From assembly GCA_024635455.1 (NCBI GenBank), contig JAGXIU010000003.1, positions 3,966-67,965 on the forward strand: a stretch of 64,000 nt of DNA, in the 5' to 3' direction. The notes under the pieces are model-generated. The model was not told the DNA's origin, ran no database searches, and was given only the letters and a program-made list of their open reading frames with translations. The number at the start of each line of letters is the position of its first letter. Position 1 is the stretch's first letter. Positions 1 to 64,000 of this stretch are shown here, one piece after another. Position numbers and translations under genes: made by a program. Source of the DNA: Candidatus Saccharimonadota bacterium. GTDB taxonomy: Bacteria; Patescibacteriota; Saccharimonadia; Saccharimonadales; SLHW01.

Positions 1-1
1 C

Positions 2-523
2 ACTCGGGCGCTTGAAGGGAAGATTAAGGTTGCTCAGTATGCACTGAAAAAAGGTGTGCCGTATCTTGGACTATGCCTTGGACTTCAGATGGCGGTAGTA
101 GCAGCTGCTCGGAACGGCGGCATAAAAGACGCAACATCGGCAGAGATAAATCCAAATGCTGAGCATCAAGTTATTCATACAATGGCGGATCAGCATGGCT
201 TAGAAAACACTGGTGGCACAATGCGCCTTGGGAATTATAATTGTCACCTAGAGAAAAGCTCCCGCAGCGCTAAGCTATATGGATCAACAAAAATCGCTGA
301 ACGCCATCGCCATCGCTACGAGTGCAATAATGCATACAGGGATTCATACGAAGGCTGGGGAATTCGCCCAGTCGGCATTAATCCAGAGAACAATCTAGTC
401 GAGGTAATTGAGGGCGTCGATCATCCGTTTTTTGTTGCGAGCCAGTTTCATCCTGAGTTTAGTTCACGGCCGAATCGACCAAATCCATTGTTCCGTGGTT
501 TCATCAAAGCACTATTGCGATAA
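2..523 (+). CDS. pyrG: CTP synthase, C-terminal glutamine-amidotransferase part (5' end lies outside window)
   Basis: Reading frame is open from the window edge. Has the PYLGLCLGLQ nucleophile-Cys motif and the HRHRYE and ASQFHPEF class-I GATase motifs. Confidence 0.9.
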   Translation, partial: TRALEGKIKVAQYALKKGVPYLGLCLGLQMAVVAAARNGGIKDATSAEINPNAEHQVIHTMADQHGLENTGGTMRLGNYNCHLEKSSRSAKLYGSTKIAERHRHRYECNNAYRDSYEGWGIRPVGINPENNLVEVIEGVDHPFFVASQFHPEFSSRPNRPNPLFRGFIKALLR

Positions 524-937
524 GTGATAAAACATACTATCATTAGCAGTATGGATGAACAAACAAAACTGAAGAAGATTTTATTAGTAGAAGACGATAA
601 CGCACTAGCGAGCGTGTATGAAACTAGGCTACAGGCTGAAGGTTTTGACCTGAAGCGTGTGCCAAACGGTGAAGACGCGTTAGCCGCGGCGACACAATAT
701 AAGCCAGACCTTATATTGCTTGATGTCATGATGCCGAAGGTAAGCGGTTTCGATGTACTCGATATTATTCGTAATACACCTGAAGTGGCCCAGGTAAAGA
801 TTATTATGCTCACTGCGTTGAGCCAAGATGCTGATCGTGAGCGAGCGGAGAGTCTCGGTGTTGATGACTATCTCGTGAAGTCACAAGTTGTTATATCTGA
901 TGTGGTTGATCGCATCAAGCAACGTCTTGAAATGTAG
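524..937 (+). CDS. Stand-alone response-regulator receiver domain (CheY-like, no output domain)
   Basis: Motifs LLVEDD, PDLILLDVMMPKVSG (phospho-Asp), IMLTA and YLVKS. Start is GTG 524 or ATG 551. Close paralog of the N-terminus of 42321-43787. Confidence 0.85.
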   Translation: MIKHTIISSMDEQTKLKKILLVEDDNALASVYETRLQAEGFDLKRVPNGEDALAAATQYKPDLILLDVMMPKVSGFDVLDIIRNTPEVAQVKIIMLTALSQDADRERAESLGVDDYLVKSQVVISDVVDRIKQRLEM

Positions 938-989
938 GCAATTTTATTCCTCTCTACTGGTCGACTGTTGTATAGCTAAAGGCTATTAA

Positions 990-1018
990 TTGACATTTAT
1001 GCAAATAAGTGCTACTAT
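990..1018 (+). promoter_or_regulatory. Sigma-70-type promoter candidate for the FHA-domain gene
   Basis: TTGACA (990-995), 17-nt spacer, TACTAT (1013-1018), about 35 nt upstream of ATG 1053. Confidence 0.4.
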
Positions 1019-1052
1019 TCTTGCTGTACACAAATAAAACAAAAACACCAAT

Positions 1053-2681
1053 ATGCAAAGTCCCGAACACATACCACGAGATGAATTTGCCCCACCACTT
1101 CCCGAAGGGGTGCGCCGTGTTGAATCGGACATTTTTAATAATATGGTAGGCAAATCTGGCGAAGAATACGAGCAAGAATACGCCGATGGCTTTAGTGAGC
1201 AGTTAGAGACGAGCGGTCTTGAACGACGACTACTGGACCATGAAGCCGCAGCGGTTGACCTAAATACGGCAATTGCCGGAGCTGATAACCATACGCAAAA
1301 AGTCCACTCGTCACTACATGGGGTGATACGAGCGGGGGATAGCTTTTTTTCGGTATTTTCGACCAGACTTGATAGTCTTGAAGCTGAACCACAGGTGGTG
1401 ATAAGTCAGATGCGACCTGATGCTACCAAGGCGCGCCGACCTTGGGTGGTTGGTGTTTTGCATAAAGATGAGCCGCTGCATCTAGGTAGAGATTATCAAG
1501 ACGATCTAAGTATGAGTACGTCTCGTGATCACTGCACCATTGAGCTAAAGGATGGCGTGCTGACGGTGACCGACGAATCGACCAACGGTACAGAACTGTA
1601 CCTTCAGTCACCTGAGTCAGAATCGGTGAATAACAAAACGGTTGATGAAGGCCGCTTTGGTATGCGCAGTCTGACGCATTGGCTTCGAGGGCGTAATACC
1701 GAGAAAGACGTAACTCAATCGACCGAAGATTCGCCACTCGACAGTATATATACCTGGGCGCCGCCATCAACAGATATAAAAGCCTCAATTACCGTTGATC
1801 AACATAACCAACTTGATGATGTGACCGACCACGAGAACACACTTGAGGATGAGGCAGCGCCACTCTGGCAAAAGATTGATCAGCTCGCGAGCCCTGAGGG
1901 GCGGCAGGCATTGATGCAGTCTTTGTCGGAGGAGCTTGCCACACCGGCGATGCGTTCAATTGCGGAAATGCAGCGAGGTATTGACGAGGTCTTTCAGCAG
2001 TACAAAAGTCGAGGCGCTCACCCTGAATTACACGATTATCGCCTAGATAAACGCGACCATGAAGAGATGAAGCGTTTGGAAGAAGAGATTATCGCGACTC
2101 ATGGTCAAGAAGCCTATCACGCCTACATGGATATGCATCAGCGCCTCGAGGCCACACAGGGAGGTGAGGTAGCCTATCTCTCTAACTCTGAATCTCTTGT
2201 TACGCTACATACCTTATTTGGGCAGGCAGAAAACGCCGCGACTGCTGAAACACCTCATCAGTTTGTGCCAAACGAGCGGGTTGACTTTATGCGCAAGCGA
2301 GCTCGTGGACAAATACGCACGATCCTTTCGCCGAAAGAGGAGCCAATTGATATCCCCATTGGGATGTTTATATCAGCAGAAAGTTTGCAGTCATGGGAGA
2401 ACGGCCGCGGAGAAGGTGAGCCGAAAAATGGCAGTACCAGTCGGGAAGAAATAGAGCGCTATGCTAGTCTACCGGCAGAAACCGCTCCGCCCGTTGATCA
2501 CGCTAATGCCTATATGCTACCAGATGGCCGCGTGTACGTATCATCAGAGAACGCCCATCGTGTTGCGGCTGCAGTACGTCGCGGGGACACACACGTCAAG
2601 TTTCGAGGCAGTATGGGTGTCTATGTACTCGACTCGACACCTGCTGTACTTGGCGAGAACTTGACGCCACCGAATCCATAA
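1053..2681 (+). CDS. FHA-domain protein with large uncharacterised C-terminal region
   Basis: FHA signature LHLGRDYQDDLSMSTSRDHCTIELKDGVLTVTDESTNGTELY. The remaining ~350 aa have no motif I recognise. Confidence 0.7.
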   Translation: MQSPEHIPRDEFAPPLPEGVRRVESDIFNNMVGKSGEEYEQEYADGFSEQLETSGLERRLLDHEAAAVDLNTAIAGADNHTQKVHSSLHGVIRAGDSFFSVFSTRLDSLEAEPQVVISQMRPDATKARRPWVVGVLHKDEPLHLGRDYQDDLSMSTSRDHCTIELKDGVLTVTDESTNGTELYLQSPESESVNNKTVDEGRFGMRSLTHWLRGRNTEKDVTQSTEDSPLDSIYTWAPPSTDIKASITVDQHNQLDDVTDHENTLEDEAAPLWQKIDQLASPEGRQALMQSLSEELATPAMRSIAEMQRGIDEVFQQYKSRGAHPELHDYRLDKRDHEEMKRLEEEIIATHGQEAYHAYMDMHQRLEATQGGEVAYLSNSESLVTLHTLFGQAENAATAETPHQFVPNERVDFMRKRARGQIRTILSPKEEPIDIPIGMFISAESLQSWENGRGEGEPKNGSTSREEIERYASLPAETAPPVDHANAYMLPDGRVYVSSENAHRVAAAVRRGDTHVKFRGSMGVYVLDSTPAVLGENLTPPNP

Positions 2682-2725
2682 AAGTTACTGCGCAAAGAAA
2701 AAAAAGTAGGGTTTTACTCCGCAGT

Positions 2726-2998
2726 CTATTCGACGGTAACTTCTGTGCGTGGTGCGGTTTTGCCGCTAAAGAGCTTGAAACGGCGTTTGTTAAAGCGTAC
2801 GACACCGTCTTTGGCAGCATGAATAGTGAAATCTCGGCTCATGAATGTACCGACACCTGGACGTTTATTTGATCCAGCTTGACGAATAATAATTTGACCA
2901 GTTTTGACTGGTTCACCACCAAATAGCTTAACGCCGAGTCGTCTACCGGCACTATCGCGGTTATTTCTGCTGGATCCACCTGCTTTTACTTTACTCAT
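2726..2998 (-). CDS. rpmA: 50S ribosomal protein L27
   Basis: [29 protein letters not shown]...IIIRQAGS is a typical L27 N-terminus. Length 90 aa. Confidence 0.95.
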
Positions 2999-3193
2999 TT
3001 TGACCTCTTGTCAGTCGGCCTGCTTGCTAGCGGAGCTATCAACCCCGCCGACTTCTCGGCACATTACTGCGTCAGAACCGTCGCTTTTCACTCAACGTAG
3101 TATGTCTACGTCTCGCTAAAAAAAGCTCGCTTCTTCCTTGTACTGTATCCAAGCAAGTGGCCAAAACTGTATTCTTAAATTACGTGCTATGTT

Positions 3194-4534
3194 TTACGTC
3201 CGGGTGAGGACGACGAGTTCACGCCCAACGATTTGACCTTCTCTGTGATAGATAAGCTCTGAATCTTTAGCATGCACAAAACTCACACGATTATAACCTA
3301 GTTCATCAAGAGATTCAAGCACTTTAAGGTGTCGAAACGAATTATGTACGCGCCAGGCCGGCACCGCAATACACATTCGAAAGCCAGCCTCGGTTTGTCG
3401 GGCAACGTTTCGGAGGAATTTTCGATGGATCGTATCGACATCCTGCATGACTTTTTGTAAGGTTCGATCATCTGGTAAAGCAGAGAAGGGGCGACCAAGA
3501 TACGTCTCGGCTGCAATTGTGTCGAACGTGGCATCCCAGGTAGCGCTTGTTGCGTCTGCCTCTAGAACTGTTATGTTGCTTTGCTCTATATCACCATCGG
3601 AAATATCATCGCTGAGGGCGTTGAGCCAGGCTAAGTTTTTTTGGCTATATGCAACCATGCGTTCATCAATGTCTGAGCCAATAGCTCCGTAGTTCATGAG
3701 TGTTGCTTCTTGCAGAATGACACCGGTGCCGCAAAAAGGATCCAACACAGTGATGAAGGTCTCGTTACTTTGCCAATCAAAGCTCGACATGTGACGAGGA
3801 TCTTGAGCGAGCTCTTTGTTCGTAGCGCTATCTTGTTCCTCAGGTTCTTTCTCTGTGATTGTAGATTTCTGTCGAGACGGCGTGAATGAGCTGGCGGCGA
3901 GGTTTATGATGATTTGCGCTAGCTTTGGTGGTAGCATACCGACTTTAGCGTCGCGCATTGGTCGAGCTTGGTCACGAGCAGCGTAGGCTTCAATATCTTG
4001 GACTGCGACCGTCTGTCCAAAATGCACCAAGCCATCTTGCTCCGATTTGCTGATAATGAGCTCTAAGCCTTTTTCTGCGGTAAGTTTGTTATGTATAACC
4101 TGTGCAGTAGAGAGCTCTAGGCTTTTGTTAGGAATAATACGGACTGACTTACCATCTGCGCGTAACTTCTTTTTGATACGTAAGAATGTTTTCTCGATTT
4201 GCTTAATCGGTACCTGCATGCCGTATACGCTACAGCCAAGTTTAATCTTGCCTTCTGGGTAATCTTTGAGCTGTAAGGGAAGTGTTTGTAGCAGATACTC
4301 CTCGATAGCGGGCCAGTTCGCCTTTGGGCTGCTGCTCAAGAGTCGGGCTATTTTTGTGGTGCCGCCTAATGAGTCGATCATTGCTCTCGTTGGGTGGACT
4401 CCCACTTCTGCAGCCTGTTTATTTTGCGCAACTACACTATCCGCACCAAAGCGACTCTCTAGCTCTACTAGACTAATGGCTGGTTGCCGGCCAAGGATAC
4501 AAAGTGATTTCATGTCTGTATTGTACCTGCTCAA
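3194..4534 (-). CDS. SAM-dependent RNA methyltransferase, UPF0020/Trm-G10-like (putative tRNA/rRNA N2-guanine MTase)
   Basis: SAM motif I LDPFCGTGVILQEA. Upstream PMRDAKVGMLPPKLAQIIINLA is typical of the UPF0020 family. Carries an acidic insertion before motif I. Confidence 0.6.
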   Translation of the reverse strand: MSRYNTDMKSLCILGRQPAISLVELESRFGADSVVAQNKQAAEVGVHPTRAMIDSLGGTTKIARLLSSSPKANWPAIEEYLLQTLPLQLKDYPEGKIKLGCSVYGMQVPIKQIEKTFLRIKKKLRADGKSVRIIPNKSLELSTAQVIHNKLTAEKGLELIISKSEQDGLVHFGQTVAVQDIEAYAARDQARPMRDAKVGMLPPKLAQIIINLAASSFTPSRQKSTITEKEPEEQDSATNKELAQDPRHMSSFDWQSNETFITVLDPFCGTGVILQEATLMNYGAIGSDIDERMVAYSQKNLAWLNALSDDISDGDIEQSNITVLEADATSATWDATFDTIAAETYLGRPFSALPDDRTLQKVMQDVDTIHRKFLRNVARQTEAGFRMCIAVPAWRVHNSFRHLKVLESLDELGYNRVSFVHAKDSELIYHREGQIVGRELVVLTRT

Positions 4535-4616
4535 TCAGTTCCTGCCACATATGTTTTATGCCGAACAGGGGTAGTAGAGTCGAGTAGGCTAGTATATACT
4601 AAGGTGCTAAGAGCAT

Positions 4617-5654
4617 ATGAAAAATCCGACTCGTCAACGAAAGATTAAGCTATACGTTACTGTCATAACATTTGTGGCACTGGTGGCGATATCTTTTTCC
4701 ATCAGAGACGAGATACTCGATACTATCGCCAATATCCGCACTGCCACGCTTTGGCCGATTATTGCTATATTTCCACTGGCTTTCCTGAACCATTTGGCCC
4801 TCGGTAAGTTATATCAAGCGGTGTTTCGAATACTCGGAGACAGGTTTCGGACACGTTCAATGGTGCGCTTGAGCCTTGAGCTTAATTTCGTCAACCTAGT
4901 ATTTCCATCAGCCGGTGTAAGCGGCTTCTCGTATCTTGGTATTCGCATGAAAGGCGAGGAGATAGAGCCAGGTAAATCAGCGCTAGTCCAGGCCATGCGC
5001 TTTACCATGCTATTTATATCATTCCAGATATTGCTGGGCATCGGACTATTGTTGCTGGCGCTAGTTGGCAGGGTGAACAACTTCGTTATATTGGTAGCGG
5101 CCTCTTTGTCGACATTGTTGTTCGTCGGTACGATTTTAGTTGGATTCATTGTTAGCAGTAAGAAGCGCATCAACGGTTTTTTCACCGGGCTCACAAAAGT
5201 GACGAATCGGCTTATACAGATTGTGCGCCCAAAACATCCTGAAACCATAAATATCAAGCGAGTAGAAAAGGTCTTCACAGACCTCCATAATAATTACAGA
5301 CTTATTCGTAATAATTTTACTGAGCTACGCCGACCAATCTTATTTGCATTTGCCTCAAATGTTACAGAGATTACATCGGTTTACTTGGCATTTATTGCTT
5401 TTGGCGCCACCGTGAATCCAGGAGCAATAATCATTGCTTATGCAGTAGCAAATTTCGCAGGCATAGTGTCTATATTGCCTGGGGGTATTGGTGTATATGA
5501 AGGCCTTATGACTGGAGTGCTTGTCGCTACTGGTGTGCCCGTGGCTGTTACTTTGCCAGGAATAATCACGTTCCGAGTAGTAAGTATGTTGAGCCAAGTT
5601 CCCGTCGGATACTATTTTTATCAAAAGAACCTTAGTTCACATACGCACTTATGA
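4617..5654 (+). CDS. Polytopic membrane protein, lysylphosphatidylglycerol-synthase-TM / UPF0104 flippase-like family
   Basis: About 8 predicted TM helices. C-terminal LPGGIGVYEG motif is typical of this family. Confidence 0.6.
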   Translation: MKNPTRQRKIKLYVTVITFVALVAISFSIRDEILDTIANIRTATLWPIIAIFPLAFLNHLALGKLYQAVFRILGDRFRTRSMVRLSLELNFVNLVFPSAGVSGFSYLGIRMKGEEIEPGKSALVQAMRFTMLFISFQILLGIGLLLLALVGRVNNFVILVAASLSTLLFVGTILVGFIVSSKKRINGFFTGLTKVTNRLIQIVRPKHPETINIKRVEKVFTDLHNNYRLIRNNFTELRRPILFAFASNVTEITSVYLAFIAFGATVNPGAIIIAYAVANFAGIVSILPGGIGVYEGLMTGVLVATGVPVAVTLPGIITFRVVSMLSQVPVGYYFYQKNLSSHTHL

Positions 5655-6784
5655 GCCAGGATCCTATATTTGCACCAAGCGACTTCGTAGCTGTATTAAA
5701 CCAAACGCTGGATTTTGCTTATCCAAGCGTACTGATACGTGGGGAAGTGGCTGAACTCCGTATTCGAAAGAATCGATGGGTGTACTTCAAGCTGGTTGAT
5801 AGCACTGCTTCAGTATCATTTTTTGGCACTGTCCAGCAGCTTTCACATGAGGTCCAAGAGGGGATGTTGTTTCAGGTACGTGGTTTTCCTCGGCTACACC
5901 AACTCTACGGCTTTAGTGTTCAAGTGCAGTTTATGCAACCGGTTGGCGAAGGCTCTATCAAAAAGTCAGCAGACATACTCATCGAAAAGTTGAAGAAAGA
6001 GGGTTTGTTCGACGCGAGCCGTAAAAAGTTTGTAGAAATTCCACCACAGCGCATTGGCTTGATTACATCAGCGGAGTCAGCTGCATACCAGGACGTCATT
6101 AAGATACTCAACCAACGTTGGGGTGGATTATCCATAGAGCTCATTGATGTACATGTACAAGGCGAGTCCGCTCAGAACGATATAATTGACGCGCTCTATA
6201 CCTTTGAGCAGCAAGACGTACCGCCTGATGCTGTGCTCATAACACGAGGTGGTGGTAGTGCTGAGGATTTGTCGGTTTTTAGCAGTGAGCATGTGACTCG
6301 GGCGGTGGCGGCAAGCTCGATTCCAACAGTAGTTGCGGTTGGCCACGAAACCGATGTGAGTCTGGCTGAACTGGCTGCTGATATGCGGGCCAGTACACCG
6401 AGTAACGCTGCAGAATTGCTTGTGCCAGATAGGAAAGATGTAGGGGAGTATGTTCGCCAATCTCGAGCAACTCTGCACTCTTACTTACAAAGAGCATTAC
6501 GGAGCGAGCGTGATGAGCTTGTGGCGCAACGCGAGCAATTGGATGCCTCACTACTATCGTGCTTAGACTGGCATAAGACCAACCTCAGTCGGACTAAGCA
6601 GATCGTTCGAGCGCTTGATCCATATGAGCTCCTTCAGCGGGGCTATAGTATTATTCGTGATGAGGTTGGGCAAGTAATCCGCTCAGGGTCCTCGCTACAA
6701 AAGAAAGATCTACTATCTATTCGATTTCATGACGCAGATGTGGGTGCCCTGGTACAATCAGTTCATAAGAATTCAAGCAAATAA
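5651..6784 (+). CDS. xseA: Exodeoxyribonuclease VII large subunit
   Basis: N-terminal OB-fold GEVAELRIRKNRWVYFKL, catalytic core ITRGGGSAEDL, 4-nt overlap with the upstream gene, followed by xseB. Confidence 0.9.
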   Translation: MSQDPIFAPSDFVAVLNQTLDFAYPSVLIRGEVAELRIRKNRWVYFKLVDSTASVSFFGTVQQLSHEVQEGMLFQVRGFPRLHQLYGFSVQVQFMQPVGEGSIKKSADILIEKLKKEGLFDASRKKFVEIPPQRIGLITSAESAAYQDVIKILNQRWGGLSIELIDVHVQGESAQNDIIDALYTFEQQDVPPDAVLITRGGGSAEDLSVFSSEHVTRAVAASSIPTVVAVGHETDVSLAELAADMRASTPSNAAELLVPDRKDVGEYVRQSRATLHSYLQRALRSERDELVAQREQLDASLLSCLDWHKTNLSRTKQIVRALDPYELLQRGYSIIRDEVGQVIRSGSSLQKKDLLSIRFHDADVGALVQSVHKNSSK

Positions 6785-6798
6785 CGAAAGGTATAACC

Positions 6799-7011
6799 AT
6801 GAGTAAAAAGCAAGTCAACTACAATAAACTTCGTGCTGAGCTAGACGAGATAATGGCGTCATTACAGGCTCCCACTATAGATATTGACCAGGCAACTGAG
6901 TTGCATGATCGTGCAAACAAAATCATTGACCAGCTTGAGGCATACCTAAATGAGACAGAAAATCACATAAAGCAATTGGAGAAAAAGAAAAAGCCAGAAA
7001 AGAAGACATAG
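6799..7011 (+). CDS. xseB: Exodeoxyribonuclease VII small subunit
   Basis: 70-aa helical protein immediately after xseA. ELDEIMASLQ...IDIDQATELHDRANKI matches the XseB pattern. Confidence 0.8.
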   Translation: MSKKQVNYNKLRAELDEIMASLQAPTIDIDQATELHDRANKIIDQLEAYLNETENHIKQLEKKKKPEKKT

Positions 7012-7508
7012 TGGCGGTAGTAATTGTCCTATTAATTTCGCTGGTATTTTTATTCGGCTTCGTGGTGTGGGTTGGCCCACCGTATTTACCAACCATGCGA
7101 CTACAAATTAAAACGGCGCTGGATATGTTAGATCTAAGCCCGGGCGAAACCATGATTGAGCTTGGTAGCGGAGATGGTCGAGTTGCTCGGGCAGCTGCTC
7201 AACGTGGCATCAAAGTAGTAGGTTATGAGATAAACCCACTCCTTGTGTTGTATTCTCGTATTATCACCTGGCGATACCGCGAAAACGTACGAATCATATG
7301 GGGGAACATGTGGACCAAGCAGTGGCCAGATGACGCTTCCGCTATATATACGTTTTTATTAGAAAAGTTTATGCAAAAGCTGGATAATAAAATTATTCAA
7401 ACATATAGTGGCAGAAACATCAAGCTTGTGAGCTTTGCGTTTTCCATCCCGGGTAAAACAGCAGTTCAGGATGAGAATGGCGTTCTGCTTTATGAATACA
7501 GTTCCTAA
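7011..7508 (+). CDS. Membrane-anchored class I SAM-dependent methyltransferase
   Basis: N-terminal TM helix followed by motif I IELGSGDGRVARAAAQRGIKVVGYEINP. Confidence 0.6.
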   Translation: MAVVIVLLISLVFLFGFVVWVGPPYLPTMRLQIKTALDMLDLSPGETMIELGSGDGRVARAAAQRGIKVVGYEINPLLVLYSRIITWRYRENVRIIWGNMWTKQWPDDASAIYTFLLEKFMQKLDNKIIQTYSGRNIKLVSFAFSIPGKTAVQDENGVLLYEYSS

Positions 7509-7553
7509 ACACATGGCATTAGGCAAATAGCTCGTGTTATCATAAGCACTAAT

Positions 7554-8300
7554 ATGCCACCACAACAACAGCAACCACCACCACAGGGTATGTATCCGAA
7601 TCAGCCAACACCGCCAGCAGGCCCACCGCCTGAGTATTCGTCAGCTTCTCAGAGCAAGCACCATCATGGTAAGGGCCTACTCATAACGGTGATTATACTC
7701 AGCATAGCTCTCGTAGGCGTCTCGGCCTTTGCTGTCTGGGCGTTCATGGAGCGTCAAGAGTACAAAAACAACGTAGATGGTATTGTAGCAACAGAGGTTG
7801 ATACGGCAGTATCTGAACGTGAGCAGCAGCTTGAGGCGGAATTTACTGAGCGCGAAAAAGAACCGCTCGATAGCTACACTAGCCCATCGGCATATGGAGA
7901 AGTTACCGTAGAATATCCAAAAACTTGGTCGGCTTATGTTGAGGAGACTGATAGCGGATCTACACCAGTTGAAGGATTCTTCCATCCCAGCTTTGTTCCT
8001 GATGAGAGCGATAATATAATTGCTCTTCGCCTAGAGATTTCAAATCGTTCATACGCTGACTCACTTCGACGTTTTGAGAGTCTAGCTCGGTCAGATAGGG
8101 TGAGCATTTCACCAATTGAAGCAGTCAATGTTGACGGTGTCGTCGGGTCACGCGTTGATGGCGAAATATCATCTGACCTTGAGGGGAGCGTTGTATTGTT
8201 TGAGCTTCGCGATAAAACACTATTACTTACAACTGAATCGACCGAGTTCAAGCAAGATTTCGACAACATTATCTTGAAAAACCTGACCTTTAACCCATAG
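7554..8300 (+). CDS. Hypothetical membrane-anchored protein with Pro/Gln-rich cytoplasmic N-terminus
   Basis: MPPQQQQPPPQG..., one TM helix (LLITVIILSIALVGVSAFAVWAF), extracytoplasmic domain. No motif recognised. Confidence 0.5.
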   Translation: MPPQQQQPPPQGMYPNQPTPPAGPPPEYSSASQSKHHHGKGLLITVIILSIALVGVSAFAVWAFMERQEYKNNVDGIVATEVDTAVSEREQQLEAEFTEREKEPLDSYTSPSAYGEVTVEYPKTWSAYVEETDSGSTPVEGFFHPSFVPDESDNIIALRLEISNRSYADSLRRFESLARSDRVSISPIEAVNVDGVVGSRVDGEISSDLEGSVVLFELRDKTLLLTTESTEFKQDFDNIILKNLTFNP

Positions 8301-8400
8301 TCTCTTGGGCGAATCTATTGCCGATAGCCGTTAGTAGCATAGACGTGTTCAAGTGCGTTATACTGGGTACTATTAAGGGGTAAAAGGTACGTCTAGCTAT

Positions 8401-9096
8401 ATGAAGAACGAACACACATTCAGTGCAGCTGATGCGTCACGAGTACCACTGGCGACGCTGGCACAGCATGTTCGGCAATCACTTCTACAGATAGCGCAGT
8501 ATGCTCAATCTGGGGTGGGGAATGAGTCGCAGATTGATACGATTGCTCGTACAACCACAAAGCTACTAGACTGCTACATCCTTAGTGGTCACAGCGAGCA
8601 GTTAGAGCTAGCTGTTGAGCCGGTATCACTCGGCTCTGTCCTGCAGGATGTGCTGCACGAGCTTACCCCAATTGCGAAGCAGCATGATTGCACTATGCAA
8701 TTTGTCTCCGCCGGCGCTAGTCAATTAGTCGCAACAAATCGTGCGTTTGCGCACGCTGCTTTCTTGTCTCTGGGGCATAGCTTTATCGAGGCGATTCATA
8801 CGGACAATCCAGCTGAGCGGACTATCATCTTTGCCTCGCGTCAGTATGGCGGTAACCAAACCGCAGGTGTTTTCTCGCCAGACGTGACACTGAACGCGCG
8901 GGCGCTAAGACAGATTCGTATGCTAGCCGGCACAGCAACGCAACAGAGTGGGGTAGTTCCAGGATCGAGTAGCGGCATAATTGTGGCTGATGCTCTCTTG
9001 AATCGAACCAATAACCAGCTATATGCAAGCAAATTTCAGAATACACCTGGTCTGGCTGCCGCGTTCATCAAGAATAAGCAGATGCAATTGGTGTAG
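8401..9096 (+). CDS. Soluble histidine-kinase-like protein with degenerate ATP-binding boxes
   Basis: By-eye colinearity with the DHp/CA layout: AQHVRQSLLQIAQYAQ as an H-box-like helix, then EPVSLGSVLQDVL...NRAFAHAAFLSLGHSFIEAI. The N, G1 and G2 boxes are not conserved. No TM segment. Confidence 0.4.
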   Translation: MKNEHTFSAADASRVPLATLAQHVRQSLLQIAQYAQSGVGNESQIDTIARTTTKLLDCYILSGHSEQLELAVEPVSLGSVLQDVLHELTPIAKQHDCTMQFVSAGASQLVATNRAFAHAAFLSLGHSFIEAIHTDNPAERTIIFASRQYGGNQTAGVFSPDVTLNARALRQIRMLAGTATQQSGVVPGSSSGIIVADALLNRTNNQLYASKFQNTPGLAAAFIKNKQMQLV

Positions 9097-9103
9097 TGCG
9101 CGA

Positions 9104-9493
9104 ATGGGCCGAATACTACTCATAGAACCAGATACAATCCTTGGCAAAAACTATCAAGCTGCGTTGAAGCGGGCTGGTCATGACGTGTACCGGAGTACGA
9201 GCGCTGGTGCTGCGTTGCAGATACTTGATGAGCAGGCAATCGAACTAATCGTACTTGAGTTGTTACTTGGTGCTCACAATGGAGTAGAGTTTCTATACGA
9301 GATTCGAAGTTATTCAGATCTGAAGAACATACCGGTAATTATTAACAGCAATGTCGCACCAGCAACTGTTCGCTCTTCGCCCGGGTATAAGCTATTGGGC
9401 GTTCAGCAGTATCTATATAAGCCACATACAAAGCAATCTGAGCTAGTTGAGGCAGCTGGGATTGTCTTTGATGCTGGCGTGGTGCGGCAGTGA
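9104..9493 (+). CDS. Atypical (pseudo-)receiver domain protein, phospho-acceptor Asp replaced by Glu
   Basis: ATG 9104 (MGRILLIEPD). Receiver fold motifs are present, but ELIVLELLLGAHNG replaces the usual DLxLLDxxLPxxxG. The conserved Lys is retained (YLYKPH). Confidence 0.6.
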   Translation: MGRILLIEPDTILGKNYQAALKRAGHDVYRSTSAGAALQILDEQAIELIVLELLLGAHNGVEFLYEIRSYSDLKNIPVIINSNVAPATVRSSPGYKLLGVQQYLYKPHTKQSELVEAAGIVFDAGVVRQ

Positions 9494-10188
9494 AGCGCGA
9501 GGTTACAACTGCAATAGTATTGCGGCGAACAGATTACGGTGAGGCCGATAGAATCGTTAGTCTGTTAACGCATAATCATGGCAAGATTACCGTGTTTGCC
9601 AAAGCTGTGCGTAAACCTAAGTCTCGGTTAGCAGGTGGTATTGAGCTGTTTTCTGTTAACGACATTACATTTATACCGGGCAAGGGAGACATGGCGACAC
9701 TTGTCTCTAGCAGAGTTCTTCAACACTTCGGTAACATCGTCCACGATTATGATGCGACTATGTATGCGTACAAACTTATCAAGGCAGTCGATGCACTAAC
9801 AGAAAACACCGTCAATGAAGAGTTTTTTATATTTCTACGAGAAGCACTGGCCTCGCTCGACAGCCAAAGCTTAAGCCTCGATAAAGTGCAACTCTGGGCG
9901 AGTCTACGCCTATTGGCACTACTAAGCGTGACGCCAAATTTACTAACAGACGAGAAGGGCCAGCAACTGGACTCATCTGCGCGCTATCGGTTTGATGTAG
10001 AAGACATGTGCTTCGTGAAACATCCTGATGGGATGTTTCATGCCCAACACATCAAGCTGATGCGTTTTTGCGTCGGGGCAGAGAGCGGTCTATTATTGCT
10101 GCGCTTACAGGCAGAGGAAGAGTTATTCCAGCCAGCCAAGGCTCTGATGCAGCAACTGGCTAGTGAAACTCTGCAAGTAGATCTGTAG
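9490..10188 (+). CDS. recO: DNA repair protein RecO
   Basis: N-terminal OB-fold pattern TTAIVLRRTDYGEADRIVSLLTHNHGKITVFAKAVRKPKSRLAGGIELFS. 4-nt overlap with the upstream gene. Confidence 0.85.
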   Translation: MKREVTTAIVLRRTDYGEADRIVSLLTHNHGKITVFAKAVRKPKSRLAGGIELFSVNDITFIPGKGDMATLVSSRVLQHFGNIVHDYDATMYAYKLIKAVDALTENTVNEEFFIFLREALASLDSQSLSLDKVQLWASLRLLALLSVTPNLLTDEKGQQLDSSARYRFDVEDMCFVKHPDGMFHAQHIKLMRFCVGAESGLLLLRLQAEEELFQPAKALMQQLASETLQVDL

Positions 10189-10234
10189 CCGTCAGCTATC
10201 GCATTACAGAAGTTTTTCGCTATAATGTGTACTA

Positions 10235-11536
10235 ATGAGTAAAGAAGTATCACTAGAAGACATTGTTAGTTTGTGCAAACGCCGGGGCTTCATTTATCAA
10301 GGCTCTGAGGTTTATGGAGGCTTGGCTGGCACCTGGGACTATGGTCCGTTGGGTGTGCAGCTCAAACGAAACGTCATGAATCTGTGGTGGAAGACGTTTG
10401 TCGATGATCGTGAGGATATGTACGGCGTCGATGCGGCAATTTTAATGAACCAAAAAGTATGGCAGGCGAGTGGTCACACCGATACGTTTACCGACCCTCT
10501 GGTCGAGTGTAATAACTGTCAGTCACGCTTTCGTGCTGACCACCTAGAGGGCGACACCTGTCCAACCTGTGGCCAGAAAGATACCTTTGGCGAGCCGCGC
10601 CAGTTCAATATGATGTTCGAGACACACGTTGGTCCGACTGCAAGCGAGGAGGCCAGGAGCTACCTGCGCCCAGAAACCGCCCAGGGAATTTTTACGAACT
10701 TCAAGCATGTCGTCGATAGCTTCTATCCGGACTTACCATTTGGTATTGCACAGCAGGGTAAAGCCTTCCGTAATGAGATATCACCGCGAGATTTTGTGTT
10801 TCGAAGCCGTGAGTTTGAGCAAATGGAGGTTGAATATTTTGTTCATCCAGACACTTGGGAGCAGGCTTTTGAACAGTGGCGAATAGACATCAAAGCATTT
10901 TTGAACAACCTAGGTTTGCCAGAAGACAAGCTACATGAGCTAGAAGTACCTGAGGATGAGCGTGCACACTACAGTAAGCGTACTATCGACTTTGAGTTTG
11001 ATTACCCGCACAAGCGTGATGAGCTGCTAGGGTTGGCGTACCGCACCGACTTTGACCTAAAGAACATTGAAAAAGCCAGCGGAAAAAAGATGGACTACAC
11101 CGTCAAGGGAACCAATGAGCGTTTTGTGCCTCACGTCATCGAGCCGAGCTTTGGAGTTGAGCGTGCATTAATGGCAGTCTTAGTTAGCGCCTATCAACAA
11201 GATGAAGTAAACGGAGAACAACGATCCTACCTCAAATTACCGCACCATCTCGCGCCAGTGCGCGTCGCCGTTAGCCCATTACTTAAGAATAAAGAAGAGC
11301 TGGTCAAGAAGGCGCGTGAAGTCTACGACTTACTGAAGAAACAATTTGGTAATGTTATGTGGGATGATAACGGTAACATCGGCAAGCGCTACCGCCGTCA
11401 AGACGAGATCGGTACGCCGCACTGCGTTGTCATCGACTTCGACACCCTAGAAGACAGCACCGTCACCATCCGTAACCGCGACACCACCGAGCAAGAACGA
11501 GTCGCCATTTCTGAACTGACAGATAAACTTTCTTAA
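10235..11536 (+). CDS. glyQS: Glycine--tRNA ligase (homodimeric alpha2 type)
   Basis: RGFIYQGSEVYGGLAGTWDYGPLG, class II motifs (RPETAQG, FRNEISPR), anticodon-binding C-terminus. Confidence 0.95.
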   Translation: MSKEVSLEDIVSLCKRRGFIYQGSEVYGGLAGTWDYGPLGVQLKRNVMNLWWKTFVDDREDMYGVDAAILMNQKVWQASGHTDTFTDPLVECNNCQSRFRADHLEGDTCPTCGQKDTFGEPRQFNMMFETHVGPTASEEARSYLRPETAQGIFTNFKHVVDSFYPDLPFGIAQQGKAFRNEISPRDFVFRSREFEQMEVEYFVHPDTWEQAFEQWRIDIKAFLNNLGLPEDKLHELEVPEDERAHYSKRTIDFEFDYPHKRDELLGLAYRTDFDLKNIEKASGKKMDYTVKGTNERFVPHVIEPSFGVERALMAVLVSAYQQDEVNGEQRSYLKLPHHLAPVRVAVSPLLKNKEELVKKAREVYDLLKKQFGNVMWDDNGNIGKRYRRQDEIGTPHCVVIDFDTLEDSTVTIRNRDTTEQERVAISELTDKLS

Positions 11537-11545
11537 AAGTAGATA

Positions 11546-12073
11546 ATGAAGCACGTCGCGATTATTGGATCACCGGGGTCGGGTAAATCGACGTTTGCTC
11601 GCAAGCTTGGCGCAGCAACGGGTTTGCCGGTCGTCCATCTCGATACAGAGCATCATCGGCAAGACAAAGACTACTACACGAATATCGGTTCATGGGATCG
11701 GTATGTACTGTCCGAGATAAAAAAAGAGACGTGGATTATCGAGGGTAACTTTAGCTCTACTTTTGAGCAAAGATTTGCGAAAGCCGACACGATTATATAT
11801 ATTGACACACCACGCTGGTTGACCATTCCGCGTCTGTTTAGGCGCTTGTTCCATCGTTCACCAGAGCGCAGGCCAGAGATGCCAGAGGGCTGGAGCGAGA
11901 AGTTTAATTATAAGTTTTTTCGATACGCATGGCGTTTTAAATATCGCCGCCGACCAATATATATGGATATGCTTCAACAACTACCAAAAACCAAGAGCGT
12001 ATATATACTCAAAAATAAACGAGAAGTGAATAATTTTTTGATTAATGTAATGGCTCAGAACAATTCTGAATAA
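11546..12073 (+). CDS. P-loop kinase, topology-modulation protein (FlaR)/adenylate-kinase-like
   Basis: Walker A IIGSPGSGKSTFARKL. WIIEGNF and ADTIIYIDTPR match the FlaR family pattern. Confidence 0.75.
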   Translation: MKHVAIIGSPGSGKSTFARKLGAATGLPVVHLDTEHHRQDKDYYTNIGSWDRYVLSEIKKETWIIEGNFSSTFEQRFAKADTIIYIDTPRWLTIPRLFRRLFHRSPERRPEMPEGWSEKFNYKFFRYAWRFKYRRRPIYMDMLQQLPKTKSVYILKNKREVNNFLINVMAQNNSE

Positions 12074-12223
12074 ATCACAGAACTAGTCCTACTGGTCGGT
12101 CTTCTGGATTTCGATAGGTTTAAAAAACGAAGCTCCTGGCTTGATCCATCAGCATACTAATTGCTCGCATCGGTTCTCCTGAAGCCTAAAAGGCGATCAG
12201 CCTGAAATCGTAAGGTAACACAG

Positions 12224-12877
12224 ATGCTTGACTTTATTAATATATTGTGCTTAAATATATATATGTCAATAAAAAACAAAAACACACCACATTCAAATAA
12301 CGAAGAAAATATTAACACCACAAAAAGGGTTATCGCTGGAGCTGGAGCTGCTTTGGCGCTTTCTGCAGGGCTTGGAAGTGCTTCAGAGCTACCGCCTGAG
12401 CCAATTAACGCTAATAGCACAATGACCTTTGAAGAATCCGATGCTCCAGTTGAGCAAGATTTACCTGCGCCGAGTGCTATTACTAACCAGCCACAAGAAA
12501 AACTGAGCCTTTCGGAGCTTGATAAACCTGATGATAAAGAAGCACCAGAGCCACATGACGAGCCTAAGAAGGCGGACGCTACTGAAAAGGTCGATCCTGA
12601 AACCAAAACCGATACTCCTGACGGATTTGAGTCTGAACAAGTACATTCGCCTCCAGTTGAAAGCAGTCAAGATAGCTCAGACCAAGCAGAACTACCACCA
12701 GTAAAAGGTGGCCCCGAAGACGTAATTATCCCTCCAAAGGGTGGCCCTCGAGACTTAGTAGGTACTCCATATGAAGTAGAACAGAACGACGCAATACCGC
12801 GTAAGGGTGGCCCCGAAGATTTGGTAGGCACTCCCTATGAGCTCGACGCAGAGCAAGAAAATCCACCTACCAGTTAA
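12224..12877 (+). CDS. Hypothetical secreted acidic repeat protein
   Basis: Signal/TM-like AGAGAALALSAGLG. Three KGGP(E/R)D...VGTPYE(V/L) repeats at the C-terminus. Alternative start ATG 12263. Confidence 0.5.
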   Translation: MLDFINILCLNIYMSIKNKNTPHSNNEENINTTKRVIAGAGAALALSAGLGSASELPPEPINANSTMTFEESDAPVEQDLPAPSAITNQPQEKLSLSELDKPDDKEAPEPHDEPKKADATEKVDPETKTDTPDGFESEQVHSPPVESSQDSSDQAELPPVKGGPEDVIIPPKGGPRDLVGTPYEVEQNDAIPRKGGPEDLVGTPYELDAEQENPPTS

Positions 12878-12966
12878 GAATGGTCCGAAAGGTGTGCAGC
12901 AGTAGTTAGGTAGGTTAGACAAGAATAACCCACTGCTAAATACTAAAAAATATTTATTTTGAGTTT

Positions 12967-12990
12967 TCGCCTCACAGGCGACCTCTTTTT
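12967..12990 (+). terminator. Rho-independent terminator candidate
   Basis: Stem TCGCCT/AGGCGA with a 3-nt loop, followed by CCTCTTTTT. Lies about 90 nt after the stop at 12877. Confidence 0.4.
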
Positions 12991-13200
12991 GTCTGCAGTA
13001 ACAAAAAGTGACAAAAAATACCACAGGCGACAGAAATTTCGTGGCGTATTTGTTGATGCAAAACAGGCTTGCTGCGGAACTTGACGATAAATTGCCGCTG
13101 GCAACTTAGACATTTCGAACAGTTGCAATTAGATTCTTACGATAATTTTCAAACAAACAAATCACATTATCCGCACACTCGTAAAATTAATAAGTTAGAA

Positions 13201-13443
13201 ATGGCCATACTTAGGCTAAGGTCCAACTTGGCTCAAGCGGAAGGGCGTCCTGCAGATTCTAACGAATATATGCGTATGGTTAATAATCTTGACCCCGAGC
13301 ATAGTCATGACAAAAAGTCACTAGACATGGACAATTTAGTAGAGCAAACTATTAAATTTGTTGCAGGATTTTTATTACCGGGAATAATTATCTACGCTTA
13401 CGTGCTATATTTTTTGGAAATTATAAATGCACCAATCTCTTGA
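13201..13443 (+). CDS. Hypothetical small tail-anchored membrane protein
   Basis: ATG 13201 (MAILRLRSNL...). C-terminal TM helix FVAGFLLPGIIIYAYVLYFL. No homology recognised. Confidence 0.3.
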   Translation: MAILRLRSNLAQAEGRPADSNEYMRMVNNLDPEHSHDKKSLDMDNLVEQTIKFVAGFLLPGIIIYAYVLYFLEIINAPIS

Positions 13444-13516
13444 TCAGCTAAAACGCTGATTGCTCGCATTGGTTTCCCTGAGCCTGGCGAGCAACAAAAC
13501 ATGTATAATCAAACAT

Positions 13517-13798
13517 ATGTATTCTTTGATTGTTACGTTGTTGGCGGTGGTGATACTTATCTATATGTTCGAAGTGTTGCGAAGGAAGTCATCGCCCCGA
13601 GTAAAGCGGACCGGTTTATTAGCTTGGCTAGCGATAGGGGTGATAGTGGCTGGCTACGGCTTCTACATGGCATGGTTGCGAAGCGAGCCAGCTGGTATTG
13701 GTTTTGTCATATTATTTGCAATGACCTTGTTATTTTGGGTACTGCCAACAGGGCTTTTGCTCTGGCTAGATATCCGACCAGATACACCAGAGAAATAA
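13517..13798 (+). CDS. Hypothetical small polytopic membrane protein
   Basis: ATG 13517 (MYSLIVTLLAVVILIYMF...), three hydrophobic helices. The longer TTG-13460 ORF would read through a conserved non-coding motif. Confidence 0.45.
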   Translation: MYSLIVTLLAVVILIYMFEVLRRKSSPRVKRTGLLAWLAIGVIVAGYGFYMAWLRSEPAGIGFVILFAMTLLFWVLPTGLLLWLDIRPDTPEK

Positions 13799-13806
13799 GT
13801 CAAAGG

Positions 13807-14403
13807 TTATTCAATGTCGTCAAAGAGCCCTGCGAGTTCTTCGCCGTATTGAGCTTCAAGCGAGGAAATATTGATTGCTCGTTCGGCGAGTGCATTTGGG
13901 TTGAGCGCTTGTTCTGCTAGCATTTCGCCATAGCCGACTCCTGCACGCATGGCCATTGGGTCGTAGTTATCACCGGGGTGAGCGAACACTGCATAATTTG
14001 CACAAGACGCCATAGCGTCATCATGGCCTAATACATCTGCGCCAAGTCGGATAGCGGCAGCGGCCATAGTCTCTTCGTTATCACGACGATAGTCGTTCAG
14101 TGCGTAGAAATGATCTCGAAAGGCATCGTCATCCATAACCACATCTGACTTAATAGCAACGAAAGCAAGGCCGAGACACGCTCCGCGTTTGAAAGAACGT
14201 TCTTCTGCTGGCGATTTCATGCGTAGCGCCATCCGGTGAAAGTGTGATGGAACCATAACGCTACCAGCACGCAATACTTTACGACCAATATTTATTATAA
14301 ATGATTTATCACTGTATATAAGCAGCGATTCCGCTTCTTTGACATGCCATGCTTCTAGTCGAGCTTCGCGTGGTTCAGGGAATGGGTTAAGTGGTTCTGC
14401 CAT
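13807..14403 (-). CDS. Hypothetical protein (198 aa, soluble)
   Basis: Long ORF with normal codon usage. No motif recognised. Confidence 0.5.
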   Translation of the reverse strand: MAEPLNPFPEPREARLEAWHVKEAESLLIYSDKSFIINIGRKVLRAGSVMVPSHFHRMALRMKSPAEERSFKRGACLGLAFVAIKSDVVMDDDAFRDHFYALNDYRRDNEETMAAAAIRLGADVLGHDDAMASCANYAVFAHPGDNYDPMAMRAGVGYGEMLAEQALNPNALAERAINISSLEAQYGEELAGLFDDIE

Positions 14404-14496
14404 AACGATATTTCCTTATAAACCACTATACCAGAATACTTATGTAATATCATATGATTGACAAACTGCAAGGCATCGGTACATAGTAGAGGTATT

Positions 14497-15075
14497 ATGA
14501 TAGAAAAGTGTACACACCTGCCATGCGGGTTTGAAAACCGGCTTGAATACTGCGAGCTGGAGGCGCGAGACGAGCAGAACGCAGAGATAGTCGCTGCATT
14601 GCTTGATGATCTCCTATTTGAAAGCGACGATGTAAGTAGTAGTCAGTATAAGCACGAAAACACCAGCAAGAGCGGCTTATCTGAGCGATCATTCAGCTTC
14701 ATGTCGGCAGACGGCGGCAGGCTGCAAGAGCTAGACGTAACACTCCGCCATGAGCGGAAGTATGCAGTCCAATTAGATTGCTATAAAGTTGAAGTTGCTC
14801 GTCGTCAATCAAATATAGCTAGCATGGGAAGCAATTGGCAAAAAAATCAATATGTTATTGAAATATACCCGAAGGGTAGGGTCCACGGAACAATAGATCG
14901 TATCAACCCATTCGTTACGCGTAGCGGAGAAATTGAAGAAGGTAGCGGCATAGACATTATGCGTGGATACGACTATGTACAATTATTCGAAGAGCTGGCT
15001 AACGTGTGCGAGCTACATGAAATCGAACAAGTTGATAACCACAATAGTCTCCGTGCGGGAGTAGAGCTCGAGTAG
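14497..15075 (+). CDS. Hypothetical protein (192 aa, acidic)
   Basis: ATG 14497 preceded by an AGAGG Shine-Dalgarno sequence. The TTG at 14458 is less likely. No motif recognised. Confidence 0.5.
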   Translation: MIEKCTHLPCGFENRLEYCELEARDEQNAEIVAALLDDLLFESDDVSSSQYKHENTSKSGLSERSFSFMSADGGRLQELDVTLRHERKYAVQLDCYKVEVARRQSNIASMGSNWQKNQYVIEIYPKGRVHGTIDRINPFVTRSGEIEEGSGIDIMRGYDYVQLFEELANVCELHEIEQVDNHNSLRAGVELE

Positions 15076-15355
15076 AGTTTTCTTGCAAAACGCACTCAGC
15101 TAAGACATAATGACATGCAACGACCACGTATCATGCGCGGCCTACTTACAGCAAATATCAACAGTAATACATAACAAACATCACCAAAATATACCGATCG
15201 TGATGTAAAGAAAGGTACATATTAAGTCCGCCATTATAATTCAAGATAAGGGTATCGAGCATTGCGATGCAGGGCAGGCTAGTCAGTCGTTTGCCGAACA
15301 ATGGTATGGCTGGGTCGGTCAAAGCATCACCGAACAATCGCATGCTGATGTAGCA

Positions 15356-15832
15356 GTGCCACACATGCCAAATCCATGCATTCCCAAATATGATGCTTGG
15401 AAGCAAAGCTTAGAAGAACTTGATGTTGATGACGAGACGGTCCTTATAGGACATGGACTTGGCGCGAGCTTCCTTACGCGCTGGTTATCAGAAAGGGGGC
15501 GGCGTGACGTCACACCAGAACAACTTGTACTTGTCGGTCCGTGGCATCGACATCGACAGCGACAGGTTGGTGCGGAATTTTTACATTATGATATTGATAG
15601 GAATCTGGCAAAACGGGTTGGACGAATCAGCCTTCTAACTTCAGTGGACAGCAGCGTCAACCTACTTATTAGCGCAAATCATCTTTATAAAAAGCTCGGT
15701 ACAGATATTGACCACTATTCTTTTGACGGGTTCGGAAATTTTATTGTTGGCAATAGTATGAGCGCTGAGCCATTTCCTGAATTACTTCAGATTGTTAATG
15801 CTCAGGATAACGTCAATAACCAAGACTTTTAA
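15356..15832 (+). CDS. YdeN/COG3545-like alpha/beta serine-hydrolase homolog, catalytic residues degenerate, N-terminus possibly decayed
   Basis: MPNPxxPxxxxW and LIGHGLGASFL (usual GHSLG, so Ser is replaced by Gly). GFGNF sits where the catalytic GH is expected. Family-like sequence continues upstream to the stop at 15206 without an ATG/GTG/TTG. Confidence 0.4.
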   Translation: MPHMPNPCIPKYDAWKQSLEELDVDDETVLIGHGLGASFLTRWLSERGRRDVTPEQLVLVGPWHRHRQRQVGAEFLHYDIDRNLAKRVGRISLLTSVDSSVNLLISANHLYKKLGTDIDHYSFDGFGNFIVGNSMSAEPFPELLQIVNAQDNVNNQDF

Positions 15833-16659
15833 AAAAGTCTGAGCGAGCGAATGATACCCAGTGCTTGTTTATATGCGTTCGTAGACTGAAATACCTGTGG
15901 TGACATCGAGTGCATTTCTAAGTCATCTTCTAGTGCAGGTGAGCTGTAGCCGCCAGCGATTATGTATGTATCTGGAGCCTGACCAAAATCTGGACCTAGT
16001 GTATCACCTACGCTGAGTGAGAAGTTACCAGCAATGAACAAGAAGGATATGTGATCTGATCGATCAAGTCCAAAGAATGAGACATTTGTATCCTCGCGCT
16101 GCCCAAGTGCTGGATCGGTGTAGGTTAGTGACTCTGAGGCGAGTGATGCCACTCCTCGTCCAATATAATTACTATCCGATTCCCGTGCTCCTTGGCGAAG
16201 ATAGAGCCGAAAGACACCATCATCGATAACTGTATTGTTTGCAGTGGTAAAACCAAAAGCAGGTGATTCTATAGTGACGTCGTCTTCACCTTCAGTTAAC
16301 GTCCAGTTTGTTGGATAGGTCACTTCCATACGTGGGCTAGAAGTTTTAGCTTGCTCGGTGCTTGTTACGGCCGGTATGTCATCTTCGCTAGCTCCGGGCT
16401 CTGCTTGGTTGCTTGCAGCGGGGGTTGGCGCAACTTGCTCGGTTGCTTGGTCAGTCGTATCAGTATCATTTGTATCAGTAAGTAGTTGCCAAGCAAAAAA
16501 GCCGCCAAATACAATAAGAATGATCACAACAGCAATAATAATCGGTCGTTTCCAGGAACGCTTCGGCATAGAGCTTACCCAGTCATCAGTATCTGGCTCG
16601 CCGGGCAGATCAAGTGGTTCGTTAAAGAACTCTTCATCTGATTGTTTATTGTCTTCCAT
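15829..16659 (-). CDS. Hypothetical membrane-anchored extracytoplasmic protein
   Basis: Acidic N-terminus, one TM helix (IIIAVVIILIVFGGFFAWQLL), Thr/Asp-rich linker, about 170-aa domain. Confidence 0.55.
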   Translation of the reverse strand: MEDNKQSDEEFFNEPLDLPGEPDTDDWVSSMPKRSWKRPIIIAVVIILIVFGGFFAWQLLTDTNDTDTTDQATEQVAPTPAASNQAEPGASEDDIPAVTSTEQAKTSSPRMEVTYPTNWTLTEGEDDVTIESPAFGFTTANNTVIDDGVFRLYLRQGARESDSNYIGRGVASLASESLTYTDPALGQREDTNVSFFGLDRSDHISFLFIAGNFSLSVGDTLGPDFGQAPDTYIIAGGYSSPALEDDLEMHSMSPQVFQSTNAYKQALGIIRSLRLF

Positions 16660-16696
16660 CGAGTCTCCCTCGTTTATGCTTACATAATACCATCTT

Positions 16697-17338
16697 GTGT
16701 ATTATAGGGGTATGAGTAGAGAAGATAGACAACAACAAATTCAAACTGGTATACATCATTTGTCCTCACATGACCCTCGCCTAGCGAACGCCATAGAAGA
16801 AACAGGTGTTATATTCAGCGTTGAACCACATGATCGATACTATGAAGCGCTTGTGCGTGCAATCATATCGCAGCAGCTTAGTGTAGCGGCTGCCAATACT
16901 ATTGAGATGAGGCTACGACAGTTGTTTGTAGGCGATACGTTTACAGCACAAGAATTACTTAAGCTATCAGACGAGGAACTAAAGAGTGTTGGGATTTCCC
17001 GTAATAAGGTGACCTACTTAAAGGATCTAGCAAGTCATATAGATAGCGGTGAAATAATGGTACATGATTTCTCGACCGCTTCAGACGAAGCAGTGGTCGC
17101 TTCTTTAACGGCAGTGAAGGGGATAGGGGTATGGACTGCCCAGATGTTCCTAATATTTTGCTTGGGTAGGCTCAACGTATTGCCTTCGGCTGACTTAGGA
17201 ATACAGGTTGGCATACAGCAGACATACGAATTAAACGAGAGACCAACACCTAAGCAAGTTGAAGAGCTAGCGAATAACAACACGTGGTACCCTTACGCAA
17301 GTATTGCTAGCTGGTATCTGTGGAAGAATAAGGAGTAA
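16697..17338 (+). CDS. HhH-GPD DNA glycosylase (AlkA / 3-methyladenine DNA glycosylase II-like)
   Basis: Helix-hairpin-helix VKGIGVWTAQMFLIF, then LPSADLGIQ containing the catalytic Asp. Start is GTG 16697 or ATG 16712. Confidence 0.8.
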   Translation: MYYRGMSREDRQQQIQTGIHHLSSHDPRLANAIEETGVIFSVEPHDRYYEALVRAIISQQLSVAAANTIEMRLRQLFVGDTFTAQELLKLSDEELKSVGISRNKVTYLKDLASHIDSGEIMVHDFSTASDEAVVASLTAVKGIGVWTAQMFLIFCLGRLNVLPSADLGIQVGIQQTYELNERPTPKQVEELANNNTWYPYASIASWYLWKNKE

Positions 17339-17375
17339 AATTATAATATTATTATAATTGTGTTATAATAAAATC

Positions 17376-17570
17376 ATGAAATCACAATCTACACAAAAGG
17401 TAATTCAGATAGGTTCAAGTATTGGTGTCACTATACCAATACGCGAGGCTCGTTATCATGGTATCAAGACAGGGCAGAAAGTGCGAATGAGTGTAGAGAG
17501 CCATAACGATGGTGAGACTATTATACGTATATTTAAACCATCTTGGTGGCGCCGCCTCTTCTCGCGTTAA
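17376..17570 (+). CDS. AbrB/MazE/SpoVT-family small DNA-binding protein (orphan antitoxin-like)
   Basis: Swapped-hairpin motif KVIQIGSSIGVTIPIREARYHGIKTGQKV. No adjacent toxin ORF. Confidence 0.6.
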   Translation: MKSQSTQKVIQIGSSIGVTIPIREARYHGIKTGQKVRMSVESHNDGETIIRIFKPSWWRRLFSR

Positions 17571-17631
17571 TGTGCACCGGTTATCAAAAAATAATCTGCT
17601 AAACTTAGTCACATAAGTTTAAAGGAGGCAT

Positions 17632-18405
17632 GTGGTGTTCCAAAAAAAGAAAATTCAGAAACTTATTCGCTTCAATATGGTTATGTCAGCTATCCATGCG
17701 TCTCAAGGATTATTAGTTTTATTCATTAGTAGTAGCTTTAGTCTACCGATAACTTCAAGCTATCTAGCCTTTAACGAAACAACCGAATCGCTCGAGCAAG
17801 CTTCAAAGGTGTTGTTTGATCTGCCTCTCGCTCCACTGGTGGCACTATTCTTCTTCATCTCTGCTGGTTTTCATTTATTTATAGCCACGGCTGGTAAGAA
17901 GCAATATTCTCGTGACCTGAAACAAGGCATCAATCGATTCCGTTGGTATGAATACGCCATCTCTGCTTCTATTATGATGGTTGCTATCGCTATGTTAGCT
18001 GGTGTTTATGAGCTGTCACTTCTTATTGCAGTATTCGGCTTTACTGCGATTATGAACCTACTGGGCCTCGTAATGGAAGTACACAATCAGACAACGAAGC
18101 AAACCAATTGGTTGAGCTATGTAGTAGGTTGTGTTTCTGGCATCGTGCCGTGGATTATTGTGGCGATATATTTCTGGGGTACTGCGAGTGAGAGCGGAGC
18201 GAGCGCTATCCCTACATTTGTGTATTGGATATATGTATCGATATTCTTGTTCTTTAATGCCTTTGCGCTAAATATGGTGCTCCAATACAAGAAAATCGGT
18301 AAATGGAAGGACTATCTGTATGGAGAAAAATCCTACATTGTACTTAGCCTTGTGGCAAAATCGTTACTAGCTTGGCAAGTATTCGGTGGTACGCTGCAGC
18401 CTTAA
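17632..18405 (+). CDS. Heliorhodopsin (7-TM retinal protein)
   Basis: End-to-end by-eye match to heliorhodopsin 48C12: FRWYEYAISASIMM, GIVPWI, FLFFNAFAL, GEKSYIVLSLVAKSLLAWQVFGGTLQP (Schiff-base Lys in LVAKS). AAAGGAGG Shine-Dalgarno sequence upstream. Confidence 0.85.
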   Translation: MVFQKKKIQKLIRFNMVMSAIHASQGLLVLFISSSFSLPITSSYLAFNETTESLEQASKVLFDLPLAPLVALFFFISAGFHLFIATAGKKQYSRDLKQGINRFRWYEYAISASIMMVAIAMLAGVYELSLLIAVFGFTAIMNLLGLVMEVHNQTTKQTNWLSYVVGCVSGIVPWIIVAIYFWGTASESGASAIPTFVYWIYVSIFLFFNAFALNMVLQYKKIGKWKDYLYGEKSYIVLSLVAKSLLAWQVFGGTLQP

Positions 18406-18450
18406 TCGGGACACGTTATAATGATGAACAGAAAAAACAAGGAGGGAACT

Positions 18451-19272
18451 ATGGAAACAGTAGAGTATAGAAATGGCGATATCGTGCCAGCGATTGGCTT
18501 TGGTACGTCTCACGCTGGTGATGAAGATGATGTGGTGCGTGTTGTGACAGATGCACTGCAATCAGGTTACCGACTTATAGATAGTGCAAAAATGTATGGC
18601 AACGAAGCTGAAGTCGGTAAGGCAGTACGTGAATCTGATATACCTCGCGAGGATATTTTTGTGACGACTAAACTCCGCAAGGAAGATCTTGGTTATGAGT
18701 CGGCATTTACTGCGTACGAATCATCTATAAAAGAGCTCGGACTTGATTATGCTGATCTGTATCTAATACATTGGCCAACCAATGATAGCAGTCGAAACGA
18801 CAGCTGGCGGGCAATCGTCGAGATGCAGGCAGATGGTCGCATACCACATATCGGTGTATCAAACTTTACAGTTGATCATCTGGAGGAGCTCAAGACAGTC
18901 TCTGACGTTGTACCTGAAGTAAACCAGATTGAACTACATCCGTATATCTGGGAAGAGCAGCGCGCGATAGTTGAATATTGCCAGAAAAACGGCATTATCG
19001 TGCAAGCATACAGCCCGCTACTTCGTGGCGGTGCACTGGACGACCAAACGGTCGGTAGCATTGCAGGGTTGCATCACAAAACTCCAGCTCAAGTACTATT
19101 GCGTTGGGTGGTTCAGCACGGAGCAGTGCCATTGCCAAAAACAACAAAGCCGGAGCGAATGAAGCAGAACATTGACATATATGACTTTGAACTTACTGAG
19201 GAACATATGGCCTCACTCGACGGCTTGACCAATGGTCAACGCTTTGCAGCAGATCCGCACAACATTGCCTAA
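18451..19272 (+). CDS. Aldo/keto reductase (DkgA / 2,5-diketo-D-gluconate reductase-like)
   Basis: ATG 18451 after AAGGAGGG. IGFGT, GYRLIDSAKMYGNE, FVTTKL, LDYADLYLIHWP and IGVSNF are AKR signature blocks. Confidence 0.9.
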   Translation: METVEYRNGDIVPAIGFGTSHAGDEDDVVRVVTDALQSGYRLIDSAKMYGNEAEVGKAVRESDIPREDIFVTTKLRKEDLGYESAFTAYESSIKELGLDYADLYLIHWPTNDSSRNDSWRAIVEMQADGRIPHIGVSNFTVDHLEELKTVSDVVPEVNQIELHPYIWEEQRAIVEYCQKNGIIVQAYSPLLRGGALDDQTVGSIAGLHHKTPAQVLLRWVVQHGAVPLPKTTKPERMKQNIDIYDFELTEEHMASLDGLTNGQRFAADPHNIA

Positions 19273-19276
19273 GTAT

Positions 19277-20164
19277 CTATTCTCCTGGGTGGTATTCTTT
19301 GATATATCCAACGAGTAAACTAAGCGCACCGACTGCTTGTTCAGTTTGAGGTTTAGTACGCTCTGCTTCATGGAGGAAGTCGGTTTTTTCTGCTGGGGTT
19401 GCGTGGAGCAGGGTGTTGCCAATATGAGCTATGAGTTCGTTTCTTCTTGGTGAGTCTGGATATTCCATTAGTAATTCGAGGTCGGTACGTCGCTGCTGGA
19501 CCAGCTGACCCTCTGGCTTTGTATCGCCGGCCATAATCTGCGCCCGCAAGAGGAGGTCCTCGCGCCAGATATCTATGGTGGACTGCAGTCTTTCTGCGAT
19601 ATCGGGGTCATCTTGATGCATGTGTAAAATATGGTTCTTTACTTCTGTACTACGATGGTCGAAACTGTTGACGCTGTTGTCTCTAGCCACATCTTCAGGT
19701 ATAGAGAAAAATATTTCATCAAGTAAGTCACGAGTTTCATGTTCATCAAAGTCTAGGTATTTTATAAAATCACTCGGCAAACCAGATTTATGGAGAATCT
19801 TAGAAGTAATTTCTTGCTTACCTTTTCTGCGGGCTGCTTCATAGGCTTCTGAACCGATAACGTTATTACAAAGACCTCCTTCCGTATTTGCAGAGTATAG
19901 CTCTGTATAACGTTCCTCCATGAGTTCATGGGTGAGGGGATCCGTATATTCATCAAGTGGTCTTGTCTCTGGTATAGCAATTCGTTGGCCTGTATTATTT
20001 TTGGCCTCAGGTGCACGGCGGTTCACGTTCTCTTCTACGAGGCTATCTAGCTGCGGCGGTCGTGATCCATCTGTCATCTCAACCAATTCACCAGAGATTA
20101 CTTTCGGCGCTTTGGGTTCTGTAAGATCAATTAGCGTACCGCGGGGAAAAAATTCTGAACTCAT
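19277..20164 (-). CDS. Hypothetical protein (295 aa, acidic, soluble)
   Basis: Long ORF. No motif recognised. Confidence 0.5.
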   Translation of the reverse strand: MSSEFFPRGTLIDLTEPKAPKVISGELVEMTDGSRPPQLDSLVEENVNRRAPEAKNNTGQRIAIPETRPLDEYTDPLTHELMEERYTELYSANTEGGLCNNVIGSEAYEAARRKGKQEITSKILHKSGLPSDFIKYLDFDEHETRDLLDEIFFSIPEDVARDNSVNSFDHRSTEVKNHILHMHQDDPDIAERLQSTIDIWREDLLLRAQIMAGDTKPEGQLVQQRRTDLELLMEYPDSPRRNELIAHIGNTLLHATPAEKTDFLHEAERTKPQTEQAVGALSLLVGYIKEYHPGE

Positions 20165-20374
20165 AAATTAAAAAGACCTGCTACTAGCAGGGCCTCCATG
20201 GATAATATTTGTTTCGTGGGGGTCGACCGTTTTATTTTGGTCTGTGTTACGCGTTTGTTTCATAGTTTTATTGAACTATGACTATAAGTAATACTCTCCT
20301 AATTATCTCGTGTCAATGCCAACTTTGTCACACAAAAATAGGATTGCCAATATCTAAAATGCTATGATAGCCCT

Positions 20375-21043
20375 ATGCCAAAAGTTAATCTACCAGCCTG
20401 GAAGCGTAAAAAACAGGCTAAGAAACGCAACAATGTTTACGCATTTATCGATAGTCAAAACTTAAATGTCGGCACGCAACGAGTTGGCTGGAAGATGGAC
20501 TGGAAAAAGTTCCGCCAGTACCTCCAGGACGAGCAGGGTGTTACTGAGGCCTTTATGTTTATCGGCTATATGCCAGAGTTTGAAGACCTTTATATGCAAA
20601 TGCACGAGGCTGGATATAAGGTAGTGCTAAAGACAACCTATGACTTAACACGCCCGCACCCAGAGATGCAGCCCGATGACGAGACAGCCAAGAAAGAGTC
20701 CGAACATAAGAAGGACGGCAAAAAAAGTGAGGAAGAAGATAAGCACATCAAGGGCAATATTGATGCCGATTTAGTGCTGTGGGCAATGAAAGAAATACCA
20801 AACTACGATAAGGCGATATTAGTCTCAGGGGATGGTGATTTCTACGCACTGATTGAATATTTAGAAAAGCAAGACAAGCTAAAGCACATCATGACCCCAA
20901 ATTCACACTATTCTAGTCTATTCAATGCATTTGATACGTATGTAGTTCGTCTTGACAAGCTCCGCAGTAAGCTTGCTTACAGGGATAAACGACGCCGAAA
21001 ACAAGGGTCTCGGAACAATAATCAAAACAACAAAAAAAGCTAA
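20375..21043 (+). CDS. NYN (LabA-like) domain putative ribonuclease with Lys/Glu-rich insertion and basic tail
   Basis: VYAFIDSQNLNVG and ILVSGDGDFYALIEYL are NYN acidic-residue motifs. Insertion KKESEHKKDGKKSEEEDK. C-terminus RDKRRRKQGSRNNNQNNKKS. Confidence 0.7.
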   Translation: MPKVNLPAWKRKKQAKKRNNVYAFIDSQNLNVGTQRVGWKMDWKKFRQYLQDEQGVTEAFMFIGYMPEFEDLYMQMHEAGYKVVLKTTYDLTRPHPEMQPDDETAKKESEHKKDGKKSEEEDKHIKGNIDADLVLWAMKEIPNYDKAILVSGDGDFYALIEYLEKQDKLKHIMTPNSHYSSLFNAFDTYVVRLDKLRSKLAYRDKRRRKQGSRNNNQNNKKS

Positions 21044-21063
21044 GCCTTGCTATACTGCCTGAC

Positions 21064-22329
21064 ATGAAAGAAGACAAAAACCTAGATGTATTTCCGGACC
21101 AGTTCTTTTGGGGAGCAAGTACTGCCAGTCATCAAGTTGAAGGCGGCAATGCAAACCAGTGGTCTGCATGGGAGCTTGAGTATGCCAAAGAGTTAGCTCA
21201 AACAGCACATACTCGCTTATCATATTTGCCAAACTGGAATGATATAAAGCAGCAAGCACAAGACCCAGATAACTACGTATCAGGTAAAGGTATTGAGCAC
21301 TATAGGCGTTTTGAGGAAGACTTTGAATTACTAGATCAGTTGAACATGAATTCTTTTCGCTTTGGTGTCGAATGGTCACGTTTAGAGCCCGAGGAAGGCA
21401 AGTGGAATAGTGAAGCCTTCGCTCATTATAAGCGTTATATCGCCCAGCTACGTAAGCGAGGCATTGAGCCATTCTTGAACATTTGGCATTGGACAGTACC
21501 GGTCTGGTTCGCAGAAAAAGGCGGGTTTGAGAAGCGAGCTAACCTTATTTACTTTGATAGGTTTGTGCAGAAGCTAACTGAAGAGTTGCTGGAGGACGTA
21601 ACTTATGTCATAACCCTTAATGAGCCAAACGTCTACGCTAGTTTTAGCTACTTAACTGGGGAGTGGCCGCCGCAAAAAAAGAACCCAATAATGTTCATGA
21701 AGGTATACTGGAACTTAACGAGGGCTCATCGCAGAGCATATCGGATATTAAAAAAGGCTAAACCGAGCTTACAAATTGGGCTGGCGGCACAACTAGCTAA
21801 CATGCAGGCGAAGCGACCTCACAGTGTTTTGGACGGCGTATCAACAAAATGGATGCGTTATTTCTGGAACTGGTGGTTTTTGAACCGAGTGCGTCGGTAC
21901 CAGGACTTCGTAGGTTTTAACTATTACTTTACTGATTACTTCACAGGGCTTATGAAACGAAGTAACCCAGATGTACCCGTAAGCGACCTAGGCTGGTATA
22001 TGGAGCCAGAGGGTTTGTATCCAATTTTGCTGCGGTTATGGTCGCATTATAAAAAGCCAATTTTTGTAACCGAAAATGGCGTCGCAGACAAAGATGATCA
22101 ATACCGCCGCTGGTGGATTGAGGAGACAATTGTTGCTATGGAAAGAGCAATCAGTGAAGGGGTCGATATTCGCGGCTATTTCTATTGGAGCTTGCTTGAT
22201 AATTTTGAGTGGAAATACGGTTGGTGGCCGAAGTTCGGGCTCGTGGCAGTCGACCGTGAGCATGATATGAAGCGGACGATACGACCAAGTGCGAAATGGT
22301 TCGCCGAGAAGATAAAGAATATATCCTAG
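21064..22329 (+). CDS. Glycoside hydrolase family 1 beta-glucosidase
   Basis: FPDQFFWGASTASHQVEGG, acid/base TLNEPN, nucleophile VTENG, YFYWSLLDNFEW. Confidence 0.9.
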   Translation: MKEDKNLDVFPDQFFWGASTASHQVEGGNANQWSAWELEYAKELAQTAHTRLSYLPNWNDIKQQAQDPDNYVSGKGIEHYRRFEEDFELLDQLNMNSFRFGVEWSRLEPEEGKWNSEAFAHYKRYIAQLRKRGIEPFLNIWHWTVPVWFAEKGGFEKRANLIYFDRFVQKLTEELLEDVTYVITLNEPNVYASFSYLTGEWPPQKKNPIMFMKVYWNLTRAHRRAYRILKKAKPSLQIGLAAQLANMQAKRPHSVLDGVSTKWMRYFWNWWFLNRVRRYQDFVGFNYYFTDYFTGLMKRSNPDVPVSDLGWYMEPEGLYPILLRLWSHYKKPIFVTENGVADKDDQYRRWWIEETIVAMERAISEGVDIRGYFYWSLLDNFEWKYGWWPKFGLVAVDREHDMKRTIRPSAKWFAEKIKNIS

Positions 22330-22409
22330 CAGGTATATTTTGAGCCTTATCTGACGGGTACTATTATTTTGATAGCAATTCCTAAAACTATCCTGCTAGA
22401 GTGCTATAT

Positions 22410-23414
22410 ATGAGCTCTTTTGAAAAGTCAGATAAAAAACTGGTGGTAATTGGCGGTGGTACCGGCAGCTTTGAGCTGCTCAGCGAACTGAAGCATCACT
22501 TTCGTGACATTACTGCACTTGTAAACATGGTAGATGACGGCGGTTCAACCGGTGTCCTCCGAGACGAGCTTGGCGTCTTACCGCCCGGTGATGTTCGTCA
22601 GTGCTTAGTCGCTTTGAGTGATGCTCCGGAAAAACTGCGCCGGTTATTTAACTTTCGCTTTGCGCAGGGGACGTTTGCCGGACATTCTTTTGGTAATATC
22701 TTCCTCAGTGCAGTAGAACGTATGACCGATAGCTTTGATGAAGCGGTTACGATGACGAGCGATATCCTGAAAATCCACGGCAGGGTACTACCCATGACGG
22801 TTGATAATTGCCAGCTTCAGATGAAAGTTGATGGCAAAGTTATATCAGGTGAGTCAGCTATCAGCAATTCGGCTATACCGGCGCACGCCAAGCCGGATAT
22901 ATGGATAAAGCCACCAGCTAGTATGACGCCACTGGCACGAGATGCGCTTGAGGCGGCTGACATGATTGTTATAGCACCAGGAAATCTTTATTGTTCGTTG
23001 ATACCGTCCTTATTAGTTGACGGTGTAGCCGAGTGCTTGATCTCCGCGAAAGCAGAACTTGTTTATGTAGCTAACCTCGTAAATAAGCCGAATCATACCC
23101 AAGATTTTACAGTTGTAGATTATACAGAGGAACTGGAGCGTTTTATTGGTGCAAAACGCATAGATACGGTGTTGTATAACACTGACGCGCCAGATGAGAG
23201 GCTTATGAAGCGTTACGCTCTCGAAGGAGAATACCCTATACGAACAGATAAAAAGAGCATAACCGGCAAACACTTCACAGCCATTGGCGGGGCGTTTTTG
23301 CGGCAAGGTAATATTGAGCAAAGTAAGAATGACACGCGGATACCGAGGTCCTACATCCGCCACGATGGTTCGGCGGTAGCCAAAGCACTCAGGAAACGCA
23401 TTGATAAACAATAA
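22410..23414 (+). CDS. YvcK/CofD-like gluconeogenesis-factor family protein (UPF0052)
   Basis: VVIGGGTGSFELL and VNMVDDGGSTGVLRDELGVLPPGDVRQCLVALS. Confidence 0.85.
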   Translation: MSSFEKSDKKLVVIGGGTGSFELLSELKHHFRDITALVNMVDDGGSTGVLRDELGVLPPGDVRQCLVALSDAPEKLRRLFNFRFAQGTFAGHSFGNIFLSAVERMTDSFDEAVTMTSDILKIHGRVLPMTVDNCQLQMKVDGKVISGESAISNSAIPAHAKPDIWIKPPASMTPLARDALEAADMIVIAPGNLYCSLIPSLLVDGVAECLISAKAELVYVANLVNKPNHTQDFTVVDYTEELERFIGAKRIDTVLYNTDAPDERLMKRYALEGEYPIRTDKKSITGKHFTAIGGAFLRQGNIEQSKNDTRIPRSYIRHDGSAVAKALRKRIDKQ

Positions 23415-23456
23415 ACTAACATTGACAAATAAGCACGCTTATGCTAATATAGAATC

Positions 23457-23723
23457 ATGAATAACAAGCCCGAAAAAAACAATCAAGATATTCCAACTAA
23501 AAAACCAGTCCTCGACTCTAGTGAAGAAATTTCTCTAGACACAGAAGCCGGCACCATTAATCCTGAAGGCGCACCAAATGCCGAATTATTTAAAACGGAA
23601 GATGGACAGGTTAACCCGCAGCACGACGAATCAATTGACGGATATGAAGGTACCAACTACGGCATTCAGAATCCCGAACAAACTGAAGTATCTGACGTGC
23701 TAAAGGAGGAGAGACATGTCTGA
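23457..23723 (+). CDS. Hypothetical small acidic protein
   Basis: 88-aa ORF overlapping the next gene by 8 nt. No motif recognised. Confidence 0.4.
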   Translation: MNNKPEKNNQDIPTKKPVLDSSEEISLDTEAGTINPEGAPNAELFKTEDGQVNPQHDESIDGYEGTNYGIQNPEQTEVSDVLKEERHV

Positions 23724-24060
23724 ATTAAAACGAAACGTACCAGAAAAACGACCTAAACATAGCCTTTCTACGAAAATTGCCGCTGGGGCGCTTGTTCTTG
23801 GAGCAGGCTTGGGTGCGCATAATGTCTACACAGATATTCGTGAGCTGAGTGAAAACCCAATAGAATACGGTGATGAGGATAACAATACATACGTTGTAGA
23901 GCCGGGCGATACTCCTTGGACGATTGCTCGTAATTACTGGGGTGAGGAGAAAGATATCCGTCCGCTGGTCCATGGTATTACCGAGCAAATAGATATGCGT
24001 GGTAAGGATTTCTTGATGCCTGGTGATGTTATCGAGCTACCTCCTATAGACGCCGAATAG
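23716..24060 (+). CDS. Membrane-anchored LysM-domain protein
   Basis: TM helix IAAGALVLGAGLGA. LysM-like YVVEPGDTPWTIARNYWG...GDVIELP. Confidence 0.65.
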   Translation: MSELKRNVPEKRPKHSLSTKIAAGALVLGAGLGAHNVYTDIRELSENPIEYGDEDNNTYVVEPGDTPWTIARNYWGEEKDIRPLVHGITEQIDMRGKDFLMPGDVIELPPIDAE

Positions 24061-24320
24061 AAACGGCAATCGTTTTACGTTGGGCGCGTACACATAAGTT
24101 TAAGAGCTTATCGTATAAAAACACTTGATCACTCGACTGAGACGATGTTTATGGCCAGAATATCTGCTACGTAGTAAAACGCTGAATTAAGTACATGAAA
24201 ATTGTGCTTTCGGCTGTTTAATTAATGACGCTAACTCGTTATTGGTATTCGTTGTATTGCAATTATTGTTGTATTGTTGTATTGTAAGTACAATAAATAA
24301 TAAGAGGAAATGTAAATGCT

Positions 24321-25031
24321 ATGAGCAAACGTGCCAAAGCTGAATCAGATAAATCACTACATGAACAATCAGAGCCTAAAAAACCCAATCATCGACTTAG
24401 ACAGGCTGTAGCAGCCACCGCTTTGTTGGCGACCGCAGGAGGGGTATTTGGTAGTTTCAGAGTAGTAGATAACTTTTGGTTTAAACCAGATAGGGAGCGA
24501 AACGCGGAGGAGGCAACACTGTTCGAGGAGGTACGCAGTGGCGAGCGAGCAATTGAGGTCGAAGATGCATTAGTAGTGCTGCGTTCTGGAGTACAGTTGC
24601 GGGAGACACCACATATGGCATCAGCATCGTTTGGCAGAAATAATGAGGTGAGAGAGATTAGAGATGGAGAAAATATAGTCATTGACTATCCATTAGCTTA
24701 CACAGACGAAGTCAATCATACTTGGTACGGATTTAGCCTAGAAACTTCCATCGATGAAATCGTTGATAACGCAGACGAGCCAGCTGTCTCCGCTGACGCA
24801 ATTAGCGATAATACGCTATGGGTAAACGCTACAGCGCTAAATGGCCAACAAACAGCCGATGAATTACCGTATATAGAAATTCTTTTTCCTGGGGGTGGAG
24901 ATAACCCACTTGTAAATATAGACTCACGTGGGAACATTACAAACGGAGAAGATACAGAGACACCAATAGCAGTAGCAAGAGAAATAGACGATGATGTTGC
25001 GGAGTTTTTCATTCGTTCATACAGACGTTAA
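24321..25031 (+). CDS. Hypothetical membrane-anchored protein
   Basis: AAGAGGAAA Shine-Dalgarno sequence, TM helix AVAATALLATAGGVFG, acidic ectodomain. Confidence 0.5.
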   Translation: MSKRAKAESDKSLHEQSEPKKPNHRLRQAVAATALLATAGGVFGSFRVVDNFWFKPDRERNAEEATLFEEVRSGERAIEVEDALVVLRSGVQLRETPHMASASFGRNNEVREIRDGENIVIDYPLAYTDEVNHTWYGFSLETSIDEIVDNADEPAVSADAISDNTLWVNATALNGQQTADELPYIEILFPGGGDNPLVNIDSRGNITNGEDTETPIAVAREIDDDVAEFFIRSYRR

Positions 25032-25059
25032 CAATTTCTAGCGCTGAGCGATGCAACTA

Positions 25060-25090
25060 ATCCACCACATGTAGTGGTGGATTTTTTATT
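25060..25090 (+). terminator. Rho-independent terminator
   Basis: 9-bp stem ATCCACCAC/GTGGTGGAT, 5-nt loop, then TTTTTTATTTT. Confidence 0.75.
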
Positions 25091-25151
25091 TTCTTATTCC
25101 TGTGGATAAGTCATGTGGTTTATAGATAGAAACTATAAAAAAGACTTGCAT

Positions 25152-25199
25152 GTGGGTATAGGTGGGTAGTATGCTGGTGTTAGTGGGTAATCGTGGGTA
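25152..25199 (+). promoter_or_regulatory. MraZ operator-like array of phased GTGGGTA direct repeats overlapping the mraZ promoter
   Basis: Perfect GTGGGTA at 25152, 25162, 25183 and 25193, plus degenerate GCTGGTG at 25173. Spacing is 10-11 bp. TTGCAT (25146) and TAGTAT (25167) are hexamer candidates. Confidence 0.65.
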
Positions 25200-25262
25200 A
25201 GCCAAAACAGCCTACCGAACGACAAAAATAAAAACCACTGTAATTTAAACTATCAAATATAT

Positions 25263-25622
25263 ATGGCCACACTAGACTACTTCGAACGCAAGCTTGACAG
25301 CAAGCGACGGTTAACCATACCAGTCGAGCTTCGAGACGAACTTGCATCAGGGGTAGTAATCACTCGTGGGTTCCAGAAATACCTTCATCTTTACCCGAAG
25401 TCGGTATGGGATGAGCAGGTAGAAGCTAAGTTGAATGGAGATATTCTCGATGAGAGAATAGCTGACCTCAACGTTCAGTTTCGTACCGGCAAATCCGAAG
25501 GAGCTTTAGACGGGAAGCAGGGTCGCATCAGTATAGATCAACATTTGTTGGACTACGCTGGTATCGATCATTCATTAGTGGCAATCCGAGTTGGTCGCTA
25601 TTGGCGACTTGTCGCAGCATAG
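25263..25622 (+). CDS. mraZ: Transcriptional regulator MraZ (short form)
   Basis: Two SpoVT/AbrB-like halves with the motifs DSKRRLTIP and DGKQGRISI. First gene of the dcw cluster. Confidence 0.85.
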   Translation: MATLDYFERKLDSKRRLTIPVELRDELASGVVITRGFQKYLHLYPKSVWDEQVEAKLNGDILDERIADLNVQFRTGKSEGALDGKQGRISIDQHLLDYAGIDHSLVAIRVGRYWRLVAA

Positions 25623-25989
25623 CTTGAGTCCACGGATATTCTGAGTTTGGTAGTAGTTCGTTAAAAATTAAATATTAAACAGGTAGATAACAAAAGCAAC
25701 AAACGGCTCGAAGTTAGCTATCTGGCAGTCAACATGTGGCCGAAGGTAACCACACAAAAAACCTTTGTTCCTTACACTAAAACACCTCCCAAAACTCCAC
25801 CTCACACATAAGTCTCTCAAAACTTGATTGCAGAAGTAGAGGAAGTAGGGCATTCGAGGATTTTTAAAATCCTACAAGTAACTGTCCGCACATACGGCCT
25901 CACGGAAGCACTCACATAAAAACAAAAACGTATAAAAAACAAAAAGTTGACTGCTGGATAGGTGACTTTGTAACAAAAACAAAAACAAT

Positions 25990-26934
25990 ATGCACCAAAA
26001 CCAAAACAAAAACACAAACAATCATATACCGGTATTGCTCGAAGAAGTACTGACATATCTAGACCCAAAGCAGGGCGAGGCATACCTCGATCTGACGGCT
26101 GGATACGGCGGACACGCCGAAGAGGTACTACGGCGAACTCAGGCTACTAACACAGCAGTGCTAGTAGACAGAGACGAGCAAGCGGTTGCACACTTGAAAA
26201 AGAAGTTTGCAAAAACTCCGCCAGAGATTCGTCATATGGATTTCTATGGAGCTAGTAAGCAGCTCAGTCAAGAGGAGAGAACATTTGATTGTATTTTGGC
26301 AGATTTGGGCCTATCGTCACCGCACCTTGACAAGGCGAGTCGTGGTTTTAGCATCCGCACCGATGCACCGCTCGATATGCGTATGGATCAACGCCAGACG
26401 CTGAGTGCAGAACTAGTTCTTAATACGTACGGCGAAGAAGAATTAGCTGACATACTGCACCAGTACGGCGAAGAGCCAAAAGCTCGAGCTATCGCACGGC
26501 GGATAGTCGCAAAACGACCACTCCATACTACGAAAGAATTGGCGGACCTAGCTTCGTCAGTTTGGCCGGGTAGAAGCAAACAGCATCCAGCCATTCGCAC
26601 CTTTCAGGCTATTCGTATAGCCGTGAACGATGAGATTGAGCAACTTAAAGCAGCAATGCCAGAGTGGATATCTATGCTTAAGCCAGGCGGTAGAATTGTG
26701 GTCATCAGTTTCCATAGCTTAGAAGATCGGGTTGTGAAGCAAACATTTGCCGAACACTCTAAACACCCATATGAGGCGGATCTTCAGCTTTTGACCAAAC
26801 GACCAGTAACCGCTCGTCACCATGAAATAGTTTTTAATCCGCGAGCACGTAGCGCAAAGCTACGAGCCGCAGCGAAAATAAAAATAAACAAAAATAGGAA
26901 GCATAAAAAGCTTCCAAATACGGAAAGGGGATAG
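25990..26934 (+). CDS. rsmH: 16S rRNA (cytosine1402-N4)-methyltransferase
   Basis: HIPVLLEEVL, YLDLTAGYGGH, ILADLGLSSPHLD, SFHSLEDRVVK. Confidence 0.95.
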   Translation: MHQNQNKNTNNHIPVLLEEVLTYLDPKQGEAYLDLTAGYGGHAEEVLRRTQATNTAVLVDRDEQAVAHLKKKFAKTPPEIRHMDFYGASKQLSQEERTFDCILADLGLSSPHLDKASRGFSIRTDAPLDMRMDQRQTLSAELVLNTYGEEELADILHQYGEEPKARAIARRIVAKRPLHTTKELADLASSVWPGRSKQHPAIRTFQAIRIAVNDEIEQLKAAMPEWISMLKPGGRIVVISFHSLEDRVVKQTFAEHSKHPYEADLQLLTKRPVTARHHEIVFNPRARSAKLRAAAKIKINKNRKHKKLPNTERG

Positions 26935-27094
26935 AGGATTATGCCAATTCAGGTAAAAAACCTCTCCCGAGCTTACAAAGTACGCGTCCGCGTAATGTAG
27001 TAAGCGCATAGTGGTTAGCCTGGCGCTATGGTTTGGTTTCCATAATACAGCGCCAGGCTGCAACGCTCTGCAAAAACAAACACAGGTTAAACGT

Positions 27095-27439
27095 ATGACA
27101 TATTCAAGTTCATTAGCAGTAGGACGGCAACGTGCAATGGGGCGTAACAAAAACGTTACATCCTATAGAGCGCAAGCACGTACGATAGGTCCGGTTAGTA
27201 ATACCGTAATTATTGTTGTGCTCGTTTGCTTATTAGGGCTGTTGTATTTGTCTCAGGTGACCAAGACCAATGCCTACGGCTTTGAGATAGATAATCTAGA
27301 GACGCAACAATCACAGCTTATTAGTGAGTATCAAGAGCTAGAGCTGAACGCTGCTCGACTACAATCGGTAGATAGAGTCCAAAACAGTGGGGTAGCCCAA
27401 GGACTGGTTCCAGCTCAACCAAAATCTATCGTACAATAG
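27095..27439 (+). CDS. ftsL: FtsL-like cell-division protein
   Basis: ATG 27095. One TM helix (VIIVVLVCLLGLLYL) followed by a coiled coil. Lies between rsmH and ftsI. Confidence 0.55.
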   Translation: MTYSSSLAVGRQRAMGRNKNVTSYRAQARTIGPVSNTVIIVVLVCLLGLLYLSQVTKTNAYGFEIDNLETQQSQLISEYQELELNAARLQSVDRVQNSGVAQGLVPAQPKSIVQ

Positions 27440-27489
27440 TAACAGCTGCTTGCTGTATCATTTGAATGCGCACAGTAAAATAAATATAT

Positions 27490-29274
27490 ATGTACGAAGA
27501 TAATACAAATCAGACGAATCCTATAGCACGTACCCGACTTTGGTATGTGTTTTTGTTATTGTTGTCATGTCTGGTATTAGTGCGTGTGTTTTATCTGCAA
27601 GTCATTCAGCACGATTACTATACAAGTGCGGCCCGTAGTGGTCAGTTCAAGGAATACGAAATTCCAGCTTCACGCGGCATCATAGAAGCGCACGACGGTG
27701 GTCGGGTCGTCCCAATTGTATTAAATGAACCAAAGTATACCTTATTTTTTGATCCACTTCATATAGAAGACTATCAAACAACTGCAGACACAATTCTAGC
27801 TGCAGTGCCGAGCATAGCTATCGATAGAGCTGATCTTTTAAGTATGATGCAACAAGATAGTCGTTACGTTATCGTCGCTAAGAAATTATCAGAAGAAAAA
27901 GCTGAGGAGCTTACAGCACTAGAGCTTCGGGGTGTAGGTTTACGTGAGGAGTCACAAAGAGCCTACCCACAGGGCGATTTAGCTGCTCAGGTGCTTGGAT
28001 TTGTGAATGACGAGGACCAAGGTGTCTACGGAGTGGAACAAGCTCTCAACGACGCATTGCGTGGTGTACCCGGCGAACTGCGGGCTGTGACAGACGCTCG
28101 CGGAGTTCCTCTGGCGGCCAATCCAGAGAACATTAGCGTTGAACCAAAGCAGGGAAGTCGAGTGCTGCTCACACTAGATGTCGGCTTACAAAAGCAACTT
28201 GAGGATATTTTAGAAAGTGGGCTCGAACATGCTGGCTCAGACACTGGCGGAGCGCTTATAATCGATGCCAATACAGGTGCAATAAAGGCTATGGCTAATT
28301 TACCGAGCTATAATCCAGCCCGCTTTACAGAAGTATCACAAGAAGAAAGTCACGTATTTACAAACGATCTGATTGCGTCCCCGCTAGAAATAGGGTCTAT
28401 CATGAAACCGTTTACGATGGCGGCAGCGTTGGACAGCGGAGTCGTGGATAAAAACACGACTTACTATGACCCGAATCAATTCACTATCGATGGGGCAACG
28501 ATTACAAACGTTGCAGAATCTAGCGGCGTTGGTATAAGGAGCATGGAAGATATTCTGCAGCTATCACTTAACACTGGTGCCACGTGGCTTCTGAAACAAA
28601 TGGGTGGCGGCGAGATTAATGAGCAAGCTCGTACGACATGGCATTCGTACATGACTGAGAAGTACTTTTTTGGAAGTAAGACAGGCATAGAGCAAGGTTA
28701 TGAAGCTACTGGCTCAGTACCATCGCCCGTGGACGGATTCGGGCTAAATATTCAATATGCCAACACTGCATTTGGGCAGGGTATGACTGCAACACCACTG
28801 CAGGCTGCCGCAGCGTTTGCAGCGATTGTGAATGGAGGCACATATTATCAGCCGAGGCTTGTCGATGCAGTATCTGATAATAGCGGTGGAAATACCCAGC
28901 TAATTGAGCCAGTTGTGAAGAAAGCCAACATTATTTCTCCAACTGCAAGTCGGGATACTCGAGATCTTCTCCTCAATGCATTCTCAATAAATTATCGAAC
29001 CTACGGTCTGGATGGATTACGAGAAGGGTACGATATTGGTGGAAAAACAGGAACTGCACAGGTGCCAAATCCTGAAGGAGGCTACTATGATTATCGATTC
29101 AACGGTACGTTTATTGGATTTGTCGAGGGACTCGACAAGACGTATGTCATAATAGCTCGAGTAGATGACCCCAGTATTGGTGGCTATGCAGGGTCGACAG
29201 CTGCCGGACCAATTTTTACACAGTTAGCCGAGGTCATGATTGACTCTTATGGCTTACAGCCCAAAGCCCAATAA
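27490..29274 (+). CDS. ftsI: Class B penicillin-binding protein / peptidoglycan D,D-transpeptidase FtsI
   Basis: N-terminal TM helix and dimerisation domain. SIMKPF (SxxK), SLN (SxN), KTGTA (KTG). Confidence 0.9.
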   Translation: MYEDNTNQTNPIARTRLWYVFLLLLSCLVLVRVFYLQVIQHDYYTSAARSGQFKEYEIPASRGIIEAHDGGRVVPIVLNEPKYTLFFDPLHIEDYQTTADTILAAVPSIAIDRADLLSMMQQDSRYVIVAKKLSEEKAEELTALELRGVGLREESQRAYPQGDLAAQVLGFVNDEDQGVYGVEQALNDALRGVPGELRAVTDARGVPLAANPENISVEPKQGSRVLLTLDVGLQKQLEDILESGLEHAGSDTGGALIIDANTGAIKAMANLPSYNPARFTEVSQEESHVFTNDLIASPLEIGSIMKPFTMAAALDSGVVDKNTTYYDPNQFTIDGATITNVAESSGVGIRSMEDILQLSLNTGATWLLKQMGGGEINEQARTTWHSYMTEKYFFGSKTGIEQGYEATGSVPSPVDGFGLNIQYANTAFGQGMTATPLQAAAAFAAIVNGGTYYQPRLVDAVSDNSGGNTQLIEPVVKKANIISPTASRDTRDLLLNAFSINYRTYGLDGLREGYDIGGKTGTAQVPNPEGGYYDYRFNGTFIGFVEGLDKTYVIIARVDDPSIGGYAGSTAAGPIFTQLAEVMIDSYGLQPKAQ

Positions 29275-29297
29275 TGTTATACTAGGAGAAGCAATTT

Positions 29298-30341
29298 ATG
29301 ATTGAAACTATAGAAATTATCGTCGAAACTAGCGTAGTCTTGCAGATTTTATCACTGGCGTTCATAACCTTCATCGTCAGCATGTTGTTGACTCCAGTCT
29401 ATACATCGATAGCTTTTCGAGGAAAGTGGTGGAAGCAGCAACGTTCTGAAGCATGGTCGGGTGGCCAGGCCAGTGTATACAAGAAGCTGCATGCAGCTAA
29501 GCACAAACGTAACATTCCAACTATGGCTGGTATTATTTTTGTCACCAGCATCTTAATCGTGACGCTGCTGCTCAATTTAGACCGCGGTCAGACGTGGCTA
29601 CCACTAGCGGCTATGGTGGGATCTGGTTTAATCGGTTTCGTCGACGACTGGATAAATATTCGGGGTAAAAATAATGTACTTGCTGGCATGAAAGCTAAAA
29701 TTAAATTTGCACTACATAGTGCAGTTGCGCTCATTGGGGGTTGGTGGTTCTTCGCTAAACTTGATGTCTCTAGCATCAGCTTTCCTTTTTTCGGAGAAAT
29801 TGTGCTCGGCTTCGGTATTGTTATATTGTTTTGGTTTGTGGTCATCGCTACAGCGAATGCAGTTAATATAACTGATGGTTTAGATGGTCTAGCCGGTGGA
29901 TTGCTGGTGTCATCTTTTTCGGCATATACAGTAATTTGTATCATGCAAGGGCAGTATGCATTGGCGGCTTTTTGTTTAAGTATTGTTGGCGCGTTACTTA
30001 GCTACACCTGGTTCAATGTTTATCCAGCGCGCTTTTTTATGGGCGATGTAGGGTCATTCTCGCTCGGTACAGCGCTGGGTGTCATTGCTATGCAAACTGA
30101 CACGATATACGTATTACCAGTAATTGGCCTTGTATATGTCGCAGAAACTGGCTCAGTCATAATAAATCGTACATCAAAGAAGTTGAGAAAGGGCAAGAAG
30201 GTGTTTTTGTCTTCACCAATCCATCATCATTTTGAAGCAATTGGTTGGCCTGAAACGAAGGTAACCATGCGTTTTTGGATTCTCGGCCAAGTTTCAGCCG
30301 TTCTCGGTCTGATAGTATACGTGTTCGGCAGCATTTATTAG
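29298..30341 (+). CDS. mraY: Phospho-N-acetylmuramoyl-pentapeptide transferase
   Basis: NAVNITDGLDGLAGG, PARFFMGDVGS, HHHFE motifs. 10 TM helices. Confidence 0.95.
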   Translation: MIETIEIIVETSVVLQILSLAFITFIVSMLLTPVYTSIAFRGKWWKQQRSEAWSGGQASVYKKLHAAKHKRNIPTMAGIIFVTSILIVTLLLNLDRGQTWLPLAAMVGSGLIGFVDDWINIRGKNNVLAGMKAKIKFALHSAVALIGGWWFFAKLDVSSISFPFFGEIVLGFGIVILFWFVVIATANAVNITDGLDGLAGGLLVSSFSAYTVICIMQGQYALAAFCLSIVGALLSYTWFNVYPARFFMGDVGSFSLGTALGVIAMQTDTIYVLPVIGLVYVAETGSVIINRTSKKLRKGKKVFLSSPIHHHFEAIGWPETKVTMRFWILGQVSAVLGLIVYVFGSIY

Positions 30342-30359
30342 CATAATCACTAAAATCTA

Positions 30360-31637
30360 ATGAAAAACAAAAGAATCAGAAGAACAAGAAGCACGGTTTT
30401 CGGCCAGGATGTTGGGTCACGTCGACATCGGCCTGACTACGCTTTGGGTATCATCAGTCTAATTTTACTCAGTGTAGGTCTCGTTGTTGTGTATGCTATG
30501 AGCCCTGGACTTAGCACTCTTGCACAAGTTGAAGACACACACTTTATATACCGGCAAATGCTAGCAATTGGTTTGGCTTTAGTCGCTTTTATTATCTTTG
30601 CTCGGTTACCTTTTACATTCTGGCGGACACTCACGCGTCCCCTGATAGTAGTAACGCTGGTCGCTTTACTTGCAACACAGTTTATCGGTAGCGGTGGAGC
30701 TAATGCATCTCGTTGGGTGCAGATTGGTGGACTATCATTTCAGTCTGTCGAACTACTTAAATTCACCTTGATTATATGGTTGTCTGGATTTCTTGCCATG
30801 CGACAACGCAACCAAGAACTAAATGATATACAAAAAACCTTAAAGCCAATTGCCATAGTACTACTTGTCACCGGTTTTGTTGTTGCGGTCTTGCAAAGTG
30901 ACCTGGGCTCTATGGGGGTTGTCGCTGCCATTATTGTGGCAATGCTGTTTGTTGCTGGTCTATCATTCCGTTGGATGGCAGTTGGTCTCGCTAGCGTATT
31001 AATAGGCGGACTGGTGCTAATTGCTAGCAGCCCGTACCGACAAGAGCGGGTGGCTACGTTCTTGAACCCCCAGTCAGACTGCCTAGAAGAGGGTTATCAG
31101 GCTTGTCAGGCGCTTATTGCAGTAGGTTCAGGCGGTTTATTTGGTAAAGGAATAGATAGGAGCGCACAAGCGTACGGGTACTTACCAGAAGCTGCAAATG
31201 ACTCTATCTTCGCAGTGTTGGCGGAGATGTTTGGGTTCCTTGGTGTCGTTGCGGTCGTAGGACTATTCATTGCATTATTTACTCGTATGGTACGAATAAT
31301 AGAACGTGCACCAAATAATGAAAGTAGGCTAATCGTAGTTGGTGTATTAGCGTGGTTAAGTACACAGGCATTCATAAATATAATGGCAATGGTTGGCTTA
31401 TTTCCGCTCAAAGGAATTACGCTACCATTTATTAGTTATGGTGGTACGAGCTTAATTTTTGTAACGGCAGCAGTCGGCTTAGTGTTCAATATCTCTCGTT
31501 ATACGACGTATTCAGTACATGATGATATGCTAAGTAAAAGATTTCTAGGTAAGCGAAAGGAGCGGAGGCGTGAAGATTCTACTCAGCGGCGGCGGTACGG
31601 GAGGACACATTACTCCCATTCGCTCCATCGCTCATGA
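30360..31637 (+). CDS. ftsW: SEDS-family peptidoglycan glycosyltransferase FtsW/RodA
   Basis: Polytopic protein. SFQSVELLKF, PEAANDSIFAVLAEMFGF, PLKGITLPFISYGGTS. Confidence 0.9.
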   Translation: MKNKRIRRTRSTVFGQDVGSRRHRPDYALGIISLILLSVGLVVVYAMSPGLSTLAQVEDTHFIYRQMLAIGLALVAFIIFARLPFTFWRTLTRPLIVVTLVALLATQFIGSGGANASRWVQIGGLSFQSVELLKFTLIIWLSGFLAMRQRNQELNDIQKTLKPIAIVLLVTGFVVAVLQSDLGSMGVVAAIIVAMLFVAGLSFRWMAVGLASVLIGGLVLIASSPYRQERVATFLNPQSDCLEEGYQACQALIAVGSGGLFGKGIDRSAQAYGYLPEAANDSIFAVLAEMFGFLGVVAVVGLFIALFTRMVRIIERAPNNESRLIVVGVLAWLSTQAFINIMAMVGLFPLKGITLPFISYGGTSLIFVTAAVGLVFNISRYTTYSVHDDMLSKRFLGKRKERRREDSTQRRRYGRTHYSHSLHRS

Positions 31638-32736
31638 CTTGAAGCAACAGTCTCCTCGCGCACATATAACCTATGTAGGGGAGCGAAAGGGACGTTTTGC
31701 ACATGTGCTTGCAGGCAATAAAGATATTGATAAGACCTATAGCATTTTCTCTGGGAAGTATCGACGTTATCACGGCGAGACATTGCTGCAAAAAATGATC
31801 GATATTAAGACCATTGTATTAAATATTCGGGATGTTTTTTTCGTTGCTATAGGGGTTGTCCAGTCGCTCGTTTTGCTTGCATTGAATCGACCTGACGTTG
31901 TGTTTCTAAAGGGGGGTTATGTTGGCGTTCCAATCGGATTGGCAGCAGCGTTATATCGCATTCCAATTGTAACCCATGACTCTGATGCAGTTGCTGGCTT
32001 AGCTAACAGAATGGTGAGCCGTTGGGCAACCTTGCACGCAACTGCTTTGCCCGTCAACCAATACGCTTATCCAGAGAGTAAGACACTCGAAACAGGTGTT
32101 ATCGTTAGCAGTGAATATCGTCTTGTAGATAGCGATGCAAAGCAGGCTTTTCGTCGCGAATTGGCGTTACCACAAAATGCAAAAATATTATTTATCACCG
32201 GTGGTAGCAGCGGCGCGGCAGCTATAAACCAAACAGTCACCAGCATTATAGAAGATATTATTGACCTTGATCCTGATGTATATATTATCCACCAAGTAGG
32301 GAAGGGGAAGCAGGGGGTGTATAAGAGGACTGACTATAGGCAGCTTGAAGTCCATGAGTTTATTGACGGTTTATATAAGTATAGCGGTGCGGCAGATTTA
32401 ATTATCACGAGGGCAGGGGCAAATACACTGGCGGAGTTTGCTGTGCAGGCAAAGCCTTGCATCGTTATACCGAGCCCGCACTTTGCAGGTGGTCATCAAT
32501 TGGAAAATGCAAATTTTGTGCGTGAGCGCGAGGCTGCAGTTGTTTTAGATGAGCAGACAATATTGCAAGATCCGTCGCTGCTAAATCAATCAATCGCGAA
32601 CGTACTTCTTGATAAAAGAGCCCAGAAAAAACTAGCCGACAACATACATAAACTCGCTCGTCTGGACGCTAGTAGTGTCATTGCTCAAAAACTGCAGGAC
32701 ATAGCTACAAAAAGTAAAAAACACAACAAACTATAA
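31570..32736 (+). CDS. murG: UDP-N-acetylglucosamine--N-acetylmuramyl-(pentapeptide) pyrophosphoryl-undecaprenol GlcNAc transferase
   Basis: GTG start. KILLSGGGTGGHITP and the C-terminal GANTLAE...PSPHFAGGHQLENA motif. Overlaps the basic tail of ftsW by 68 nt. Confidence 0.9.
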   Translation: MKILLSGGGTGGHITPIRSIAHDLKQQSPRAHITYVGERKGRFAHVLAGNKDIDKTYSIFSGKYRRYHGETLLQKMIDIKTIVLNIRDVFFVAIGVVQSLVLLALNRPDVVFLKGGYVGVPIGLAAALYRIPIVTHDSDAVAGLANRMVSRWATLHATALPVNQYAYPESKTLETGVIVSSEYRLVDSDAKQAFRRELALPQNAKILFITGGSSGAAAINQTVTSIIEDIIDLDPDVYIIHQVGKGKQGVYKRTDYRQLEVHEFIDGLYKYSGAADLIITRAGANTLAEFAVQAKPCIVIPSPHFAGGHQLENANFVREREAAVVLDEQTILQDPSLLNQSIANVLLDKRAQKKLADNIHKLARLDASSVIAQKLQDIATKSKKHNKL

Positions 32737-32740
32737 GGTT

Positions 32741-33700
32741 ATGAAACTTTTTACTACCAAAAAAACTAACCAGAGAAACCGGTCGCGGATTCGGCCAAAA
32801 TCACCTGGCTCTAGTAAGGCAAGCAATACATACAGCACGCATAATCAGCCGCGACGATCACCAATCAGCGGTGATACAAGAACACGCAATAGTGTCGGTG
32901 GTGGAGCCCCTGCGTCAGGCCCGAAGTATCCATGGAGGTGGCTACCGCTTACCGTGATTGGTGTAGTGATTATTGGGCTTCTCCTTTATACAAGTTTTGT
33001 TGACGTAAGCAATCCTAAGGTGCGAATTATAGCTCCGAACCAAGCAGAAACATTTACGGTTGTGAAGGATGATATCCTAAGAGAGAACGCATATATGGAA
33101 GCAACAGCTGCAGCGCTTCGTGAGTCGATACTTAGCCGTAGTAAGTTTACCGTTAATAAGTCACGCATTGAATCGGCACTAATTGCAGAGTTCCCTGAGA
33201 TCCAGCTGGCTTCACTTCAATTTCATCTTATCGATAAAACACCAATAATTCGCCTCGTGCCACGTAATCCGGTGTTGTTGGTCGAGTCAACCCAAGACAA
33301 CACTCGTTATTATGTAGATGCAAATGGTGTTGTCATGGCTCAAAAATCAACGAATACAAGTGAAGATTCACCGTTAAGAACTGTGGTTGATGAGTCAGGC
33401 CTTGAGCTAATTCCGGGAAGCCGCGTCCTGCCGGTGGATACGATACGCTTTATTGATCAGGTTGAAGAACAGTTTAACGCGGCTGATCTACGTATTCAAT
33501 CGATGTCTTTGCCTGCCGTCGCGAATGAGCTGCATGTTCGGGTAGTGGGGGACGAATTTGTCGGTAAGTTTGATATAACTGCCGACGTTCGTATACAGGC
33601 CGGTACGTTTATTGCTGTTCGTGAACAATTAAACCAAGATAACATTCAGCCTCGCGAGTACATTGACGCGCGTATACAGGGAAGAGCCTACTACAGGTAG
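32741..33700 (+). CDS. ftsQ: FtsQ/DivIB-like cell-division protein
   Basis: Basic N-terminal tail, one TM helix (LPLTVIGVVIIGLLLY), POTRA-like region. Lies after murG. Confidence 0.6.
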   Translation: MKLFTTKKTNQRNRSRIRPKSPGSSKASNTYSTHNQPRRSPISGDTRTRNSVGGGAPASGPKYPWRWLPLTVIGVVIIGLLLYTSFVDVSNPKVRIIAPNQAETFTVVKDDILRENAYMEATAAALRESILSRSKFTVNKSRIESALIAEFPEIQLASLQFHLIDKTPIIRLVPRNPVLLVESTQDNTRYYVDANGVVMAQKSTNTSEDSPLRTVVDESGLELIPGSRVLPVDTIRFIDQVEEQFNAADLRIQSMSLPAVANELHVRVVGDEFVGKFDITADVRIQAGTFIAVREQLNQDNIQPREYIDARIQGRAYYR

Positions 33701-33738
33701 GCTCGCAATAAGCAATAATCCCCCAGCCTCTCCTGCTC

Positions 33739-34380
33739 AGTGTTCGCAATTTGTTCTATTTGATGAATATACTACTACGCTAAAAAACTATACAAAAATA
33801 TAAAAGCAGGGGAATGTCAAAAAAATATATATAAAACAGGAAAGTGGGGAAATTGCAAACTTTTATAATGGATCAGAGTAAAAAGCAAATGTTTTCACGT
33901 ATAAAGCGACATAACTGTGGATAAGTCAAATATGATGTAAATATACACACGTTTCTATGCCCATAGTCGAGGGGGGCATACTTGAGGCTATAACAGCTGA
34001 GCATAACGTACAGTGCAGTTAATAGCATCTGAGCTTGGTGTAAACCGACACATACACCACAAAACAGAAATCCCCTGTAGTAGTAGATGATTGCTTATAC
34101 CTGGGTAACAATGAATACTAAGTCGTAAAAGATATATTGTGCGACGTTGTAGTTAGCGCTCCGGGGTAGTGCTCTGCTAGCTGGTTTGTGCTTTGTTTTG
34201 AGCTTCTATTCTTCTATTATTTATATTTTTCGTTATGTTTGTGCGCTGGTATCTTTTTTCTGCTACTTTCCTACTTTGATCTCTATACGATTAGTCCTAC
34301 AACTAATTTTACGTTTTACCTGTATTTAGTTCATTATTTGGCTACACTTATCCTACTATAAAAGTGTTCGCAATTTGTTC
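33739..34380 (+). repeat. 18-bp perfect direct repeats (AGTGTTCGCAATTTGTTC at 33739-33756 and 34363-34380) bounding an ORF-free segment
   Basis: Exact 18-mer read twice in the same orientation, 624 bp apart, inside the ftsQ-downstream non-coding region. Confidence 0.8.
33770..34085 (+). ncRNA. Candidate structured RNA with RNase P-like P4 signature (very tentative)
   Basis: ACAGGAAAGUGGGGA (33836-33850) and ACAGAAAUCCCCU (34064-34076) carry the GGAAAGU and ACAGAA motifs next to complementary GGGGA/UCCCC. Flanking 9-bp helix UACUACUAC/GUAGUAGUA. The region is AT-rich and other RNase P conserved regions were not found. Confidence 0.2.
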
Positions 34381-34596
34381 ATTAATATTGCAGTTTTTGT
34401 TAGCACGTCTGAAAGAGCATACTCTCCTAACCTGCCAACAGGCACACAAGTCGGCTGTTGCTACTTATCAATCTTAGCTTTGGGTTTATTACGACTAGTT
34501 CTACCTTAAGTGTAGCCACTACTGATACTGCCCTTAAGTCTTGTAAGCAGATACTGCACAGCAGCAGATGTATTCTTATAGAAAATGGAAGCTTTT

Positions 34597-35634
34597 CTAT
34601 TGCTCAGCGACGGTGTAGGTGGCTTTAGCAACCCGCTTGAACTGAGGTTTACCTTGAAGGTTCAGTAATATAGTAGTCTCTTTAACATAGCGACTTTTCA
34701 GGACTTCCCGAACAATATCATCGCGGTGGAGTGGCGCACCGGCTTTCTTTAAGACGTCAGTGATGGTATCAGCGACGGTGCCTTTCTTGAAGCCCCATTC
34801 CTTGAGCGCATATATACCACGGCCGACGAGCACGAATCGCTTATCTTTGATAAGTTCATTATGGATAGCTTGTACAGTAACGTCGTTTCGTTTGAAGCCA
34901 CTTTCTTGAATTGCTTTGGCGATTTCATTGAAGTGCAGGTGTTTGCCGTTTTCGTATAGAATAACGTATATCTTGTCTCGAATGTTCTTTGGGTTGACCA
35001 TAGGCCATTTCGTAAGCCCCCAGCGGCCATTTAGCGTTGCGATATGCTTCGAGGCACGAGCTAAGCCTTCTACGTGCTTTTCGTCAGTGATCTTTGCTTG
35101 TTTCGCAATTGCAGCTATGGTGGTTGGTTTACCAATATCTTTTACTGCTGTTAAGACTTGGTCTACTCTTGCTTTTAACTGTTTTTCGTCGTGCTCGGAT
35201 TTAAGCCCAGTTACTTGGTAGAATGTGTCGTTTTCGTCAACTACTACAAGGTCTGCGCAGAGTGATGCAATAAATGCGACGCGAGCATGCTCGATACGAC
35301 TTGGCTTTTCAACGAATTGCTGTGTAAGGTCTTTGATACGTGCTACTTTTGTAGTGTTTTTGAGGTGGTCAATAAGTTCTATTTGTAGATTCTTGACGTG
35401 AGGAACGTTCCCCTCCTCTGCCTGCATCTTCAATCGGATAACAACGGCCTTTTCTAACTGACGAACACGCTCTCTGGTGATGCCAAGTAGCTCACCGATT
35501 TGCTCTAGTGTTTCCTTGCGATCAAACAATCCAAATCGGCGTGACACGATTTCTCGTTCACGTTCTCGTTCTATAGTTTGTAAAATGTCGGTAACGATTT
35601 TCTCGGTGTTACGTTCAGATTTAGGCTCTGTCAT
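34597..35634 (-). CDS. Sigma-70 region-4 HTH protein fused to three HARE-HTH/RpoE(delta)-N-like winged-helix repeats
   Basis: N-terminus EIVSRRFGLFDRKETLEQIGELLGITRERVRQLEKAVVIRLK (sigma region 4.2). Then three repeats ending in WGLTKW / YALKEWGF / ATYTV. Confidence 0.6.
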   Translation of the reverse strand: MTEPKSERNTEKIVTDILQTIEREREREIVSRRFGLFDRKETLEQIGELLGITRERVRQLEKAVVIRLKMQAEEGNVPHVKNLQIELIDHLKNTTKVARIKDLTQQFVEKPSRIEHARVAFIASLCADLVVVDENDTFYQVTGLKSEHDEKQLKARVDQVLTAVKDIGKPTTIAAIAKQAKITDEKHVEGLARASKHIATLNGRWGLTKWPMVNPKNIRDKIYVILYENGKHLHFNEIAKAIQESGFKRNDVTVQAIHNELIKDKRFVLVGRGIYALKEWGFKKGTVADTITDVLKKAGAPLHRDDIVREVLKSRYVKETTILLNLQGKPQFKRVAKATYTVAEQ

Positions 35635-35850
35635 TTCTATTCATTCCTTGCCCACCAACGCTTACGTTTTATTAATTGTAAAACATATATACAGAAAAGT
35701 CAACTCGGACTTGTACTAGATATATTTTAGCATGAAATGGACGTTTATACCTAATACATGACATGTTAATATCTGCAGATAACGATAGTCAGCTCATATC
35801 AAGTATCCGCATATAAAACCAGATGTAGAATATTAGTGTAGTACTGACTG

Positions 35851-38142
35851 TTATTTTTTCTTTTTATAGCGTTTTTTACGTGTTGGCGCTTTATCGATCA
35901 TTTCTTGTGCTTGCTTCTCGGTGATGTCCTTTGGTTCAACATTTTTCGGGATACGCACGTTTTTTTTGCCATTGGTAACGTATGGTCCATACGGGCCTTT
36001 TATAATTTCGATGCCATTTGCGAACGCTTGAATCTTCCTATCCTTGATTTGCTGTAGTTTCTCTGCGTATAGCTTTCGAGACTCTTCAATAGTGATCTTC
36101 ATTGGGTCACGCGGCTTTATTGCTACATATGTCTTATCAACCTGTATATAGGGACCAAATCGGCCAATGTTTGCTTTAATGTCTTGACCGTCCTCAGTCT
36201 GTCCGACAATACGAGGTAGCTTGAACATCTCCATAGCTTCATCAAATGTGACAGTTTCGATATCTTTTCCTTCTGGCATCGGCGCAAAATCAGGTTTTTC
36301 ATCGTCCTCAGTCTCACCACGCTGGAGCATTGGACCGTATCTGCCAAATCGCGCATAGATAGTTTTGCCGTTCGCAGGATCAACACCAATTTTTTTTGCC
36401 TGCATACTATCTTTTTTACTGACAGATTCAGACTTTTCGACGAGGGGTGCAAATGTTTCGTAGAATTCATCAAGCATTTTGACCCAATCGAGCTTTCCTG
36501 CGGCGACCTCATCGAAACGTGCCTCTGCATTCGCGGTAAACTCATAATCGACAATGTATGAAAAGTGCTTCATAAGAAAATCAGTTGTCACTAGGGCTAC
36601 TGATGTTGGTAATAGTTTGCTTTTATCGGAGCCGTATTCACGTGACTCCTCAGATTCTTTTATGGAATCATCTACAAGCTCTATTAATTGGTGTTTTCGT
36701 GAAATTCCTTCTATATCAGCCTTCTCTACGTAACCTCGAGCCTGAATGGTTGAGATTGTCGGCGCGTAGGTGCTTGGGCGTCCGATACCGAGATCTTCCA
36801 GCTTCTTAACGAGACTTGCTTCTGAGTAGCGGGCAGGTGGTTTAGAGAAGGCCTCTTCAGCTGAAACTGTTTGTCGATCGAGTGCATCACCTACGCTGAC
36901 GTCTGGCAAATTAACATCTTCTCTGATACCGCCATACACCTTCAGGAAACCGTCAAAGCGTAACACCTCACCCTTTGCAACAAACACGATGTCATCGTGT
37001 TGGTCTGGCTTGATTGATACATTTGTTTTGTCGGTGCGGGCTGGCGACATTTGGCTCGCGACAGTACGTTTCCAGATAAGGCTATAGAGTTTTTGTTGTT
37101 GCTCGTCTTTGCCAGCACTGGTTGTCTTTACGTCAGTTGGGCGTATAGCTTCGTGCGCTTCTTGGGCCGATGATTGCTTAGTCTTGTATTGTCGTAAGGT
37201 GTAGTATTCTTTGCCAAACTGACTTGTTATATAAGCGCTGGTAGCATCAATTGCGGTTTTAGATAATGTAGTACTATCGGTACGCATATAGGTGATCAAA
37301 CCACTTTCATACAGTCGCTGAGCGACGGTCATAGTTTGCCGAACGCTAAAGCCGAGTTTGCGGGCAGCTTCTTGTTGCAGGCTACTGGTTGTGAACGGTG
37401 CCGCTGGGTTGCGGTTACTTGGTTTTTGTTCGACTGAGGTAACATGAAAGTCTGCTGAGGTCAGCTTTTTGAGTAGATCGAGTACCTCTGCCTTGGAATC
37501 AAGCTTGGTCTTTAGCTCAGCGCGTAGTTGTTCAGCTGGTTGCTTAACGGTATTAAACTCAGCACTAACCTTAAAAGAAGAGGCGGGTGTGTAGGCTTGT
37601 ATCTCGCGCTCTCGCTCAACAATGAGCCGAACAGCTACAGACTGGACACGTCCAGCTGATAATCCCGGTCGAATCTTCTTCCATAGAACTGGTGATAATT
37701 GGTAGCCGACAATACGATCGAGAATGCGGCGGGCTTGCTGTGCCTCTACTAATTCCTCGTTAATAACGCGTGGTTTCTTGATTGCATTCTTTATGGCTGG
37801 TTCGGTAATCTCATGAAATACGATACGATTCGTTGTCTTTGGGTCTATTTTAAGCGCTTGGCAGAGATGCCAGGCAATCGCCTCCCCTTCTCGGTCTTCA
37901 TCACTTGCGAGCCAGACTGTTTTATCTTTGGCAGCTTTTCTCAAATCAGTAACGACCTTCTTCTTATCGCTCGTAGTCTCATACTGGGGCTTGAAGCCGT
38001 TTTCTATATCTATACTCAACTTTTTTCGCGGTAAGTCACGAATGTGACCATAGCTACTCTTGACCTCATAATCTTTACCGAGGTATTTTTTTATGGTTTC
38101 TGCTTTAGCAGGACTCTCAACTATAACGAGATTCTTTGACAT
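35851..38142 (-). CDS. topA: DNA topoisomerase I
   Basis: TOPRIM MSKNLVIVESPAKA...DEDREGEAIAWH, catalytic Tyr block GLITYMRTDS, C-terminal repeated domains and a Lys-rich tail. Confidence 0.95.
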   Translation of the reverse strand: MSKNLVIVESPAKAETIKKYLGKDYEVKSSYGHIRDLPRKKLSIDIENGFKPQYETTSDKKKVVTDLRKAAKDKTVWLASDEDREGEAIAWHLCQALKIDPKTTNRIVFHEITEPAIKNAIKKPRVINEELVEAQQARRILDRIVGYQLSPVLWKKIRPGLSAGRVQSVAVRLIVEREREIQAYTPASSFKVSAEFNTVKQPAEQLRAELKTKLDSKAEVLDLLKKLTSADFHVTSVEQKPSNRNPAAPFTTSSLQQEAARKLGFSVRQTMTVAQRLYESGLITYMRTDSTTLSKTAIDATSAYITSQFGKEYYTLRQYKTKQSSAQEAHEAIRPTDVKTTSAGKDEQQQKLYSLIWKRTVASQMSPARTDKTNVSIKPDQHDDIVFVAKGEVLRFDGFLKVYGGIREDVNLPDVSVGDALDRQTVSAEEAFSKPPARYSEASLVKKLEDLGIGRPSTYAPTISTIQARGYVEKADIEGISRKHQLIELVDDSIKESEESREYGSDKSKLLPTSVALVTTDFLMKHFSYIVDYEFTANAEARFDEVAAGKLDWVKMLDEFYETFAPLVEKSESVSKKDSMQAKKIGVDPANGKTIYARFGRYGPMLQRGETEDDEKPDFAPMPEGKDIETVTFDEAMEMFKLPRIVGQTEDGQDIKANIGRFGPYIQVDKTYVAIKPRDPMKITIEESRKLYAEKLQQIKDRKIQAFANGIEIIKGPYGPYVTNGKKNVRIPKNVEPKDITEKQAQEMIDKAPTRKKRYKKKK

Positions 38143-38191
38143 ATTGCTCTAGTGTACAGACAATGTCTATATATCTGCAACTGCTTATTAT

Positions 38192-39055
38192 TTATCGAAG
38201 TGCCCAATGATCAGCCCCAAGTGGCTTAATCTTGTCAGAAATCTCGAGCATGGTCATGGTTTGCGCGTATTCCTTGGTAGGTAGTTTGCTTTGTTCAAGC
38301 AGCGTCTTGCCGTCACTCACTCCTTCTTGTAGGAGGCTGATGATACGAGACTCTGCCTCTGTTTCGCCTAGAATGATTTGTTGCTGTTGAGCCTGTTCAC
38401 TGATGTTGCATTCATCGAGTATATCCTGAGCGCTCCGGGCTGCTCGTGCTCCTTGGGCTATAAGGTTATTTGTACCCTGACTCATTTGATTGGTGATATT
38501 TCCTGGCACTGCAAGTAGTGGCTTGCCTTGATCAAGGGCAAACCGAGCAGTATGTAGCGTGCCACTTTTCTTGGCAGCCTCAGTTATTAATACAGCGTCA
38601 CTTAAGCCTGATACGATACGGTTACGTTCAACAAAGTTCTGGCGTAGGGGTGGAGTACCTGGTTCATATTCGCTAACAAGTGCCCCACCGGCTGCAATAA
38701 TATCCTTTGCTATATTTCGATGGGCTGCCGGGTAGATTTTATCGAGACCACATGGCAGGACTGCTATCGTGGGCATTCCTTCGGCCAGTGCGGTTTTGTG
38801 AGCAGTGATATCGACCCCGAAGGCCAGGCCACTTACAACGGAGATGTCATATGCCGCTAGATCTGAAATAAATTTTTGTGTCACTTCCCTGCCGTAAGGC
38901 GTGATTTTGCGTGAACCAACCACTGCTACCATTGTTTTTGCTGACAACGCTTCAGGAGATCCTCGGACGTACAGTTGCTTCGGAGGTTGTGGAATATGAC
39001 GCAGCACCCCTGGAAAATCGTTTGATTGTAGCGTAAGCTTATTGACTTTATGCAT
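38192..39055 (-). CDS. dprA: DNA processing protein DprA (Smf)
   Basis: VVGSRKITPYG, SGLAFGVDITAHKTAL, GTLHTARFALDQGKPLLAVPG. Confidence 0.9.
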   Translation of the reverse strand: MHKVNKLTLQSNDFPGVLRHIPQPPKQLYVRGSPEALSAKTMVAVVGSRKITPYGREVTQKFISDLAAYDISVVSGLAFGVDITAHKTALAEGMPTIAVLPCGLDKIYPAAHRNIAKDIIAAGGALVSEYEPGTPPLRQNFVERNRIVSGLSDAVLITEAAKKSGTLHTARFALDQGKPLLAVPGNITNQMSQGTNNLIAQGARAARSAQDILDECNISEQAQQQQIILGETEAESRIISLLQEGVSDGKTLLEQSKLPTKEYAQTMTMLEISDKIKPLGADHWALR

Positions 39056-39072
39056 AGATTAGGTTTTTAGTA

Positions 39073-39101
39073 TTGACATATAACGTTTTATTTGCTAAAG
39101 T
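39073..39101 (+). promoter_or_regulatory. Sigma-70-type promoter candidate driving a non-coding transcript
   Basis: TTGACA (39073-39078), 17-nt spacer, TAAAGT (39096-39101). There is no plus-strand ORF downstream. Confidence 0.4.
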
Positions 39102-39107
39102 ATGTTC

Positions 39108-39563
39108 TTGTAAACGCCGTAAAGGTGATTTACGCACCTTATATCCCCCATTCTAGCAATTATGTTGCTAGAAAACATTGTTAGATTGTTTTAGAGCACG
39201 CCTGCAAACGTCATAATACGTCTTACCCTCCACGTGTATGAATATGCATGCATTCTGTCGAGCGTTTTTGCTCAATACAATACATGCTCTAAAACAAACT
39301 AACCCCTTTAACGCCCCAGCTCTTTTTATAAGGAGTCGGGTGCCAGGAGTCTTTGAGAGACGACCGGCCCAAACAAAATGGTGAATATACAGTATTCCGT
39401 CGTTTACGTGCGGAGGCGCGGGCGATGAGTAAATCTATCGCAATCCGACGCTTCACCGGGGTGGGTTGAAGGGAATGTGCGAGGCATTGGCGTTTTAATA
39501 ACGTTCAATGCCTCATGAAACGAGCTTCTAGCGGTGCCCACCCCCTCTAGAAGCTCGTTTTTT
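39108..39563 (+). ncRNA. Candidate ~455-nt structured ncRNA of unknown class
   Basis: Bounded by the promoter candidate and a strong terminator. No ORF of 60 aa or more on either strand. Hairpins at 39122-39140, 39153-39171 and 39481-39514. 11-bp long-range pairing between 39188-39198 and 39285-39295. Confidence 0.35.
39519..39563 (+). terminator. Rho-independent terminator (strong on the plus strand, may also serve pth on the minus strand)
   Basis: 13-bp stem AACGAGCTTCTAG/CTAGAAGCTCGTT followed by TTTTTTGTTT. Lies directly beside the pth stop codon. Confidence 0.7.
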
Positions 39564-39565
39564 GT

Positions 39566-40204
39566 TTAGAGAATATTACGCGTTTCTTTTGGTAGCGGCG
39601 ATCCGCTGAAGATGTACTCAGTTAGGATTGCTGTGGTCTCTTTTATTATACTGGGTAATACTTCTTGCTCGTCTTTACTGAATCGGCTAAGTACAAAACG
39701 CGAAGTGTCTTCTACTAGCTCTTCCCTGCCGATGCCAACCCGAACCCTGCCAAATTCTGAACCGATAGCATCAATAATAGACGTAACGCCGTTGTGTCCG
39801 GCCGACGATCCACCGACTTGTGTTCGTATTTGCCCAAGTTGTACATCCTTATCGTCGTATATAACGATAATGTTGCTGGGTGATATTTTATAAAATTGAG
39901 CTACCGAGGCTGTGGCATCGCCGCTCTTGTTCATATAAGTCGTTGGCTTGATTAGAATAATCTGGTTATTTGCGAGCTGCTGGTTAGCTATATCAGAACG
40001 CTGGTCACTCTTATGGCTCCATTTTGGAAAGTCGTGCTCAATTGCAAATGCGTCAACGCAGCTAAAACCAATATTGTGCCGCGTCCCGTCGTATTTTTTT
40101 TCTGGGTTGCCAAGCCCAATTACTAGAAATCGGTTATCGCCGATACCAGTTGTATAAAGCGGGAGGCTGCTACTTAGTTGGGGTTTCTTTTGCAGTAAGG
40201 CCAT
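39566..40204 (-). CDS. pth: Peptidyl-tRNA hydrolase
   Basis: VIGLGNPEKKYDGTRHNIGF and the GHNG motif (SAGHNGVTSI). Confidence 0.9.
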   Translation of the reverse strand: MALLQKKPQLSSSLPLYTTGIGDNRFLVIGLGNPEKKYDGTRHNIGFSCVDAFAIEHDFPKWSHKSDQRSDIANQQLANNQIILIKPTTYMNKSGDATASVAQFYKISPSNIIVIYDDKDVQLGQIRTQVGGSSAGHNGVTSIIDAIGSEFGRVRVGIGREELVEDTSRFVLSRFSKDEQEVLPSIIKETTAILTEYIFSGSPLPKETRNIL

Positions 40205-40231
40205 CTAGATACAGCATACTACAGGTTGTGA

Positions 40232-41557
40232 TTATTTTTCTCGATTGGTTTTTCCATCGAAGAACCAAAAACGTATCGCGACACCTTCATAGCCGAAGCG
40301 TTCTCGAAACTCTCGTTCCATAAATCGCTTATAACTCCAGTGAAGAAGCCGAGTTTGCTTGCCAAAGACTTTAAAATTGGTCGGATTATCATCTTCTTGA
40401 ATCATATACTGTAGCCGAGGCTGTGAATTTTTCAGTCCTGCTGGTGGGTGTTTTTCACAGACTTCCCGTAGCCAACGGTTGAGCTCAGGTGTCTTAATGC
40501 GCTGTTGTTGGTTGTTGTAAAGTTCAGTAATCAGACTGAATAATTTCGTAACGTTTTGGCCGTCAACACTACTGGTAAATATCAAAGGTGCCCATGGCAC
40601 AAAGTCAAACTCTCGTTGCAAACGCGCTGCAATTTGATCGCGCGTGTAGGCATCTTTTTCTAGACTGTCCCACTTGCTTATAACTAATACTAGTCCCCGA
40701 TTTGCCTCTTTAACCATGCCAGCTATCTTTTGATCAAGCGCCACAGCTGGCTCATTTGCATCGATGACCAACAGACAGATATCAGCTGATTCGATTGCGG
40801 CGATGCTTCTGAGTACGCTGAATTTTTCGACGCCTTTTTCAATCTTACCTGGCTTTCTGATGCCGGCAGTATCAGCTAGTTCTATGGAGCGGTTTTCATA
40901 ACGAACACTCGTTTTATTAACATCTCTTGTTGTGCCTGCTACGTCAGCGACCAATGCTTGTTGTTTTTTTGCGAGCGCATTAAACAAGCTTGATTTGCCA
41001 ACGTTCGGTCGACCAATCAGTGAAGCTCGAATGACATCGTGTTCTGTATTGTCTTGTTTTTTCGGTATCTCCTCTATAAGTACATCGAGTAGATCGGCAA
41101 TACCTGATCGTTGTGTTGTGCTCGTCATGACAATTGGCGTGATGCCAAGTGAGCGATAATCTTCAGGAGTTGCCCGCGGTGTTTTGTCGGCTTTGTTGAC
41201 AACCAACATAACCTGCTTCTTACTTTTCAGTGCGGTCTTGGCTACGCGCCGGTCCTCGCTAGTAATAGGCGTATCGGCCTCAATCACTACCCAAATAATA
41301 TCAGCGCTAATCGAAGCTTCCTTGATCTGGTCCTGAATCGTAAGCTCGAATTCATCTTCAGCTGGTTTCATGCCAGCGGTATCGATTAACCAGAAGTGAT
41401 GATTCTGGTATTGGGCTCGTTCCCATATGGCATCACGAGTGGTTCCAGCCTCACGGGCTACGATGGTTTCTCTCTTGCCGATTACAACATTAAACAAGCT
41501 TGATTTGCCTACATTGGCACGTCCAACAATAGCTACGATAGGTAGTCGATTCTTCAT
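40232..41557 (-). CDS. der: Ribosome-biogenesis GTPase Der (EngA)
   Basis: Two G domains (GRANVGKSSLFN, DTAG; GRPNVGKSSLFN, DTAG) and a KH-like C-terminus. Confidence 0.95.
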   Translation of the reverse strand: MKNRLPIVAIVGRANVGKSSLFNVVIGKRETIVAREAGTTRDAIWERAQYQNHHFWLIDTAGMKPAEDEFELTIQDQIKEASISADIIWVVIEADTPITSEDRRVAKTALKSKKQVMLVVNKADKTPRATPEDYRSLGITPIVMTSTTQRSGIADLLDVLIEEIPKKQDNTEHDVIRASLIGRPNVGKSSLFNALAKKQQALVADVAGTTRDVNKTSVRYENRSIELADTAGIRKPGKIEKGVEKFSVLRSIAAIESADICLLVIDANEPAVALDQKIAGMVKEANRGLVLVISKWDSLEKDAYTRDQIAARLQREFDFVPWAPLIFTSSVDGQNVTKLFSLITELYNNQQQRIKTPELNRWLREVCEKHPPAGLKNSQPRLQYMIQEDDNPTNFKVFGKQTRLLHWSYKRFMEREFRERFGYEGVAIRFWFFDGKTNREK

Positions 41558-41592
41558 ATTCTATCTATTATCCCAAAAAAATTGCTCAGGTG

Positions 41593-42279
41593 CTAATATT
41601 CCGCCTTATTTAATCCATTTATGAGCTCATATGAGCCTACAGGAAGCTTGTTTAGCTTATAATCGCCGAATGATATGCGGTGTAGCTTCTGGACCTTGTA
41701 ACCGAGCGCTGCAAAGGTTTTTCTGATTTGCCGGTTTCTGCCCTCTTCTAGTGTTGCCTGCCATTGTCTTCCTGCTTTATCAAGTGGCCGCAGCTGAAAG
41801 CTGCTCGGTCTATTATCGCCAATATTAACACCCGTTGTTGCTATCGTTTTGTTGTCCGAGCTCTCTAGCGGCTTATTTATGGCTACCTTATAGACTTTTT
41901 GTTTTTTGTAGCGTGGATGGGTTAGCTGGTTTGAAAAGTGGCCATCATTGGTTAATAAAAGTAACCCCGAACTATCTTTATCGAGTCGACCAACTGGCTT
42001 TAGATCACTGAATTCTTTTGGGATGAGGTCATAAATAGTACTACTGCCCTGTCCATTCCGTGAACATACGTATCCAATTGGCTTATGGAGCATAATCGTT
42101 TGTGATTTTGCTGGGGGTTTTATAGCTTTGCCTTCGAGCTGTACAACGTCGCCAGGCTCTATGCTCTGCCCGATTTGAGGGAGAGCTCCGTTTACCTTGA
42201 CTGCGCCATTCTGAATGCGCTTATCGACAGTTCTACGTCCGAGACCAGTCGCTTTAGCTATGTATGAATTAATACGCAC
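41593..42279 (-). CDS. Pseudouridine synthase, RsuA/RluB family
   Basis: N-terminal S4 domain (RINSYIAKATGLGRRTVDKRI). Catalytic motif GRLDKDSSGLLLLTNDG. Confidence 0.85.
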   Translation of the reverse strand: MRINSYIAKATGLGRRTVDKRIQNGAVKVNGALPQIGQSIEPGDVVQLEGKAIKPPAKSQTIMLHKPIGYVCSRNGQGSSTIYDLIPKEFSDLKPVGRLDKDSSGLLLLTNDGHFSNQLTHPRYKKQKVYKVAINKPLESSDNKTIATTGVNIGDNRPSSFQLRPLDKAGRQWQATLEEGRNRQIRKTFAALGYKVQKLHRISFGDYKLNKLPVGSYELINGLNKAEY

Positions 42280-42320
42280 AATACGTACTAGGATAACAGG
42301 TTATGTGCAGCAAGTTGATC

Positions 42321-43787
42321 TTAAAGGGCTATATTGTTCGGGTCATCGTTGCCTGGAGCCGGTGTGTTCTGGTTTTGGCCACCAGGTTGAATTACGTTTC
42401 CAGGGCTTGTGTTATTTGGATCTTGGTTGGGGCTCGGCGGTGTCGTGGTTTGGCCATTCGGTGATACTACTGATGAGGCTGGGAGAGGTGATTGTTGGTT
42501 ATTCTTCTCGTCTTCTTGGTTGGCAAGGTCGTTAATGTTGGCTTTGTTATCTGGTGAGCTTGGTAGTGGTTGGATCACTCTCTGACCACCAGCTGCACTT
42601 GGTGCAGTATTGTTCGGGTCTTCCTGTTTAGGCGGAGCTGGCTGCGGTTGCGGTTGTTGTTGTGGTTCGGGCACAGGAGCTGGTTGTGCAGGTGGTGGTG
42701 TGCTCTGGTTAGTAGTGTTGTCTTCTGGCGCTTGTTTTACATTGAGTGTTGGTGTGGTGCTTGCTGCATTGGCAAGAGTTACACCGCTACCTTGATCGAG
42801 CTCTGCCTCGGGCTGTTGCTGTGGTTCAGCTTTCTTCTCTGGTTCTGGCTGAGGGGGCTCGTTACTCTGTAGTTGGTTTTTGACAAAATCATCTATTTTA
42901 GCGTCGACGGCTTGTTCTTCTTCAGCTGTTGTTTGGGCATTATCAGTCGATGGGCTAGCAACAGGATTTGTTGGCTGGGTTGTACTCTGCGGTGCGGGAG
43001 TCGGCTGCTGAGCTTGAGAGCTCGTGTTGTCAGCTTGTTGTGTGGCGTCATCATCCTGAGCAGGTTGTGTTGACGGTGGACTTTGGTTCGTTGCCGTATC
43101 TGCTGCTGGAGCTTGAGTCTGAGCGCTTTGATCACCCTGAACTGGCGTACTGTCGGTATTTACTTCTGGCATAACTGCTGTTGGCGCTGGAGGTGGAGCT
43201 TGATTTTGTGCTGGCTCGTTTGGCTGCACTGGGGTTTCTGGTGGACTTTGGTTCGTTGCCGTATCTGCTGCTGGAGCTTGAGTCTGAGCGCTTTGATCAC
43301 TCTGTTCTGGTTCAACTGTATTTGCGGGTGCTGGTGTTGGCTCTTCCGCGGCTTGTCGATCTGCTGTTTCCTGAGCGGGCTGGCTCGCTTGATTTTCCTC
43401 AGTATCGCTTGCCTCAGACGTGCCGTTTAAGAGTTCATCAGCGACGCGCGCAACGTCTTCTAGGGTAACCTGTGATTTGACTAGGTATTTGTTAGCGCCA
43501 AGTTTATCTGCTCGTTCTTTGTCCTCAGCTTGTGAAAGTGCGGTCATCATGACGACTTTCGTGTTTTCGATTCCCGGTGTACTCCGGAGAATATCAAGCA
43601 TGTCAAAGCCACTGATTTTCGGCATCATCACATCGGATATAATAAGATCTGGTTTTTCTTTGGTTGCCAGCGCGAGTGCTTCTTCGCCGTCTTTGGCTGA
43701 AATAATTTGATAGCCCTCGGCGAGCAAACGAGCTTCATAGATTTCTCGTAGGTTGTTGTCGTCTTCGACGAGCATTATTTTTGACAT
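42321..43787 (-). CDS. Response-regulator receiver domain fused to ~360-aa Pro/Gln/Thr/Asn-rich low-complexity tail
   Basis: IMLVEDD, PDLIISDVMMPKISG, VMMTA, YLVKS. The tail contains a duplicated GDQSAQTQAPAADTATNQSPP block. Confidence 0.8.
   Translation of the reverse strand: MSKIMLVEDDNNLREIYEARLLAEGYQIISAKDGEEALALATKEKPDLIISDVMMPKISGFDMLDILRSTPGIENTKVVMMTALSQAEDKERADKLGANKYLVKSQVTLEDVARVADELLNGTSEASDTEENQASQPAQETADRQAAEEPTPAPANTVEPEQSDQSAQTQAPAADTATNQSPPETPVQPNEPAQNQAPPPAPTAVMPEVNTDSTPVQGDQSAQTQAPAADTATNQSPPSTQPAQDDDATQQADNTSSQAQQPTPAPQSTTQPTNPVASPSTDNAQTTAEEEQAVDAKIDDFVKNQLQSNEPPQPEPEKKAEPQQQPEAELDQGSGVTLANAASTTPTLNVKQAPEDNTTNQSTPPPAQPAPVPEPQQQPQPQPAPPKQEDPNNTAPSAAGGQRVIQPLPSSPDNKANINDLANQEDEKNNQQSPLPASSVVSPNGQTTTPPSPNQDPNNTSPGNVIQPGGQNQNTPAPGNDDPNNIAL
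43075..43300 (-). repeat. 61-bp perfect direct repeat (43075-43135 and 43240-43300, period 165 bp) inside the receiver-tail coding region
   Basis: Identical 61-mers read directly from the sequence. They correspond to an in-frame 55-aa duplication unit. Confidence 0.9.
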
Positions 43788-43886
43788 GTTGCTGGTTGCT
43801 CCTTCGTAAATACTAGCATAATGCTTATGTTAGTTGTATTGTACCATGATTTATTCCGTATACGCGACCATTTAAGAGCTTGGGGA

Positions 43887-45656
43887 TTACTTTTGATTTG
43901 TCATTGCTTCCTGTGAGGAAATCCTCGGTAGGTTTATGTAAAAGGTGCTTCCCTCGCCTACTTTGCTTTCTACCCATATTCGGCCATTGTAGATTTCTAT
44001 AATTTTTCGGCAAATAAATAAGCCAAGACCCGTGCCGCCAATGGTACGAGTCGCAGAATTGTCTACTCGGTAGAACTTTTGGAACAGGTGAGGTACATCC
44101 TCGGCTGGTATGCCTGGGCCGGTATCTTTAATGAATAGTTGAATGATGTCGTTGTTGCCAGTCAGGCCGATTGAGATTTTGCCCGACTCAGTGTATTTCA
44201 CCGCGTTGTCAAATAAGTTGGTTATAACCTCACTAAGCCTGTCCGGGTCAGCCATCGCGTAGTAGAGAGGTTTTATTGTCTTTCCGCCGGCCACAGATCC
44301 ATCAGCGTCTGTATTCTCAGCAGAGCCAACTACAACATCAACCAACAGGCCCTTCTTCTCTGCTGTAAATCGCAGATCATCGGCTAATTTTTCTATGTAT
44401 TCACCAATCTCTACAACTGTCGGGTGGCTGACTAGTCGGCCATCTTCGGCTTTTGCGCTGGTTAATAAGTCCTGGAACAGTTTCCCGAGGTGTTTCGTAC
44501 TGGAATAAGCCTTGTTTAGGTAGTTTCTGGCGCTATTATCAATTTTGCTTACCTTTTCGTTCAGGGCGAGTGCGAGGTACCCTTCAATTGCAGCTACCGG
44601 TGTGCGCATTTCGTGGCTTGCAGTACTAATAAAGTCTGCGCGCCGAGCCTCTTCTTCTCTAGCGGCACTGACATCACGTACGACCGCGACAGCTCCAGCC
44701 AGCTCTTCGTTGCCAGGAATATTTATTGGAGAAACAGCTATCGATACTGTGCGTTTTTTGTCATCTCTGCCAATCAGTTGAGCGATCTTTTCGATAGATT
44801 GTCGGCTTGCTAGTACTTGAGTAAATATATTTTCTTGTTCAGGTATCTCTTTGCCATCTTCTTCGCGTAGATCCATGACTGTCTTCACATCAATATTGGC
44901 TGACTCATCAACTGGCCATCCAGTCATTTCAGCTGCCGCTGGGTTAGTGATCGAAATCTTTCCTTTGGTGTCTGTTACAACAATACCATCAGTTATTGAC
45001 TGAATGAGGACGTCAGAAAGCTGCTGACGACTTTTCAATTGTCCGGTTAAGCGCTCGACCTCGACATCTTTTGGATCGACATAAAAACGTCGCCAAACAA
45101 ACCAACTTACATACGACAATACATAGGTACCGACCAGGACGATTATTCCTCGAGTATCCAGTAAGGGTTTTGATTCGTTCACGCCATTGAAGGCAGATAC
45201 TTTCAGTAAGACAAAATAAAACGTCATAATGAATGAAGGTGCTGCCGCTATGGCTGGTCCAAGTATGCCACCCAGAAGACAAATTATTGCCCATACTAAT
45301 ACCCAATCAGAGTGTAGTCCTCCGCTAGCATGCATTAGGCTCACAACATTAAGGGTAAGCAGAGCCCCGAGGATTGCCGGTGGGAGGTGTCGGCTTGTCC
45401 GCTCTGCAAAAGCGTAGAATGCCAGGCCAAAAACAATTGCAATAAAAGCAATACCAGCCTGCAGTGGAGTAATTGCTGTCAGTAAATCGAGAAAATCAGG
45501 AAAGCGGTCGCTATACACAAATTGAGCACCAAATGCGACGAGTAGAAGACCTTGTATGCCGATTGTTGTGTATTTGTATAAATGTAGCCAGCGTTCGCTT
45601 GCAATATGCATTTTGTGAACAGCCCACCTGTCGTTATGGTTTATAAGCTTAAACAC
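43887..45656 (-). CDS. Sensor histidine kinase (polytopic N-terminus, PAS, HisKA, HATPase_c)
   Basis: About 6 TM helices, PAS-like ITDGIVVTDTKGKISITNPAAAEMTGW, H-box FISTASHEMRTPVAAIEGY, N box NLFDNAVKY, G boxes DTGPGI and GGTGLGL. Confidence 0.85.
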   Translation of the reverse strand: MFKLINHNDRWAVHKMHIASERWLHLYKYTTIGIQGLLLVAFGAQFVYSDRFPDFLDLLTAITPLQAGIAFIAIVFGLAFYAFAERTSRHLPPAILGALLTLNVVSLMHASGGLHSDWVLVWAIICLLGGILGPAIAAAPSFIMTFYFVLLKVSAFNGVNESKPLLDTRGIIVLVGTYVLSYVSWFVWRRFYVDPKDVEVERLTGQLKSRQQLSDVLIQSITDGIVVTDTKGKISITNPAAAEMTGWPVDESANIDVKTVMDLREEDGKEIPEQENIFTQVLASRQSIEKIAQLIGRDDKKRTVSIAVSPINIPGNEELAGAVAVVRDVSAAREEEARRADFISTASHEMRTPVAAIEGYLALALNEKVSKIDNSARNYLNKAYSSTKHLGKLFQDLLTSAKAEDGRLVSHPTVVEIGEYIEKLADDLRFTAEKKGLLVDVVVGSAENTDADGSVAGGKTIKPLYYAMADPDRLSEVITNLFDNAVKYTESGKISIGLTGNNDIIQLFIKDTGPGIPAEDVPHLFQKFYRVDNSATRTIGGTGLGLFICRKIIEIYNGRIWVESKVGEGSTFYINLPRISSQEAMTNQK

Positions 45657-45740
45657 GATTATACGTTAAAAACCGACATTTTTACATGGTATATCTGGGA
45701 AAATTACCTACAACTGTGGTAGTATAGGGCTCGAACTTAT

Positions 45741-45815
45741 GGCCTCATCGTCTAACGGCTAGGACACCAGGTTCTCATCCTGGCAATCGGGGTTCGATTC
45801 CCCGTGAGGTCACCA
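45741..45815 (+). tRNA. tRNA-Glu (anticodon CUC), CCA encoded
   Basis: Manual cloverleaf: acceptor GGCCUCA/UGAGGUC, anticodon stem CCAGG/CCUGG with loop UUCUCAU, T arm CGGGG-UUCGAUU-CCCCG, discriminator A, CCA. Confidence 0.9.
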
Positions 45816-45824
45816 ATGAAAGTG

Positions 45825-45847
45825 CCCCACCTTGTGTGGGGTTTTTT
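45825..45847 (+). terminator. Rho-independent terminator after tRNA-Glu
   Basis: Stem CCCCAC/GTGGGG, then TTTTTT. Nested within a longer helix CACCAATGAAA/TTTCATTGGTG (45811-45855). Confidence 0.7.
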
Positions 45848-45855
45848 CATTGGTG

Positions 45856-46037
45856 CGTTCCATGCAATGGAACAATCGAACACCCAGGTTCGAAGACAAG
45901 GAGCTCACGCAGATGCTTGCATCGAGTAAGCTCCGCAGGCGCATCGACTGAAAGGAGATATTCCCCGTGAGGTCACGCGCAGAAGTTTACTTCGAGCATG
46001 GCAAAGCAATCTTTCCTCCTCTTCTCATCCTGGCAAT
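45856..46037 (+). repeat. Structured module carrying duplicated tRNA-Glu fragments (att-scar / CIME-like)
   Basis: ATTCCCCGTGAGGTCAC at 45960-45976 equals tRNA positions 45797-45813. TTCTCATCCTGGCAAT at 46022-46037 equals 45772-45787. Conserved core at 45887-45926 is shared with the tRNA-Ser locus. Confidence 0.6.
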
Positions 46038-46094
46038 ATCGCCAAAAATGAAGGATGCTACACTAGTGTTATACTGAAGCGTAAGGAGAATGCT

Positions 46095-46802
46095 ATGAAA
46101 TTAAATCAAAAGGGCTATAGCGTAATCGAAATAGTACTCGTATTAGTTATAGTTGGGTTAATCGGAACAGTTGGGTGGCTGGTATACGATCGCCAAAATA
46201 ATAAAGCAGAAAATAATGAGACCACTAACGCACGACAGGCAGAAGATGATGAGACTACCAGCGCACAACAGGTAGAAGATGATGATTCCCGAGAAACCAC
46301 TAAGGAGTCTGACTATAAGACGCATGATGGTATCAAATATACAGTGCCAACAGATTGGGTAGGTGCTAAGGGGCCATTCAAAGATTCTGAAATAGAGGTC
46401 GGTGGTCAATATCTCCTAAGTCCTGATTACGAGGAAGCTGGTGGAGGACAACTATTCATAGAGGCCGGTGCTTATATAAACTTTCAGAAACTTGAGTGGG
46501 CTGGTATAGATAAAAACACTTCGGTAGAACAGGCCGCAAGTGTCGTAAAAAATGGTGAAGGCGGTTATCTTGACTCGGATTCAGTAGAGGTATCAAAAGT
46601 AGGAGATGTTCAGGTTGTCATGTTTGACGCTGGGCATACGACTGACGGTGTAACCGTATTTTATAAAACATCTAACGGTCAGTGGTTGGACGCAAGTTTC
46701 AGCACCACAACAGGCGGTGACGGAAACTATAATGCTCAAGACAGCCCACACTATAAGACCTTTCTTGCGTGGCTAGAGTTATTCACTGAACTTAACTCAT
46801 AG
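46095..46802 (+). CDS. Type IV pilin-like (prepilin N-terminal motif) protein
   Basis: AAGGAGAA Shine-Dalgarno sequence. MKLNQKGYSVIEIVLVLVIVGLIG resembles the class III signal G|(F/Y)(S/T)xxE plus a hydrophobic helix. Acidic NETT/DDETT repeat follows. Confidence 0.65.
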   Translation: MKLNQKGYSVIEIVLVLVIVGLIGTVGWLVYDRQNNKAENNETTNARQAEDDETTSAQQVEDDDSRETTKESDYKTHDGIKYTVPTDWVGAKGPFKDSEIEVGGQYLLSPDYEEAGGGQLFIEAGAYINFQKLEWAGIDKNTSVEQAASVVKNGEGGYLDSDSVEVSKVGDVQVVMFDAGHTTDGVTVFYKTSNGQWLDASFSTTTGGDGNYNAQDSPHYKTFLAWLELFTELNS

Positions 46803-46892
46803 CACAACATTGGCCATCAGTCTTAGCTAGTAATCTATTCCAGCGTATAATCTTGTGACAGAATAAGCTCTATTCCCCCGTGAAGGATAAAT

Positions 46893-46922
46893 AAACCCGA
46901 CAATCTATAGTGTGTCGGGTTT
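46893..46922. repeat. Palindromic hairpin element AAACCCGACA-N10-TGTCGGGTTT (probable bidirectional terminator), copy 1
   Basis: Lies between convergent genes (46802 and 46944). Near-identical copy at 62514-62543. Confidence 0.65.
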
Positions 46923-46943
46923 AGCCAGTTTTACGATTTTGTG

Positions 46944-47345
46944 TTAGCCAACGCCATTAAGAAACTCAACCAGTTGCTTAGGGGTAATCTCAGCTTTAAT
47001 AATATAAGCATCTGCTTGACGTTCAATAGCTGTCTTGTTTTCTTCGCTTTGCTCTAAGTTTGTGGTGACGATTATTTTCGCCCGAATTGGTTTCTCTGCC
47101 TTATCGCGTAGTTTTTCCAGTATCTCCGTCCCAGTAATTGTAGGCACCATGATATCGAGTAGGATAATATCGTAGGCATCGGTTTGAGCCTTCTGTAGAC
47201 CAGCGGCGCCGTCAATCGTTAAATCAACTTCATAACCAGCTCGTTTGAGTGCTCGGACATACAGCTCACTAATGAAGTACTCGTCCTCAATGATGAGTAC
47301 TTTTCTGCTGATTTGTTCGGCTGGTGCTGTTTGTTCTTGGTCCAT
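46944..47345 (-). CDS. Stand-alone response-regulator receiver domain
   Basis: VLIIEDE, YDIILLDIMVPTITG, IIVTT. Lies immediately downstream of a histidine kinase gene. Confidence 0.85.
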   Translation of the reverse strand: MDQEQTAPAEQISRKVLIIEDEYFISELYVRALKRAGYEVDLTIDGAAGLQKAQTDAYDIILLDIMVPTITGTEILEKLRDKAEKPIRAKIIVTTNLEQSEENKTAIERQADAYIIKAEITPKQLVEFLNGVG

Positions 47346-47350
47346 CGTCG

Positions 47351-48895
47351 CTATCTCCGATACATTGAGTGGTTTTTTACCCAGCCATGTGACTGTCGAA
47401 TAATCTCTTTATTTCCAGTTTCTTGTAACTCTTTATCGAGTTGAGCATATGGTACCACACTGAAGCCGAAGGTACTGCCCTCCCCTTCCTTCGAATTGAC
47501 CCAAACTTGTCCACCGTGTGCGGAAATGATTGCTTTGGTCAAATAAAGCCCTAAACCAGTGCCGCTGATTTTATTACGAGTCCGGTGGTTTCGATAAAAT
47601 TTCTCAAATAAATTAGTAGTTACACTGCTTGGCATACCGACACCGAAATCTTGAACAGTTGTATGTATAAGACCGTTACTGCCAACTTTTGAAGTGACGA
47701 TAATCTTCTTGGAGTCACCACGATACTTAATGGCATTATCGATAAGGTTGGCTATTACTTCATAAATACTAACTCGGTCTATTCCAACTGACGGAATATT
47801 ATCGTCAATATGTCGCTCGAGCGTTATATCGTAAATATCTGTGCGAATCTGTATGTCGTCCAGCATGGCTTTCAGTGCTTTATTCCAATCAGCCTCTTGG
47901 AGCTGCATCATGAGCTGGTTTTGTTCGATGCGAGCAACGTTGAGGATATTGTTGACAAATATTGTAAGCTGCCCAGCTGCAACCTCCATTTTGTGCATAA
48001 AGTCCTGGAGCTCTTCGCTTAAGTTCTCACCCAGTTCGTCTTCAAATACTTCAATGTAGCCTCGCAACATAGTAACTGGAGTACGTAATTCGTGCACTGC
48101 CATGGCAACAAAGTTAAGCGAATCGTCGTCTTGCTGGTAATGCTCGGTTCGGTCGAACATGGTGATAATAAAATCCGCGCCGCTCGGATTGTCACGGTTA
48201 TATTGCGCGCTTAGGTCACATTGCTTTTCTGATTGGTCTGGTAGCGTGACACGAACTCGTTCCCAGAAGCCGGTAGTTGTGACCTTGTTCTTCTGGCACT
48301 CCTCCATCCATTGATTCAACGTATGCTCACTCGGGAAAGTAAGCCGTACTGCATCTTCTAGGGTTTGGCCAAAGAGCTTCGAGGTTTCTGTGTCAACGTA
48401 CGTAATAGCTGATTCACTGGCGTTGGTGATAATTCTCTGAGTATTGAGTACAAACATAGGTAGCGGTAAGTGATTGACGATATTGATAGCCTGTATGAGC
48501 TCTTTTCGGTGAGACGTAGTGTCCGCTGTCTGCGAGGAGCCATAGCTTGCCAATTGGTATACCTGCATAGCCATATTATTAATAAGTTCTTTGCCCGTAC
48601 GGATTGCTTCAAGGTTTGGTGGACTTGAGGCGCTATGCTCGTGCCCTGGCGCAACATGCATGATTGCCTGTACTAGCGTATTAAGAGGCTCAAGAACTGC
48701 CTTGAGTACGAATTCGCTCAAGATGAGCGAAAACCCTATTACGGATACAAAGCAAATAATTATCGCCAGAAGTGAATCGACCGCAAAGACCTCAAACAGC
48801 ATGTACCATGCAACTATCGAAAAAATTCCAACGAGAATCAGGGCGCTCGCGATATAGGTATAGACTTGTGCTCGTAACCGTTTGGAATGATCCAT
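47351..48895 (-). CDS. Sensor histidine kinase
   Basis: Two N-terminal TM helices, H-box FVAMAVHELRTPVTMLRGY, N box NLIDNAIKY, G boxes DFGVGM and GTGLGL. Confidence 0.85.
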   Translation of the reverse strand: MDHSKRLRAQVYTYIASALILVGIFSIVAWYMLFEVFAVDSLLAIIICFVSVIGFSLILSEFVLKAVLEPLNTLVQAIMHVAPGHEHSASSPPNLEAIRTGKELINNMAMQVYQLASYGSSQTADTTSHRKELIQAINIVNHLPLPMFVLNTQRIITNASESAITYVDTETSKLFGQTLEDAVRLTFPSEHTLNQWMEECQKNKVTTTGFWERVRVTLPDQSEKQCDLSAQYNRDNPSGADFIITMFDRTEHYQQDDDSLNFVAMAVHELRTPVTMLRGYIEVFEDELGENLSEELQDFMHKMEVAAGQLTIFVNNILNVARIEQNQLMMQLQEADWNKALKAMLDDIQIRTDIYDITLERHIDDNIPSVGIDRVSIYEVIANLIDNAIKYRGDSKKIIVTSKVGSNGLIHTTVQDFGVGMPSSVTTNLFEKFYRNHRTRNKISGTGLGLYLTKAIISAHGGQVWVNSKEGEGSTFGFSVVPYAQLDKELQETGNKEIIRQSHGWVKNHSMYRR

Positions 48896-48908
48896 GCCCG
48901 CCCCCTTA

Positions 48909-50153
48909 TTACTTAGTAGTTACGTCTCCTGCGCTTGTAGCTAGTGTCACCCATGTCTTGCCAGGATTCAAGCCGACCGGTAACCCGTCCGCGTTACCAA
49001 AGCGTACGTTTTCCTTTTGGCTTGGCTTTTCCCAGATACCACGGGTCATTGTGCCATCTTGGAATATAAATGCAGTATTGCTGCCAGTTAAATCGTATAC
49101 AGAATAAATACCATCACGCTTATAATCTGCCACCATAACAACCACAACATCAGATGTAATTTGTTTATTGGTTTGCTCATCAACATGCGGCACGCCAGCC
49201 ATAAACCGTTTATAAGTATTGTTCTTGGCGTCATAGACGAAGCGGACATTATATAGCGGTGAAGATATTCGTACACTCACCTCTGTTACATCTGGTTTTT
49301 CTGCTGGTTCGGGGTTTTTTCGGACAAATCCATTAAAGTCACTTTTGTTGTAGCCGCGTTTTTCGTGGACCTTTAACAAATCAGCCCGCGTTGAGTACAT
49401 ATTATGAGGCGCGAAGCGTGTGTTGACGCGTCGATAGGCCTCAGGGTTCTGGAATTGATCTAAGTCCTTCACGCCTAAGCTGCGTACGCGTGATAGTGCG
49501 TACGGACTACCGCCAACATGAGCTAATGCGGCGTCATGCGCCAATATCCAATCAATATGATTCCGCCGAACCGAACGGATTGGTCCAATTTGCTCTGGCT
49601 TGTCTTCCTGATAGAGGGCGAGGAAACGAGTGATACTTCCCTCCACCATTGCCTCAAACACAACACCAGCATCAGCTAGCCCTGATTGTGGTCTAGCATC
49701 AGGGCTATTTTCAATAGTAACTGCGGTTACAGGTAAGCTTGCTAGCTGAGGGGAGACCTCCACACCAGTTAGCTCTGATGGTATGGTCTTCGGTTCCGGC
49801 GGTGGCAATGGCTCCTCCGGTTGTTCTACCGCGACTGGTTCTGGCTCAGGCGGAGCTGGCTGAAGGGCAAAAACGAGCCCGACTGTAATAGTCGTGAAAA
49901 ATGCCAGCAAAACAGCAATAGTGATAAGTCGCTTCTTCTTGCTTGCTTCTCGCCAATACTGTTTTATAAATGCAATTGGATGTACTCTCGATTTTTTATT
50001 CTCTGGTTTGTCATATACGGTTGACTCGATCATTTCTTCAACTTGCTCTTCGTGTCGCTGTATTGGTACGTTGCTAGGCTCACGATCACTATCATCGTGT
50101 AACCGAGTTGTGTGGTTCCGCTCTGATTTCGGCGGTCGTACGTCGTCCATCAT
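48909..50153 (-). CDS. Membrane-anchored DUF3048 (YerB-like) protein
   Basis: One TM helix, Pro-rich linker, then PVTAVTIENSPDARPQSGLADAGVVFEAMVEGSITRFLALY and IGPIRSVRRNH, typical of DUF3048. Confidence 0.7.
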   Translation of the reverse strand: MMDDVRPPKSERNHTTRLHDDSDREPSNVPIQRHEEQVEEMIESTVYDKPENKKSRVHPIAFIKQYWREASKKKRLITIAVLLAFFTTITVGLVFALQPAPPEPEPVAVEQPEEPLPPPEPKTIPSELTGVEVSPQLASLPVTAVTIENSPDARPQSGLADAGVVFEAMVEGSITRFLALYQEDKPEQIGPIRSVRRNHIDWILAHDAALAHVGGSPYALSRVRSLGVKDLDQFQNPEAYRRVNTRFAPHNMYSTRADLLKVHEKRGYNKSDFNGFVRKNPEPAEKPDVTEVSVRISSPLYNVRFVYDAKNNTYKRFMAGVPHVDEQTNKQITSDVVVVMVADYKRDGIYSVYDLTGSNTAFIFQDGTMTRGIWEKPSQKENVRFGNADGLPVGLNPGKTWVTLATSAGDVTTK

Positions 50154-50182
50154 AATTTTTCTCTATTATAGCAGAATTCTGC

Positions 50183-51634
50183 TTATGCCTTGAGCGCATT
50201 TATTTGATTGTCGATTCGCTGGAGGGTGCGTTCTTTACCCAATATTGCCATAGTCTCAGCTAACCCTGGTGAAGCTGGTGCTTGGGTCGTCGCGATTCGA
50301 ACTAAGCTAAACAGTACTGCGGGCTTTTCTCCTGTAGATTCTAAGAGCTGGTTTAGTTCACGCTGCAATGGATCTACATCAAATACTACTGCCGTCAGCG
50401 CGGTACGAGCCGTATTTAGTAAGTCTACTAAGTCCGATTGGTCATATTTTTTGAGCTTTTTATGCTCGCTAAGGAGTGATGGGTCAATAGGTAAGTCGGT
50501 ATAAAAGAATTGCGTTAGCTCTGGTAGCTCAGCAAAATATTTGAGTCGTTCTTGCAACGCTCCGACTACAGCTTTGTTGTAGGCTTCATCAAATGACTGC
50601 GCTTCGGGAGGTAAGAATTTTTGGGCTTGCTCATAAAGTGTATCAAGATCCATCTGACGTATGAAACTTCCATTCACCCATTGCAGTCGCCGTTCGTCGA
50701 ACACAGCACCACCTCGCCCAACGTGATTTAGTGAGAACTTGCTCATAAGTTCGTCTACAGAAAATAACTCTTGTTCAGTGCCGTCGTTCCAGCCTAGTGT
50801 TGCAATGAAGCTAAGTAGTGCTTCTGGCAGAAAGCCTTGTCGTAGATAGTCAAGCATATCTCGAGCACCATCACGTTTACTGAGCTTCTTTTTTCCATCA
50901 GGTCCAAGAATCGGTGGTAAGGTTGCCATAGTCGGAACTTCTAGGGCTAGTGCTTCGTACAGGTTCATATAGTTCGGGACGCTAGCGATAAATTCTTGAC
51001 CGCGTACGATATGACTCACCTTCATCAGATAGTCATCAACTATGTGGGCGAAATTGTAGGTAGGATATCCATCAGACTTAATCAATATAAAGTCATCGAT
51101 GACTTCGGGGCCAGTCGCTAACTCACCCATAACAGTGTCTTTCCACTTGTATGATTTTGGATCTGACTTGAAGCGTAGTGGTGTTGATCCGTCCCATTTT
51201 GGCGGATTTTCTGGACGATGATTTCGATATAAAAATGGCTTTTTTTGTTGCTGGGCTTGCTCACGAAGGTCCTGGAGATCCGCTGCTGTATAAGGGTCAG
51301 CGTAGGCTCGACCATCGTCTATTAACTTCTGTGCCCACTGTTTATATATGTCCAAACGTTCGCTCTGTCGGTATGGCCCATAGTCGCCATCTATATCAGG
51401 ACCTTCATCATAACCAAGTCCAACAGCGTGGAGTGTGCGCATAATGTGTTCATCAGCGCCAGCAACTTCACGTTTTTTATCCGTATCTTCAAGTCGAAGG
51501 ATAAAGTCCCCATTGTTTTGTCGGGCAATGAGCCAAGCAAACAAAGCAGTACGCACTGCACCAACATGCAACATGCCAGTTGGGCTTGGCGCAAACCGAG
51601 TTCGAGTTAGATGTGTATCTTCCACGTCAACCAT
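50183..51634 (-). CDS. gltX: Glutamate--tRNA ligase
   Basis: ATG 51634. RFAPSPTGMLHVG (HIGH region) and KLSKR (KMSKS). Confidence 0.93.
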   Translation of the reverse strand: MVDVEDTHLTRTRFAPSPTGMLHVGAVRTALFAWLIARQNNGDFILRLEDTDKKREVAGADEHIMRTLHAVGLGYDEGPDIDGDYGPYRQSERLDIYKQWAQKLIDDGRAYADPYTAADLQDLREQAQQQKKPFLYRNHRPENPPKWDGSTPLRFKSDPKSYKWKDTVMGELATGPEVIDDFILIKSDGYPTYNFAHIVDDYLMKVSHIVRGQEFIASVPNYMNLYEALALEVPTMATLPPILGPDGKKKLSKRDGARDMLDYLRQGFLPEALLSFIATLGWNDGTEQELFSVDELMSKFSLNHVGRGGAVFDERRLQWVNGSFIRQMDLDTLYEQAQKFLPPEAQSFDEAYNKAVVGALQERLKYFAELPELTQFFYTDLPIDPSLLSEHKKLKKYDQSDLVDLLNTARTALTAVVFDVDPLQRELNQLLESTGEKPAVLFSLVRIATTQAPASPGLAETMAILGKERTLQRIDNQINALKA

Positions 51635-51679
51635 TGTAGTACAGACCTGCGTAATTATCCGCAAGAATATTTATTACCA

Positions 51680-52801
51680 TCAGAGACTATTAGCTAGGCG
51701 TAGTAACTGGTCACTGTTTAGTGAGGATGACCCTTCGATGTTGTACCATATCCCACCATCTACCCAGGTAGCGTTGGACTCATTATATATGTATATCGTT
51801 TTCCCGTTACTCGGCACTGCTTGGTACAAGCCTTTTGTCTCTACGAATGAGCTACGAAGGCTTTCACTAGTCCAATCAGTCTTTTCTTTGTTGATACTGA
51901 AGGTTCGGCCATCGCTCACGGAATCATACTGCAGCGCTATGTGATCTGGGCTATATTCAACATTATTACTCAATTGAAAGCCAGAGGGCTTGTACTCTGG
52001 CAAGCTTGCACTAACACCAGATCGTGAGGAAGCAACCTGTACAGATAAGTACGGCATACTACTGTAGCCAATTATAGCTAGTCCGCCGACCATTAGTAAA
52101 CCTGCTAGGCCGTAGCGAACTGCATTTGGTGCTTCGGCAAGCTTATTCCATAGTCGAGAGATGCGTGATTGGCTCGGGCCATCGTAGGTTTGTTCGTGAC
52201 TATTAGCATTGTCTATTGCACGTTCAGTTAGAGTTGGTGCTTGTTTCGTAGATTGTTGTTGGCTGGATTGTGATTGGGTCGTTGGATCTGCGTTAGCTTG
52301 GTCGGTCTTCGCACTGGCGGGCGCTTGATGGGCAGATGACGGATTGTTCTGTGTATGAGCGTCATGAAACTTCTGTACGTGCGCGCTTCTAACTGCTTTT
52401 GAGGCGCGTTCCAGTCGTGAGAAGTTCGTCAATGGCTTTTTCTGTAACTCGGGCGCCTGTTGGGCATCCTGAGCTGTGTTAGCGGTATCGGGCTTTGCTA
52501 CTGATGTTCGCATCAGAGTTTGCGATTTATGCGGTTGTTTTTTTATTGAGTTCTCTGCAGGGCGATTATCTGTGCGTTGTTGTTTAATGGGTTTACTATA
52601 ACCATCGATTGATTGGTTACTTTGTTTATTGTTGGGCTGTTTATTATCAGCTGGAGAAGCTTCTGTTTGTGCAGAACGAACCATTTCACCCGTACGAATA
52701 TCGTAGGTATTACCGTTTAGCTCTATAATATTTTTTGTCATAAATTGTGTTCGTCTTACCTTCGCCATGTCAGGAATACATGTTAGAAATAGCTTATGCA
52801 C
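51680..52801 (-). CDS. Hypothetical membrane-anchored protein, Gln/Asn/Ala-rich linker, DUF4367-like C-terminal domain
   Basis: One TM helix (YGLAGLLMVGGLAIIGY). C-terminus ...WVDGGIWYNIEGSSSLNSDQLLRLANSL. Start uncertain: three in-frame Met codons at 52801, 52768 and 52741. Confidence 0.45.
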   Translation of the reverse strand: MHKLFLTCIPDMAKVRRTQFMTKNIIELNGNTYDIRTGEMVRSAQTEASPADNKQPNNKQSNQSIDGYSKPIKQQRTDNRPAENSIKKQPHKSQTLMRTSVAKPDTANTAQDAQQAPELQKKPLTNFSRLERASKAVRSAHVQKFHDAHTQNNPSSAHQAPASAKTDQANADPTTQSQSSQQQSTKQAPTLTERAIDNANSHEQTYDGPSQSRISRLWNKLAEAPNAVRYGLAGLLMVGGLAIIGYSSMPYLSVQVASSRSGVSASLPEYKPSGFQLSNNVEYSPDHIALQYDSVSDGRTFSINKEKTDWTSESLRSSFVETKGLYQAVPSNGKTIYIYNESNATWVDGGIWYNIEGSSSLNSDQLLRLANSL

Positions 52802-52885
52802 TATCTTAGCGCCTATTAAGTTTTCTTACAAGCAATTGAAATACATGATTTATAGGCGCTATACTACACTGAGTAAAATATTTAT

Positions 52886-54394
52886 ATGGATTATCTTGAC
52901 CCAGACAAAAAACGCCAGCATACGCAACGACTATTTATTGGCTACGGCCTCATGGCCGTGCTCATTGGTCTTGGCACAATTCTTCTCGTACTATTTGCCT
53001 ACGGCTTTAGCTTTGATAGGTCGACCGGTTCTATTATCCAGAACGGCCTAGTGTTCGTAGACACGAATCCAGTCGCATCCAATGTATATATTGACGGCGA
53101 GCTACGCGGGAGGGGTGACCAACGCTTGGTCCTACCATCAGGAGACTATAGTATAGAAATCCAAGAACCCGGCTATCGTAGTTGGCACAAGGATATATCC
53201 TTGCTTGGCGGTAGCTTACTACGGTTTTCATACCCCCTGTTGATACCCGAGGATGTTGAAACGTCTGTCTACAGACGGTTTGATGCAGCTCCAAATATTT
53301 TGAGCACCAGCCCAGATAGGCGTTGGTTGCTTTTGCAAGAGTCAAGCCAAGTTGATGCTTTTGTCTTGTATGACCTAAATCAGGGAATAAACCTACCAAC
53401 GTTTTTTTCATTACCAGTTGGTGTACTAGAGCAGGAGGTCGACAACAGCGAGTTGACTATTGTCGAGTGGTCAAACGATAACCGACACGTCATCGTTAAA
53501 CATAGTTTTGACGGGGGCGAAGAGTTTGTCCTGCTAGACATTGACGAGCCTAACAGAAGCCAGAATTTAACAGACCGGTTCTCCAACATACCGTTCACTG
53601 ACATTTCCCTAGTTGATAAACAATTCGATCAATACCATTTATTCAATAGGTCCCTCGGTGTATTGCAGCGAGCTGGGCTTGAGCAAGATGATCCGAGTAT
53701 TGTGCTTGAGGATATCATTACGTACCGCTCACACGGTGACGATGCCTTAGTTTACGCAAAGGAACTCCCAGTAATCGAAAAAGAATCTACTGACGATATA
53801 CAAAGAAAAGCAGTGGGTATATTTATGTCGCTGGAAGACCGAACATATCAAATTGACGCATTACCAAAAGCGCCTGCCTCAGATTATCTTCTCGACATTG
53901 CTCAGTTTGATGAGTCTTGGTACGTTGTGATCGGCTTTACGGGTAACAAGCAGGCTCTTGTCTACCGAGACCCTGTCGCATTACTAGAAGAGGATCAGCT
54001 CCGCACTTTATTGCCAGTTACTACGCTTCGTACAGAGGGAGAGCCGACGTACGTTTCATTCTCTGGTAACGCACGTAATATTGCACTGCAAGCAGGCACA
54101 GAGTTCTCTGTGTATGATGCGGAGCGTGAGCAGTCCCATACATTTCGTGTCAATGACCAAGAAGCTATTCCGCGGGCTCAGTGGATGGATGGCCATCGCT
54201 TGGTTTATATCCAGAACGAGGAGATGTATGTAATCGACTTTGACGGTACGAATCAGCAATCGATAGCCGAATGTTTGCCTGGCTATCAGCCGCTGTTCGA
54301 TACTGAATATAGGTTTTCTTACTGTATCGGCTCGCCTGATGACAGCGACCGATTCGGTTTGTTGCACCGACTGTCGTTACGAGTTGAAGAATAG
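52886..54394 (+). CDS. Membrane-anchored PEGA-domain protein with beta-rich C-terminal region
   Basis: One TM helix, then the PEGA motif VFVDTNPVASNVYIDGELRG...LPSGDYSIEIQEPGYRSW. Confidence 0.65.
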   Translation: MDYLDPDKKRQHTQRLFIGYGLMAVLIGLGTILLVLFAYGFSFDRSTGSIIQNGLVFVDTNPVASNVYIDGELRGRGDQRLVLPSGDYSIEIQEPGYRSWHKDISLLGGSLLRFSYPLLIPEDVETSVYRRFDAAPNILSTSPDRRWLLLQESSQVDAFVLYDLNQGINLPTFFSLPVGVLEQEVDNSELTIVEWSNDNRHVIVKHSFDGGEEFVLLDIDEPNRSQNLTDRFSNIPFTDISLVDKQFDQYHLFNRSLGVLQRAGLEQDDPSIVLEDIITYRSHGDDALVYAKELPVIEKESTDDIQRKAVGIFMSLEDRTYQIDALPKAPASDYLLDIAQFDESWYVVIGFTGNKQALVYRDPVALLEEDQLRTLLPVTTLRTEGEPTYVSFSGNARNIALQAGTEFSVYDAEREQSHTFRVNDQEAIPRAQWMDGHRLVYIQNEEMYVIDFDGTNQQSIAECLPGYQPLFDTEYRFSYCIGSPDDSDRFGLLHRLSLRVEE

Positions 54395-54415
54395 TCTGAG
54401 CTTTCTTGTTTACGC

Positions 54416-55669
54416 CTAGCTACCGAAAAGCCGACTCCATAGGCTAGGAGAGTTACTCGGTAGTGTTTCTGGCTGTCGTCGTTCATCTGGTGCTGGTGCA
54501 GAGCTTTCGGTGTTGTCTATTGGGTTGGGGCTAATCTGCTCTCCTGTAACCACAAGTCGATTAATAGCAGTACCAGGTGGATCGCACGTAATCAATGTTG
54601 CCACTGATGAGTGTTCATCGTTGGGTTGCAATACGCTCAAATCACTTGGAGGCACAACCTTGGTGTCGAATACACGGTATACATAGCGTGTTCCGTCCTT
54701 TTCTAACATAAACGTATCCCCTTCTTCGAGCTGGTTGAGTAATACAAAGGCAAACTTATACTTACCACGATTGAGTATATTATTGCTTGAGTGGCCAAAA
54801 AAGACACTATTGCCTCTTTCGCCAGGTTCTGCTGTGGTTGGATAATGCAGTACACCATCTTCTAGTGCACGTTGAACGGCATCCTCTTGAATTGATTCTT
54901 CCCCGTATACAACTGGTATTTCAACATTTATCTTTGGAATAATAATCTTGGGCTCGTCACCAACTGGTGTGTCTTCACCAATGATTAATGGCGTAGAGCT
55001 TAGAACCCGACTAGGGGTTATAAACGGTGCAATAAACCGCTCATTAAAAAAGCTAAAAGTTGTTATCAGTAAAACAAGGCCGCCCATCGAGAGTCCGAAC
55101 AGGAGTGATTTTAGATTAGATTTATGTTTACTGCTTTGCTGAGACACCTTTGTGCGGATACGTTGCTGTATGTCATTAGCCGTTCGCTGCGTATAGGAGC
55201 TTGCACCGAACGGGCGACGTGTTGGCGCAGGCGGTTGTTGCTGGCTTGTTGATCCCGTTTGCAGCGTTGTAGTGTAGCTTTGTTCGGGTGGTTGAACATT
55301 GTTCTTACGCTGAGAGCCGTGCTCTGAATAAAACTCTTGCCAAACTTCGTGCTTTTCGTGGTCCGGGAGTTCCGCATAATACTCGTGCCAAGCTATCTGA
55401 ATCTCAGCCAACGACTTGCCAGAATTACTTAACTCATACATAAAAGCTTGGTGTTTAGAGCGTTGCTTTGCTGGCACGTCTTCAGCAATTGTTGCCTCTG
55501 TTTTTGCCGCTGGCTCAGACTCGTAGAGACTATTAATTTTTTGTCGAATCAAATCTACTGCAGCGGCTGATTCGCTGTCGTTGTTGTCTGGAGATATTTT
55601 CTTCGTAGACTTAGGCGGCAATATATATCCGTTCGAATTGTCATCTTGATATGGCATATGCTCTAGCAA
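54416..55669 (-). CDS. Sortase-family transpeptidase with long N-terminal extension
   Basis: One TM helix. Catalytic His (VFFGHSS), Cys (ATLITCDP) and Arg (NRLVVTG). Confidence 0.75.
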   Translation of the reverse strand: MLEHMPYQDDNSNGYILPPKSTKKISPDNNDSESAAAVDLIRQKINSLYESEPAAKTEATIAEDVPAKQRSKHQAFMYELSNSGKSLAEIQIAWHEYYAELPDHEKHEVWQEFYSEHGSQRKNNVQPPEQSYTTTLQTGSTSQQQPPAPTRRPFGASSYTQRTANDIQQRIRTKVSQQSSKHKSNLKSLLFGLSMGGLVLLITTFSFFNERFIAPFITPSRVLSSTPLIIGEDTPVGDEPKIIIPKINVEIPVVYGEESIQEDAVQRALEDGVLHYPTTAEPGERGNSVFFGHSSNNILNRGKYKFAFVLLNQLEEGDTFMLEKDGTRYVYRVFDTKVVPPSDLSVLQPNDEHSSVATLITCDPPGTAINRLVVTGEQISPNPIDNTESSAPAPDERRQPETLPSNSPSLWSRLFGS

Positions 55670-55799
55670 GTATAGTACAATATGCCCGGTAGTTCATAGG
55701 GCTGAGGGCTCGATGCACATTTTTGCGATAGGAGTTGCGCGACATAGCAGGTCGAACTCATATCGTGGTACATTTAGCGAAGTAAGAACAAATACATGT

Positions 55800-55884
55800 G
55801 GCGCTGTGGCGGAATTGGTATACGCGCATGACTCAAAATCGTGTGGGGCAACCCTTGTCGGTTCGAGTCCGACCAGCGCTACCA
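55800..55884 (+). tRNA. tRNA-Leu (anticodon CAA), CCA encoded
   Basis: Manual fold: acceptor GGCGCUG/CAGCGCU, anticodon stem CAUGA/UCGUG with loop CUCAAAA, long variable arm, T arm GUCGG-UUCGAGU-CCGAC. Confidence 0.9.
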
Positions 55885-55929
55885 GTGATGATATTTGACA
55901 ATTATTGAATATGTTTTTACAATTTCTTC

Positions 55930-56268
55930 ATGAAACGTGCAAAACCTCGAAAAAGACATTTTTTTAAGGGTGGTGAAGCCAAGAAAAATTCATGTGACGG
56001 CTTACAAGACCCGAGTTTGGAGTTAGATAGGTCAGATCCAGGTTGGCGTCGGCTGGCTCGCCGTCGCATTGACGCGTCCATATTGATACCTGATCCAGAA
56101 GTGTATAGTCAACCATTGGTTAGTCTAGATACTCTTGTAGATCAGGAAGAGAAGCCACGCAGTGAAGAAATAACAAGTACTGGCAAGGTCTTAGTTGACG
56201 TGAGCGTAGAGTTAGTTACGATCACGCTGCCTGAACTGTCTGCGAACTCAGCCACACAGCAGATGTAA
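55930..56268 (+). CDS. Hypothetical protein (doubtful ORF)
   Basis: 112-aa ORF. Its 3' end overlaps the convergent gene by 47 nt. No motif recognised. Confidence 0.25.
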   Translation: MKRAKPRKRHFFKGGEAKKNSCDGLQDPSLELDRSDPGWRRLARRRIDASILIPDPEVYSQPLVSLDTLVDQEEKPRSEEITSTGKVLVDVSVELVTITLPELSANSATQQM

Positions 56269-57031
56269 TAGCTTCAAAACTCACCTCAGGCTGTTGGATG
56301 AGCCAAACAGCGGCATAACTCGCTAGGACAGTAGTTGCTGGCTGTTTGTCCGCTTCTATCTCAGTAAAAGAAACCGTACCTTCGCAAGCTGCTAATATGC
56401 CATCGTTGTATTGCAGGATAAGTATCATACCTAGTGTTTGGCTTAATTCAGTCATGAGTGGGACCAGTTGGGATAACCCCATATCATGTGCGACAGGCCT
56501 CGGTAATTTCAACTCTTTTATCAATGCTTGTAGCTGGGCAATAGAAATCACCAAAACTGCTCTACTTTGTTTTTTTAGCGCCTCATGATGTCGGATTATG
56601 GCATCAACTGCATCATTGCAATATAGAATCCAGCTAGGATACTCCTCAACAAAGCGTTCCATAACTATCATCGTCTCACTGTTTTTAGCGAGATCTCCAG
56701 CGAACAGTGCTCCGTCTGCCCATTGGGCAGTGTCGATCATTACAGCAAGTGCTTCTTTACTGAAACCACCGCTTGGGTTTCTTGGAGCATAGGTCCCGTG
56801 CTCGAGGATTTTGCCAGTGACTGATTTTAGGGAGTCAGGCAACACTACGCGCATATCTCCAATACCTGCCTGTTGGCTGGCGCCGTACGCGTTCATAATG
56901 CTAGATACGCCGTTAGCGTTCCCCCCAATAATAACTAGTTTGCCTCGTCGAGCTGCCTGCTCGGGCTGACTCCAGATGCGCTCTGGGAAGGCTGGCTCAG
57001 TGACTGTTTGCTTGTGATAAGGTGTATTCAT
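56222..57031 (-). CDS. Hypothetical protein with weak YjeF-C/ribokinase-like layout
   Basis: RRGKLVIIGGNANG...AGIG resembles the start of NAD(P)HX dehydratases, but the C-terminal GGxGD motif is absent. Confidence 0.35.
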   Translation of the reverse strand: MNTPYHKQTVTEPAFPERIWSQPEQAARRGKLVIIGGNANGVSSIMNAYGASQQAGIGDMRVVLPDSLKSVTGKILEHGTYAPRNPSGGFSKEALAVMIDTAQWADGALFAGDLAKNSETMIVMERFVEEYPSWILYCNDAVDAIIRHHEALKKQSRAVLVISIAQLQALIKELKLPRPVAHDMGLSQLVPLMTELSQTLGMILILQYNDGILAACEGTVSFTEIEADKQPATTVLASYAAVWLIQQPEVSFEAITSAVWLSSQTVQAA

Positions 57032-57764
57032 CAGTTCCCTTCTCTAATTCATAAATCATATTCTTTCGTTCAATGACAATCTTCCAACTATTCCTTATCG
57101 CAGTTTGGTAGAGGTTATTCTCTGGGTTGAACGCAATCGGCTGCTCGACCATTGACAACATATCGATATCGCCGCCTGAATCGCCAACCGCAATGCTATC
57201 TGTAAGCGACAGGTTTTTTTCGTGGATAATTTCACTCAAAAACTTATCTTTTCCCTTATGAGTTTTTCGTATGTGGCCAGTAAAATATTTTGTGCCGCGT
57301 TCGTACTGCTGGCCAACCCAATAATCAAATCCGTAATGCTGAGCAAATGGCTCAAGCACTTCAGTTTGCGAGCCTGATATAGCTATCAAGAAAAAGCCTT
57401 GTTTCCCCAGGGACTTCACTAGATTTCTCGTATAGACGTAAACATTATCCTTGTGCTGATTAATAACCCGCTCAGCCGCCTGTTCAAAGTCACTAATTTT
57501 TAGATTCGGTAATTGTTCATCGAAGATTTCTGCCATAGATTGTTCAAACTCACCAAACGCTCGTCCATGAGCTCTTTTTTGCCAAGCAGTCTCTTTATCG
57601 GCAAGTTGCTGGTGGAGCTTTTCTGGCAGTGCTCCCATGCGGATAAGTTCAAAAAAGACTTCTCTGTACAGCCCACTCCGAAATAAGGTCCCGTCGATGT
57701 CGAAAACGGCAAACCGCTTGCCTTTCGAAGATTGTGGATTTTCCACTGTCGTCACCTTTCTCAC
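56997..57764 (-). CDS. HAD-superfamily hydrolase, subfamily IB (phosphoserine-phosphatase-like)
   Basis: Motif I FAVFDIDGTLFRS, motif II ISGS, motif IV VGDSGGDIDML. Confidence 0.8.
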   Translation of the reverse strand: MRKVTTVENPQSSKGKRFAVFDIDGTLFRSGLYREVFFELIRMGALPEKLHQQLADKETAWQKRAHGRAFGEFEQSMAEIFDEQLPNLKISDFEQAAERVINQHKDNVYVYTRNLVKSLGKQGFFLIAISGSQTEVLEPFAQHYGFDYWVGQQYERGTKYFTGHIRKTHKGKDKFLSEIIHEKNLSLTDSIAVGDSGGDIDMLSMVEQPIAFNPENNLYQTAIRNSWKIVIERKNMIYELEKGTDEYTLSQANSH

Positions 57765-57870
57765 TACTCAGGTTATCCTGTATTGATTAGTATACCAGTT
57801 CATTGACTAATATTTATCACAGACGTTATCTATCTGTTTGAAAATGGGCTTTCGCCGTTGTTAGCAATAC

Positions 57871-58668
57871 CTAAATGTCAATCTCTATACTTACTGGGCA
57901 ATGATCAGAGCCGGTAATTTCGGGGTGTATGTCCGCGGAACGTACTTTATTAGCAAGTTTTTCTGACACTAAAATATAATCAATCCGCCAGCCAACATTG
58001 CGCGCTCGAGCGTTTGCCCAGTGAGTCCACCAGCTATAATGGCCGTTACCTTCGGTAAAAATCCGAAACGTATCGACGAATCCGGCATCTATGAATTTTT
58101 GAAACCCGGCTCGTTCTTCATCTGTGAAGCCGTGTTTGCCGACATTGTCTTTTGGGCGAGCTAGATCGTCTTCGGTATGTGCAACGTTGAGGTCACCACA
58201 AAAGATAACCGCCTTATCTACATTTAGTCGAGTGATGTACTCTAGGAAAGCAGGATCCCAGTGCTTGTCGCGTAACTTGAGGCGCGACAAATCACCTTTG
58301 CTATTGGGCGTATAGACGGTGACGATATAAAAGTTCTTGTACTCCGCAGCAACAACACGCCCTTCGGTTGCCGGATTGCCATAATCATCCTCGCCAAGAT
58401 GATATTTTTTAACAATGTCTTCTGGCAGGCCATTCGTGACGTTTAGCGGAGTTGGTTTAGAAAAAATTGCAGTACCGCTGTAGCCTTTTTTCTCAGCTGA
58501 GCACCAGTATTCTTCGTAATCAAGTAGGTCAACTTCAACTTGTTCTTTATTAGCCTTGGTTTCCTGCAAACATAATATATCCGGCTGGTGTTCGCCAATA
58601 AAGGGCTGCAACGCCTCTTTTTTAATGACGGCTCGGATGCCGTTCACGTTCCAGGAATATAGCTTCAT
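57871..58668 (-). CDS. xth: Exodeoxyribonuclease III (AP endonuclease)
   Basis: MKLYSWNVNGIRA, LCLQETK, GDLNVAH, SDHCPV. Confidence 0.93.
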   Translation of the reverse strand: MKLYSWNVNGIRAVIKKEALQPFIGEHQPDILCLQETKANKEQVEVDLLDYEEYWCSAEKKGYSGTAIFSKPTPLNVTNGLPEDIVKKYHLGEDDYGNPATEGRVVAAEYKNFYIVTVYTPNSKGDLSRLKLRDKHWDPAFLEYITRLNVDKAVIFCGDLNVAHTEDDLARPKDNVGKHGFTDEERAGFQKFIDAGFVDTFRIFTEGNGHYSWWTHWANARARNVGWRIDYILVSEKLANKVRSADIHPEITGSDHCPVSIEIDI

Positions 58669-58716
58669 ACTTTGTAGTATAGCGATTACGTTCGCAATCT
58701 GCTACCATAGCTCCCA

Positions 58717-59421
58717 ATGTATAAACGCGTACTGATAAAGTTTTCTGGTGAACAATTAACTGGTGAGCATGAATTTGGCGTTGATCCAAACATTGCAAAA
58801 TACATTGCAACTGAACTAAAACAGGCGCAGCAAACTGGTTGTGAAATAGTCCTCGTCGTTGGTGGTGGCAATATGGTGCGCGGAGCTGAAATCGCTGGTA
58901 AAGGCATACGCCGTGTTACTGCGGATCAAATGGGTATGCTGAGCGGCTTGATTAACGCTATGGCGTTGACGGATATCTTTGAGCACGAAGGTTTACCGAC
59001 GCGTTGCACCAGCAATATATATGCTGAACAGGTAGCTGAGAGCTACTCATATCGCTTAGCAGAGAAACACCTCGAGCGTGGCCGCGTATTAATAATTGCA
59101 GGTGGTTTAGGCCGACCATATTTCACTCATGACACCGCTGCTGTGTCGCTAGCGCTTGAGCTTGATTGTCAGGCTGTGCTGAAAGCGACGAAAGTCGATG
59201 GCGTATACAATAAGGACCCACAGGAGCACGCCGACGCTAAAAAGTTTGACTCACTTAGTTACCAGCACGCCGTTGAAAACGGTGCTATTAAGGTTATGGA
59301 CAAGGCTGCACTCGGGCTTGCTATGGAACAGCAGATGCCAGTGGTGGTGTTTGATTCCACTGAGCCAGGCAATATCGCGAAGATATTAGCTGGTGAGCAG
59401 ATTGGCACAAAAGTCAGCTAG
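58717..59421 (+). CDS. pyrH: UMP kinase
   Basis: YKRVLIKFSGEQL, VVGGGNMVRG, KATKVDGVY. Confidence 0.95.
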   Translation: MYKRVLIKFSGEQLTGEHEFGVDPNIAKYIATELKQAQQTGCEIVLVVGGGNMVRGAEIAGKGIRRVTADQMGMLSGLINAMALTDIFEHEGLPTRCTSNIYAEQVAESYSYRLAEKHLERGRVLIIAGGLGRPYFTHDTAAVSLALELDCQAVLKATKVDGVYNKDPQEHADAKKFDSLSYQHAVENGAIKVMDKAALGLAMEQQMPVVVFDSTEPGNIAKILAGEQIGTKVS

Positions 59422-61778
59422 CGAGCTGTAATATCATCTTCATCTAGGGTAACGTGGTCGCCAGGATTTACTTCTTTTTTCAGAATAAGTTTAGCAATGG
59501 TGTCTTCGATTGTTTGTTGAATCATGCGTCGCATTGGTCGAGCACCGAGCCGTGGATCGTAGCCAAGGTGGACGACTTTCTTGGTGGCTTCAGGCGTTAG
59601 CGCAACGGATATGTTCTGCTGAGATAAGGTTTGGTTGACGTCACCTATCATGAGTCCGACTACCTGCTCAAGCTCAGTTTCATTCAGCGGACGGAACAGA
59701 ACAATTTCGTCGTAGCGGTTCAGGAGCTCAGGCTTAAATTGCCCACTATTAATAAGCTCATCGATAAATGGTTTCTCAAATTCTTCGAGCGGCTTACCCT
59801 GCTCTACCTGGCTACGTATAGATTGGGCACCAGCGTTCGAAGTAGTGATGATTATGCAGTCACGGAAGGATGCAGACTTGCCTGAAGAGTCACTTAATTG
59901 TCCTTCATCGAGTAGTTGCAGTAATAAGTTCAAGATATTGGTGTGGGCCTTCTCAATCTCATCAAGTAAAATCACCGAATATGGCTGACTGCGAACTGAC
60001 ATAATCAAGCTGTTACTGTCAGTGGTTCCATCAGAGAGGAGCCTGTGTACGTCCTCAGCTTGCTGATACTCACTCATATCTAACCGAATCATTTGTTTTT
60101 CATCACCGAAGTAAACAGCGCTGAGTGCTTTTGCGAGCTCAGTTTTACCAACGCCAGTTGGGCCGAGGAACAGGAAACTACCCATTGGCCGGTTTGGGTT
60201 TGCTACACCGGCGCGAGAGCGACGTAAGGCATTGGACACAACTTCAACTGCTCTGGTTTGGTTGACCATCCGCTCGTGAATTTTAGCTTCTAGATTAATC
60301 AATGTATCTGATTCAGCCTCAGTTACAGACGTGAGCTTAACACCCTGAGTTTCTTCGATTGATTGTTGCACTGAGCGGTCAGTAATAATGCCGTCGTCAG
60401 GATACGCAAGTGCTTGTTCTAGTACGCGAATAGATCGACCCGGCTCAGTCAAATCTTGCATATAGCGTTCACTCAGCGTTCGTGCTTCGGTAAGGGCGCG
60501 GTAGGTTATTAGTGTCTGTTGCTGGTGCTCAAGCTTAATGGCGGTGTCCTGGAGGATTTCAAGAACCTTTTTTGGTTCTGGTTCTTGAATCACAACTGAG
60601 GTGAGGCTGCTCGCGAATGATGGGCTACGAGCTTTGAGCTCCTGGAGGTTACGAGGCGTCATGGCAAGAACTAGTTGGAGAGATTTGGATTGAGCAGCAG
60701 GTAGTAGCAGATGTGTTGCGTCAAATGTTCCATTGCCGTCACGCAAGAACAAGTCAGCATTGTCCAGAAATAATACAATATTGCCCGCATGAGACGCCTC
60801 CTGCAGCAATGTGTCTACAATATGCTCTAGTTCACCTTGTCGTTGTGCGCTGGAGATAATTGCCGATGCGTCAAGCCCAATAATTTGTTTGTGCCGCAGC
60901 TTTGGATCATGGGCTTCTGCTAGTAATGATTGGGCTAAGGCATACACATGACTGGTCTTACCGGCGCCTTCACCTCCGATCAGGGCAACAGTACCATTTC
61001 CTTTGGTTAAGGCGCTTCGTAGCGCATGTACGCCGGGCGACGTCGTCAGAGCGCCAAAATGAGCATTATGTCGCTGGATAGCTTGGCTGATATTGACACC
61101 AAACATTTGCAGCGTTGGAGTGAAGCCACTCGCCCAATCTCGCCCAATACCACCAAAATAGGGTTTTTCTGCCCGCTGGGCTTCAATAATCCGATCAAGC
61201 CAGAGTTGAATACTTTCTATATCACTATCAGAAATATTGAGACGACTACAAAGATCACTGATTGCTTTCGTATTGCGGAGCAACGCAGAGATTATATGAC
61301 CGACTTCAATCGTCCCTGTAGGTGACGCTTGTGCACTTGCCTTCTCTAAGTAGGCTGGCAAATTTGTCTCTTCGTCACTTATTAATTCAGCAATAACATC
61401 AGAGGGGAGCAACAACCGGTTTGTAAAAAACCGCGACTGCCAATTATCCAGATAGGCTTGCCATAATCGCCTCGGCGTCAATGAGCCGTGCTTTGGTAAG
61501 AGGGCTAATGCGTCAATTGATAGCCGTTCATTGATTGCTGGCCCATTCGGTTTAAGTATCGCGAGATCACGCTTATACCAGGTGGCAAACATCCATACGC
61601 TAAGCGTGATGGCACCCAGTAAATATGCAATAGTAGCACCACCACTTACCAGCAGGGTAAGTGTGACGCCGAAGCCGAGCCAGTAAAGTACTCGTAATAT
61701 CGTATAGCCGCGAGAGCCAACATGACGTGCTAACCGAGCTTTCCTGGCGCGTAAGCTGTTGCTGTTTATACTGTTCAT
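59418..61778 (-). CDS. Membrane-anchored two-ring Clp/Hsp100-family AAA+ ATPase (D1 degenerate)
   Basis: ATG 61778 (ATGA overlap with the upstream gene). Two TM helices. D1 has Walker A GGEGAGKT and Walker B VLFLDNAD. D2 has GPTGVGKT and VILLDEIEKAH. C-terminal GARPMRR. No M-domain or IGF-type loop seen. Confidence 0.8.
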   Translation of the reverse strand: MNSINSNSLRARKARLARHVGSRGYTILRVLYWLGFGVTLTLLVSGGATIAYLLGAITLSVWMFATWYKRDLAILKPNGPAINERLSIDALALLPKHGSLTPRRLWQAYLDNWQSRFFTNRLLLPSDVIAELISDEETNLPAYLEKASAQASPTGTIEVGHIISALLRNTKAISDLCSRLNISDSDIESIQLWLDRIIEAQRAEKPYFGGIGRDWASGFTPTLQMFGVNISQAIQRHNAHFGALTTSPGVHALRSALTKGNGTVALIGGEGAGKTSHVYALAQSLLAEAHDPKLRHKQIIGLDASAIISSAQRQGELEHIVDTLLQEASHAGNIVLFLDNADLFLRDGNGTFDATHLLLPAAQSKSLQLVLAMTPRNLQELKARSPSFASSLTSVVIQEPEPKKVLEILQDTAIKLEHQQQTLITYRALTEARTLSERYMQDLTEPGRSIRVLEQALAYPDDGIITDRSVQQSIEETQGVKLTSVTEAESDTLINLEAKIHERMVNQTRAVEVVSNALRRSRAGVANPNRPMGSFLFLGPTGVGKTELAKALSAVYFGDEKQMIRLDMSEYQQAEDVHRLLSDGTTDSNSLIMSVRSQPYSVILLDEIEKAHTNILNLLLQLLDEGQLSDSSGKSASFRDCIIITTSNAGAQSIRSQVEQGKPLEEFEKPFIDELINSGQFKPELLNRYDEIVLFRPLNETELEQVVGLMIGDVNQTLSQQNISVALTPEATKKVVHLGYDPRLGARPMRRMIQQTIEDTIAKLILKKEVNPGDHVTLDEDDITAR

Positions 61779-62137
61779 GTAATCACCGCCAATAAGAAAA
61801 GCCCGATAACGCCAGCAGGTATAAACACCCATAAAACGATTTCAAGTAAACTCACGATGCTGGCAACTGATATTACGAAAGCCGAAGTAACTAGTACGAT
61901 AAACCGAGCGAGAAATCCCACGAGACGACTTACTGTGTTATCTATAACGGCACGTAATATGCCGTCAACACCTGGTCCAGGGTTTGTGGTGACGCGTCGC
62001 CAGGGTGAAAAAAGTGTCCGCAAGATAATCGGCACCGAGAAAAGTCGGTAGGCATCAAATATGCGCTTCTCGCCGTGTCGTATGGCGGATTTCCAGCCCG
62101 CACCATACCACCATTGGAACAGAGACAATGCAATCAT
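61775..62137 (-). CDS. Small polytopic membrane protein translationally coupled to the Clp-like ATPase
   Basis: 120 aa with two or three hydrophobic helices. Its TGA stop overlaps the downstream ATG. Confidence 0.55.
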   Translation of the reverse strand: MIALSLFQWWYGAGWKSAIRHGEKRIFDAYRLFSVPIILRTLFSPWRRVTTNPGPGVDGILRAVIDNTVSRLVGFLARFIVLVTSAFVISVASIVSLLEIVLWVFIPAGVIGLFLLAVIT

Positions 62138-62171
62138 GGGTCATATTGTAGCACCAAACACCTCTAGCCAG

Positions 62172-62358
62172 AAGATATGACCACCCCTCTCCTGGCGGAG
62201 AGGGAGGGATGACATCGTTGCCACTGCACTGATGCTCGATGCAAGCATCTGCGCGTCAGCTTGCGTCACCGAACCCTTCCGCTTCCAGCGGATACGGGTT
62301 CGTATCCTTTCTCCAAAAGAGAAACGGCCATACCATAAAGATATGACCGCTTCTCTCC
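62172..62358 (-). repeat. Structured module ending in a duplicate of the tRNA-Ser 3' end plus flank (att-scar / CIME-like)
   Basis: 62172-62210 is 35/39 identical to 62338-62376 (tRNA-Ser T-loop to CCA plus 21 nt of 3' flank), a direct repeat with a 166-bp period. Core at 62235-62275 is homologous to 45887-45926. Confidence 0.65.
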
Positions 62359-62448
62359 TGGCGGAGAGAGAGGGATTCGAACCCTCGAAACGGTTGCCCG
62401 TTTACACGCTTTCCAAGCGTGCGCCTTCAGCCACTCGGCCACCTCTCC
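62359..62448 (-). tRNA. tRNA-Ser (anticodon GGA), CCA encoded
   Basis: Manual fold of the reverse complement: GGAGAGG acceptor, anticodon stem CACGC/GCGUG with loop UUGGAAA, long variable arm, T arm GAGGG-UUCGAAU-CCCUC. Confidence 0.9.
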
Positions 62449-62513
62449 ACAGTGCTATATCCTAACAGCTTTCTTACCGCGAGACCACGTAATTACGACA
62501 ATTGAGCGCCCCT

Positions 62514-62543
62514 AAACCCGACAGACTATAGTCTGTCGGGTTT
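62514..62543. repeat. Palindromic hairpin element AAACCCGACAGACTA/TAGTCTGTCGGGTTT, copy 2
   Basis: Perfect 15+15 palindrome, followed by AGC as in copy 1. Lies between the divergent tRNA-Ser and the ABC transporter genes. Confidence 0.65.
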
Positions 62544-62666
62544 AGCAAAGTCTTCAAAATAGTAACCAAAAACCAAACATAATGAGTCTAATCAATACGC
62601 ATAAACAAAAAAATACCACAATAACACCTTGAATTATCTTGTGGAAAAGAAGTACAATTATAAAGA

Positions 62667-63539
62667 GTGAACAATATTATCCAACTACAAGACGTAAGCA
62701 AACTTTACGGCTTTGGCGATGCTACGACGGTAGCCGTTGAAGACGTTAGTTTGCAGGTGCGCAAGGGCGAGTTCATCGCTGTTATGGGTCCGAGTGGTTC
62801 TGGCAAGTCTACGTTAATGAATTTAATCGGCTTGCTCGATCGCCCTACTGAGGGCATGTATATGCTGCAAGGTAGAAAAGTCTCACGGCTCAGCGCCTGG
62901 CGACGGGCCCGCTACCGTCGAGACTGCATTGGCTTTGTATTCCAGTCGTTTAATTTACTCGCAACAATGACCTCGCTCGAGAACGTGGCGCTTCCCCTTG
63001 CCTACAAAGGTATGACGCAGACTCGTCGACTCAAGCAAGCTGGAAATGCGCTTGAGCGAGTTGGTCTGGCTGACCGCGAATATTACTATCCGAATCAGTT
63101 AAGCGGTGGACAGATGCAGCGTGTCGCAATTGCGCGGGCTTTGGTTAATAACCCAGAAATTATTATCGCTGATGAACCAACCGGGAATCTAGACAGCGCG
63201 TCGAGCCGAGTTGTACTGGAGTTATTGAGTGATTTACATAAATCTGGTCACACTATCCTGATGGTAACGCATAACCCGGAATTAACTCGCTACGCGACTC
63301 GTGTAGTATTCATGCACGACGGAACCATTGTTGCTGATCAAAGTTCCAGTATCGGTACCGTTCCTGACATTGCGAAAAAGATGTATCTAAAGCCCAAAAA
63401 GACCGAAGAGGATGACCTCGAGGGTGTATCAGCTCTCATGGACGCTGTTCCCCAGAAAGATGAGAAGAGTGCCAAAAAAACCAAAAAACCAAAAAAGAAG
63501 TCAAAGTCTAGCAAAAAATCGAGGAGCAAGAAGTCATGA
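62667..63539 (+). CDS. ABC transporter ATP-binding protein (MacB/LolD/FtsE-like) with Lys-rich C-terminal tail
   Basis: Walker [10 protein letters not shown], signature LSGGQMQR, Walker [13 protein letters not shown]. Tail [21 protein letters not shown]. Confidence 0.9.
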
Positions 63540-64000
63540 TGCTCAAAAATAACCTACGCATGGCACTTGGCTCGCTTCGCTCTTCACGGGGCAGAAGTTT
63601 TTTGACTATGCTCGGTATTATCGTGGGCATCGTATCGGTGGTGACGATCGTTTCAGTTGGCGAAGGGGTAAAACGAAGTATTGCCGGCGAAGCTGATTCA
63701 CTTGGCGCAGAGACGATTACTGTATTACCTGGGAACCAGGTGGAGCGTGACGAAACCGGCACCATAACCAGCTATAATCCGCTTCAATCAGTTGGCTATT
63801 CTCTGACAGAAACTGACCTTGCAGAAATAAAAAAGCTAGATGGTATTTCAGAAGTTGTGCCGTTTGTGCGGGTTTCTGGCATACCGCAGCTCGACGAACA
63901 AACACAAATGCCGAGTGCAGATGTATTGGCGGTATCTGGTGATGTCCCACAAGTACTCAATCAGGAGGTACGTTTTGGTACCTGGCTTGAAGAAGACACT
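63536..64000 (+). CDS. ABC transporter permease, MacB/FtsX-type (3' end outside window)
   Basis: ATGA overlap with the ATPase gene. [36 protein letters not shown] is a typical MacB N-terminus and TM1. Reading frame is open to the window edge. Confidence 0.8.
   Translation, partial: MMLKNNLRMALGSLRSSRGRSFLTMLGIIVGIVSVVTIVSVGEGVKRSIAGEADSLGAETITVLPGNQVERDETGTITSYNPLQSVGYSLTETDLAEIKKLDGISEVVPFVRVSGIPQLDEQTQMPSADVLAVSGDVPQVLNQEVRFGTWLEEDT

What the first reader, a model, noticed from the sequence alone, without database searches (positions are those of the whole stretch)
45741..46037. tRNA-Glu is followed by a hairpin-rich module carrying two displaced fragments of the same tRNA
Downstream of tRNA-Glu and its terminator lie three strong hairpins: 45859-45875 (GTTCCAT/ATGGAAC), 45876-45893 (TCGAAC/GTTCGA), and 45899-45933 (GGAGCT...AGCTCC enclosing GATGC-TT-GCATC). 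After these comes an exact 17-nt copy of the tRNA T-loop-to-acceptor 3' strand (45960-45976). A further 45 nt on is an exact 16-nt copy that starts precisely at the anticodon loop (46022-46037). T-loop and anticodon-loop start points are the two classical crossover sublocations of tRNA-targeting tyrosine integrases. The locus therefore looks like nested att scars, yet the enclosed elements are only ~150-220 bp and have no integrase.
Basis: partly seen in the sequence, partly recalled or inferred. Interest (0 to 1): 0.6.

Follow-up and report, generated by a model that had tools for sequence, protein, structure and literature searches.

The report
Hairpin module family trailing tRNA genes
The tRNA fragment behind this tRNA-Glu gene is the end piece of a previously undescribed ~150-base hairpin module that sits behind tRNA genes of nearly every kind in Saccharibacteria, each copy carrying inverted and direct copies of its own tRNA's 3' part, and that behaves like inserted DNA rather than a simple integrase scar.

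Summary
In detail: exact 17-nt (45960-45976) and 16-nt (46022-46037) copies of tRNA-Glu(CTC), plus the hairpins (two are 1-2 nt off the stated coordinates). The "nested att scars" reading is only partly right.

The hairpin stretch plus the 17-nt copy is one member of a large family. Its layout is: tRNA, a terminator that pairs with the CCA end, an inverted T-arm copy, a small hairpin, a direct copy ending at G57, a conserved core hairpin (P4), and a direct copy from A58 to CCA.

- A second copy sits behind tRNA-Ser in this window (62193-62358, minus strand).
- In metagenomes, P4 lies about 77-130 nt behind tRNAs of about 29 anticodon types, usually followed by that tRNA's own 3' end.
- The helices covary.
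- G·T outnumbers A·C on the tRNA-sense strand.
- Loops are GNA triloops, typical of DNA mini-hairpins.
- The same tRNA-Glu-to-response-regulator gap is 60 nt (empty) to over 2 kb in relatives, with tandem modules and single-gene cargo.
- No recombinase is linked, and there is no match in Rfam, phages, plasmids or viral contigs.

Best reading (about 0.45): small insertional DNA acting as a folded single strand. A functional RNA is the main rival. The 16-nt fragment remains unexplained.

The parts
45741..45815 (+). tRNA-Glu(CTC), CCA encoded; the target/reference sequence
   Evidence: ARAGORN; Rfam RF00005, 58.6 bits
45811..45855 (+). Extended intrinsic-terminator hairpin. The 5' arm CACCAATGAAAGTGCCCCAC includes the tRNA's last 5 nt; the 3' arm GTGGGGTTTTTTCATTGGTG ends in TGGTG.
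   Evidence: Sequence; terminator scan. RNAalifold on 19 species pairs CCA with TGG in 17-19 of 19 and shows covariation in the adjoining pairs.
45851..45885 (+). I: inverted, degenerate copy of the tRNA 3' third (TGGTG ... AATCGAACACCC). Hairpin 1 (45857-45873, GNA-type loop GCA) replaces the part that would be antisense to the acceptor/T-stem 3' strand.
   Evidence: In 40 units from many tRNAs the inverted copy matches tRNA positions about 48-66 at 55-95%. Hairpin 1 has a compensatory T-A to C-G change in L002.
45876..45893 (+). Hairpin 2: TCGAAC (end of I) pairs with GTTCGA (D). D (45884-45893, CCAGGTTCGA) is the direct copy of the T-stem 5' strand plus TTCGA.
   Evidence: The family-wide D copy ends sharply at G57: match 0.82 at G57, 0.38 at the next base.
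45894..45959 (+). CORE, subtype A: AGACAAGG; P4 (45900-45934: outer stem GGAGCT/AGCTCC, conserved internal loop CACGCAG / CGAGTA, inner stem ATG-CTTG-CAT); then hairpin ATCGACT-GAA-AGGAGAT (45943-45959) with tandem G·A.
   Evidence: Model R1, built only from metagenome units, hits 45902-45932 (27.1 bits, E = 1e-4). P4 covariation.
45960..45976 (+). DR: direct copy of the tRNA from A58 (T-loop) to the acceptor 3' strand. 17 of the 19 nt seen in relatives (L002 has the full ATTCCCCGTGAGGTCACCA).
   Evidence: A copy with 3 or fewer mismatches is present within 400 nt in 22 of 111 Saccharibacteria tRNA-Glu loci, always matching the species' own T-stem variant.
45967..46007 (+). Second P4 core (GCGCAG-AAGT-TTA-ACTT-CGAGCA-TGGC) whose 5' strand is supplied by the end of the DR (GTGAGGTCA). 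It lacks its own I, D, last hairpin and DR.
   Evidence: R1 hit 33.9 bits, E = 2e-6; regex hit
46022..46037 (+). 16-nt copy of the tRNA anticodon loop through the variable region, inside the inverted repeat CATCCT (46026-46031) / AGGATG (46052-46057). Origin unresolved.
   Evidence: With the next base it is a 17-nt match to the 'CTGGCAATAGGGG' tRNA-Glu variant of other lineages. Similar CATCCTGG..AGGATG hairpins sit upstream of tRNA-Glu in L010 and L012.
46067..46075 (+). TGTTATACT, an extended -10-like motif 20 nt before the ribosome-binding site of the ORF (read by eye)
   Evidence: Sequence; the consensus scan did not list it, so this is weak
46095..46802 (+). Cargo ORF, 235 aa, with a type IV pilin-like N-terminus (KGYSVIEIVLVLVIVGLIG). 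Absent from the same slot in the closest relative L002.
   Evidence: No Pfam hit. TIGR02532 scores 15.5 bits against a cut-off of 16.3 here, and 19.5 bits for the L129 counterpart, which also lies just after a DR. Absent in L002.
46872..46886 (+). Third, degenerate copy of the tRNA 3' fragment (ATTCCCCCGTGAAGG), closing the variable segment
   Evidence: by eye; one inserted C and mismatches
46893..46922 (.). Conserved terminator hairpin of the convergent response-regulator gene; homology with L002 resumes here
62193..62358 (-). Sister module behind tRNA-Ser(GGA) (62359-62448): terminator, I-like GGAGAAAGGATACGAACCC, hairpin, D GGGTTCG, core with P4 CGCGCAGATGCTTGCATCGAGCA (62255-62233), and DR ATCCCTCCCTCTCCGCCA (62210-62193).
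   Evidence: R1 full-length hit 51.7 bits, E = 6.5e-11

Best explanation
Window 45816-45976 is one copy of a family of small non-coding 'tRNA-trailing modules' in Saccharibacteria.

**Unit layout**
- its own intrinsic terminator, whose stem pairs with the tRNA's NCCA end;
- I, an inverted copy of the T-arm and part of the acceptor 3' strand;
- H, a small hairpin with a GNA triloop;
- D, a direct copy of the T-stem 5' strand ending at G57;
- a conserved core (P4, a long irregular hairpin, plus subtype-specific helices);
- DR, a direct copy from A58 to CCA.

**Proposed origin (inferred)**
The unit is inserted, selfish or semi-domesticated DNA.
- As a folded single strand of tRNA sense, I can pair with D and with the 58-76 block. 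This imitates the double-stranded T-arm and 3' end of its target gene, with the core branching out at position 57/58.
- A recombinase or nuclease encoded elsewhere would exchange strands within the 58-76 block.
- The incoming unit would then give the tRNA a new 3' end and terminator. The old 3' end would be pushed downstream, becoming the 17-nt 'fragment'.
- Repeated events would give tandem units and trap single-gene cargo such as the pilin-like ORF.

**Shown:** the anatomy, family membership, strand-specific single-strand folding, covariation, presence/absence across relatives, tandem and cargo arrays, and generality across tRNAs.

**Inferred:** that the element is mobile DNA, that the active form is single-stranded DNA, where the strands are exchanged, and which enzyme acts.
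For: **Family and anatomy**
- 22 of 111 Saccharibacteria tRNA-Glu(CTC) loci have the 3'-end copy within 400 nt. It always starts in the T-loop and matches the species' own T-stem variant.
- The same P4 core lies 77-131 nt (a few farther) behind tRNAs of about 29 anticodon types. In 40 cases (P4 within 200 nt of the tRNA end) it is followed by that tRNA's own last 19 nt with 2 or fewer mismatches.
- D ends at G57, DR starts at 58/59, and I covers about 48-66.
- Model R1, built without window sequence, finds three cores in the window, all behind tRNA-Glu and tRNA-Ser. It finds 12 in 733 kb of reference loci, all behind tRNA-Glu.

**Structure under selection, on one strand**
- In the subtype-B alignment, 98.8% of cells pair versus 82.4% in shuffles. 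The covariation score is 0.499 versus 0.197 (0 of 500 shuffles reach it). Slid registers give 22-38%.
- P4a position 1 is A-T in 52, G-C in 51 and T-A in 15 instances. Across P4b and P4a positions 1, 2, 4 and 5, G·T outnumbers A·C 32 to 9.

**Single-stranded DNA rather than RNA**
- 49 of 66 module hairpin loops are triloops. 28 are GNA and none are GNRA or UNCG.
- Terminators in the same units have 0 GNA, 5 GNRA and 1 UNCG.
- GCGNAGC/d(GNA) hairpins are the classic ultra-stable DNA mini-hairpins (PMC13037366, PMC3201870).

**Insertional behaviour**
- The orthologous tRNA-Glu-to-RR gap ranges from 60-61 nt (empty) to 2235 nt.
- Window/L002 homology breaks exactly at the DR.
- Tandem units of different subtypes occur in L002, L011 and L145.
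- Cargo ORFs are bracketed by repeats in L129, L061, L082 and L042.
- The DR plus the following terminator are duplicated identically over about 59 nt in L247 and L212. In L146, L099, L145 and L050 the second terminator is unrelated, as expected if the unit brings its own.
- The core also sits inside otherwise complete tRNA copies at 57/58 (L262, L183, L209, L266).
- Relatives' contigs break inside the tRNA end or the module.
- In this lineage the DR decays about as fast as neutral DNA (16-19 of 19).
Against: - No recombinase, transposase or TnpB-like gene is linked. 30 window ORFs gave none. A jackhmmer search with a viral integrase found nothing. Clustering of 713 neighbouring ORFs showed no recurrent mobile-element protein.
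- No free, circular, phage or plasmid copy was seen.
- How a unit acquires I, D and DR that match a new tRNA type is unexplained.
- Close lineages share the module at about the same divergence as flanking DNA (window vs L002, about 92%). So in this clade it is inherited vertically and need not be active.
- L010, whose kinase is only 68% identical, keeps the left part at about 86%. That could mean purifying selection, i.e. function.
- Each unit lies between two terminators on the tRNA strand, and P4 with G(CUUG)C loops and tandem G·A pairs would also suit an RNA.
- Stand-alone P4 copies occur just after promoter-like motifs in L203 and L208.
The taxonomy of those contigs was not verified.
Confidence: 0.45

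Rival explanations
1. A functional non-coding RNA. The module is transcribed with, or just after, the tRNA, by terminator read-through or from its own start. It folds into the P4-centred structure and ends in a mimic of the tRNA's T-stem 3' strand, acceptor strand and CCA. It could act in tRNA 3'-end maturation or quality control, or as a decoy or sensor for something that reads tRNA 3' ends. I and D would set up alternative pairings.
For: - Same strand as the tRNA.
- Strong covariation, and G·U allowed only on that strand.
- Conserved irregular internal loop, G(CUUG)C loops and a purine-rich G·A helix.
- A second terminator often follows the DR.
- Insertion point 57/58 is where T-loop motifs tolerate insertions (own knowledge).
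- P4 also occurs right after promoter-like motifs in 5'-UTR-like positions in L203 and L208.
- The left part is 86% conserved between lineages whose kinase is 68% identical.
Against: - It sits directly behind a good intrinsic terminator, with no room for a promoter.
- Presence is patchy for the same tRNA across species (22 of 111) and among tRNAs of one genome (2 of 3 in the window).
- Empty orthologous sites exist.
- Tandem copies and decayed copies occur.
- The DR decays at a near-neutral rate in the window's lineage.
- The loop repertoire is GNA triloops with no GNRA/UNCG, unlike the terminators next to them.
- No Rfam family matches, even at E up to 10.
Confidence: 0.3
2. Classical scars of tyrosine-integrase islands. 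Elements with an integrase integrated at the T-loop and anticodon-loop sublocations and later lost almost all their DNA, leaving short att-flanked remnants.
For: - Direct repeat of the tRNA 3' end, and a variable segment beyond it.
- Integrase-bearing viral contigs carry a partial tRNA-Glu(CTC) attP. Oral Saccharimonas loci carry that phage's flank right after the tRNA.
- In L012, an ORF-bearing insert separates the tRNA from an old 3' end plus terminator plus hairpin.
Against: - Remnants would be unrelated random leftovers. Here the 'remnant' is one conserved, covarying structure found behind about 29 tRNA types.
- Every unit contains an inverted T-arm copy and a second direct copy ending at G57.
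- No integrase was found near any of more than 150 loci.
- The P4 pattern has 0 hits in 2.9 million viral contigs.
Confidence: 0.07
3. A by-product of break repair or replication at palindromic tRNA terminators. Fold-back priming at the terminator hairpin copies the tRNA 3' part in inverted and then direct orientation (an inverted triplication). The core spreads among such sites by template switching through the universal GGTTCGA / ATCC T-loop microhomology, with no dedicated enzyme.
For: - The axis of the direct-inverted symmetry is the terminator loop.
- The tip of the terminator is flipped to its exact reverse complement between the window and L010 (note).
- Long exact duplications of DR plus terminator occur in L247 and L212.
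- The junctions lie at the most conserved tRNA sequence.
Against: - It does not explain conserved H and core sequences with covariation and strand-biased G·T.
- It does not explain the regular order and spacing across hundreds of independent loci, or units that bring an unrelated terminator.
Confidence: 0.1
4. Chance similarity or assembly artefact.
For: None beyond the short length of the copies.
Against: - Shuffle tests.
- Recurrence in independent assemblies from JGI, NCBI, ENA and Logan.
- Lineage-specific T-stem variants are copied faithfully.
Confidence: 0.01

Closest known systems
Integron attC sites and cassette arrays
   Same: - A structured, strand-specific site conserved in shape more than in sequence.
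- The order R''-L''-variable tip-L'-R' maps onto I(76-58)-I(57-44)-H-D-DR.
- A short core repeat marks every unit boundary.
- Units may be empty or hold one promoter-poor ORF.
- Folding mimics a double-stranded core site.
   Different: - No intI, attI or Pc nearby, and no GTTRRRY core.
- The arms are copies of the adjacent tRNA gene rather than generic boxes.
- A 60-90-nt conserved core occupies the central-spacer position.
- Arrays start at tRNA genes of many kinds.
CTXphi/IMEX folded single-strand attP (Xer-dependent integration)
   Same: - Two inverted target-like sequences fold into a hairpin that imitates the chromosomal target.
- Integration leaves target, inverted copy and direct copy in that order, and allows tandem accretion.
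- The enzyme is host-encoded and unlinked.
   Different: - The target is a tRNA T-arm/3' end, not dif.
- The element is 110-190 nt with no genes.
- No phage copy was found, and Xer involvement is untested.
tRNA-targeting genomic islands and CIME-type accretion (Islander-type islands; T-loop and anticodon-loop sublocations)
   Same: - A direct repeat of the tRNA 3' end running from the T-loop to CCA.
- The incoming DNA restores the tRNA.
- Tandem build-up occurs next to the tRNA, and the site is a variable hot spot (PMC4383910 describes the general pattern).
   Different: - No integrase, and units are 100 times smaller.
- The same body is used at about 29 tRNA types.
- Each unit contains an inverted copy and a split direct copy of the target.
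REP/BIME elements and IS200/IS605-derived palindromic MITEs (PATEs)
   Same: - Small non-coding hairpin elements in intergenic 3' regions that are strand-specific.
- They act as single-stranded DNA and are mobilised in trans by one unlinked enzyme.
   Different: - Those carry fixed ends and a 4-5-nt target.
- They do not contain long copies of the flanking gene.
- No Y1 transposase or RAYT was seen here.
Guide-carrying mobile-element RNAs (TnpB omega RNA, IS110 bridge RNA, delocalised homing crRNA of type V-K CAST that targets tRNA genes)
   Same: - A conserved scaffold followed or interrupted by segments that match the insertion target.
- The target-matching parts differ from copy to copy while the scaffold stays the same.
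   Different: - No nuclease or recombinase gene.
- The segments are 10-19 nt, in both orientations, and lie inside helices.
- No Rfam match, and the loop types point to DNA.
Non-canonical tRNA introns in the T-loop (archaeal BHB introns)
   Same: An insertion of 60-95 nt exactly in the T-loop of a tRNA sequence; in L262 the tRNA is otherwise intact.
   Different: - The host is bacterial.
- The insertion usually sits in a partial 3' copy behind an intact gene.
- The subtype-B junction would leave TTCG|TAT, with A58 lost.
- No BHB motif is evident.

Membership tests
Tyrosine-integrase island at a tRNA gene | Integrase gene inside the element, next to the tRNA | tested here: not met
   Pfam on 30 window ORFs including all neighbours; jackhmmer with a viral tRNA-Glu integrase against all ORFs of the window and loci; neighbour clustering
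Tyrosine-integrase island at a tRNA gene | Direct repeat of the tRNA 3' segment at the far end of the inserted DNA | tested here: met
Tyrosine-integrase island at a tRNA gene | Presence/absence of the insert among relatives (empty site) | tested here: met
   tRNA-to-RR gap of 60-61 nt in L116 and L036 versus 170-2235 nt in others. These relatives are distant, so no strain-level empty allele was seen.
Integron (attC cassette array) | intI integrase with attI and Pc at the head of the array | tested here: not met
   No Phage_integrase hit near the tRNA
Integron (attC cassette array) | attC: imperfect palindrome R''-L''...L'-R' with GTTRRRY/RYYYAAC cores | tested here: not met
   The topology is analogous, but the core consensus is absent from the sequence (by eye)
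Any described RNA family (Rfam 15) | Covariance-model match | tested here: not met
   Only the tRNA reaches gathering score. At E up to 10 on 45600-46950 there is nothing credible in the module.
MITE / insertion sequence | Element-encoded terminal inverted repeats and a short fixed-length target duplication | tested here: not met
   The inverted parts are copies of the neighbouring tRNA and differ for each tRNA. The duplicated target is 17-59 nt.
IS200/IS605-type single-strand elements (PATE) / REP-RAYT | Y1 HUH transposase in the genome and subterminal hairpins with a 4-5-nt cleavage motif | not testable with these tools
   Only 64 kb of the genome is available. Hairpins with DNA-type loops are present, but no transposase was seen.
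Self-splicing or BHB tRNA intron | Removal restores a canonical 7-nt T-loop with A58 | tested here: inconclusive
   Subtype A junctions (GGTTCGA|...|ATTCC) could restore it. Subtype B junctions give TTCG|TATCC with T at position 58. No splicing data.
CRISPR / tandem guide arrays | Regular repeat-spacer array | tested here: not met
   No tandem array in L203. Units behind tRNAs number 1-3 and are heterogeneous.

The most novel reading that the evidence does not exclude
tRNA genes of Saccharibacteria are docking platforms for a new class of tiny, gene-less elements. Their recombination site is a folded single strand that imitates its own target. The inverted segment I acts as a reprogrammable, base-pairing 'address' for one tRNA gene. 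The core (P4) recruits an unlinked enzyme. The same reaction lets single genes, such as pilin-like surface proteins, be captured and stacked behind tRNAs. This would amount to an integron-like or guide-like system built from tRNA sequence.
Probability: 0.25. Interest if true: 0.9.

Novelty: categorically new. Interest (0 to 1): 0.8.

Why it matters
If this holds, a whole layer of genome architecture in Saccharibacteria, and perhaps other ultra-small bacteria, has gone unannotated. A structured roughly 150-nt unit follows many tRNA genes and carries three target-derived segments interleaved with a conserved scaffold.

- **If it is mobile DNA:** it shows a way to address any tRNA gene by sequence copying or complementarity without a linked recombinase. 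It also points to a route for gene capture in organisms that depend on DNA uptake. Both could be tested with synthetic single strands and candidate enzymes.
- **If it is an RNA:** it would be a new, widespread tRNA-end mimic.
- **In practice:** these units explain recurrent contig breaks at tRNA genes in Saccharibacteria assemblies. They also interrupt some tRNA copies in the T-loop, which then go uncalled by tRNA finders.

Tried and rejected
- **Rfam:** gathering thresholds on the whole window, and E up to 10 on the locus. Only tRNAs matched.
- **Viral contigs:** the full T-loop-to-CCA 23-mer gave 0 hits. A 15-mer gave 22 hits, mostly chance, but did reveal integrase plus partial tRNA-Glu attP contigs. 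The P4 pattern gave 0 hits.
- **Phage and plasmid collections:** blastn found no match.
- **Exact-protein look-ups:** none on record for the pilin-like ORF or the trimmed kinase.
- **Integrase hunt:** jackhmmer and Pfam found nothing in the window or loci.
- **Neighbour-protein clustering around about 150 modules:** only syntenic housekeeping genes recurred.
- **Flanks of the 16-nt fragment:** blastn-short found only the tRNAs themselves.
- **Tandem-repeat search on L203:** nothing.
- **Literature:** four full-text searches found no description of such an element.

**Ideas considered and dropped**
- Self-cleaving ribozyme, tmRNA or Y-RNA-like mimic: no model match.
- K-turn reading of the P4 loop: the register does not fit.
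- 5'-UTR riboswitch for the pilin gene: L076 and others have the module with no downstream gene.
- Retroviral-type primer-binding site: the G·T bias puts folding on the tRNA-sense strand, and no reverse transcriptase was seen.
Full report
**1. What is in the window**

ARAGORN and Rfam place tRNA-Glu(CTC) at 45741-45815 with CCA encoded.

- ATTCCCCGTGAGGTCAC occurs at 45797-45813 and again at 45960-45976.
- TTCTCATCCTGGCAAT occurs at 45772-45787 and again at 46022-46037.
- No shuffle of the window gave a second match to the 17-mer, even with three mismatches allowed.
- Only 0.4% of sampled 75-mers in the window have an exact repeat of 16 nt or more in the following 300 nt.

The three hairpins exist. 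Hairpin 1 is at 45857-45873 and hairpin 3 at 45900-45934, slightly off the stated coordinates.

The window is a core chromosomal region of a Saccharibacteria (TM7) bacterium.
- Neighbours are two-component kinases and regulators, gltX, der, dprA and cell-wall genes.
- The nearest kinase homologues carry Saccharibacteria names.

**2. The relatives change the picture**

I fetched the same locus from relatives through the upstream histidine kinase.

In L002 (kinase 87% identical), the terminator, all hairpins and a 19-nt copy ATTCCCCGTGAGGTCACCA are present at about 92% identity.
- Hairpin 1 carries a compensatory change.
- Homology to the window stops exactly after the copy and resumes only at the terminator of the convergent response-regulator gene.
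- The pilin-like ORF of the window is absent. In its place are a second, different hairpin module and other DNA.

The window itself has a third, degenerate copy of the fragment (46872-46886) just before that conserved terminator.

Several relatives' contigs end inside the tRNA 3' end or inside the module. That is what a repeated or polymorphic site does to assemblies.

**3. A family behind tRNA-Glu**

I scanned one genome per species with the tRNA's 5' part, which returned 119 loci.
- Of 111 with enough downstream DNA, 22 have a copy (3 or fewer mismatches) of the tRNA's last 19 nt within 400 nt.
- The copy always starts in the T-loop.
- It always carries that species' own T-stem variant: CTCCA, CTCCG, CCCCT, CCCGG or CCCCG.

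Between tRNA and copy the same parts recur:
- a terminator whose stem extends to pair the tRNA's NCCA with TGGN';
- a short hairpin;
- a CGAACC...GGTTCG hairpin;
- a core with the motif C[GA]C[GA]CAG, then a stem-loop, then CGAG[CT]A (P4).

The orthologous gap between tRNA-Glu and the response-regulator gene varies widely:

| Locus | Gap (nt) | Content |
|---|---|---|
| L116, L036 | 60-61 | terminator only |
| L076 | 170 | one module |
| L010 | 211 | one module |
| L011 | 445 | two modules |
| L002 | 612 | two modules plus other DNA |
| window | 1131 | module, second core, pilin-like ORF |
| L012 | 2235 | two ORFs and a decayed module |

Cargo cases are instructive.
- **L129:** tRNA, unit, DR, pilin-like ORF, a second unit 96% identical to the first, then an exact DR.
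- **L061:** tRNA, ORF, a decayed tRNA end, terminator, module, then an exact DR.

**4. Not a tRNA-Glu matter**

The window's tRNA-Ser(GGA) (62359-62448, minus strand) is followed by the same architecture. The P4 sequence is nearly identical (CGCGCAGATGCTTGCATCGAGCA), but the flanking parts are derived from tRNA-Ser. It ends in ATCCCTCCCTCTCCGCCA.

- Of 123 hits, 75 lie 77-131 nt (a few farther) behind a same-strand tRNA.
- These tRNAs cover about 29 anticodon types.
- In 40 units (P4 within 200 nt of the tRNA end), that tRNA's own last 19 nt follow at +40 to +57 with 2 or fewer mismatches.
- About seven hits are chance matches in GC-rich coding DNA.

A covariance model built only from 18 metagenome units performs as follows:
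- tRNA-Ser module of the window: 51.7 bits (E = 6.5e-11).
- A second core overlapping the 17-nt copy (45967-46007): 33.9 bits.
- The first core (45902-45932): 27.1 bits.
- Nothing else in the 64 kb.
- In 733 kb of reference loci, all 12 hits lie just behind tRNA-Glu.

**5. Anatomy in tRNA numbering**

I aligned 40 units to their own tRNAs.
- The direct copy D covers the T-stem 5' strand and TTCG. It ends sharply at G57: match 0.82 there, 0.38 at the next base.
- The terminal copy DR starts at 58/59 and runs to CCA.
- The segment after the terminator, I, is an inverted copy of about positions 48-66. It continues more weakly into the acceptor strand and the TGG that pairs with CCA.

In the window, I is TGGTG...AATCGAACACCC. 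Hairpin 1 replaces its middle part.

So the layout is tRNA, terminator, I, small hairpin H, D, core, DR. On one strand, I can pair with D and with the 58-66 part of DR. This rebuilds the duplex of the T-arm gene segment, with the core branching off at 57/58.

Core subtypes share P4 and differ elsewhere:
- A: AAGACAAGG...GCGCATCG...GAT.
- B: GTGGAGCGAGG...GCAGCGGAGAAGG plus a hairpin.
- D: ATAATC...GATTATA.
- C: inserted at 51/52.

**6. Structure, strand, and DNA versus RNA**

On the subtype-B alignment:
- 98.8% of cells pair, versus 82.4% in shuffles.
- The covariation score is 0.499 versus 0.197 (0 of 500 shuffles reach it).
- Slid registers give only 22-38%.

Position 2 of the P4 5' motif covaries with the penultimate base of the 3' motif (G..C versus A..T). 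A 2-bp GC/GC to AT/AT mini-helix sits among G·A pairs.

Over 129 distinct P4 instances, G·T is far commoner than A·C in the helices. The only A·C-rich position is explained by a bulged-A subtype. Folding is therefore selected on the tRNA-sense strand as a single strand.

Loop types differ between module hairpins and terminators:

| Hairpin set | Triloops | GNA | GNRA | UNCG |
|---|---|---|---|---|
| Module hairpins (66 loops) | 49 | 28 (often GCGAAGC/GCGCAGC) | 0 | 0 |
| Terminators of the same units (39 loops) | 5 | 0 | 5 | 1 |

GCGNAGC and d(GNA) hairpins are the textbook ultra-stable DNA mini-hairpins (PMC13037366, PMC3201870). I take this as a hint, not proof, that the selected form is single-stranded DNA.

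**7. Other contexts of the core**

P4-bearing cores also interrupt otherwise complete tRNA copies at 57/58.
- **L262:** tRNA-Ser(CGA), cloverleaf otherwise intact.
- **L183:** a pseudo-tRNA-Asp just upstream of an intact tRNA-Asp.
- **L209 and L266:** the same arrangement for tRNA-Thr.

In L162, a core follows the D-arm of a 5' fragment upstream of an intact tRNA-Ser.

L010, L012, L082, L085 and L123 carry upstream pieces of tRNA-Glu (5' part, an insert, CATCCTGG and its inverted complement) ending near the tRNA promoter.

In L203 and L208, P4 stands right after promoter-like TAGTATAGC / TGTGATTATAGC. It is accompanied by repeated 38-nt GATATCCCAAAGG...GACGACGGATAGCAA units, in L203 ahead of a DedA-like gene.

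**8. The second fragment**

The 16-nt anticodon-loop copy is real, but I could not assign it to a pair of att sites.
- Nothing resembling the rest of the tRNA follows it.
- Counting the next base, it is a 17-nt match to the CTGGCAATAGGGG variant of tRNA-Glu found in other lineages. It may have arrived with foreign DNA.
- It lies in a CATCCT/AGGATG inverted repeat like those of the upstream pieces in L010 and L012.
- It is followed by TGTTATACT, a ribosome-binding site and the pilin-like ORF.

Separately, integrase-bearing viral contigs (L019, L027, L016) carry a partial tRNA-Glu(CTC) from the anticodon stem to CCA. Oral Saccharimonas loci carry that phage's flank directly after the tRNA. Anticodon-loop integration at this tRNA therefore does occur in the phylum, but that is not what the window shows.

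**9. What it most likely is**

No recombinase, transposase or RNA-guided nuclease is linked. No phage, plasmid or viral copy exists in the collections searched.

I favour, at about 0.45, insertional DNA that acts as a folded single strand, in the manner of integron attC sites or the CTXphi attP.
- The unit would carry a replacement 58-76 block and terminator for the tRNA.
- Strand exchange in that block would place it between G57 and the old 3' end.
- The old end becomes the displaced copy.
- The predicted order (tRNA, optional cargo and terminator, I, H, D, core, DR, flank) is the observed one.
- Units that bring an unrelated terminator (L146, L099, L145, L050), tandem units and cargo fit this.

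Points that do not fit or remain open:
- How I, D and DR come to match each new tRNA is not explained.
- In the window's own clade the module looks vertically inherited.
- The left arm is better conserved toward L010 than neutral DNA should be.

The main rival, at about 0.3, is a functional RNA that ends in a tRNA 3'-end mimic. Classical integrase scars (0.07), a repair by-product (0.1) and chance (0.01) are less likely.

**10. Limits**

The taxonomy of those contigs was not checked.
- The 'empty' sites come from distant relatives.
- E-values of the home-made model are rough.
- The promoter-like motifs and the third degenerate copy were read by eye.
- Four literature searches are not an exhaustive check of prior description.

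Noticed in passing
window 62193-62448 (minus strand): tRNA-Ser(GGA) is followed by a full sister module. After its terminal copy, about 26 nt (62192-62168) repeat the sequence that follows the tRNA itself (62358-62333), so the duplicated block extends past CCA into the terminator.
   Followed up: yes
window 55800-55884: tRNA-Leu(CAA) has no module and no copies of itself nearby, although tRNA-Leu(CAA) genes in other organisms (L167, L218) do. Presence is patchy within a genome.
   Followed up: partly
window 45825-45841 vs L010 (about 3548-3564, minus strand): The tip of the terminator hairpin is flipped. ACCTTGTGT in the window is ACACAAGGT, its exact reverse complement, in L010, while the arms and hairpins 1-2 stay about 86% identical although the kinases are only 68% identical.
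   Followed up: no
L262 (oriented position about 2900-3110, minus strand): A tRNA-Ser(CGA) with an otherwise intact cloverleaf is interrupted by a subtype-B core exactly in the T-loop. ARAGORN does not call it, and no intact twin lies next to it. It could be an inactivated dispensable gene or an intron-like case.
   Followed up: partly
L183, L209, L266, L162: Pseudo-tRNA copies (Asp, Thr, Ser) carrying a P4 core lie 30-60 nt upstream of the intact tRNA of the same kind. L209's intact tRNA-Thr also has a downstream module with an internal 60-nt duplication.
   Followed up: partly
L203 6030-6190; L208: P4 stands directly after promoter-like TAGTATAGC / TGTGATTATAGC and is followed by two copies of a 38-nt unit CAGATATCCCAAAGGAGCGAAGCGACGACGGATAGCAA, in L203 just before a DedA-like membrane protein gene. 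The same unit occurs inside some tRNA-trailing modules (L084, L234).
   Followed up: partly
L010 3700-3775, L012 3770-3860 (minus strand); also L082, L085, L123: Upstream of tRNA-Glu there are pieces of its 5' half (positions 1-31), then an insert with a hairpin, then CATCCTGG and its inverted complement, ending near the tRNA promoter. This mirrors the downstream modules.
   Followed up: partly
L019, L027, L016, L028 (IMG/VR contigs); L045, L066, L069, L113, L144: Viral contigs carry a tyrosine integrase followed by a partial tRNA-Glu(CTC) from the anticodon stem to CCA (attP-like). Oral Saccharimonas genomes carry the same phage flank (ATTTGATAATTGAGACTG) right after their tRNA-Glu.
   Followed up: partly
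L169: A tRNA-Glu(TTC) gene carries the same subtype-A module as the tRNA-Glu(CTC) of L002. The two tRNAs share their 3' third. The module is followed by another terminator and the start of a further unit.
   Followed up: no
L121, L122, L099, L118: A different insert (subtype C, TGAG-hairpin-GCAAGG..., about 95 nt) enters the tRNA-Glu sequence at position 51/52 instead of 57/58. In L121 and L122 it sits in a copy holding tRNA positions 1-51, upstream of an intact tRNA.
   Followed up: partly
L001, L003-L009: Contigs of close relatives from several assemblers end within the tRNA 3' end, inside the module, or just past the response-regulator gene. This locus is a systematic assembly breakpoint.
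   Followed up: partly
window 46095-46802 and L129 cargo ORF: Both ORFs that sit right after a terminal copy have a prepilin-type N-terminus (TIGR02532 scores 15.5 and 19.5 bits against a cut-off of 16.3) but unrelated C-terminal parts. Variable pilin-like proteins may be typical cargo.
   Followed up: partly
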